The notes under the pieces were generated by a model. The model saw only the letters and a list, made by a program, of their open reading frames with translations, was not told where the DNA came from and ran no database searches. A stretch of 64,000 bases of DNA from the human T2T-CHM13v2.0 reference genome, Homo sapiens. The stretch is from the NCBI RefSeq assembly GCF_009914755.1, contig NC_060927.1, one strand, 5' to 3'. Below are positions 1 through 64,000 of the stretch, piece by piece; within the stretch, counting starts at the first letter, position 1; the number at the start of each line of letters is the position of its first letter. The position numbers and the translations under genes are program-made.

Positions 1-146
1 CCACACCCGGCTAATTTTTTGTATTTTTAGTAGAGACTGGGTTTCACCGTGTTAGCCAGAATGGTCTCGATCTCCTGACCTCATGATCCGCCCGCCTCGG
101 CCTCCCAAAGTGCTGGGATTACAGGCATGAGCCACCGCTCCCGGCC
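1..146 (-). mobile_element. Alu (Sc/Y-like), partial, cut by window edge
   Basis: Reverse complement of the Alu left arm and linker, ending ...gagccaccgctcccggcc. Confidence 0.95.
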
Positions 147-1100
147 TGTCATGTCTCTAACTGTAGAAGCTCAAGCAAGGCTGTGGCCTCTGCCTCTGGC
201 TGTGCTCTAAAGAACTGTTTCTTTCTGTTTGTTGTAAGCCATGAACCAAGTTGTTGTGAACATAAAAACCAAATGTGGAGGCCTTTCTCCTCTGCAAGGA
301 AATAGTACACCTGATATTACTTAAACAAGCAAGTGATAAGGCTTACCTGACATGCTGAAAAATGACATGTTGGGGATTTTACTACAAGAAACAAAATACA
401 TAATTGGCAGAAATGTGGCATTTGCTAAAAAAAATGGCTTGAATTCTTTCCATCTGCTACACTGATTTTCTTCACACATCACCAAAATCATAAAGCAAAT
501 CCAGCTCTGAGCAGTTGAAATATAGAAACAAGGGTGACAAGAGAGCAGGCCGAAGGAGCTCAGTGACTCAGAGATTAGCCACTGCCATCTCACTGCTGGG
601 ACCCTCGGCATCATGGAATGTGGCATGATGGCCATCCTGTGGCAGTTTCTAAGCCACCCAAAGAGGTAATGCCGCCTGTCAACATTCAGAGCATTACCTC
701 AAGGAGGCTGCACCATGGCTGAGCCTAAAATAAAACACTGCTGTTTGCGACCCTCTGTTGTTGCTTGCTGGGAGACTCAGAGTAAATTTGCATCCAAAGC
801 CTGCAACAAGCTTGTTTCCTTAATATAATATATACCACATGTTTTCATATCATAATTTTAGTCTTTATCATAAAATAATTTTTAAAAAATATTCTATCTT
901 CAAAGAAAATTGTAAAGGACCTGTGGGGGAACCTAAAATTTGGGACTTTGAATGTCATTAGAACTTAGACAGATGTACCCTTTGAGCAGATTATGCAATG
1001 ATAACTTACATTTAATTATTTTATGACTGCTTCTATTTGAACAAACATATATCATTTTCTGCTCATGTTTTGAATTTTTAATGCAAAGAACCTGATCTAA

Positions 1101-1439
<339 letters not shown>

Positions 1440-2226
1440 TAACATCTATAAATGTTGTTGGTTTACAAAATAGATAACTGATGGGAAATACATAACCTTA
1501 TAGGAAAGTAATTTGGGGGCAGTGTTAATTATAGATGCGTTGGATAAGAAGATCTGTTAGGTAGTAAAGCCCTTTAAAAAGGATAAATTGGTTAAAAGTC
1601 CCTATCATGGGTTTTTGGGGACTCTTCAGTACTCCTCTGTGGATTCACTCTGGGGCCCACTAGCATTTATAATGCTGGTAGCAGGGAATAAAGCTCAGGA
1701 TATCCACTGTCTTCAAACTCTGTAGAGTCTTCAAGATTGTGTATCTATCTGTGAGTCACAAAGTGTTTGATAAGCTGAGTGTGCAGGACTGATTAGAAGA
1801 GGGACTCTTTGTATTGAGGGTGTTCACAGTATCATATTTCTTAGTAGAAATAGAATCTGAGAAGTCGTTGAGTTCGGGAAAACATGTATGAATCAATAAA
1901 ACCATGAGGATAAACAGGCACAACAAGAAGGTAGAAACTGTTGAATGTTTATATTTTTGTAGTCACAGAAATGAAATGAGCCAAAAACATAGAATTTAAA
2001 CAAATAGAGTTGACATCTCAGTAACAGAAAAAGTGCATGCACCATTTCTGGTTGTACTGAAAATAAGATGCCTGTTTTAATGCTAATGTAATTATAATGA
2101 AAATAAAACATGCAAATGAAGGCAAGAGTACTTGGAGTAACTGGAAAGAGGAATCAGTTTGCTCTATTTGGTAGAAAGGCTAGAAAGAGAGTGAGAAGGA
2201 TTTATCCACAGAAGAAAGATGAGGTT

Positions 2227-2591
2227 GGCTGGGCGCGGTGGCTCACGCCTGTAATCTCAGCACTTTGGGAGGCCCAGGCAGGCTGATCACAAGGTCAGGA
2301 GTTTGAGACCAGCCTGGCCAGCATGGTGAAACCCCATCTCTACTAAAAATACAAAAAATTAGCTGGGCATGGTGGCGCATGCCTGTAATCCCAGCTAATT
2401 TCAGAATCGAAGGGCCAGGCATCCAGGCCAGGGTGGCAGGGCACCCACACACACACAGGTGGCCTATGCAACGCGGCCCCCAGCGGGTGTCACCCTCCTC
2501 CCTCGTCGGTTGCCTTCACCCACACCGGGGCATAGGGAATGGCGGGAGGCTGAGGCAGGAGAATTGCTTGAACCCGGGAGGTAGAGGTTGC
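2227..2591 (+). mobile_element. AluS interrupted by a 145-bp non-Alu insert and truncated at the 3' end
   Basis: Alu 2227-2397 (...cccagcta), foreign sequence 2398-2542, Alu resumes at cgggaggctgagg 2543-2591, no poly-A tail. Confidence 0.9.
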
Positions 2592-2848
2592 CTTATATCA
2601 AATGGTGTAGTATTTGATATAACCTATGCACATCATCCTGTAACTTTAAATCATCTGTAGATTGCCAACAATACATAATACTATGTAAATGGTAAGTTAC
2701 AGTTATATTGTATTGTTTAGGAAATAATAACAATAGAAAGTCTTTACATGTTCAGCACAGTTACAACCATCCTTTTTTCCCAAATAGTTTCAACCCAAGG
2801 TTAGTTGAATCTATGGATACAGAAACCATGGATGTGGAGGGCCAACTG
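2592..2848 (+). mobile_element. MER2-like DNA transposon fragment (TcMar-Tigger)
   Basis: gtagtatttg..ataacctatgcacatc, ggttagttgaatc and terminal ggagggccaactg match MER2 as recalled. Confidence 0.75.
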
Positions 2849-2879
2849 TGTATACACGTATACATACACATATACACAT

Positions 2880-3000
2880 CCCACATTGCATGTCTGTATC
2901 AAAACATCTCATGTCCCCCATAAATTTATATACCTACTGTGTACCCACAAAACTTAAAAATAAAAAATTTTAAAAATAAAAAAAGAGAATTAAAAAAAAA
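2880..3000 (+). mobile_element. L1 (L1MA-type) 3' end
   Basis: cattgcatgtctgtatcaaaacatctcatgt...gtacccacaaaa followed by an A-rich tail. Confidence 0.7.
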
Positions 3001-3040
3001 GATACATTTGAAACAGTTCATTGAGGTCAAGGGCATTTTT

Positions 3041-3329
<289 letters not shown>

Positions 3330-4389
3330 AGGTCAAGGGCATTTTTAAAGAGCTATTAAACTCTACTGCTGATTACTTGCTTCTTCCCTCAATACCATTA
3401 ATAACCTCATAATTCAACATAGCTCTAGATGACCGCCTGCAGCTCATTATAAACCCATTAAAGAAAACCCATTCCATGGCAGAGCTTGCCTTTCAATGAG
3501 AACTGGCCCTTTTATATAAATACTCTATCTTCTGTATACTTTTTGGTAAAGTTTCAGAGGACTCTTTCTGTGAAAAGCTATCTCCACTAAATTTTTCCTA
3601 AATGTAATAATTATCGGTGAACATTGAAATAGCCACCACATCTGCTTCAATTGGTGTCATAAATGTATTTAATATGGTTGCTGCTTTGGCTTCCATTTTC
3701 AGGCCTGGCATAAGTTGTTTGAAATCCAGTGTGCCTCATCTCCTTTTGCCTAGTTACAACTTTGTCCACCTCTGTGGTTGTTTGCCATATACCCTGTTTG
3801 GTCTTCATCCCACTGACCCTAAACCCGACACTCTCCACAACTGCTGACCATGATAAAACCTAATGGTCAAGACCAGGGTCGTGGAAATAAGTTTATCTTC
3901 ACATGTGTTTTCTGTAAGCCAGCCAATCTCCAACACCTTGCAGGAAAGCCCAAGGGATAATGCCCATGGACCTTGTTAAAGGATAGTCCTGAAGGTCCTT
4001 TCTCTCTTTCCCCACCTGCTGGTGGAGCTCTCTGTTACTTCTAGACTTCCCTCCTTTTGGCTTCTCAGTGAGCAGCAGTGACAGCAGGAACAATCCCTCG
4101 GCAAGGGCCACCTGTTGTGCACCCATGGGGAGACACTTGGGGAGAAGGTGGTGGCTCTCGGGTTGCAGTGAAGAATGTCAGCCACTAGCGTGGTTTAGAG
4201 ACCTAACAAGCAGAGAAATAAAGTTTCAGTACAGAATGGTTGGATTCATCAAAAAGATGCTGTAAATGATGATTTGGAGCCACACAAGTAGCCAGACAAA
4301 TCAGAGTGACAGCCCTCCATCCATGGTCAGAGCCATGCATGCCTGTCACTATGCCCCATCCTCTGAATTTCCATATTCCCCTGGTCCAT

Positions 4390-5757
4390 GGGCCACAGGT
4401 TTACACTCGGGTATCAGGTAAATACCCAGGTCCCCAGTTGACACCAGGATCCAGGTGGACACCCAGGCTCCAGGTGAACATCAGGCCCCAGGTAGATGCT
4501 GGACTCCAGTAGACATCAGGCCCCAAGTAAACACCCATGATTCAGGGGAACAAAAGGTCCCAGGTGAACACCAGACTCTGGGTGGATATCAGACCCCAGG
4601 TGGAAACCAGGCCCTAGGTGGACACCTAAGTTCCGGGTTACATCAGGCCCCAAGTGAACACCAGGCCCTAGGTGGACATCAGGCTGTAGCTGGACACAAG
4701 GACCCAGGTGAACTTCAAGTCCCAGAAGAATATCAGGCCCCAGGTGGATGCCTAGGCCCCAGGTGTACGTCAGGCCCTAGATGGGCCCCAGGCCTCAGGT
4801 AGATACCTAGGCACCTGGTGAACATCAGGCCCCAGGTTGATACCCAGCCCCAGAAGGAAGCCCAGGCCCCAGCCACACATCAGGCTCCACATGGACACCC
4901 AGGCCCCAGGTGAATATCAGGACTCAGGTGAACACCAAGCCCCAGGTAGACATCAGGCACCAAGTGGACATTTGGCGCCAGGTGGACATCCCAAGAGGCA
5001 CCTCAAGCCCCAGGATGATGCCCAGGCCCCGGGTACACACCAGACCCAAGAGAACTCCAGTCCCCATCTGAACATCTGGTCCTAGGTAGATATCGGGCCC
5101 CAGGTCAATACTAATTCCTAAGTGGATACCTACGCCCAAGTTTGACATCAGGCCCAAGGTGGATACCCTGTCACCAGGGGCCATCAGGCTCAAGGCAGAT
5201 GCCAGGACTCTGGTGGACAACAGGCCCCAGGTGAACATCAGGCTTCAGGTGAACACCAGCCCCAGGCTGACACCATGAACTAGGTGGTCAACATTAGACC
5301 TCAAGCGGACAACCATGCTCCAGGTAAATACCCAGCCTCAATTTGACATAGGCCCAAGGAGGACACTGGACTGTAGGTGAACATCAAGCCCTCGGTTGAC
5401 ACTCACGCTCCAGGTAGACACAAGGCCCCATGTTCATACCTAGTCTGCAGATGTATGTCAGACCCCAGGTGGACACCAGGCCCAAGGTGTATACCAGTCC
5501 TGAGGTGGACATAAGGTCCCAGGTAGACATCAAGCTCCAGATTGACATCTGACACAAGGTGGACATCAGGCCCCAGATGGATACCCAGTCCCGAGGTGGA
5601 CATCAGGGCCCGGGGTGATAAAAGGACGTCAGACCTGAAGTGGACACCTAGGCCCCAGGTCAATACCCAGGTCCCAAGTGGACACCAGGCACTAGATGGA
5701 CATCGTGCCCAAGGTAGGCATCAGGCCCCAAGTGGATATCAAACCTAGCCCAGCTGG
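4390..5757. repeat. 18/19-bp GC-rich minisatellite, consensus about CAGGCCCCAGGTGGACA(T/C/CC)
   Basis: About 1.37 kb of diverged tandem units; yields (A/T)PG(E/G)HQ hexapeptide pseudo-ORFs. Confidence 0.92.
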
Positions 5758-5907
5758 AGATGTGCATGACACATTGTTAGCCCTCAATGGATCTGAGCAA
5801 GCATGACAAGTCTCAGCGTCATGACAGCAGCAGCCCTGCTGAGGACAGGGCTCCCATCCCTACTGCCAGTGCTGCCTGGCCTGAGCCTCCCTGTGCTTCC
5901 TCCACAG

Positions 5908-6060
5908 GGCAGCCCATCCAGTATGCTCGCTCCACCTGCGAGGCCGGCGTGGCTGAGCTCCACATCCAGGATGCCCTGCCGGAGGACCATGGCACCTACA
6001 CCTGCCTGGCTGAGAATGCCTTGGGGCAGGTGTCCTGTAGCGCCCGGGTCACCGTCCGTG
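5908..6060 (+). pseudogene. Orphan MYLK (myosin light chain kinase) Ig-domain exon, unprocessed pseudogene fragment
   Basis: Encodes GQPIQYARSTCEAGVAELHIQDALPEDHGTYTCLAENALGQVSCSARVTVR (MYLK recalled as ...SAWVTVH); acceptor ttcctccacAG ends at 5907, donor GTagga at 6061; 153 bp, phase 1-1; no other MYLK exon seen. Confidence 0.9.
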
Positions 6061-7079
6061 GTAGGAGCCTCTGGTCACCCGAGTAGAAGCACCTTTCCTG
6101 CAGACACTTCTGCTTTGGAAGAAGGGCACATTTGTAGAAAATGGTATCATGAGCTCAAATCCAGGGAGCAGAGGTGCACATGGCACTACTCCACACCACT
6201 GGCAGCGGCAGGTGCCGTGACAGAGGAGTGGCTGCTGCAACCTCTTAGGGACAGAGGAGAGGGTCCTTAAAAAGTGCTGCACCTGCAGGTAGGAAGTGAG
6301 GGAGATGACCTCCAGGAGTTCACAGCGACAAGGGTGTCATCAGAGGTGGCCTTTTCCTCACCCCCTCTCTCCACTGGGGCCATGGAAAGGTATGGGGGAA
6401 AGAGATAGGGCTCCCTTAGCTCCAGAAGCTCCAGGTCTGGTCAGAAGAAAACCTCGCACACTACAAAAGGACTTGGGAGAGCACTCACGTATTCCCTGAG
6501 CAGTCAGTGGCCTCCCAGTGACCCCTTACATGCTGGGGGACCCTGGGTCACAGAGTGCACACTGAGGCTTCCAGAGGGTCACAGGTTGTCCCCTTTCTGC
6601 CCCCTTTCTACTCACGGGCCCAGGCTTGTTTTTACACATCAGCAGCCTGGTCTCCAGTAATCTGATTATCATGGTCATCCATTCATCAGCCAAGCACTTA
6701 GTCCCTGGGAATTGCAGGGAGCCACAGACTCAAGACAGATCTGTCTGGGCTGTGGTATCAGCAGGCCTGGTGACAGTTCCCACGGAAGTGCTTCTTGGGT
6801 CCAGGGCTTTCAGGTAAGCCTGATCCCACCATCACCCTGAGCCTACGCCCCCGGCTCCTGTGCATGACTGGGTCCTCTGGTGCTAGCACTGAGTGCAGCG
6901 TGACTGGTCTCCCATCAGACAAGCAGGAGGATACATCTCTCCATTCCCCGGGGCTCAGGCCTGTCAGGAACATCTCCGTGTTGTATGAGTAGCCACTGTC
7001 TGGGAGGCTGCAGGAGGAAGTTTCGCAGAAAAGGAAAGGGGAAGAAACATTTGTGGCTTACTGTGTTAAATACTTTCAC

Positions 7080-7260
7080 CTCACCCGTATTCTCTCACTG
7101 AGACCTCAGTAGCCTAGGGGACAAGGATGCTGTCCTGATTTCAGATGGAAGGCTCTGGAAGTCTCAGGAAGTGAATGTAACTTGCCTAAGCACATCACAC
7201 TAGTCTGCAAATCTGGACCCTGGAGCCCACAGCCTGTGACTTTCAAGTCTGCACTCATTC
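7080..7260 (-). mobile_element. MIR fragment
   Basis: tttcagatgga...gtaacttgcctaagcacatcacactagt...tgactttcaag, MIR core. Confidence 0.55.
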
Positions 7261-8529
7261 CTATGCCCTGACCTTTTTCAGAGGGCACGTCCCCTGGCCC
7301 AAAGGGGAAGACTGGCCACTGTGGGCTGGGCAGTGTCAGTCCCTTAGGGATGAAGGAACTGGCACTGATGGAGAATGTGGCCGAGCCTGGCTCCGTGAAG
7401 CTCTCTGCCAGGAGTGAGCATGCTCTCTGGGTGCTCTAACTGAAGAGATGCCTCAGCATAGAGTCGTTATTGGGAAACTGGTCCACCTCTTCCTTCCAGG
7501 AAACCTATCACACTGGGCTCAGAGCCCAACTCTGGCCTCTGGGAATTTGCAGCCAGATTCTGGTTTACAAACTTACTCATTTATCCTCATAGTTCTAACT
7601 TCATGACTCCCTGGGAGCCAGGTGGGGAGCTCAGGAAATTATGATAATGAGATTTCAGAGGAAACCTGAACTGCTGAGAACCTTGTCTCTGAGGGTCAGG
7701 GAGCAGGACTCACCTTCCACCTGGGGGCTCTTCTTGGAGGCCAGCATGGCCAACCCGAGTCGAGTAAGGGGCAGCAAGAGTCAGAATGCTACACGTAGAG
7801 CCACGTGGCTCAGCCCTCTGTTTTCTGAGACTCTCCCTCCACAGCCACAGCCAAGGGCTAATCCAATGTCTGTCCTGGCTTGCCTGTGTTTAGATTGGAT
7901 TAGAGTGACCCAGCTGAGCTAAGAGTCCCCTGGAGGTGGGAGTCCCAGGCGAAAGATCAAGAACTCTTTAGGGCCATTCTCCTGACTCCTGGGCCTGTGG
8001 GGGCTGGGGCCTGAAGGATCACCACCCATCCACAAAAAAAAAAAAAAAAAAAAAAAGGCACAGAGAGGTCCCAGGCAAAAACTCTGCCAAGTAAGTTTGG
8101 ATTTGTTCTGAGAAGAGGCCTGCATGAGAGAACCCCCTCCCAGTGTGGGGGATGTACTGGGCTATAAAGACCAGACAGGCTCAGATACCATAAATGGTGA
8201 ACAAGGCTGAGAACACAGCTGCACTCTCAGGCCCGGCAGCATTTGGGCTCTCTTGGCACAGGATTGGAGCAGGGTGAGCCTGGCAGAGTGACACCCCCTG
8301 GCATGGTGCCCTGAGACACTCGGGAGGCTCGGGGCTGCTCCCTGCACTGTCCTCCACTGTGGAGTTTTTCTGACTTGATTGGCAGCCCCGTTGGCTCTGG
8401 GTCCTTGGGGGACAGCCTGGGCTGGGAGAGATGATCACAGTGGAGGTGTTTGTTCCCTACTGCACTGATGGCTGCTTCACCCCTCCCTTAGCTGTCCAGG
8501 TCCAGCCCTCTCTTGCCCTTAGTGTGGCA

Positions 8530-8715
8530 CCAGGCCATGGTGGGGAGCATGGATGTGGAGCCAGCGGCCTGGGTGTGAGTCCTGCTCTGCCACTTACTAG
8601 CCCTGCACCCTGGCATTTTAGCATTCCAGACCTCAGCTTCCTCTTGTGTGAAATGGAGATGCTGACAGTCACGGTACTGTGAGGATTAAGTGAATGAATG
8701 TGCAAAGTATCCCCA
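8530..8715 (+). mobile_element. MIR fragment
   Basis: ctgggtgtgagtcctgctctgccacttactagc...cctcagcttcctc..gtgaaatggag...gtgaggattaagtga. Confidence 0.75.
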
Positions 8716-9319
8716 GAGCATAGGATAGCACATACCCTCCATAGGTATGTGCTGTGATTATGATTGTCCAGCAGAGCCCACCTTTAAACAAGATACAATC
8801 CTTACAAATGCCAAGACTGAGGAGGGGTTTTCCCAAAGGATCCACTTTGCTACAGTATTGTGTGTTTGTTTGGCCATCAGAAAATCAGAGGAGGGAGATG
8901 TCCAGCCAGACACAAGCGATGAACACACGCGCCTGCTTCCAAGGGCTCTGGCCACAAAGTGGCGCCATGGAGCAACGCGTGTCCCTCCAGTTGTCTTCTC
9001 TCAGGGGTGGTTGAGGGGCAGCTCTGCTGCAAGCAAGCTTATTCTGAGAGCTCAGCAGATACTGTGCCAAAGGCCAGATGCAGGGGCTCTTTCTCACCTC
9101 TCGCCTTTTGCCGATATTTTGCGATCATCGAGATTGCTGGTGCAGCCCTCAAATGCGATTTCTGCAGCCAGCCCTTCATGCTTTCTCTGCCTCCCCTCCT
9201 TAGTGACTCTCTTCTTCTCCAAATCCTGGAAACTCCCACAAATATCACTTTCTCTGGGAAGCCTACCCTAATCACCCCAGAATGCGTTCCCTGAACACCG
9301 TGTGCTTCTAGTATTACAC

Positions 9320-9800
9320 TTACTTATCAACAAGTCTTTACTGCGCGCCTATACTGATCAGTGCCAGGCATTGTTCTGGGGAAATTGCAGTAGACAGGAC
9401 AGCTGAGGGCCCTGCCTGCAGGGTGCTTACATTCTGATGGGGATGCCAGCAGCAATCAGCACCTGGCCTCATTTCAAATGCTGGCACGTGCTGTTAAGAA
9501 CATGAGCAGGTCACAAAGGAATAATTATAAAGAGAAAAAGCCAGTGAATGGGGTGTGTGAATCGAGGAGGGTGAGAGGGTGTATCTTTAGTGCTGTGAGG
9601 AAGCCTCAGAGGTGTCCATGGCCTGGGGAAAGAGAGCTCCAGGCAGGCAGCACAGCAAGTGCAAGGCCCTGAGTCAGGAGCAAGGTTGACCCATTTGAGG
9701 AGCAGCAAGATGGCAGCCTCTGTGGCTGCAGCAAAGTAGACGGGGCAGTGTGATAGAAAGTGAGTTCAGAATGCGGGGGCTCACCATGCCAGGCCTCTGG
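9320..9800 (-). mobile_element. L2 fragment
   Basis: tcaacaagtctttactgcgcgcctatact..tgccaggcattgttctggg...gcttacattctgatgggga, antisense L2 3' end. Confidence 0.65.
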
Positions 9801-10090
9801 AGGTGAGGAGAAAACAATTTACTCCGTGAAAATTCACTCTTTTTACTCTACTTGCTTAATTATCTTCCTCTCCAGACTGTAAGCTCCCTGCAGGGAGGGA
9901 CCATATTGTACTGTGTGTAGAGCCAGGCCTGCCTTGGGAGCATGCATTCCCTGAATGGATGAGAGCACAGAGGTTGCCGAACCTCCCCTGCAGTGCAGGG
10001 AGGCATTCCTTAGAATTCCTCGCTTTTCTGGGGGCTCAGTGCCCATTAGGGTGTGCAGGAAATCTGCAAATTAACTTCAAGAGTCCCTCA

Positions 10091-10404
<314 letters not shown>

Positions 10405-11247
10405 GAGTCCCTCAACAAATATTCCTTCTTTCCCCAACACAGGCTAGGGAAAAAAAATTCCCAGATAGTTAACCAAGCAATGAATGTCTTTCCTCCTGAC
10501 CCAGGATGAGTCTAAAAGATGATTAATTCAAATTCCTGCAGAGCCCAGGAAGATCTGAAATACACTATATATTTCACGCTATTTGGACTGAGTCATTGCT
10601 GGGGGCTTCTTTGGGCTAGAATATTTTAAGTTTATTTCCCACTGGAGTATCTCTGTCAAGGCTAAAATTCTTAAGTGTCTAGATTTATTAATAGCCTGCC
10701 AGTTGTGCCCATTTGACATAGTTTCTCAGCCTAACAGTTTGTTTATTTAACTGAAACCCTGGTGGGCCTGTTAAAGGCATCAAAGGACATAAAATGTGGG
10801 TAAGTTAAAAAGATGAAAAGATGATCTCTAGAATAGATAATAAAATATAACAAGCATATTTATTAGAGTATTTGTTTTGATGCAGAGCTTCTAATGAAGA
10901 CAACAGGCACCAGTGAAGTCAGCGTTTGCTTGGCGATGAGTAGAGGCACAGTTTGTTTTCAGATTAATACCAGGCACTCTGCGGGGCAGCCTGGAGCCAC
11001 CTCCTTTGTCTTCCCATGTTATGCACAGGTACTTTGGACACTATACAATCTGTGCAGTTGACATAAGGTATGGACCCCAACCGACTTCCTTAAGATTAAA
11101 AACGCTGACAACTTCTTAAATACTTACATTGACTACAGAAAAATATTTTGAAGAAGAATAAATACCAGTTTTAACTTGCCTTTTTTATATATATTAAGAA
11201 GCTTAGTTTATTCAAAACATCTGTCCACAAGCCTTTAAACTCTAAGA

Positions 11248-14200
11248 AGGTGTACACAAATAGCGTGTACACCTACTGTGATATTAAAAGTTATATTTCC
11301 ATAGGGTATTGCAAATAACATCACAGTGGGTATATACCCACTGTGATATTTGAAGTAATATCTCCCTAAGATATGACAAAAAATATCAAAGTGTGGACCC
11401 CGTCTGTGACATCAAAAGTAACATCTCTGTGGATATTCTGAATAATATCACAGGGTGTACACAGCCTGTGACATTAGGAGTAGCATCCCCATAAGATATT
11501 CTGAGTAATATCACAGGGTGTACACCCCATGTGACATTAAGGGTAACATCTTCTTAGGATGTTACGAATGACATCACAGGGTGTACGCCCCCTGTGACTT
11601 TTAAAGTAACATCCCCCTAGAATATTACGAATAATATCATGGGTGTACACCCCGAGTGACATTAGGAGTAACATCTCCCTAGGATATTATGAAGAATATC
11701 ACTGGGTGTACACCCTCTGTCATATTGGGAGTAACATCCTTCTATGATATATGAATAATATCACAAGGTGTACACACGCTGTGATATTCAGAGAGATATC
11801 TCCCTAGGATATAAGGTATCATATCACAGAATGTACACGCATGGTGTACACCCACTGTGATATTAGAAGCAATATCTCCCTATGATAGTATGAGAAATAT
11901 CAAAGGGAGTACACTCTCTGTGATATTAGATGTAATGTTTACTATGGATATTACAAATAATATCACAGGGTGTACACACATGAGGTACACGCACTGTGGT
12001 ATTATTCATATTGTCTTAGAGAGACAAAACTCTCTAATATAACACAGAGAGCTATAACTCTGTAATATCTCTGAGATATTACAAATAATATCACAGTGAA
12101 TGTACACCCACTGTAGATTTACAGTAATATCTCCCTATAAGACTACAAATAGTATCAAAGGGTGTACACCCCCTGTGACCTTAGGAGTAACATCCTTCTG
12201 GATATCAGGAATAATATCATAAGGCATACCCACTCTGTGACATTTTGTACACCCTTTGTGACATTAAAAGTCACATCCCCCTCGTATATTACGAATAATA
12301 TCAATGGCAGTTGACGCACACGGTGTACACATCCTGTTACATTAGGCGTAATCTTTTTCTGTGATTTATGAATAATATCATAGAAGGTGTACACATATGG
12401 TGTACACTCCAGGTGACATTAGGAGCAACATTCCCCCAAGATATTAGAAATAATATTACCAGGGTTGCATACACATGGTGTACTGTCCCTGTGACATTAG
12501 CAGCAACATTCCCCTAGAATATTACGAATAACATCAGAGGGGGAGTACACATATAATGTACGCACCTTGTAAAATTAGGAGTAGCATCTCCCTACAATGT
12601 TATGAATAATATCACAGAATGTGTACACACATGGCGTATACCCCATGTGATGTTAAGAGTTACATCCTCCTAGTATGTTAGGAATAATACCACAAAGGTG
12701 TTCGCACATGGTTAACACCATATGGAATGTTAGGATTAACATCCCTCAAGAATATTACAAACAACTTCACAGGGGCTGTGCACACATGGTGCACATGCCC
12801 TGTGGTGTTAAGAGTACATTTCCCTGACACATTACGAGTAATATCACAGAGTATACACCTTCTGTGACATTTGGAGTAACTCCCCTAGGATAGTATGAAT
12901 AATACCACAGGGTGTACATCCCCTGTGACCTGAGGAGTAACATCTTTCTAGGATATTGTGAATAATATCACAAGATGCACAGCCCCTGTGACACGAGGAG
13001 TAACATCCACCTAGGATATTATGAATAATATCACAGGGAGTACACCCCGTGTGACAGTAGAAGTAACCTCAGCCAAGGATATAAGGAACAAATACAGAGG
13101 CTGCACAAGTGTTGTGACATTAGCAGTAACATCCATTTAGGATATTACGAATATTATCACAGTGTGAATACCCCCTGTGATATTAGGAGTAACATCTCCC
13201 TACAATATTGGGAGCCATGTCATACGGTGTACACCCCCCATGACATTAGAGGTAACATTACCTTAGGATATTATGAATAATATTACAAGGTGTACAGCCC
13301 CTGTGATATTAGGAGTAACATTTCCATAAAATATTAGGAATAATATCACTGTTTGTACACTACGGGTGACATTAGGAGTAGCGGACCCCAAAACTATTAT
13401 GAATAACTTCACAGGGTGTACACCCTCTGTGACATTGTGAGTAACACCTTCCTACGATATTACTAATAAGATCAAGGGGTGTACACACCCTATGACCTTA
13501 AGATAACATCCCGTTAGGATATTTGAAATAATATCCCAGGGTGTACACCCCATGTGACATTGCGAGTAACAGCTTCCTAGGATATTATGAATAAGATCCC
13601 AGGGTTGACACACCCTGTGATTTTAAAAGTAAAATCCCCCTAGAATAGTACTAATAATAACACAGGGTATACACCCCTGTGATGCTAGGAGTAACATCCT
13701 CTCAGGATATTTCAAATAATATCAGAAGGTGTACACACACGGTGACATTAGTAGTAATATCCCGCTAGTGTGAATACTATCACAGGGTATACGCACCTGT
13801 GACTTTAGGAGTAATATCCCCCTGAAATATTCTGAATAATATCACAGGGCGTACACCTCCTGTGACTTTAGGAGTATCATCCTGCTAAAGTACTAAGAAT
13901 AATGCCCCAGGGGGTTAGCCTGTGTAATATCACAGGGTGTACACCCCCTGTGACATTAGGAGTACATCTTTCTAGAACATCATGAGTAATATCACAATGT
14001 GTACACCATTTGTGACATTAAAAGTAAAATCCCGCTAAGATATTCTGAATAATGTCACAGGGAGTACACCCCATGTGACATAGGAGGAATAACCCATGAG
14101 GATATAAGAAAGAGGGTGTACACATATTGTGACATTAGTAGTAACATCCCGCTAGGATGTTACAAATAATATCACAAGGTGTACACACCGGGTGACATTA

Positions 14201-17030
14201 ATTTATATCACATTCCCCTAGAATATGACCCATAACATTACAGGGTGTAGAACACCTGTGATTTATGAGTAACATTTCTATAGAATATTACAAGTAGTAT
14301 CCTTCGGTGTGCACTCCGTGTGACATTAGGAGTAACATCCCACGAAACTGTGATGAATAATTTCAAAAGGTGCACACCCTCTGTGACATTAAAAGTAACA
14401 TCTCGCTAGGATATTATGAATAATATCACAGGGTATATACAGCCCCTGTGACATGAGGAGTAATGTCTCTTTAGGATATCACGAATAATATATCAAGATG
14501 TACGCACCCTGTGACATTAGGTGTAATATCCGTCTAGGAGACTACAAATACTATCATAGTGAACACAACCCCTGTGACAATAGGAGTAACATCCCCGTAG
14601 GATGTTATGAATAATATCACAAGGTGCACACACATTGTGACTTCAGTGCTAATATCCCTCTCATATACTGTGAATAATATCACAGGGTGTACACCCCTGT
14701 GATATTACATTAGGAATAACATCTCCCTAAAATATTATGAATAATATCATAGGGGGTACACAGGCCTTTGGTTTAGGAGTAATATTCCCATAGGATATTA
14801 CTAATAATATCACAGTGTGTACACTCACTGTGATATTAGGAGTACCATTTCCCAAGGATATTATGAATAATATCACAGTAGGTGTTCACACATGATGTGT
14901 ACAACATGTGTGTACACCCAATGTGATAGTTGAAGTAATATGTCCCTGGGATCTTACGAATAATATCAAAAGGTGTACACCCTATGTGACATTAAGAGTA
15001 ACATCCCTTTTGGAGATTCTGAATGTTATCACAGGGTGTGATATTAGGAGTGTGATATGAGGAGTAACCTCTTCCTAGGATAACCCGTGATAGTAGGAGT
15101 AACCTCTTCCTAGGATATTACGGATAACATCACAGGGTGTAAAACCCTGTGACTTTAAATGTAACACCCCCCTAGAATATTATGAATAATATAACAGGGT
15201 GTACACCCCCTGTGACATTAGGAGTAACATCTCCCTAGGATATTACAAATAATGTCACTGGGGGCACACCCTCTGTGATATTAGCAGCAACATCTTTCTA
15301 GGATATTATGAATTATATCACAGGGTGTAAACTCACTGTGATATTAGAAGGAATATCTCCCTAGGATATAAGCTATCATATCACAAGAATGTACACACAT
15401 GGTGTACACCCACTGTGTTATTAGCAGCAATATCTCCCTATGATATTATGAAAAATATCACGGGGTGTACTCTCTGGTGGGTTACTAGAAGTAATGTTTA
15501 CCATGAATATTACAAATAATATCACAAGGTGTACACACATGGGGTACACCCACTGTGATATTAGGAGTTATATCTCTCAAAGATATTACAAATAATATCC
15601 CAGTGGGGGTACCCCATGTGTGTACACCCACTGTGATATTTACAGTAACATCTCTCTATAAGATTACAAATAATATCGAGAGGGGACACCCCCTGTGACA
15701 TTAGGAGAAACATCCACCGACAATATTGGGAACAATATCACACGGTGTACACCCCTGTAACGTTAGGAGTAACAACACCCTGAATATTGCTAATAATATC
15801 ACAAGGTGTACACGCATTGTGACATTAGTAGTAATATCTTGCTAACATATTTTCAAGAATATCACAGAAGGAACACACCTGTGACTTTAAGAGTAACATT
15901 TCTCTAGAATAGTAAGAATAATATGATGGGGTGTACACCCCCTGTGACATTAGGAGTATCATCTCCCTGGAATATTACAAATAATGTCACAGGGGATTAT
16001 CTAGTGTGACAATAGGAGTATACACCTCTGGGAAATTATGAATACTAACACAGGGTGTACACCCCTGTGACATTAGGAGAAACATCTTTCTAGAATATCA
16101 CGAATAATATCACTATGTGTACACACACTGTGTCATTAAAAGTAAAATTGCCCTAGGATATTATGAAATAGAACACAGGGAGTACACCCCGTGTGACATT
16201 AGAAATACATCCCCCGAGGACATAACGAATAATATCAGAGAATGCACCTGCCTTGGACATCAGTAGTAACATCTCTTCAGGATAACACGATAATATCAAA
16301 GGGTGTACACACATTGTGAAATTAGTAGTGAACTCCTGCTAGGATATTACGAATTTCATGACAGGGTCTACACGCCCTGTGACATTACTAGGAAGGTTTT
16401 CCCAGAATATTATGAAGAATATTAAAGGGTGTACAGGACCTGTGATTTATGAGTAACATTTTGATAGAATATTGCACGTAGTATCACTGTGTGTACACCC
16501 CGTATGACATTAGGGTAACATCCCACAAAACTATAACGAATAATTTCACAAGTTGTACACCCTCTGTGATATGAAAAGTAACATTTCCCTAGAATATGAC
16601 GGTAATATCACAGCGTGTACAACCTCTGTGATATGAGAAGTGACATCTGATAAGGATAATGAGAGTAATTTGACAACGTGTACAAACCCTGTGACATAAG
16701 GAGTGACATCCCACTAGGATACTATGAACAATATCAAAAAGAATATACCCCGACTGACAATAAAAGTAACCTCCCCTTAGGAGATTAGGAATAACACCAC
16801 AAGTTGTACACACATTGTGACACACTTATTAGTGTCCCGCTAGGCTATTGGAAATAATATCACAGTGCGTAGAGTCCTGTGACATCAGAATTAACATTCC
16901 ACGCAATATTACGAATAACATCGCAGGGTGAATACTCCTGTGACTTTAGTAATGGCATTTTGCTAGAATATGGAAAATAATGTCCCAGGGTGTTAATCAA
17001 GTGTGGCAGAAGAGAAAAGACTCAAGGAGT
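11248..17030 (+). repeat. SATR1-type satellite array 1 (about 63-bp monomer, with about 75-bp variants)
   Basis: Tandem cagggtgtacaccccctgtgacattaggagtaacatctccctaggatattatgaataatatca; satellite known to accompany OR7E duplications. Confidence 0.9.
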
Positions 17031-18330
17031 AATAGAATAATATCTCCACCCCTCTCCCCCCCTGGATATTATGATCCACATCACAGGGGCCCAGCGCCCC
17101 CAGCGATGCGGGAAGTAATATCCCACCCCTCTCCCCCCCTGGATATTACGATCCACATCTCAGGGGTGCGGGCGCCCCCGCGATGCGGGGAGTAATATCC
17201 TCACCTCTCTGCTCCCCTGGATGTTGCGGTCCACGGTGGTCACACAGCGTGTTTACCTTATTGGCAGTAATATCTTCTCCTTCTCTGGAAATTACCATCT
17301 ATATCACAGTCGGGGGTACATCCTCTGCACTATTTGCAATAATAGCATCCTCTTCCCCATGGATATTAAGAACAATATTACAGGACTGTTTTTACCCCCA
17401 GCGGCATTGGGTGTAGTATCATCCTCTCCCACGTTGAAATTAGGAACAATATAACTGGGGGCGTGTCCACCCCATGCCATATTGAAAGTAACATCTTCCG
17501 CTTCTCGCCTGGATCATGGGAACAATATGACTGGGGTGGTGTACACTTTCTGCGGTATTGGGAGTAATATCATCCTCTCCGCCTTGGAATATTAGGGACA
17601 ATATCACAGGGGGGCTCTACACACCCGGCGCTATTAAGAAGAATATTGTCCTCTCCCGTCCTGCTTATTAGGAAAAATATCACAGAGTGGGTGTACACCT
17701 CCTGCGATATGGGGGGTAATATCCTCTTCTTCTTCTGGATAGTAGCAACAATATCACACGGGTTTGTACACTTTCTGTGATATTGGGAGTAATATCAACC
17801 TCTCGGCCTTTTTATATTGAGAACAATATCACAGAATGGATGTGCAACCCCTGCGATATTGGGAGTAATATCAGCCTCTCCTCCATGGATATTAGGAATA
17901 ATATCCCAGGGTGGGTGTACACCTCCTGCTGTATGGGGAGTCATATCGTCCTCTCCCTTCCTGGCTATTAGGAACAATATCACAGGGTGGCTGTACACAA
18001 CCTGCGATATTGGGGGTAATATCACCCTCTCCCCGTCCGGATATTAGGAACAATATCACAGAAGTTGTGTACACTTCCTGCGATACTGGGAGTAATAGCA
18101 TTCTCTTCTTCCGTGAATATTAGGAGCAATATCACCGGGTGGATGTACACCCACTGCTATACTGGGAGTAACGTCATACTCCACCCCCTGGATGTTATAT
18201 TCGGATGAATATCACCGCGTAGGTGTACACCTATTGCGATATTGAACGTAATATCATGCTCTCTCCCTCCCTGGACATTAGGAACAATATCACAGGTGGG
18301 TGTACACCCACTGAGGTATTAGACGTAGTA
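17031..18330 (+). repeat. SATR2-type satellite (about 70-bp monomer), CpG-rich variant monomers at 17050-17250
   Basis: gggagtaatatcatcctctccc..ctggatattaggaacaatatcacagggg.gtgtacacc.cctgcgatatt repeats. Confidence 0.85.
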
Positions 18331-18660
18331 TGAGTATTAATTATTACTCATTTATTAACATGAATATGAATTACCAATATTAATATTAAGAAATAACTGC
18401 TAATAAAATTTTTCATATTATTAATATTAATATAAATTATTAGGAGCTAATAGTGTTTTCTAATGATAAGATCAGTATCAGTTATTAATATCAGGTGTTA
18501 TTAATCATTAATATTAATCATTTATTGTTATCATTAGTATAACTATTTAATATTAATTATCATTATCTTTGGTATTGATGTTTAAAATTATATTATCAGT
18601 TATTAATATTGATAATTATTAGTGTCAATTAATAATTGATATTAATTGCGATAAGAAATA
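18331..18660. repeat. AT-rich low-complexity spacer
   Basis: TAATAT/ATTAAT-rich sequence; paralog at 41341-41670. Confidence 0.85.
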
Positions 18661-18749
18661 TTGCGACGTTCCTCACAATATCGCAGAAAATATACACCCC
18701 CCAGTGATGTTCTTCCTGATAGCCAGGGTAGACGGTGACATTACTTCAT

Positions 18750-18925
18750 CCATCACGACCCTTTCACGTGGAACCCCTTAGAGTTTTAAGCCCTTAAAGG
18801 GGCCAGGAACTCTCTTTCTTAGGGTAGCTGGGCTCTTAAGATGGGAGTCTGCCGACGCTCCTCCTGGCCGAATAAAAAACCCTCTTCTTTCTTTAATGGG
18901 CTGTCTGAGAAGTTTTCCTGCTCCA
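18750..18925 (+). mobile_element. LTR2-family (HERV-E) 5' LTR, 5'-truncated (end of U3, R, U5)
   Basis: ccccttagag...gcccttaaaggggccaggaa, AATAAA, ends cctgctcCA followed by tttct and the PBS. Confidence 0.85.
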
Positions 18926-18930
18926 TTTCT

Positions 18931-19005
18931 TGGTTCCCTGACCAGGAATCGAGCATGGGTAGCAGTGGTGAGAGGTCTGAATCCTAACCGATAGACCACC
19001 AGGGG
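18931..19005 (-). tRNA. tRNA-Glu(CTC) pseudogene with encoded CCA, located at the HERV-E primer-binding site
   Basis: Minus strand CCCCTGGTGGTCTATCGGTTAGGATTCAGACCTCTCACCACTGCTACCCATGCTCGATTCCTGGTCAGGGAA-CCA; 58/72 identical by hand to recalled tRNA-Glu-CTC; anticodon at 18970-18972; anticodon and T stems damaged. Confidence 0.9.
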
Positions 19006-22000
19006 AACTTAGAACCTTGTGCGAAATAGATTGCCTACCATTAGAAGTGGGTTGGCCATCAGAAGGAAGCCTGGACAGGTCCCTTGTTTCTAAGGTGTGG
19101 CACAAGGTAACTGGTAAAGGATACCTAGAGCAGTTCCCATACATAGACACTTGGTGACAGCTGGTGCTAGACCCCCCACAGTGGCTAAGAGGGCAGGCAG
19201 CAGCAATACTAGTAGCAAAGGGACAGATAGCTAAGGAACGATCCCGCTCCACCCGCCCAGGGAAATCAACTCCTGAAGTTCTCTTCGACCCAACATCAGA
19301 AGATCCATTGCAGGAGATGGCACCAGACATCCCAGTGGTGCTCTACCCTTACCAGGGCAAGAGGCTCCCCACTCTTGAGCCCACAGTGCTTGCCTCCGCG
19401 AGACAAGCATATCCCTAGGCCCCCCAGAGTAGACAAGAGAGGAGGTGAAGACTCCGGAGAAACCCCTCCCTTGGCAGCTCGTTTACGACCCAAAACGGGG
19501 ATACAAATGCCCCTGAGAGAGCAGCGGTATCCTAGGATAGATGAGATGGTCACGTGGTGGAGAGGCGTGTTTTTGTTTACCAGCCCTTCACCTCTGCCGA
19601 CCTTCTCAACTGGAAAAACAACACCCCGTCCTATACCGAAAAGCCACAAGCTCTAATTGATTTGCTCCAAACTATTATCCAGACCCACAATGCCACCTGG
19701 GCTGATTGCCAGCAGTTGCTCATGTTCCTCTACAGCAGAGATGAAAGGCGGAGAGTGCTCCAAGCAACAACTAAGTGGCTAGAGGAACATGCACCAGCTG
19801 ATTATCAAAACCCCTAAGAGTGTGTAAGGACCCAGTTACCAGGACCCGATCCCCAGTGGTACCCACATGAAAGAGAGGATATGCAAAGGCTAAATCGAGA
19901 CAGGGAAGCTCTCTTGGAAGGATTCAAGAGGGGAGCTCAGAAGGCCACAAACGTTAACAAGGTCTCTGAGGTCATTCAGGGAAAGAAGAAAGTCCAGCAC
20001 AATTCTACCAGAGACTGTGTGAGGCCTATCTTATGTATAATCCCTTTGATCCTGATAGCCCTGAAATCAGCGCATGATTAACATGGCTTTAGTCCATCAA
20101 AGCGCAGAAGACATGAGAAGAAAACTGCAGAAACAGGCTGGGCTTGCAAGGATGAATCCATCACAATTACTAGAAATAGCTAGCCAGGTGTTTGTAAACA
20201 GGGATGCAGTAAGCCCTAAGGAAAACAGCAAAGAGAAGGGAGGTCAGGGCCGGCAAAATACTGACCTGTTAGCTGCAGCAATCACAGGGGACCCCCAAAG
20301 AGGCAAGGGAAGGGGGGCCCTGGGAAAGAAACTCAGCCTGGCTGTCAGAGTTTGCAGTGTAACCAGTGTGCTTATTGTAAAGAAATAGGACAGTGGAAGA
20401 ATAAATGCTCTCAGCTCAAAAGAAAACAAGATGACTCAGAACAGGAGGCCCCGGACAAGGAGGAATGGGCCCTGCTCAACCTGGCAGAAGGGTTATTGGA
20501 CTGAGGGAGAGCGGGCTCAAGCATTCCCAAAGAGCCTCTGGTCAGAATGACAGTCGGGGGTAGAGACATTGATTTTCTTGAAGATAGCGGTGCTGAACAT
20601 TCACTAGTAACTGCCCTGGTCACCCCCTTATCCAAAAAGACTATTGACGCCATCGGAGCCATGAGGGTTTCAGCAAAGCAAGCTTTCTGCTTGTCTCGGA
20701 CTTGTACTGTAGGAGGACATAAAGTCATTCATCAGTTTTGGTACATGCCTGACTGTCCCTTGACCTTTTTGGGAAGGAACTTGCTCAGCAAGCTGAGAGC
20801 CACTATGTCTTTGACAAAGCATGGCTCTTTGCTGCTAAAGTTACCTGGAACGGGAGTCCTTATGACCCTTACAGTCCCCCAAGAGGAGGAATGGAGAATT
20901 TTCTTAACTGAGCCAGGCCAAGAGAGAAGACCAGCTCTGGCTAAGTGGTGGCCAAGAGTATGGGCAGAAGACAACCCTCTGGGATTGGCCAGTTAAGACT
21001 GGGGCCCAGACGGTGAGGCAAAAACAGGACCCAGTCCCCAGAGAAGTTCTTCAAGGTATCCAGGTCTGTCTCAAGCACCTAAGAACTTTTGAAATTATTG
21101 TTCCTTGTTAGTCTCCATGGAACACTCCCCTCCTGCTTGTTCCCAAGCCACGGACCAAGGACTACCGGCCGGTACAGGATTTGCACTTGCTTCATCAAGC
21201 TACACTCACTTTACATCCAACAGTACCTAACCCGTCCACATTGTTGGGGTTGCTGCCAGCTGAGGACAGCTGGTTCACTTGCTTGGACCTGAAAGACGCT
21301 TTCTTTCCTATCAGATTAGCCCCTGAGAGGCAGAAGCTGTTTGCCTTTCAGTGGGAAGATCCGGAGTCAGGTGTCACTACTCAGTACACTTGGACCAGAC
21401 TTCCCCAAGGGTTCAAGAACTCCCCCATCATCTTCGGGGAGGCGTTGGCTCAAGACCTCCAGAAGTTTCCCACCAGAGACGTAGGCTGCGTGTTGCTCCA
21501 GTAGGTTGATGACCTTCTGCTGGGACACCCCACGGCAGTTGGGTGTGCCACGGGAACGGATGCCCCACACCGGCACCTGGAGGACTGTGGGTATAAGGTG
21601 TCCAAGAAGAAAGCTCAGATCTGCCAACAGCAGGTACCTTACTTGGGATTTACTATCTGACAGGGGTTGGAAGGCAGCCCGGGATCAGAAAGAAAGCAGG
21701 TCATTTGCAATCTACCGGAGCCTAAGGCCAGAAGGCAGGTGAGAGAATTCTTAGGAGCTGTGGGGTTTTGCAGACTGTGGATCCCAAACTTTGCAGTATT
21801 AGCCAAGCCTTTGTATGAGGTCACAAAGGGGGCAGGGATCAGGAAGCTTTGGAATGGGGATCCCAACAACAGCAACTCTTTCATGAGTTAAAGGAAAAAC
21901 TTCTGGCAGCCCCAGCCCTGGGTCTACCCGATCTGACAAAGCCTTTTCCATTGTATGCGTCAGAGAGAGAAAAGATGTCAGCTGGACTTTGAACCCAAAC

Positions 22001-23524
22001 TGTGGGGCCCTGGCTGAGACTGGTGGCCTACCTCTCTAAACAACTAGATGGGGTTTCTAAAGGATGGCCCCCCTGTTTGAGGGCCTTGGCAGCAACTGCC
22101 CTGCTAGTACAAGAAGCAAATAAGCTGACTCTTGGGCAAAACCTGAACATAAAGGCCTCCCGTGCTGTGGTGACTTTAATGAATACTAAAGGACATCATT
22201 GGCTAACGGATGCCAGACTCATCAAGTACCAAACTTTGCTCTGTGAGAATCCCCGTATAACCATTGAAGTTTGTAACACCCTACACCCTGCCACCTTGCT
22301 CCCGGTATCAGAGAGCACTGTCGAGCCTGATTGTGTAGAAGTGTTGGATTCAGTTGACTCTAGCAGACCTGACCTCTGGGACCAGCCTTGGGCATCAGGA
22401 GACTGGGAACTATATGTGTATGGGAGCAGCTTCTTCAACCCCCAAGGAGAGAGAGAGGTGCAGGGTATGCAGTGATAACCCTGGACACTGTTGTTGAAGC
22501 CAGATCCTTGCCGCAGGCCTCTGCAGCCCAGAAAGCTGAACTCATTGCTTTCATTCATGCCTTAGAACTCAGTAAGCGTGAGACTGTCAACATTTACACT
22601 GATTCTTGGTATGTCTTTTTAACCCTTCAAGTGCATGGAGCGTGATAGAAAAGGGCCTACTGAACTCTGGGGGAAAAGACAGAAAATATCAACAAGAAAT
22701 CTTGCAATGATTAGAAGCAGTATGGAAACCCCACAAGGTGGCAGTTATGCATTGCAGAGGACACCAGAGAGCTTCCACCTTGCTGGGTTTGGGGAATTCC
22801 CCCGCTGACTCAGAGGCTCAAAAAGCAGCATCTGCCCCCTTCCGGGCATCAGTGCTCCCTCAAGCACCTGATCTTGGACCTACTTCTTCTAAAGAAGAAA
22901 AGGACTTTCTCCAGGTAGAGGGAAGGACAAGTGATCGAGGAAGGATGGATTCGGTTACCAGATGGGAGACTAGCTGTGCCACAGCTGCTAGGAGCTGCAG
23001 TTGTACTGGCTGTGCAAGAAACCACCCATTGAGGTCAGGAGTCACTGGAAAAGTTGTTAGGCTGGTATTTCTACATCTCGCCTCTGTCAGCCCTTGCCAA
23101 AACGGTGAGGCAGCGGTGTGTTACCTGCCGACAGCATGATGCGAGGCAAGGTCCAGCCGTTCCGCCCGGCATACAAGCTTATGGAGCAGCCCCCTTTGAA
23201 GATCTCCAGGTAGACTTCAGAGAGATGCCAAAGTGTGGAGGTAACAAGTATGTACTAGTTCTTGGGCGTACCTACTCTGGGTGGGTGGAGGCCTATCCAA
23301 CACGAACTGAGAAAGCTCGTGAAGTAACCCCTGTCCTTCTTCGAGATCTGATTCGTAGATTTCGACCGCCCTTATGGATCGGCTCAGACAACGGGCCTGC
23401 ATTTTTGGCTGCCTTGGTACAGAAGACGGCAAAGGTATTGGGGATCACACGGAAACTGCATGCCGCCTCCCGGCCTCAGAGTTCTGGAAAGGTGGAGCGG
23501 ATGAATCGGACTATCAAAAATAGT
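19006..23524 (+). mobile_element. HERV-E internal region copy 1: defective gag-pro-pol, truncated in integrase, no env or 3' LTR
   Basis: MA (LRTLCEID..GWPSEGSLD), CA (FTSADLLNWKNN), zinc-knuckle remnant, gag TGA 20502-20504, protease [15 protein letters not shown] with YVDD mutated to *VDD (TAG 21502-21504), RNase H AQKAEL, IN LQVDF/SDNGPAF/GKVERMNRT; Glu PBS. Confidence 0.92.
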
Positions 23525-25545
23525 ACTGTTGTCTTCCCTGCTGGATATTTAAAACAACACCACAAGGGGTGTCAAACCACCTGCTAAATTTGAGGGAATG
23601 TTATCCTCTCCCCACCTCCCCCAGCCCCGGATATTAGAGAAAATAACACAGGGGTGATGTACACCCACTGCTTTATTGGGAGTAGTATCATCCTCTCCCT
23701 TCTTGGATATTAGGAACAATATCACACTGTGCTTGTAGGCCTGTCATGAAATTCAATGGAATGTCATCCTGTGCCTCCCTGGATATGATGAACAATATCA
23801 CGGGGGATGTACAACTTCTGAGATATTGGGAGTGATATCATCTTCTCCCCTCTGGGAGTTAGGGACAATATCACAGGGGTCGTGTACACCCTCTGGGATG
23901 TTGGGACTAATATCATCCTCCCGCCCACTGGATATTAAAAACCATATCACAAGGGGCGTGTGCACACACTTTGATATTGGTATGAATACCATCCTCTCCC
24001 TCTTTGGATATTCGGTGCCATATTTCAGGTGGGGTATACACCACCTGCAATATTGGAAGTAATATGATTTTCTCCCCCACAGATATCAGAAACAATATCA
24101 CAGGGGTGTGTCAACAACCCCTGCGATATTTGGAGTAATATCATCGTCTCCCCTCATGAATATTAAGAACAATATCATAGGGGTGGGGGGTGTACAGCCC
24201 CTTTCATATTTGATATCATCCTCTTCCACCCTGGATATGAGGAACAATATCAGGAAGGGATGTACAGACCCTGCGATATTTGCTGTCATATAATTGTCTC
24301 TCCCGTAGATATTAGGAAAAAAGTCACTGGGGATGTGAACAGCCCTGCGATATTGAGAGTAGTATCATCCTCTCCCCCCTTGTATATTGGGAACAACATC
24401 ACAGGTGGGGTGTACTGCCTCTGCGATATTGGGAGTAAAATTTTCCTCTCTTCCCCTGGACATTAGGAAGAGTATCAGAGGGGGGAGGGTGTACATTCCC
24501 TGCCATATTCAACGTAACCTTATCCTCTCCCTCCCAGGGTATTCAGAACAATATTACAGGAGGGGTGTACACCCTCTGCGATATTGACAGTCATATCATC
24601 CTCTTTCGCTCTGGATATTAGGAACAATATCACAGGGTTGTGTACACCCCCTGCGATATTGGGAGTGATATCATCCTCTCTCCCTGGGTATATTAGGAAG
24701 AGTATCACAGGGCTGTGTAAACCCCCTGCGGTACTGGGAGTAATACCATTCTCTCTCCCTCTGGATATGAGGAAGATTTTCACAGGGAAGTGTACACCCC
24801 CTGCGATATTGGGAGTAATATCATCCTCTCCACCCAGGAAATGACTAACAAGGTCACGGGGGAGTGTACTCCCCCTGCGATATTGGGAGTAATGTCGTCC
24901 TCCCCAAAGCTGGAAGTTAGCAACAAGATCACAGAGGGGTGTACACACCCTGTGACATTGGAAGTAATATGATCCTCTCTCCACCTGGATATTGGGAAAG
25001 ATATTACAGCGCGGGTATACATTTCCTACGCTGTTGGGAGTAATATCATTCTTTTCCTTTCTGGATATTAGGAAGAACATCACAGGGGTGCTGTACAATT
25101 ACTTCGATATTGGGAGTAATATCATGCTCTATTTTCCTGGATATTGCGCACAAAAACACAAAAGGGTGTACAACCCCTGCGATATTGGGAGTAATAGCAT
25201 ACTTTCCTTCCCTGGATGTTAGAAAACAATATCATCAGGGCTGAACACCCCCCGCGATAATGGGAGTCATATTTACTCTTTCACAGGCCATTTGGAACAA
25301 TATCACAGGGGGTGTTTACAAACAGGGGTGGTGTACACCCCCTGTGATATTGGGAGTAACATCATTCTCTCCACCTCCGGATATTAAGAACAGTATCCCG
25401 GCGGGAGGTGGTACACCACCAGTGATATTGGGAATAATGTTATCCTCTCCTTCCCTGGATATTAAGAACAATATCACAGGGGGGTGTACACCTTCTGTGA
25501 TATTGGAAGCAATATCATCCTCTTACCCACTGGATATTAGAAAAA
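23525..25545 (+). repeat. SATR2-type satellite
   Basis: About 70-bp tandem units fused directly to the integrase sequence. Confidence 0.88.
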
Positions 25546-27095
25546 ATATCACTCATGGTGTACACCCACTGTGATATTAGGAAGAATATTACAGGGTGTA
25601 CACCCACTCTGACTTTAGGAGAAATAGCTCCCTAAAATATCACAAATAATATCACAAGGTATACAGTAATATCTCCCTAGGATATGACAAATACTATCAC
25701 AGGGTGTACACCCAGTGTGATAACAGGAGTAATACGTCCCAAGGATACTACCAAGAATATCACAAGGCCGTACACCCACTATGACACAGGGAGTGATATC
25801 TCCCTAGGATATTACGAATAACATCACAGAATGTACACCCACGTGTACCCCCACGTGTGCACTCACGGTGATATTAGGAGTAATATCAACCCAGGACATA
25901 ACCAATAACACCACAGGGAGTACAGACATGATGTACACCCATGGTGGTGTTATGAGAACTATCTCCCTAGGATAATACCAAGAACATCACAGAGTGTACA
26001 CACATGGTATACACCCACTGTGGCACTAGGACTAATAACTTTCTAAGATATTACGAATAGCATCAGAGAATATAAACACATGGTGTACACCTAGTGTATC
26101 TTTAGGCGTAATTTCTCCCTAGGATATTACGCGTAACATCTCAGTGTGTACACACGTGGCGTACACCCACTGTGACATTAAGGGTAATATCCCCCTAGGA
26201 TATGACGAGAAACATCACAGGGTGTCCACCCATGGTGTACACGCACTGTGATGTTAGGAAAAATATCTCCCTAGGATATTATGAATAATACCACAGGGTG
26301 TAGAGAAACTGTAATATTAGAGGTAATGTCTCTCTAGGATATGATGAATAATATCACAGGGCGTACACCCACTGTGATACGGGGAGCAATATCTCTCTAG
26401 GATAGTATGAATAATATCACAGAGTGTACACCCACTGTGATATTAGGAGAAATATCTCTCTGGGATATTATGAATTATATCACAGAGTGTACACACATGG
26501 TGTACATCCACTTTGATATTAGGAATAATATCTTCCTAGGATGTTACAAACAACATCGCACAGGGTACACCCACTGGAATATTAGGAATCGTATCTCCCT
26601 AGGTGATTACAAATAATATCACAGGGTGTACACCCACTGTGATATTAGGAGTAATATCTTCCTAGGGTACTAAGAATAATTTCACAGTGTGTACACACAT
26701 GGTGTACACTCACTGTGATATTAGGAGTAATATCTACCGAGTAGATAACAAATAACATCGCAGGGCGTACACCCACTTTGATATTAGCTGTAATATTTTT
26801 CTAAGTTGTTACAAATAATATCACAGGGTGTACAAACATGGTGTACACTCACTGTGATATCAGGAGTCGTATCTCCGTAATATATTATGAATAATATCAC
26901 AGGGTGTACACCCACTGTATTATTAGGAGTAATATCTCTGTAGGATAGTACAATTAATATCACAGGGTGTGCAGCCACTGTGATATTAGGAGCAACATCT
27001 TTCTAGGATATTACAGACAATATCACAGGGTGTACGCCCACTCTGATGTCAGGAGCAATATCTCCCTAGGATATCGAAAATAATATCACAGGGTG
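25546..27095 (+). repeat. SATR1-type satellite
   Basis: 63/75-bp tandem units. Confidence 0.88.
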
Positions 27096-27316
27096 TGCAA
27101 TATCTGCCTTCCAGGTTCTAAGGGATTCTCCTGCTTCAGCCTCCCGAGTAGCTAGGGTTACCCGCCACCAGGCCTGGCTATTTTTTTTTTATTTTCACTA
27201 GAGACGGGGTTTCACCACGTTGGCCAGGCTGGTCTGGAACTCCTGACCTCAGGTGATCCGTCGGCCTCGGCCGCCCAAAGTGCCGGGATTACAGGTGTGA
27301 GCCATGGCGCTCGGCC
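27096..27316 (-). mobile_element. Alu truncated by fusion to SATR1
   Basis: Junction gggtg-TGCAA-tatctgcc; paralog at 48274-48498. Confidence 0.85.
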
Positions 27317-27962
27317 AAGAGTTATATATTCAATTAATTTGGAAACACATCTCCCATATTTGAGTGTGCATGTACTTTTATGAAGAAATGATGTCAGAAA
27401 ATGTAAGGAGGATAATAAATATGAAAAGTAACTGGCATGTTTAAAAGTCTTCCGATTAAGAACTCTAAGTTTCGATTTCATTTTTAGATAATGCGGTCCT
27501 AGCTCTTGTATCATCCTTTTACATATTCTACATCAAAGGAATTTGTCGCACGGTGTCAGAATAAAACAGAGTGTATTTCACTGCTTCTTAATTTCTTTCA
27601 ATTAGGCTGAGATCTTTTTCTTAGAGAGAGAAGAGCATCTTCATTGCATTTTATTTTTTCCGAAAAGAGTAGGCCGTATTTTACTGAGATCATGGATTTG
27701 TTATATATGACATTTTGGTCTTCTAACATTCTTCAGTAGATTTTCTCCAAAGTAGTATGTACAGAAGGAGTTGAATAGAAAAAAGTAAATCATGTAATAA
27801 TTCTGAGATTTTTGGGTTTGTCACAGCTGAGAAATATTGCTGACGGTGTATGGTCCTCAAGTGTGAAAATGTTCCTTGTGAATTGCTTGCATCCAAAATA
27901 TACACACAGCATTAAGGGCTGGTTTTTATCTTTTATTTTTCCAATCCTCTTTTCTTCCCAAG

Positions 27963-28992
27963 GTGTCCAAGACACACAGAGCCACGGAATCTCACAGGTG
28001 TCTGAGAATTCCTCCTTCTGGGACTCTCAGAGGATCCAGAACTGCAGACCATCCTTGCTGGGCTGTCCCTGTCCATGTATCTGGTCACGGTGCTGAGGAA
28101 CCTGCTCAGCATCCTGGCTGTCAGCTCTGACTCCCACCCCCACACACCCATGTACTTCTTCCTCTCCAACCTGTGCTGGGCTGACATCGGTTTCACCTTG
28201 GCCACGGTTCCCAAGATGATTGTGGACATGGGGTCGCATAGCAGAGTCATCTCTTATGGGGGCTGCCTGACACAGATGTCTTTCTTGGTACTTTTTGCAT
28301 GTATAGTAGACATGTTCCTGACTGTGATGGCTTATGACTGCTTTGTAGCCATCTGTCGCCCTCTGCACTACCCAGTCATCGTGAATCCTCACCTCTGTGT
28401 CTTCTTCGTTTTGGTGTCCTTTTTCCTTAGCCTGTTGGATTCCCAGCTGCACAGTTGGATTGTGTTACAATTCACCTTCTTCAAGAATGTGGAAATCTCT
28501 AATTTTGTCTGTGAGCCATCTCAACTTCTCAAGCTTGCCTCTTATGACAGCGTCATCAATAGCATATTCATATATTTTGATAATACTATGTTTGGTTTTC
28601 TTCCCATTTCAGGGATCCTTTTGTCTTACTATAAAATTGTCCCCTCCATTCTAAGGATTTCATCATCAGATGGGAAGTACAAAGCCTTCTCAGCCTGTGG
28701 CTGTCACCTGGCAGTTGTTTGCTTATTTTATGGAACAGGCATTGGCGTGTACCTGACTTCAGCTGTGGCACCACCCCTCAGGAATGGTATGGTGGCGTCA
28801 GTGATGTACGCTGTGGTCACCCCCATGCTGAACCCTTTCATCTACAGCCTGAGAAACAGGGACATTCAAAGTGCCCTGTGGAGGGTGTGCAGCAGAACAG
28901 TCGAATCTCATGATCTGTTCCATCCTTTTTCTTGTGTGGTTGAGAAAGGGCAACCACATTCAATCCCTACATCTGCAAATCCTGCCCCTTAG
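27963..28992 (+). pseudogene. OR7E130P: OR7E olfactory receptor pseudogene, type A copy 1 (305-aa open frame 28075-28992)
   Basis: [37 protein letters not shown]; OR7E24-like N-terminus EPRNLTGV*EFLLLG with in-frame TGA 28003-28005. Family is secure; symbol is tentative, from recalled cluster order. Confidence 0.9.
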
Positions 28993-29519
28993 TCACATTA
29001 TTTTTGTGGCTTGATGGCTTTTATTCCTTTCCGCATTTCCTTTGTGAATGTTGCTTTCTTCGTTATGCCTTTAACTGGAATGGGTGAGGATTCTGGGATC
29101 CTTTGTTTAGCAGAAACCTCATGACAGAATCCTCTCTACCTAGGCGGCCTCCTTTAGTTTCTGAGCAATAACCCTGTCATCCAGGTGAAATCACAACCAT
29201 CTTTTTATATACAGGAAGTCCTCACTTCATTTTGGAATTCCCTGAAAATTGACTTTATGGAAGCAATGTACAGCAGGTCCTCCAACACCACTGGTGCGTT
29301 CAAAGTCATGTAGTTATAATGTTGGTGAGGAATAAGTGGTTTCACTCTACCTAATTTTGCTTAAAGGTGAAGTTTCCAAGAGACTTTCAAAGATGTTAAG
29401 TGAGGACATACTGTACATCAAATTCATATCCTCTTCCAGAGTTCCTGTGGAATTTCTTTATAAACTGCTTCTAGAGAATCTATTTAGGCAGGTTATGTGT
29501 AGAGATCCATATCACCTTT

Positions 29520-29623
29520 CCTCAATCTTGGCTTTGAGTCAAATCACCTGGGGAGCTTACAAATGATGAGGCCTGGGTCTCAATACCTGAGATTCTGATT
29601 TCCCTGCACCTGTGTGAGTATGT

Positions 29624-29671
<48 letters not shown>

Positions 29672-29705
29672 CACCAGACGTGGTTCCAATGACGAAGTTT
29701 TTAGA
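29520..29705. mobile_element. MER5-like fragment containing a T42 run (29626-29667)
   Basis: aatcacctggggagctt...gagattctgattt...aaagc..cag..gtggttccaat; paralog 50697-50850 has a short T run. Confidence 0.55.
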
Positions 29706-29832
29706 GGCATCAAGCTCCAATGAGTAAGAACAGAAGTTAATTGTAATATGATTTCTTCAAATATTATGTTCAAATGCATTGTCCATCAACACCATACAAA
29801 TGTTTATTATGCTGTTGTTTCTTACCATTTAG

Positions 29833-36052
<6,220 letters not shown>

Positions 36053-36734
36053 AAACGTTCTGATGAAAACTCTAAGTCCACCGAAGCTAAGGACAGGAGT
36101 TATAGCTTCCATGAATTTTAAAACAAGACCCACCGATTTGAGTAAGCAATTACTCTCTTGAAGGAGAAAAGTCAGAAAACATAATGATGAAATCACTAGG
36201 ACCTAACTGGCCTGTGGAACTATTTTCTGCTTATGAACTATCAACTTTAATTTCATTTCCAGATGGCATGGTCTCAGCAGTTATACAGTGTTTACAGATG
36301 TTCTAAATCAAGGGAATTTGTATCAATCTATTCAAATAAAATAAAATATTTGAGTTCTTAATTTCCTTGAATTAGGATAACCTTTTTCTTAAAGTGAAGA
36401 GAATGGTTTTATTACATAGTTTCCTTCGGTAAAGATAGGCTGTCTTTTCTAGCAATTACGAATTTATTATATATGATGATCTGGTTCTTGGAACATTCTT
36501 GAATCCAGTGTCTCTGAGGCAGGTGTGTACAGCAAGAAGTGAATAACACAGAAATCAATGATGAAAGCATTAGAAGACAATTGAGTTTGTCAGAACTGCA
36601 AAATATTGCTGAGTGTGGATTGCTCTGAAATCTGAAAACATTACTTGTGAATTGCTTCTATCCAAAATGCAGACACGATGCTGGGTGTTGGTTTATTTGT
36701 TTCCGATTTCTCAACCCTCTTTTCTAGGCAAAAG

Positions 36735-37752
36735 GTGCCCAATCTCTACAGACCCACAGAATCTAACAGATGTCTCTATATTCCTCCTCCTAGAACCTCA
36801 GAGGATCCAGAACGGCAGCTGGTCCTTGCTGGGCTGTTCCTGTCCATGTGCCTGGTCACGGTGCTGGGGAACCTGATCATCATCCTGGACGTCAGCCCTG
36901 ACTCCCACCTCCCCACCCCCATGTACTTCTTCCTCTCCAACCTGTCCTTGCCTGACATCGGTTTCACCTCCACCACGGTCCCCAAGATGATTGTGGACAT
37001 CCAATCTCACAGCAGAGTCATCTTCTATGCAGGCTGCCTGACTCAGATGTCTCTCTTTGCCATTTTTGGAGGCATGGAAGAGAGACACGCTCCTGAGTGT
37101 GATGGCCTATGACCGGTTTGTAGCCATCTGTCACCCTCTATGTCATTCAGCCAGCATGAACCCGTGTTTCTGTGGCTTTCTAGTTTTGTTGTCTTTTTTT
37201 TTTCTCAGTCTTTTAGACACCCAGCTGCACAACTTGATTGCCTTACAAATGACCTGCTTCAAGGATGTGGAAATTCCTAATTTCTTCTGTGACCCTTCTC
37301 AACTCCCCCATCTTGCATGTTGTGACACCTTCACCAATAACATAATCATGTATTTCCCTGCTGCCATATTTGGTTTTCTTCAGATCTCGGGGACCCTTTT
37401 CTCTTACTATAAAATTGTTTCCTCCATTCTGAGGGTTTCATCATCAGGTGGGAACTATAAAGCCTTCTCCACCTGTGGGTCTCACCTGTCAGTTGTTTGC
37501 TGATTTTATGGAACAGGCGTTGGAGGGTACCTCAGTTCAGATGTGTCATCTTCCCCGAGAAAGGGTGCAGTGGCCTCAGTGATGTACACGGTGGTCACCC
37601 CCATGCTGAACCCCTTCATCTACAGCCTGAGAAACGGGGATATTAAAAGTGTCCTGCGGCGGCCGCAAGGCAGCAAGGTCTAATATCAATATCTTCTTAT
37701 CTGTTCCATTCCTTTTGTAGGGTGGGTTAAAAAAGGCAGCAAGGTCAAATAA
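36735..37752 (+). pseudogene. OR7E29P: OR7E pseudogene, type B copy 1 (frameshifts and stops)
   Basis: [30 protein letters not shown] and KAFSTCGSHL spread over three frames; TGA 37501-37503, TAA 37681-37683; symbol tentative. Confidence 0.9.
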
Positions 37753-37754
37753 GA

Positions 37755-40295
37755 ATGATATCACAGGGTGAAGACCCCACTGTGATATTAGGAGTAATAC
37801 CTCCCTAGGATATAGAATATACTGTCACAGAGTATACACACATGGGCTACACCCGCTGTGGTGTTAGAAGCAATATCTCCCTAAAGTATGAGGAAAAATA
37901 TCACAGGGTGTGCACACTGTGTGATATGAGGAGTAATATTTACCCTGGATATTATGACTAATATCAAGGGTGTACACACACAGGGTACACGCACTGTGAT
38001 ATCAGGAGTTGCATCTCCCTAGGATATTACGAATACTATCACAGGATATACACTATGTGTGTACACCCACTGTGATATTTGAAGTCACATCTCTCTATGA
38101 GATTATAAATAACATCAAAGCGTGTACACCCCTGTGACATATTAGGAGTAACATCATTCTAGGGTACTACAGTTAACCTCACAACGTGTACACCTTCTGT
38201 GACGTTTTGTACACTCTTTGTGACATTAAAAGAAACATCCCCCTAGGATATTATGAATAATAACACAGGAGGTGTACACACATGGTGTACACGGCCTGTG
38301 TCATCAGGAGTAACATTCCCCTAGGATATTACAAATAATATCACAGCAGGTGTACACACATGTTGTACACCCCATGTGACATTCGGAAGAGCATGCCCCT
38401 AGGATATTAGGAATAGTATCACAGGCTTTTAATACACATTTTTAATGCGTAATGTCACCCCCGGTGACATTAAAAATAATTTCCCCCTTGGATATTACGA
38501 ATAATATGACAGGGAGTGCACCCCGTGTGACATTAGGAGTAACATACCCCGAGGATAGAACGAATTATATCAGAGGGTGTACATGCATTGTGACCTTAGT
38601 AGTAACATCTGTTTAGGATATTACAAATCATATCACAGGGTGTACAGGCATTGTGACATTAGTAGTAACATCCCGCTGCGATATGATGAGTCATATCACA
38701 GGGTGTACACCCCCATGACAATAGTAGCAACATTCCCCTAGAATATTATGAATAATATCACAGGAGGTACAGCCCCTGTGATTTACTAGTAACATGTCTA
38801 TAGAATATTACAACTCATATCATTGTGTGACTCTGTGTACACCCCGTGTGACTTTAGGAGTAACATCCCACAAAACTATGACGAAAAATATCACAGGGTG
38901 AACACCCCCTGTGACCTGAGGAATAACATAGTTTTAGGATATTATGAACGATGTGACAAGGTGTACACACCCTGTGACGTTAGGAGCAATATCCTTCTAG
39001 GATGTTAGGAAGACTATCACACGGAACACAGCCCCTGTGACATTAGGATATGACAAATAATATCACAAGGTGTACACGCATTGTGACATTACTGCAAATA
39101 TCCCTCTGGTACACTATGAATAATATCACAGGGTGTACATCCCTGTGACATTAGGAGTAACATCCCCCTAGAATAGTAAGAATAATAACAAGGGGTGTAC
39201 ACCCCCTGTGACATCAGGAGTATCATCTCACTAGAATATTATGAATAATGTCACAGGGTGTTATCGCCTGTGCCAATAGGAGTATAGACCCCTGGGAAAT
39301 TATGAATAGTATCACAGGGTGTACAGCCCTGTGACAGTAGGAATAACATCTTTCTAGAATATCACGAATAATATCACAATGTGTACACCCCCTGTGTCAT
39401 TAAAAGTAAAATTGCCCTAGGATATTACAAAATCGAACACAGGGAGTATACCCCGTGTGACATTAGAAGTAACACCCCCCGAGGATATAACCAATAAGAT
39501 CAGAGAATGTACCTGCATTGGGACATCAGTAGTAACATCTCTTCAGGACAATACGAATAATATCAAAGGGTGTACACGCATTGTGAAATTAGTAGTGAAC
39601 TCCCGCTAGGATATTAGGAATTTTATGACAGGGTCTACACACCCTGTGATATTAGCAGTAACGTTTTCCTAGAAGAATACGAAGAATATTAAAGGGTGTA
39701 CAGGAACTGTGAATTACGAGTAACATTTCCATAGCATATTGCACATAACATCACTGTGTGTACACGCCGTCTGACATTAGGGGTAACATCCCACAAAATT
39801 ATAGCGAATAATTTCACAAGGTGTGCACCCTCTGTGACACTAAAAATAACATTTCCCTAGAATATGACGACAATCTCACAGGGTGTACACCCTCTGTGAA
39901 ATGAGGAGTGACATCTTATGGGGATAATACGAGTAATTTGAAAAGGTGTACAAACCCTGTGACAGAAGGAGTGACACCCCTCTAGGACATTATGAATAAT
40001 ATCAAAAGGAACATACCTCGTGTGACAATAAAAGCAACCTCCCCTTAGGAGAATAAGAATAACACCACAAGGTGTACACACAATGTGACATTATTATTAA
40101 AGTAAAACTAGGATATTGGGAATAACATCACAGTGTACAGAGTCCTGTGACATCAGGTTGAACATTCCCCTACAAAATTACGAATAATATTGAAGGGTGT
40201 ATACCCCCTGCGACTTTAGCAGCCGCATATTGCTAGAATATGGAAGATAACGTCCCAGGGTGTGAACAGAGGGGGGCAGTATAGAAAGGATCCTA
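37755..40295 (+). repeat. SATR1-type satellite array 2
   Basis: Begins immediately after the OR7E 3' end (aaggtcaaataagaatgatatcacaggg). Confidence 0.9.
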
Positions 40296-41340
40296 GGACA
40301 AATCGGAGAGTAATACCACCCCCCGATCCACAGCTGGATGTGACGATCCCCATCGCAGGGCGGCGGCCGCGTCCAGAGACATGGGAAGTAATATCACCCC
40401 ACTCTCTCCCCTGGGATATGACGATCAACATGGAAGGGGGGCGGGCGCCCCCGAGATGCGGGCAGGCTTATCACCACCCCCTCGCCCCTGGATATGACGA
40501 TGGACATCGCAGGGGGGCGAGGCGCCCCCCGCGATGTGGGGAGTCAGAGCCAGCCCCTCTTGCCCCCCTGGCTCTTAGGACCCCCATCGCAGGGGGGCGA
40601 GGCGCCCCCCGCTATGCAGGGAGTCAGAGCCAGCCCCTCTTGCCCCCCTGGCTCTTAGGATCCGCGGTAGACTCACAGCCTGTTTATCATATTGTGAGTA
40701 ATATCATCTCCCCCTCTGGAGATTATGAACCGTTTCACAGACCGGTGTACACCCTTGTGTACAGAGGTTGTACACCCGTCTGTATCGGGAGTCATATCAT
40801 CCTCTTCCTCCCTGAATATTAGGAACAGTATCTCAGGGGGGTTTCTACTCTCTGGGATATCGGGTGTCATGTCCTCCTCTCCCACGTTGCAATTAGAAAC
40901 AATATCATTGGGGGCGTGTCCACCTTCTGTGATTTTGAAAGTAATATTATCCTCTTCCTTCCAGGATCATGGGAAGGATATCCTTGGGGGTGTCCACTTT
41001 CTGCCATACATGTAGTCATAGCACCTCCTCCGCCTTGGAATATTTTTAAGGACCATCTTACACGGGGGTGGACACTTCCTGTGATGTTGGGAGTAATGGC
41101 ATTCTCTTCTTCCGTGACTATTAGGAGCAAATTCACCGGGTGGATGCACATCCAGTGCTATATTGGGAGGAAGGTCATACTCCACCCCCTGGAGATTACT
41201 CGGTGATATTCGGATCAATATCACCGGCTGTGTGTACACCTACTGCGATATTGAACGTAATATCATGCTCTCTCCCTCCCTGGACATTGGGAGCACTATC
41301 ACAGGTGGGTGTACTCCCCCTGAGGTGTTAGGGCGTAATA
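40296..41340 (+). repeat. SATR2-type satellite with CpG-rich variant monomers (40310-40680)
   Basis: catcgcaggggggcgaggcgcccccccgcgatg units followed by canonical SATR2. Confidence 0.85.
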
Positions 41341-41670
41341 TTAGTATGAATTATTCCTCATTTATTATTAACAGGAATATGAATGACCGATATTAATATT
41401 AATATTAAGAAATAATTGCTAATAAAAGTGTCCCATTATTAATATTAATATTAATTATTAGGAGCTAATCTTTACTGTTTTCTAATGAATAAGATCAGTA
41501 TCAGTTATTAATATCAAGTGTCATTAATCATTAATATTAATCATTTATTTTTTCCGTTAGTATAACTATTTAATAGTAATTATTATTATCGTTATTGATT
41601 TTAAAAATTATATTATGGGTTATTAATATTGATAATTATTAGTGTCTATTAATAATTGAGATTATTAATT
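41341..41670. repeat. AT-rich low-complexity spacer, copy 2
   Basis: Paralog of 18331-18660. Confidence 0.85.
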
Positions 41671-41695
41671 GCGGTAAGTCGCCTTGCGCCATTCC

Positions 41696-44600
41696 ACCCC
41701 TCCCTCGGCAGCTCGTTTACGACCCAAAACGGGGACACAAATGCCCCTGAGAGAGCAGCGGTATACTGGGATAGACGAGGATGGTCACGTGGTAGAGAGG
41801 CATGTTTTTGGGTACCAGCACTTCACCTGCGTCGACCTTCTCAACTGGAAAAACAATACACCGCCCTATACCAAAAAGCCACAAGCCCTAATTGATTTGC
41901 TCCAAGCTGTTATCCAGACCCACAACCCCACCTGGGCTGATTGGCACCAGTCGCTCATGTTCCTCTTTAACAGCGAAGAAAGGCGGAGAGTCCTGCAAGC
42001 AGGAACTAAGTGGCTAGAGGAACATGCACCAGCTGATTATCAAAACCCCCAAGAGTATGGAAGGACCCAGTTGCCAGGAACCGACCCCCAGTTGGACCCA
42101 CATGAAAGAGAGGAGTTGCAAAGGCTAAACCGAGACAGGGAAGCTCTCTTGGAAGGATTCAAGAGGGGAGCTCAGAAGGCCACAAACATTAACAAGCTCT
42201 CTGAGGTCATTCAGGGAAAAGAAGAAAGTCCAGCACAATTCTACGAGAGACTGTGTGAGGCCTATCGTATGTATACTCCCTTTGATCCCGATAGCCCTGA
42301 AAATCAGCGCATGATTCACATGGCTTTAGTCCGTCAAAGCGCAGAAGACATGAGAAGAAAACTGCAGAAACAGGCTGGGCTTGCAAGGATGAATCCATCA
42401 CAATTACTAGAAATAGCTAGCCAGATGTTTGTAAACAGGGATGCAGTAAGCCCTAAGGAAAACGGCAAAGAGAATGGAGGTCAGGCCCGGTGACACGCTG
42501 ACCTGTTTGTCAGCTGCAGCAATCAGAGGGGCCCCCCCAAAGAGGCAAGGGAAGGGGGGCCCTGGGAAAGAAACTCAGCTTGGCTGTCAGAGTTTGCAGT
42601 GTAACCAGTGTGCTCATTGTAAAGAAATAGGACAGTGGAAGAACAAATGCCCTCAGCTCAAAAGAAAACAAGGTGACTCAGAGCAGGAGGCCCCGGACAA
42701 GGAGGAAGGGGCCCTGCTCAACCTGGCAGAAGGGTTCTTGGACTGAGGGAGACCGGGCTCAAGCGTACCCAAACAGCCTCTGCTCAGAATGACAGTTGGG
42801 GGTGGAGACATTGACTTTCTTGTAGATAGCGGTGCTGAACATTTGCTAGGAACCGCCCCGGTCGCCCCCTTATCCAAAAAGACTATTGATGTCATCGGAG
42901 CCACAGGGGTTTCAGCAAAGCAAGCTTTCTGCTTGCCTCGGACTTGTACTGTAGGAGGACATAAAGTCATTCATCAGTTTTGGTACATGCCTGACTGTCC
43001 CTTGACCTTTTTGGGAAGGGACTTGCTCAGCAAGCTGAGAACCACTATGTGTTTGACAGACCACGGCTCTTTGCTGCTAAAGTTACCTGGAACAGGAGTC
43101 ATTATGACACTTATGGTCCCCGGAGATGAGGAATGGAGAGTTTTCTTAACTGAGCCAGGCCAAGAGAGAAGACCAGCTCTGGCTAAGCGGTGGCCAAGAG
43201 TACGGGCAGAAGAGAACCCTCCGGGATTGGCCAGTTAAGACTGGGGCCCAGACGGTGAGGCAAAAACAGGACCTGGTCCCCAGAGAAGCCCTTCAAGGTA
43301 TCCAGGTGCGTCTCAAGCACCTAAGAACTTTTGGAATTATTGTTCCTTGTCAGTCTCCATGGAACACTCTCCTCCTGCCTGTTCCCAAGCCACGGACAAA
43401 GGACTACCGGCCGGTACAGGATTTGCCCTTGCTTCATCAAGCTACACTGACTTTACATCCAACAGTACCTAACCCGTCCACATTGTTGGGGTTGCTGCCG
43501 GCTGAGGACAGCTGGTTCACCTGCTTGGACCTGAAAGACGCTTTCTTTCCTATCAGATTAGCCCCTGAGAGGCAGAAGCTGTTTGCCTTTCAGTGGGAAG
43601 ATCCGGAGTCAGGTGTCACTACTCAGTACACTTGGACCGGGCTTCCCCAAGGGTTCAAGAACTCCCCCACCATCTTCGGGGAGGCGTTGGCTCGAGACCC
43701 CCAGAAGTTTCCCACCAGAGACCTAGGCTGCGTGTTGCTCCAGTATGTTGATGACCTTCTGCTGGGACACCCCACGGCAGTCGGGTGTGCCAAGGGAACA
43801 GATGCCCTACACCGGCACCTGGAGGACTGTGGGTAGAAGGTGTCCAAGAAGAAAGCTCAGATCTGCCGACGGCAGGTAAGTTACTTGGGTTTGACTATCC
43901 GACAGGGGTCGGAACGCAGTCCAGGATCAGAAAGAAAGCAGGTCATTTGCAATCTAGCGGAGCCTAAGAGCAGGAGGCAGGTGAGAGAATTCTTAGGAGC
44001 TGTGGGGTTTTGTAGACTGTGGATCCCAAACTTTGCAGTATTAGCCAAGCCTTTGTATGAGGTCACAAAAGGGGCGGGGACCGGGAACCTTTGGAATGTG
44101 GATCCCAACAACAGCAACTCTTTCATGAGTTAAAGGAAAAACTTCTGGCAGCCCCAGCCCTGGGTCTACCCGATCTGACAAAGCCTTTTCCATTGTGTGC
44201 ATCAGAGAGAGAAAAGATGTCAGCTGGACTTTGAACCCAAACTGTGGGGCCCTGGCTGAGACTGGTGGCCTACCTCTCTAAACAACTAGATGGGGTTTCT
44301 AAAGGATGGCCCCCCTGTTTGAGGGCCTTGGCAGCAACTGCCCTGCTAGTACAAGAAGCAAATAAGCTGACTCTTGGGCAAAACCTGAACATAAAGGCCT
44401 CCCGTGCTGTGGTGACTTTAATGAATACTAAAGGACATCATTGGCTAACGGATGCCAGACTCATCAAGTACCAAACTTTGCTCTGTGAGAATCCCCGTAT
44501 AACCATTGAAGTTTGTAACACCCTACACCCCGCCTCCTTGCTCCCGGTATCAGAGAGCACTGTCGAGCCTGATTGTGTAGAAGTGTTGGACTCAGTTGAC

Positions 44601-45769
44601 TCTAGCAGACCTGACCTCCGGGACCAAGCTTGGGCATCAGGAGACTGGAAACTATACGTGTATGGGAGCAGCTTCTTCAACCCCCAAGGAGAGAGAGAGG
44701 TGCAGGGTATGCAGTGATAACCCTGGACACTGTTGTTGAAGCCAGATCCTTGCCCCAGGCCACTTCAGCCCAGAAAGCTGAACTCATTGCTTTCATTCGT
44801 GCCTTAGAACTCAGTGAGGGTGAGACTGTCAACATTTACACTGATTCTTGGTATGTCTTTTCAACCCTTCAAGTGCATGGAGCATGATAGAAAGAAAAGG
44901 GCCTACTGAACTCTGGGGTAAAAGACAGAAAATATCAACAAGAAATCTTGCAATGATTAGAAGCAGTATGGAAACCCCACAAGGTGGCAGTTATGCATTG
45001 CAGAGGACACCAGCGAGCTTCCACCTTGCTGGGTTTGGGGAATTCCCGCGCTGACTCAGAGGCTCAAAAAGCAGCATCTGCCCCCTTCCGGACATCAGTG
45101 CTCCCTCAAGCACCTGATCTTGGACCTACTTCTTCTAAAGAAGAAAAGGACTTTCTCCAGGTAGAGGGAAGGACAAGTGATGGAGGAAGGATGGATTCGG
45201 TTACCAGATGGGAGACTAGCTGTGCCACAGCTGCTAGGAGCTGCAGTTGTACTGGCTGTGTAAGAAACCACCCATTGAGGTCAGGAGTCACTGGAAATTT
45301 GTTAGGCTGGTATTTCTACATCTCGCCTCTGTCAGCCCTTGCCATAACGGTGAGGCAGAGGTGTGTTACCTGCCGACAGGATGATGCGAGGCAAGGTCCA
45401 GCCGTTCCACCCGGCATACGAGCTTATGGAGCAGCCCCCTTTGAAGGTCTCCAGGTGGACTTCAGAGAGATGCCAAAGTGTGGAGGTAACAAGTATGTAC
45501 TAGTTCTTGGGCGTACCTACTCTGGGTGGGTGGAAGCCTATCCAACACGAACTGAGAAAGCTCGTGAAGTAACCCCTGTGCTTCTTCGGGATCTGATTCC
45601 TAGATTTCGACCGCCCTTATGGATCGGCTCAGACAACGGGCCTGCATTTTTGGCTGCCTTGGTACAGAAGACGGCAAAGGTATTGGGGATCACACGGAAA
45701 CTGCATGCCGCCTCCCGGCCTCAGAGTTCCGGAAAGGTGGAGTGGATGAATCGGACTATCAAAAATAGT
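41696..45769 (+). mobile_element. HERV-E internal region copy 2: no LTR, PBS or MA; truncated in integrase
   Basis: Open capsid frame 41684-42493, protease FLVDSGA 42789-43238, RT with YVDD 43255-43836, IN with D-D-E; same IN/SATR2 junction as copy 1. Confidence 0.92.
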
Positions 45770-47790
45770 ACTGTTGTCTTCCCCGCTGGATATTTAAAAC
45801 AACACCACAAGGGGCGTCAAACCACCTGCTAAATTTGAGGGAATGTTATCCTCTCCCCACCTCCCCCAGCCCCGGATATTAGAGACAATAACACAGGGGT
45901 GATGTACACCCACTGCTTTATTGGGAGTAATATCATCCTCTGCCTTCTTGGATATTAGGAACAATATCACACTGTACGTGTACGCCTGTCGCGAAATTCA
46001 ATGGAATGTCATCCTGCGCCTCCCTGGATATGACGAACAATATCACGGGGGATGTACAACTTCTGAGATATTGGGAGTGATATCATCCTCTCCCCTCTGA
46101 AAGTTAGGGACAATATCACAGGGGTCGTGTACACCCTCTGGGATGTTGGGACTAATATCATCCTCCCGCCCACTGGATATTAAAAACCATATCACAAGGG
46201 GCGTGTACACACACTTCGATATTGGTATGAATACCATCCTCTCCCTCTTTGGATATTCGGTGCCATATTTCTGGTGGGGTATACACCACCTGCAATATTG
46301 GAGGTAATATGATTTTCTCCCCCCCTGGATATCACAAACAATATCACAGGGGGTTGTGAACAACCCCTGCGATACTTGGAGCAATATCATCGTCTCCCCT
46401 CACAATTACTAAGAACAATATGGTAGGGATGGGGGATGCACACCCCTTTTCATATTTGATATCATCCTCTTCCCCCCTGGATATTAGGAGCAATATCAGG
46501 AAGGAATGTACAGACCCTGCGACCTTTGCTGTCATATAATTGTCTCTTCCCTAGATATTAGGAAAAAATGTCACTGGGGATGTGAACAGCCCTGCGATAT
46601 TGAGAGTAGTATCATCCTCTCCCCCCTTGTATATTGGGAACAACATCACAGGTAGGGTGTACTGCCTCTGTGATATTGGGAGTGAAATTTTCCTCTCTTC
46701 CCCTGGACATTAGGAAGGGTATCAGAGGGGGAGGGTGTACATTCCCTGCGATATTCAACGTAACCTTATCCTCTGCCTCCCAGGGTATTCAGAACAATAT
46801 TACAGGAGGGGTGTACACCCTCTGCGATATTGAGAGTCATGTCATCCTCTTTCGCTCTGGATATTAGGAACAATATCACAGGGTTGTGTACACTCCCTGC
46901 GATATTGGGAGTCGTATCATGCTCTCTCCCTGTGGATATTAGGAAGAGTATCACAGGGCTGTGTAAACCCCTTGCGGTACTGGGAGTAATACCATCCTCT
47001 CTCCCTCTGGAAATAGGAAGATTTTCACAGGGGCGTGTACACCCCCTGCAATATTGGGAGTGAGATCATCCTGTCCACCCAGGAAATGACTAACATGGTC
47101 ACGGGGAAGTGTACTCCCCCTGCGATATTGGGAGTAATGTCGTCCTCCCCAAACCTGGATGTTAGCAACGAGATCACAGAGGGGGTGTACACACCCTGCG
47201 ACATTGGAAGTAATATGATCCTCTCCCCACCTGGATACTGGGAAAGATACCACAGCGCGGGCAAACCTTTCCTACGCTGTTGGGAGTAATATCATTCTTT
47301 TCCTTTCTGGATATTAGGAAGAATATCACGGGGTGCTGTACAATTACTTTGATATTGGCAGTAATATCATGCTCTATTTTCCTGGATATTGCGCACAAAA
47401 ACACAAAAGGGTGTACAACCCGAGCGATATTGGGAGTAGTAGCATACTCTCCTTCCCTGGATGTCAGAAAACAATATCATCAGGGCTGAACACCCCCCAC
47501 GATAATGGGAGTCATGTTTACTCTTTCACAGGCCATTTGGATTAATATCACAGGGGGTGTTTACAAACAGGGGTGGTGTACACCCCCTGTGATATTGGGA
47601 GTAACATCATTCTCTCCACCTCCGGATATTAAGAACAATATCCCGGCGGGAGGTGGTACACCCCCAGTGATATTGCGAATAATGTCATCCTCTCCTTCCC
47701 TGGATATTAGGAACAATATCACAGGGGGGTGTACACCTTCTGTGATATTGGAAGCAATATCATCCTCTCCCCCGCTGGATATTAGAAAAA
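45770..47790 (+). repeat. SATR2-type satellite
   Basis: Colinear paralog of 23525-25545. Confidence 0.88.
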
Positions 47791-48273
47791 AATATCACTC
47801 ACGCTGTACACCCACTGTAATATGAGGAGTAATATCTTCCTAGGGTACTACGAATAATTTCACAGTCTGTACACACATGGTGTACACTCACTGTGATATT
47901 AGGAGTAATATCTACCTAGTAGATAACAAATAACCTCGCAGGGTGTACACCCACTTTGACATTAGCTGTAATATTTTTCTAAGTTGTTACAAATAAGATC
48001 ACAGGGTGTACAAACATGGTTTACATTCACTGTGATATCAGGAGTCGTATCTCTGTAATATATTATGAATAATATCACAGGGTGTACACCCACTGTATTA
48101 TTAGAAGTAATATCTCTGTAGGATATTACAATTAAGATCACAGGGTGTAGAGCCACGGTGATATTAGGAGCAATATTTTTCTAGGATATTACAAATAATA
48201 TCACAGAGTGTATGCCCACTCTGCTGTCAGGAGGAATATCTCCCTAGGATATCAAAAATCCTATCACAGGGTG
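47791..48273 (+). repeat. SATR1-type satellite (shortened)
   Basis: Paralog of 25546-27095 lacking about 1.07 kb. Confidence 0.85.
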
Positions 48274-48498
48274 TGCAATCTCTGCCTTCCAGGTTCTAAG
48301 GGATTCTCCTGCTTCAGCCTCCCGAGTAGCTAGGGTTACCCGCCACTACGCCCGGCTGATTTTTTTTTTTTAATTTTCACTGGAAACGGGGTTTCACCAC
48401 GTTGGCCAGGCTGGTCTGGAACTCCTGACCTCAGGTGATCCATCAGCCTCGGCCACCCAAAGTGCTGGGATTACAGGTGTGAGCCATGGTGCTTGGCC
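48274..48498 (-). mobile_element. Alu truncated by fusion to SATR1, copy 2
   Basis: Same junction as at 27096. Confidence 0.85.
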
Positions 48499-49132
48499 AA
48501 GAGTTCTATATTCAATTCATTTGGAAACACAGCTCCCATCTTTGAGTGTGCATGTACTTTTATGAAGAAATGATGTCAGAAAACCGAAGGATGATAACAA
48601 ATATGAAAAGTAACAGGCATGTGAAAAGTTCTTCCGATTGAGAACTATAAGGTTCGATGTCGTTTTCAGATAATGGGGTCCTAGCTCTTGTGTCGTCCTT
48701 TTACATATTCTACACCCATGGAAATTGTGGCACGGTGTCAGAATAAAGTAGAGTGTATTTCACGGCTTCTCAATTTCTTTCAATTAGACTGAGATCTTTT
48801 TCTTAAAGAGAGAAGGACATTGTCATTGCATTGTATTTTTTCTGAAAAGAGTAGGCCGTATTTTACTGAGATCACGGATTTGTTATATATGACGTTTTGG
48901 TCTTCTAACATTTTTCAGTGGATTTTCTCTAAAGTAGTATGTACAGAAAGCCTTGTACAGCAAAAAAGTAAATCACGTAATAATTCTGAGATTTTTGGAA
49001 TTGTCACAGCTGAGAAACATTGCTGGCGGTGTATGGTCCGCAAGTGTCAAGATGTTCCTTGTGAATTGCTTGCATCCAGCATTAAGGGCTGGTTTTTATC
49101 TTTTATTTTTCCAATCCTCTTTCCTTCTCAAG

Positions 49133-50168
49133 GTGTCCAAGACACACAGAGCCACGGAATCTCACAGGTGTCTGAGAATTCCTCCTCCTGGGACTCTCAG
49201 AGGATCCAGAACTGCAGCCGGTCCTCGCTTTGCTGTCCCTGTCCCTGTCCATGTATCTGGTCACGGTGCTGAGGAACCTGCTGAGCATCCTGGCTGTCCG
49301 CTCTGAGTCCCCGCTCCACACAACCATGTACTTCTTCCTCTCCATCCTGTGCTGGGCTGACATCGGTTTCACCTCAGCCACAGTTCCCAAGATGATTGTG
49401 GACATGCAGTGGTATAGCAGAGTCATCTCTCATGCGGGCTGCCTGACACAGATGTCTTTCTTGGTCCTTTTTGCATGTATAGAAGGCATGCTCCTGACTG
49501 TGATGGCCTATGACTGCTTTGTAGGCATCTGTCGCCCTCTGCACTACCCAGTCATCGTGAATCCTCATCTCTGTGTCTTCTTTGTTTTGGTGTCCTTTTT
49601 CCTTAGCCTGTTGGATTCCCAGCTGCACAGTTGGATTGTGTTACAATTCACCATCATCAAGAATGTGGAAATCTCTAATTTTGTCTGTGACCCCTCTCAA
49701 CTTCTCAAACTTGCCTGTTCTGACAGCGTCATCAATAGCATCTTCATATATTTTGGTAGTACTATGTTTGGTTTTCTTCCCATTTCAGGGATCCTTTTGT
49801 CTTACTATAAAATCGTCCCCTCCATTCTAAGGATTTCATCGTCAGATGGGAAGTATAAAGCCTTCTCCACCTATGGCTCTCACCTAGCAGTTTTTTGCTG
49901 ATTTGATGGAACAGGCATTGGCGTGTACCTGACTTCAGCTGTGGCACCACCCCTCAGGAATGGTGTGGTGGTGTCAGTGATGTAAGCTGTGGTCACCCCC
50001 ATGCTGAACCTTTTCATCTACAGCCTGAGAAACAGGGACATACAAAGTGCCCTGCGGAGGCTGCGCAGCAGAACAGTCGAATCTCATGATCTGTTCCATC
50101 CTTTTTCTGGTGTGGGTGAGAAAGGGCAACCACATTCAATCCCTACATCTGCAAATCCTGCCCCTTAG
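49133..50168 (+). pseudogene. OR7E93P: OR7E pseudogene, type A copy 2
   Basis: Paralog of 27963-28992; N-terminal TGA, extra CTGTCC unit, TM6 stop TGA 49899-49901, TAA 49983-49985; symbol tentative. Confidence 0.9.
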
Positions 50169-50873
50169 TCACATTATTTTTGTGGCTTGATGGCTTTTAT
50201 TCCTTTCCGCATTTCCTTTGTGAATATTGCTTTCTTCGTTATGCCTTTAACTGGAATGGGTGAGGATTCTGGGATCCTTTGTTTAGCAGAAACCTCATGA
50301 CAGAATCCTCTCTACCTAGGCGGCCTCTTTTAGTTTCTGAGCAATAACCCTGTCATCCAGGTGGAATCACTACCATCTTTTTATATACACGAAGTCCTCA
50401 CTTCGTTTTGGAATTCCCTGAAAACTGACTTTATGGAAACAATGTACAGGAGGTCCTCCAACACCGTTGGTTGTTCAAAGTTGTGTAGTTATACTGTTGA
50501 TGAAAAATAAGCGGTTTCACTATACATAATTTTGCTTCAAGTTGAAGTTTCCAAGAGACTTTCAAAGATGTTAAGTGAGGACATACTGTACATCAAATTC
50601 ATATCCTCTTCCAGAGTTCCTGTGGAATTTCTTTATAAACTGCTTCTAGAGAATCTATTTAGGCAGGGTGTGTGTAGAGATCCATGTCGCTGTTCCTCAA
50701 TCTTGTCTTTGAGTCAAATCACCTGGGGAGCTTACACATGATGAGGCCTGGGTCTCAATACCCTAGATTCTGATTTCCTTGCACCTGTGTGAGTATGTGG
50801 ATTTTTTTTTTTCTTTTAAAGCCCCAGAGGTGGTTCCAACCACGAAGTTTTTAGAGGCATGAAGCTCCAATGA

Positions 50874-58199
<7,326 letters not shown>

Positions 58200-58879
58200 A
58201 AACGTTCTGATGAAACCTAAGTCCACCTAAGCCAAGGACAGGAGTCAGAGCTTCCATGAATTTTAAAACAAGACCCACCGATTTGAGTAAGCAATTACTC
58301 TCTTGAAGGAGAAAAGTCCGAAAACAGAATGATGAAATCACTAGGACCTAACTGGCATGTGGAACTATTTTCTGCTTATGAACTATCAACTTTCATTTCA
58401 TTTCCAGATGGCATGGTCTCAGCTGTTATACAGTGTTTACGAATGTTCTAAATCAAGGGAATTTGTATCAATCTAGTAGAATAAATAAAATATTTGAGTT
58501 CTTAATTTCCTTTAATTAGGATAACCTTTTTCTTAAAGTGAAGACAATGGTTTTATTACATCTTTTTCTTCAGAAAAGATAGGCTGTATTTTCTAGCAAT
58601 TACGAATGTGCTATATATGATGATCTGGCTCTTGGAACGTTCTTGAAGCTAATGTCTCTAAGGCAGGTGTGTACAGCAAGAAGTGAATAACACAGCAATG
58701 GATGTTGAAAGCATTATAAGGCAATTGACCTTGTCAGAACTACAAAATATTATGGAGTGTGGATTGCTCGGAAATCTGAAAACATGACTTGTGTATTGCT
58801 TATATCCAAAATGCAGACACAATGCTGAGTATTGGTTTACTTGTTTCCGATTTTGCAACCATCTTTTCCAGGCAAAAGA

Positions 58880-59903
58880 GGGTTGTATCCAAACGATACA
58901 GACCCACAGAGTCTAACAGATGTCTCTATATTCCTCCTCCTCGAACTCTCAGAGGATCCAGAACTGCAACCGGTCGTCGCTGGGCTGTTCCTGTCCATGT
59001 GCCTCGTCATGGTGCTGGGGAACCTGCTCATCATCCTGGACGTCAGCCCTGACTCCCACCTCCCCACCCCCATGTACTTCTTCCTCTCCAACCTGTCCTT
59101 GCCTGACATCGGTTTCACCTCCACCACGGTCCCCAAGATGATTGTGGACATCCAGTCTCACAGCAGAGTCATCTATGCAGGCTGCCTGACTGTGATGTCT
59201 CTCTTTGCCATTTTTGGAGGCATGGAAGAGAGACATGCTCCTGAGTGTGATGGCCTATGACCGGTTTGTAGCCATCTGTCACCCTCTATATCGCTCAGCC
59301 ATCTTGAACCCGTGTTTCTGTGGCTTCCTAGATTTGTTGTCTTTTTTTTTTTTCCCTCAGTCTTTTAGACTCCCAGCTGCACAACTTGATTGCCTTACAA
59401 ATGACCTGCTTCAAGGATGTGGAAATTCCTAATTTCTTCTGGGAACCTTCTCAACTCCCCCATCTTGCATGTTGTGACACCTTCACCAGGAACATCAGCA
59501 TGTATTTCCCTGCTGCCGTATTTGGTTTTCTTTCCATCTCGGGGACCCTTTTCTCTTACTGTAAAATGGTTTCCTCCATTCTGAGGGTTTCATCATCAGG
59601 TGGGAAGTATAAACCTTCTCCACCTGAGGGTCCCACCTGTCAGTTGTTTGCTGATTTTATGGAACAGGCGTTGGAGAGTACCTCGGTTCAGATGTGTCAT
59701 CTTCCCCGAGAAAGGGTGCAGTGGCCTCAGTGATGTACACGGTGGTCACCCCCATGCTGAACCCCTTCATCTACAGCCTGAGAAACGGGGATATTAAAAG
59801 TGTCCTGCGGCGGCCGCAAGGCAGCACAGTCTCATCTCAATACCTTCTTATCTGTTCCATTCCTTTTGTAGGGTGGGTTAACAAAGACAGCAAGGTCAAA
59901 TAA
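58880..59903 (+). pseudogene. OR7E53P: OR7E pseudogene, type B copy 2 (multiple frameshifts)
   Basis: [35 protein letters not shown] and [12 protein letters not shown] in different frames; TGA 59652-59654; symbol tentative. Confidence 0.9.
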
Positions 59904-59904
59904 G

Positions 59905-62900
59905 AATGATATCACAGGGTGAACACCCCACTGTGACATTAAGAGTAATACCTCCCTAGGATATAAAAAATACTGTCACAGAGTACACACACATGGGGTA
60001 CACCCACGGTGATATTAGAAGCACTATCTCCCTTAAATATTATGAAAAATATCACAGGGTGTGCACACTGTGTGATATGAGGAGTCATATTTACCCTGGA
60101 TATCACGACTCGTATCAAGGGTGTACACACACCGGGTACACGCACTGTGATATCAGGAGTTGCATCTCCCTAGGATATTACGAATAATATCACAGGGTAT
60201 ACACTATGTGTGAACATCCACTGTGACATTTGAACTCAGATCTCTCTATGAGATTACAAATAATATCAAAGTATGTACACCCTTGTGACATATTAGGAGT
60301 AACATCCTTCTAGGGTATTGCAGATAACATCACAAGGTGTACACCTTCTGTGACCTTTTGCGCACACTTTGTGCCATTCAAGGAAACATCCCCCTAGGGT
60401 ATTACGAATAATGACACAGGCGGTTGACACACATGGTGTACATCTCCTGTGCCATCAGCAGTAATATTCCTCTAGGATATTACGAATAATACCACAGCAG
60501 GTGTACACATACGGTGTTCACCCCATGTGACATTAGGAGGCACATGCCCCTAGGATATTAGGAAAAGTATCACAGGCGTTGAATATGCATGATATACACC
60601 CCCGGCAACATTGAAAGTAACATCCCCCTAGGATATTACGAATAATGTCACAGGGAGTACACCCCATGTGACATTAGGAGTAACATCCCCCGAGGATATA
60701 ACGAATAATATCAGGGGGCGTACATACATTGTGACCTTAGTGGTAACATCTCTTTAGGATATTACCAATAATATCACAGGGTGTACACTGACCGTGATAT
60801 TAGGAGTCCCATTTTCCTAGGATATTATGGATAATATCACAGGAGGTGTTCACACACAATGTGTACCCCATGTGTGTACACCCAAAGTGATATTTGAAGT
60901 CATCTGTCCCTAGGATCTTACGAATATTATCAAAGGGTGTACACCCCATGTGACATTAAAAGTAACATCCCTTTTGGATATTCCGAATGCTATCACAGGG
61001 TGTGATATTAGGAGTAACCTCTTCCTAGGATAACCCATGTGATATTAGGAGTAACCCCTTCCTAGGGTATTACGAATAACATCACAGAGTGTACACTCCT
61101 GTGACTTTAAAAGTAACAACCCCCCTAGAATATTACAACAATATAACAGGGTGTACAACTCCTGTGACATTACGAGTAACATCTCCCTAGGATATTTCGA
61201 ATGATGCCACTGGGGGCACACCCTCTGTGATATTAACAGCAACGTCTTTCTAGGAGATTACAAATGATATCACAGGGTGCACACTCACTGTGATATTAGA
61301 AGGAATATCTCCCTAGGATATAAGCTATCACATCACAGAGTGTACACACATGGTGTACACCCACTGTGTTATTAGAAGCAATATCTCCCTATGATTTTAT
61401 GAAAAATATCACAGGGTGTACCCTCTGTGGGATACTAGAAGTAGTGTTTACCATGGATATTACAAATAATATCACAGGATGTACACACATGGGGTACACC
61501 CACTGTGATATTAGGAGTTATATCTCCCTCAGATATTACAAATAATATCCCAGTGGGTGTAGCCCATGTGTGTACACCCACTGTGATCATGAAAGTAATA
61601 TCTCTCTATAAGATTACAAATAATATCGAAGGCTGTACACCCCCTGTAACGTTAGGGGTAACATCCCCCCAGAATATTACTAATAATATCACAAGGTGTA
61701 CACGCATTGTGACATTAGTAGTAGTATCCAGCTAGCATATTTTCAATAATATCACAGAAGTAACACACCTGTGACATTAAGAGTGACATCCCCCTAGAAT
61801 AGTAAGAATACTATCACAGGGTGTACTCCCCCTGTGATATTAGGAGAATCATCTCATCAGAATATTACGAATAATGTCATAGGGTGCTATCTTCTGTGAC
61901 ATTAGGAGTATAGACCCCTGGGAAATTATGAATACTATCACAGGGTGTACACCCCTGTGACGTTAGGAGTAACATCCTTCTAGAATATCATGAATAATAT
62001 CAGAATGTGTACACCCCCGTGTCATTAACAGTACAATTGCCCTAGGATATTATGAAATAGAACACAGGGAGTACACGCCGTGTGACATTAGAAGTCACAT
62101 CCCCCGAGGATATAACGAATAATATCAGAGAATGTACATGCACTGGGACATCAGGAGTCACATCTCTTTAGGATAATACGAACAATATCAAAGGGTGTAC
62201 ACGCATTGTGAAATTAGTAGTGAACTCCCGCTGGGATATTACGAATTTTTTGACAGGGTCTCCACGCCCTGACACATTAGTAGTCACGTTTTCCGAGAAT
62301 ATGACGAAGAATATTAAAGGGTGTACAGGACCTGTGATTTACGAGTAACATTTCTATAGAAGATTACACGTAATATCACTGTGTGTACACCCTGTGTGAC
62401 GTTAGGAGTCACATCCCAGAAAACTATAATGAAAAATTTCACAAGGTGAGCAACATCTGTGACATTAAAAGCAACATTTCCCTAGAATATGACGATAATA
62501 TCACAGAGTGTATACCCTCGGTGATATGAGGAGTGATATCTCACAAGGGTAATACGAGTAATTTGAAAAGGCATACAAACCCTGTGACATAAGGAGTGAC
62601 ATCCCTCCAGGATATTCCGAATCATACCACAGGGAAAATACTCCGTGTGACAAAAAAATCAACCCCCCCTTAGGAGATTAAGAATCATAGCACAAGCTGT
62701 ACACACACTGTGACATTATTATTAACGTCCCGCTAGGGTATTGCGAATAATATCAGAGTGTGTAGAGAATTGTGATATCAGGATTCACATTTCGCTACAA
62801 TAACATGAATAATATCACAGGGTGTATACCCCCTGGAACTTAAACAGTGACACCTTCCTAGAATATGGAAAATAATGTCCCAGGGTGTTAACCAAGTGTG

Positions 62901-62925
62901 GCAGTAGAGAAAACATACTAGGAGA
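59905..62925 (+). repeat. SATR1-type satellite array 3
   Basis: Same OR/satellite junction as at 37755. Confidence 0.9.
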
Positions 62926-63960
62926 AAGGGAGTAATATCACCCCCTCTCGCCACCTGGATATTACGAGCCACATCGCAGGGGGGAGAGAGCGCCCCCCGC
63001 GATGCGTGGAGTAATATCAACCGCCTCTCCCCCCCAGATATTACCATCCAAATCGCAGGGGGGCGAGGCGCCCCCCGCGATGCGGGGAGTAATATCACCT
63101 GCTTCTCCCCCGCGCCGGATATTACGATCCAAATCGCAGGGGGGCGAGGCTCCCCCCGCGAAGCTGGGAGTAAAAGCCAGCCCCTCTTGCCCGCCTGGCT
63201 CTTAGGACCCCCATCGCAGGGGGGCGAGGCGCCCCCCGCGATGCGGGGAGTAAGAGCCAGTCCCTCTTGCCCGCCTGGCTCTTAGGATCCGCGGTGGACT
63301 CACAGCCTGTTTATCATATTGTGAGTAATATCATCTCCCCCTCTGCAGATTATGAACTGTTTCACAGACCTGTGTACACCCTGGGTGTACAGAAGTTGTA
63401 CACCTGTCTGTATCGGGAGTCATATCATCCTCTTCCTGCCTGAATATTAGGAACAGTATCACTGGGGTGTTTCTACTCCCTGGGATATCGAGTGTCATGT
63501 CTTTCTCTCCCACGTTGCAATTGGAAACAATATCATTGGGGGCGAGTCCACCTTCTGTGATATTGAAAGTAATATTATCCTCTTCCTTCCAGGATCATGG
63601 GAAGGATATCCTTGGGGGTGTCCACTTTCCGCCATATATGTAGTCATATCACCCCCTCCGCCTTGGAATATTTTTAAGGACTATCTTACACGGGGGTGGA
63701 CACTTCCTGCGATGTTGGGAGTAATAGCATTCTCTTCTTCCGTGAATATTAGGAGCAAAATCACCGGGTGGTGGATGCACACCCAGTGCTATATTGGGAG
63801 TAACGTCATACTCCACCCCCTGGAGATTATATTCGGATCAATATCACCGGCTGTGTGTACACCTACTGCGATATTGAACTTAATATCATGCTCTCTCCCT
63901 CCCTGGACATTAGGAGCAATATCGCAGCTGGGTGTACACCCACTGAGGTATTACTGTGTA
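62926..63960 (+). repeat. SATR2-type satellite with CpG-rich variant monomers (62940-63300); the AT-rich spacer begins at the window end
   Basis: Paralog of 40296-41340. Confidence 0.85.
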
Positions 63961-64000
63961 ATATTTGTATGAATTATTCCTCATTTATTATTAACAGGAA

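What the first reader, a model, noticed from the sequence alone, without database searches (positions are those of the whole stretch)
18926..19040. Whole primer tRNA-Glu copied into a HERV-E provirus at its PBS and fused into gag
Seen: after the LTR end (CA 18925) and TTTCT, the PBS TGGTTCCCTGACC... does not stop at 18 nt. It continues as the antisense of the full 72-nt tRNA-Glu(CTC) plus CCA, then runs straight into MA codons (CCA GGG GAA CTT AGA ACC = P-G-E-L-R-T-L-C-E-I-D), with the leader and gag start missing. Known: CCA is added post-transcriptionally, and plus-strand strong-stop DNA normally halts at m1A58. Inference: RT read through the whole primer, and the second strand transfer landed in gag using ACCAGGGA microhomology between the tRNA end and the recalled gag T-P-G-K codons. 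This would be a fossil aberrant strand transfer that created a tRNA pseudogene, later spread by duplication.
Basis: partly seen in the sequence, partly recalled or inferred. Interest (0 to 1): 0.8.

Follow-up and report, generated by a model that had tools for sequence, protein, structure and literature searches.

The report
Whole primer tRNA fossilised in HERV-E
An ancient human endogenous retrovirus carries a backwards copy of the entire tRNA that primed its reverse transcription, joined straight to its gag gene: a germline fossil of a copying error so far reported mainly from defective HIV-1 proviruses, later multiplied by segmental duplication.

Summary
Window 18931-19005 is TGG followed by an ungapped antisense copy of all 72 nt of tRNA-Glu(CTC). 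It is in register with the HERV-E primer binding site (PBS): 17/18 PBS positions match, and 44/57 positions beyond it. Ten ordinary HERV-E copies match only 14-20/57 beyond the PBS.

The copy runs directly into gag codon 31. About 613 nt are missing, namely the leader and the first 30 gag codons. The join lies on a 9-nt identity (CACCAGGGA) between the far end of the tRNA copy and gag.

Ten loci in this genome (chr 2, 3, 8, 13) share the exact junction, the same truncated LTR and the same flanking 75-77-bp satellite. Their gag sequences form one well-supported clade. This points to one event, spread by segmental duplication. The setting fits the published inactive "SATR-HERVE-SATR" arm of the OR7E-bearing Xiao/DA duplicons.

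Plus-strand strong-stop synthesis read through the whole primer, and the second strand transfer landed in gag by microhomology. The same mechanism was described in 2025 for HIV-1 proviruses with tRNA-Lys3 inserts of 7-54 nt. This is therefore a new member of a known kind, not a new mechanism.

Two small TSD-flanked retrocopies of the U5-PBS-tRNA module were found elsewhere in the genome.

The parts
17038..18308 (.). Upstream satellite array (75-77-bp period), followed by AT-rich and inverted satellite-like sequence up to 18747. It forms the left 'SATR' arm.
   Evidence: TRF. It is homologous at about 72% to the array at 23625-25583. All 8 paralogs examined have the same satellite upstream.
18748..18925 (+). 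Truncated HERV-E 5' LTR: the 3' part of U3, then R with AATAAA at 18871-18876, then U5 ending in CA. The window copy has lost more than its paralogs.
   Evidence: BLAST to a canonical LTR covers only positions 337-498 of a 520-nt query here, against 164-520 in 8 paralogs. LTR ends were compared.
18926..18930 (+). TTTCT spacer between U5 and the PBS. It is normal for HERV-E.
   Evidence: The same spacer is present in the ordinary copies printed.
18931..18948 (+). Primer binding site, complementary to tRNA-Glu(CTC) nt 59-72 plus CCA (18 nt).
   Evidence: 17/18 matches.
18949..19005 (-). Read-through copy of the rest of the primer (the remaining 57 nt, from the base that pairs with A58 back to tRNA nt 1). 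The tRNA sense strand is the window's minus strand. It is a decayed tRNA pseudogene.
   Evidence: 44/57 matches, ungapped. The anticodon complement GAG is kept. ARAGORN and Rfam are negative.
18997..19005 (+). Junction or microhomology zone. It reads CACCAGGGG here. The tRNA end and ordinary gag both read CACCAGGGA.
   Evidence: Homology to ordinary gag begins at 18997.
19006..23587 (+). HERV-E gag (from codon ~34), pro and pol as far as the integrase core. It carries many stops and frameshifts. It breaks off before env and the 3' LTR.
   Evidence: Pfam hits: Gag_p30 (19545-20081), RVP (20505-20996), RVT_1 (21112-21504), RNase H (21993-22645), rve (23033-23587). There is 90% identity to ordinary locus L061 across 18997-22555.
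23625..25583 (.). Downstream satellite array (75-78-bp period). It forms the right 'SATR' arm.
   Evidence: TRF and self-BLAST.
27986..28948 (+). OR7E130P, the olfactory-receptor pseudogene of the duplicon core, 9 kb downstream.
   Evidence: Hub annotation. OR7E copies lie within 17 kb of 7 of the 10 junction loci (only 40 of 192 candidates were scored).
41068..47835 (+). Second copy of the same satellite/HERV-E unit inside the window. It lacks the equivalent of 18656-19461, so it has no LTR, no tRNA and no junction.
   Evidence: Self-BLAST gives 86% for 18067-18655 against 41068-41678, and 94.7% for 19462-25589 against 41696-47835. It falls inside the junction clade in the gag tree.

Best explanation
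This is a dead-on-arrival HERV-E provirus made by a faulty reverse transcription.

Shown:
- The DNA reads U5, TTTCT, PBS, the complement of the entire primer tRNA-Glu(CTC) including CCA, then gag from codon 31.
- The leader and the first 30 gag codons (about 613 nt) are absent.
- The join lies on a 9-nt identity between the complement of the tRNA 5' end and gag.

Inferred:
- Plus-strand strong-stop DNA did not halt at tRNA position 58. It copied the primer to its 5' end.
- Its 3' end could no longer pair at the PBS. It paired instead with the minus strand at CACCAGGGA in gag. Equivalently, the growing minus strand jumped from gag onto this 3' end.
- This skipped the leader, including the expected packaging and splice-donor region, and the gag start.
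- Nine of 10 copies keep T opposite A58. This fits a primer molecule that lacked m1A58.
- All 10 copies have G instead of A opposite tRNA U1. This fits a G:U misincorporation at the transfer point, or an early substitution.

The provirus sat in, or became flanked by, a 75-77-bp satellite and lost its U3 start, env and 3' LTR. It was then copied as passive cargo of an OR7E-bearing segmental duplication to at least 10 places on chromosomes 2, 3, 8 and 13. It has no present function. The tRNA copy is a decayed pseudogene.
For: - tRNA identity and register.
- Ordinary HERV-E lacks the insert: 10 of 10 copies score 14-20/57 beyond the PBS.
- Size and content of the deletion.
- Microhomology is present in 14 of 21 ordinary copies and unique within a 10-kb ordinary locus.
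- There are exactly 10 junction matches genome-wide at up to 3 mismatches. The reversed-pattern control gave 0 forward and 1 reverse.
- The paralogs share one LTR truncation point (8 of 8) and the upstream satellite.
- All 9 junction copies entered, plus window unit 2, form one clade with support 99/93. The sister copies are the ordinary L010, L012 and L021.
- Mechanistic precedent: 44 defective HIV-1 proviruses carry tRNA-Lys3 inserts of 7-54 nt at the deletion junction, explained as deferred second-strand transfer (PMC12657518, passages read).
- m1A58 and m5Um54 act as plus-strand stops, and read-through follows when they are lost (PMC8599865, passages read).
Against: - The mechanism is read from one fossil product. 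No intermediate can be observed.
- The junction is not a perfect splice of the two parents: GGGG against GGGA in both. One extra change must be assumed.
- Both ends of the provirus are missing, so normal integrase-mediated integration (a 4-bp duplication) cannot be checked.
- I could not see Ji & Zhao 2008 or Newman & Trask 2003, nor Dfam, RepeatMasker or GtRNAdb. Any of these may already annotate the tRNA piece.
- A different HERV-E subgroup (5 of 21 copies) reads GGGGAACTT after an 18-nt deletion. If the parent had been of that type, the microhomology would be only about 3 nt. The tree places that subgroup far from the junction clade.
Confidence: 0.85

Rival explanations
1. The tRNA-gag arrangement arose in an earlier replication cycle. 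It was carried by a replicating or trans-complemented HERV-E variant, and this locus is one ordinary integration of that variant.
For: Two small fragments elsewhere (L062 and L085) also carry U5-PBS-tRNA in register. So nucleic acids with this join existed more than once.
Against: All 10 junction copies share flanks and the same LTR truncation and form one clade. No junction copy has independent flanks. The missing leader would be expected to hold the packaging signal; that is established gammaretrovirus biology and was not tested here. L085 shares a derived U5 change with paralogs L006 and L008, and L062 shares the junction family's GCTCCA LTR end. Both therefore look like descendants of the genomic copies.
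Confidence: 0.06
2. A DNA-level event occurred after integration. Gene conversion or ectopic recombination between the proviral PBS and a chromosomal tRNA-Glu gene replaced the leader.
For: The PBS (15 nt of tRNA body) and the 9-nt gag identity could in principle serve as two short crossover points.
Against: It needs two crossovers on 15 and 9 nt with a 72-nt gene in trans, replacing 613 nt by 48 nt. No flanking sequence of a tRNA gene was carried along. The product is exactly what RT read-through predicts, and that route is documented for HIV-1.
Confidence: 0.04
3. A mature tRNA-Glu was inserted independently at the PBS by LINE-1 machinery, and the leader was then deleted in an unrelated event.
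For: tRNA retropseudogenes with CCA exist. Two L1-like or TSD-flanked fragments of this module were found.
Against: The window copy and its 9 paralogs have no TSD and no A-tail. The CCA and 15 nt of the tRNA are the provirus's own PBS, so an inserted tRNA would have to land in perfect register and in antisense orientation. The far end coincides with a 9-nt identity to gag.
Confidence: 0.02

Closest known systems
Defective HIV-1 proviruses with tRNA-Lys3 inserts ('deferred/aberrant second-strand transfer'), Commun Biol 2025, PMC12657518 (passages read)
   Same: U5 and the PBS are followed, in register, by more of the primer tRNA's complement. The insert marks the 5' edge of an internal deletion. 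The LTR upstream of the PBS is kept. Both are explained by read-through of the m1A58 stop followed by transfer to a downstream minus-strand site.
   Different: That case is a lentivirus with tRNA-Lys3, in somatic cells of living patients, with inserts of 7-54 nt. This one is a gammaretrovirus-like HERV-E with tRNA-Glu(CTC), and the full 57 nt down to tRNA nt 1. It was fixed in the germline, has a clear 9-nt microhomology at the acceptor, and was later amplified about 10-fold by segmental duplication.
'SES' (SATR-HERVE-SATR) flanking element of the Xiao/DA OR7E duplicons (Ji & Zhao 2008, not held; Ji et al. 2009, PMC2700803, passages read)
   Same: An inactive 'modified HERV-E' lies between two satellite blocks, next to an OR7E core. 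It is spread over many loci, including 8p at 7-8 and 11-12 Mb. It is reported to have arisen 25-18 Myr ago in apes.
   Different: PMC2700803 contains the word tRNA 0 times. Whether the 2008 paper says what the 'modification' is could not be checked. The equation of this locus with SES rests on matching architecture, not on their coordinates.
Cloned circular retroviral DNAs and Ty1 products carrying primer tRNA sequence between or next to LTRs (recalled from the 1980s-90s literature; no call)
   Same: RT copies beyond the first 18 nt of the primer when the stop fails.
   Different: Those are unintegrated or experimental products. This one is integrated, inherited and joined to gag.
Okada-type model for tRNA-derived SINEs originating from retroviral strong-stop DNA with its primer tRNA (recalled; one search returned no paper containing the phrase 'strong-stop DNA', count 0 in all 15 listed)
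   Same: The module is tRNA + CCA + complement of U5. Two short TSD-flanked copies of that module (L062, L085) exist outside the duplicon.
   Different: Only two copies exist, with no sign of further amplification. L085 is in provirus-sense orientation with an A-tail, so it is not a Pol III tRNA-sense SINE.

Membership tests
tRNA read-through / deferred plus-strand-transfer defective provirus | The PBS is complementary to the 3' 18 nt (with CCA) of a host tRNA. | tested here: met
   17/18 against tRNA-Glu(CTC)+CCA.
tRNA read-through / deferred plus-strand-transfer defective provirus | Complementarity continues in register past tRNA position 58. | tested here: met
   44/57 ungapped in the window and 47-50/57 in paralogs, against 14-20/57 in 10 ordinary copies.
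tRNA read-through / deferred plus-strand-transfer defective provirus | The insert sits at the 5' edge of an internal deletion that starts at the PBS. | tested here: met
   613 nt (607 in L012) between the PBS end and the landing site are absent.
tRNA read-through / deferred plus-strand-transfer defective provirus | Sequence identity exists between the donor 3' end and the acceptor site. | tested here: met
   CACCAGGGA is shared by the tRNA end and gag in 14 of 21 ordinary copies. It occurs once in 10 kb. The junction itself has one mismatch at the last base in 10 of 10 copies.
tRNA read-through / deferred plus-strand-transfer defective provirus | It was produced by RT during one infection cycle, with an m1A58-less primer. 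| not testable with these tools
   Only the product survives. T opposite A58 in 9 of 10 copies is compatible with this.
HERV-E (ERV1) provirus | An LTR of the HERV-E type, a Glu PBS, and gammaretrovirus-type gag-pro-pol. | tested here: met
The LTR part of paralog L002 is 82-88% identical to LTRs of ordinary proviruses. Pfam finds Gag_p30, RVP, RVT_1, RNase H and rve. Identity to ordinary copies across gag-pol is 90-92%.
Functional tRNA gene | A cloverleaf detectable by tRNA finders. | tested here: not met
   ARAGORN finds 0 genes and Rfam finds 0 matches at E<=10 in the window. Only 1 of the 8 paralogs scanned (L003) is still called.
LINE-1-mediated tRNA retropseudogene | Target-site duplication and an A-rich 3' end bounding the tRNA. 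| tested here: not met
   Neither is present in the window or the 9 paralogs. Both are present only in the separate fragments L062 and L085.
SES arm of Xiao/DA duplicons | A satellite - inactive HERV-E - satellite unit beside an OR7E core, at many loci. | tested here: met
   Satellite arrays lie on both sides, OR7E lies 9 kb downstream, and OR7E is near 7 of 10 loci. The SATR1/2 names are taken from PMC2700803 and were not tested against a repeat library.

The most novel reading that the evidence does not exclude
This would be the first recognised germline fossil of a complete primer-tRNA read-through. It would also record more than the error itself.
- The faithful T opposite A58, and the absence of any shared misincorporation in the founder except opposite U1, would mean a hypomodified tRNA-Glu primed a germline HERV-E infection more than 20 Myr ago.
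- The resulting 'tRNA + CCA + U5' module was then transcribed and retro-copied at least twice (L062 and L085).
- That would be a natural, datable example of the long-proposed route from retroviral strong-stop products to tRNA-derived retroposons.
Probability: 0.2. Interest if true: 0.7.

Novelty: new member of a known kind. Interest (0 to 1): 0.5.

Why it matters
It shows that the read-through and aberrant second-transfer error documented in HIV-1 reservoirs also happened in an ancient gammaretrovirus-like infection of the primate germline. That product was inherited.

The fossil gives an unusually clean product: a full-length tRNA and a 9-nt acceptor microhomology. It explains what is 'modified' about the HERV-E arm of a major family of human segmental duplications (OR7E, 8p23.1 and others). 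It also accounts for about ten tRNA-Glu pseudogene fragments, which tRNA and repeat annotation may report without context.

It suggests a simple genome-wide screen: a PBS match longer than 18 nt next to a 5' internal deletion. That screen could measure how often this error reached the germline. Large HERV surveys have compared only the 18-nt PBS (PMC4724089, passages read).

Tried and rejected
- ARAGORN and Rfam on the window copy found nothing. The identification therefore rests on alignment to tRNA genes fetched from the same genome.
- I considered that the junction's GGGG came from the HERV-E subgroup reading GGGGAACTT after an 18-nt deletion (5 of 21 copies). I rejected this because that subgroup sits in a distant, well-supported clade.
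- I considered that the junction copies spread by retrotransposition. I rejected this because of the shared truncation and shared satellite flanks.
- At first the window's gag seemed closer to ordinary copies (95% over 304 nt) than to its paralogs. Over 1.15 kb the identities are similar (88-94%), and the tree resolves a single clade.
- The 85-nt AT-rich segment in L085 matched nothing specific among the sequences held, so its origin is open.
- For L062 I could not decide between a retrocopy of a tRNA-sense transcript of a junction locus and capture of an RT intermediate. Its target site is not a typical L1 endonuclease site.
- Literature searches for a prior description are listed in the full report. 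None turned up a description of a tRNA copy in HERV-E or in the OR7E duplicons.
- PMC3092482 and PMC430936 are not held.
- No supplementary files were opened.
Full report
**1. What is in the sequence**

Read directly, the HERV-E LTR ends with CA at 18924-18925. TTTCT follows at 18926-18930, then TGG at 18931-18933, then 72 nt at 18934-19005.

I did not rely on memory for the tRNA. I searched the window's own genome (the T2T human assembly, held as G000) with the reverse complement of 18926-19006. Of 45 candidates, 40 were scored. Many hits covered query positions 3-73 only. ARAGORN calls tRNA-Glu(ctc) genes in 6 of the 8 loci I passed to it. The other two, L034 and L056, are not genes (see sections 3 and 7).

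The antisense strand of one such gene (L039:1501-1572) aligns to window 18934-19004 without a gap. Counting TGG as the complement of CCA, the window matches the PBS part at 17/18 and the 57 nt beyond it at 44/57. The binomial P for 44/57 at p=0.25 is 2e-16.

Of the window's 14 mismatches, 9 are transitions and 5 are CpG-type decay. The anticodon complement GAG is intact. ARAGORN and Rfam at E<=10 find no tRNA in the window copy. It is a decayed pseudogene.

**2. The ordinary element does not have it**

Ten ordinary HERV-E copies with LTR, PBS and leader have 16-18/18 in the PBS but only 14-20/57 beyond it. They share the TTTCT spacer.

In the ordinary copy L010 the PBS is at 870-887, the gag ATG at 1410, and the point where homology to the window resumes at 1501. 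So 613 nt are missing from the window copy: 522 nt of leader plus 30 gag codons. The figure for L012 is 607 nt.

**3. The junction**

The complement of the tRNA 5' end and ordinary gag both read CACCAGGGA. Of 21 ordinary copies, 14 have it exactly, 2 have 1-2 substitutions, and 5 belong to a subgroup with an 18-nt deletion there. The 9-mer occurs once in the 10-kb ordinary locus L061, at the landing site.

The window and all its paralogs read CACCAGGGG. The base opposite tRNA U1 is therefore G in 10 of 10 copies.

No A-run or direct repeat bounds the tRNA part.

**4. One event, then duplication**

A search with 18850-19200 scored 40 of 380 candidates. Nine loci including the window covered LTR, tRNA and gag. 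The other 31 began at query positions 145-153, that is at the landing site.

A pattern search for the junction at up to 3 mismatches found exactly 10 places:
- chr3 (the window)
- chr2 at 71.06, 96.06, 159.34 and 205.84 Mb
- chr8 at 6.82, 7.80, 7.83 and 12.98 Mb
- chr13 at 40.68 Mb

The reversed-pattern control gave 0 forward and 1 reverse hit. The chr2 205.84 Mb copy (L034) is interrupted right after the junction by Alu-like sequence; I recognised that by eye in the alignment and did not test it.

All 8 paralogs examined have the same satellite upstream. Their LTRs start at the same point, position ~164 of a 520-nt canonical query. The window copy has lost a further stretch, so its LTR begins at 18748.

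The 10 copies match tRNA+CCA at 61-68/75. At 72 of 75 positions at least 6 of 10 agree with the gene. The exceptions are two positions that differ between subgroups, and the last base. T opposite A58 is kept in 9 of 10.

An ML tree of 1158 gag columns from 31 rows was built from 29 further loci, the window copy and window unit 2. L034 was not included because it lacks gag. The tree puts all 9 junction copies entered, plus the window's second unit, in one clade (ultrafast bootstrap 99, SH-aLRT 93). That clade falls among the ordinary copies L010, L012 and L021, in a fork that is drawn open. Root-to-tip depth within the clade is about 0.04-0.07 substitutions per site. That means tens of millions of years. 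I give no finer date, because it depends on the rate assumed.

**5. Setting**

Pfam finds the following:
- Gag_p30: 19545-20081
- protease (RVP): 20505-20996
- RT (RVT_1): 21112-21504
- RNase H: 21993-22645
- integrase core (rve): 23033-23587

The provirus then breaks off. Arrays of a 75-77-bp satellite lie on both sides, at 17038-18308 and 23625-25583. OR7E130P lies 9 kb downstream.

OR7E copies lie within 17 kb of 7 of the 10 junction loci. Only 40 of 192 candidates were scored, so the three misses are uninformative.

The window holds a second unit (41068-47835) that lacks the equivalent of 18656-19461, and hence lacks the junction.

[quoted passage not shown] Those are reported to have arisen 25-18 Myr ago (PMC2700803, passages read). 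That paper never mentions tRNA (0 occurrences). The founding 2008 paper and Newman & Trask 2003 are not held.

**6. Mechanism**

The product is what is expected if plus-strand strong-stop synthesis ignored the stop at tRNA position 58 and ran to the primer's 5' end. The 3' end would then pair with the minus strand at the 9-nt identity in gag. Equivalently, the nascent minus strand switched from gag to that end. These steps are inferred.

The same scheme was proposed for defective HIV-1 proviruses. One newly sequenced provirus and 43 GenBank sequences had tRNA-Lys3 inserts of 7-54 nt defining the deletion junction (PMC12657518, passages read). m1A58 and m5Um54 are the experimentally supported stops (PMC8599865, passages read). 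Older reports of tRNA sequence in cloned circular retroviral DNA and in Ty1 are recalled, not seen.

The G opposite U1 may be a G:U misincorporation at the transfer point. The stem branch of the clade is only 0.0067 per site, so a later substitution at exactly that base is less likely, though not excluded.

**7. Side findings bearing on the reading**

Two short insertions elsewhere carry the same U5-PBS-tRNA continuity but not the gag junction.

L062 (chr2 11.58 Mb):
- An 11-bp direct repeat flanks 101 bp.
- The insert holds tRNA nt ~8-72, CCA, AGAA and 34 nt of U5 complement ending in A5.
- Rfam scores the tRNA part at 29.8 bits against a gathering score of 29.
- Its LTR end reads GCTCCA. Six of the 10 junction copies read the same. 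All 14 ordinary or solo LTR ends printed read TACA.

L085 (chr3 106.88 Mb):
- A 12-bp direct repeat beginning with A6 lies at a TT|AAAAAA site and flanks 204 bp.
- The insert holds 58 nt of U5, TTTCT, the PBS, the tRNA complement down to nt 16, 85 nt of unassigned AT-rich sequence, and an A-run.
- It shares a derived U5 change with paralogs L006 and L008.

Both look like retro-copies descended from the genomic junction copies. L085 fits a LINE-1-type insertion. L062 is unresolved.

In the PBS-region pattern search, 7 of 19 hits continue into the tRNA. All 7 are junction-family loci or these two fragments. The other 12 are ordinary PBS-leader sequences. No independent partial read-through in another HERV-E copy was seen at that sensitivity.

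**8. Novelty**

These searches of the held library found no description of a primer-tRNA copy in HERV-E, in OR7E duplicons or in any ERV:
- HERV-E, tRNA, strong-stop, read-through
- endogenous retrovirus, PBS, entire tRNA, tRNA pseudogene, plus-strand strong-stop
- OR7E + HERV-E (0 papers)
- aberrant second strand transfer in ERVs
- strong-stop DNA and SINE origin
- HERVE_a
- 7E olfactory receptor, segmental duplication, retrovir
- SATR1, SATR2, HERV-E, tRNA-Glu

The large HERV survey PMC4724089 compared 18-nt PBS motifs only (passages read). Subscription papers, repeat libraries and supplements were not available.

The mechanism is known. The instance appears unreported: germline, full-length, with its microhomology preserved, and amplified within a major duplicon family.

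**Verdict:** It is a new member of a known kind, of moderate interest.

Noticed in passing
L062:1653-1775 (G000 C2:11584652-11584774): A 101-bp insertion flanked by an 11-bp direct repeat. It holds tRNA-Glu(CTC) nt ~8-72, CCA, AGAA and 34 nt of HERV-E U5 complement ending in A5. Its LTR end carries the junction family's GCTCCA variant. It is either a retrocopy of a tRNA-sense transcript of a junction locus or a captured RT intermediate. Its target site is not a typical L1 site.
   Followed up: partly
L085:212-439 (G000 C3:106879111-106879338): A 204-bp insertion with a 12-bp direct repeat at a TT|AAAAAA site. It holds 58 nt of U5, TTTCT, the PBS, the tRNA complement down to nt 16, 85 nt of unassigned AT-rich sequence and an A-run. 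It shares a derived U5 change with paralogs L006 and L008. It looks like a LINE-1-mediated, possibly chimeric, retrocopy of a sense transcript from a junction locus, which would imply the truncated LTR was once transcribed.
   Followed up: partly
L021 reverse strand, about 675-900 (G000 C8 near 10.494 Mb): An ordinary HERV-E 5' LTR end shows a 75-bp unit repeated three times in tandem. The unit runs from just after the AATAAA, through U5 and TTTCT, to the first 5 nt of the PBS (echoed by two 63-nt extra hits). It may be another strand-transfer or slippage scar at the U5/PBS border.
   Followed up: no
L004:2824-3350 and L019 (G000 C8:7.827-7.830 Mb): On 8p, one junction copy is followed about 1.5 kb after the junction by a second HERV-E LTR with a normal PBS, leader and gag. 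Near-identical ordinary copies (L017, L018, L020, L023) recur at 8p 7.48, 11.57, 12.24 and 12.76 Mb. So a later HERV-E was inserted into, or recombined with, the old arm and was then duplicated.
   Followed up: no
window 41068-47835 versus 18067-25589: The window's second satellite/HERV-E unit lacks exactly the LTR-tRNA-gag start (equivalent of 18656-19461). Paralogs L003 and L006 lose homology at 19445-19452. This suggests a recurrent breakpoint near 19450.
   Followed up: no
L016, L025, L026, L027, L030 (G000 C11, C3, C12): A tight HERV-E subgroup (clade support 100/99) has an in-frame 18-nt deletion in matrix, just upstream of the landing site. It removes the CACCAGGGA word.
   Followed up: no
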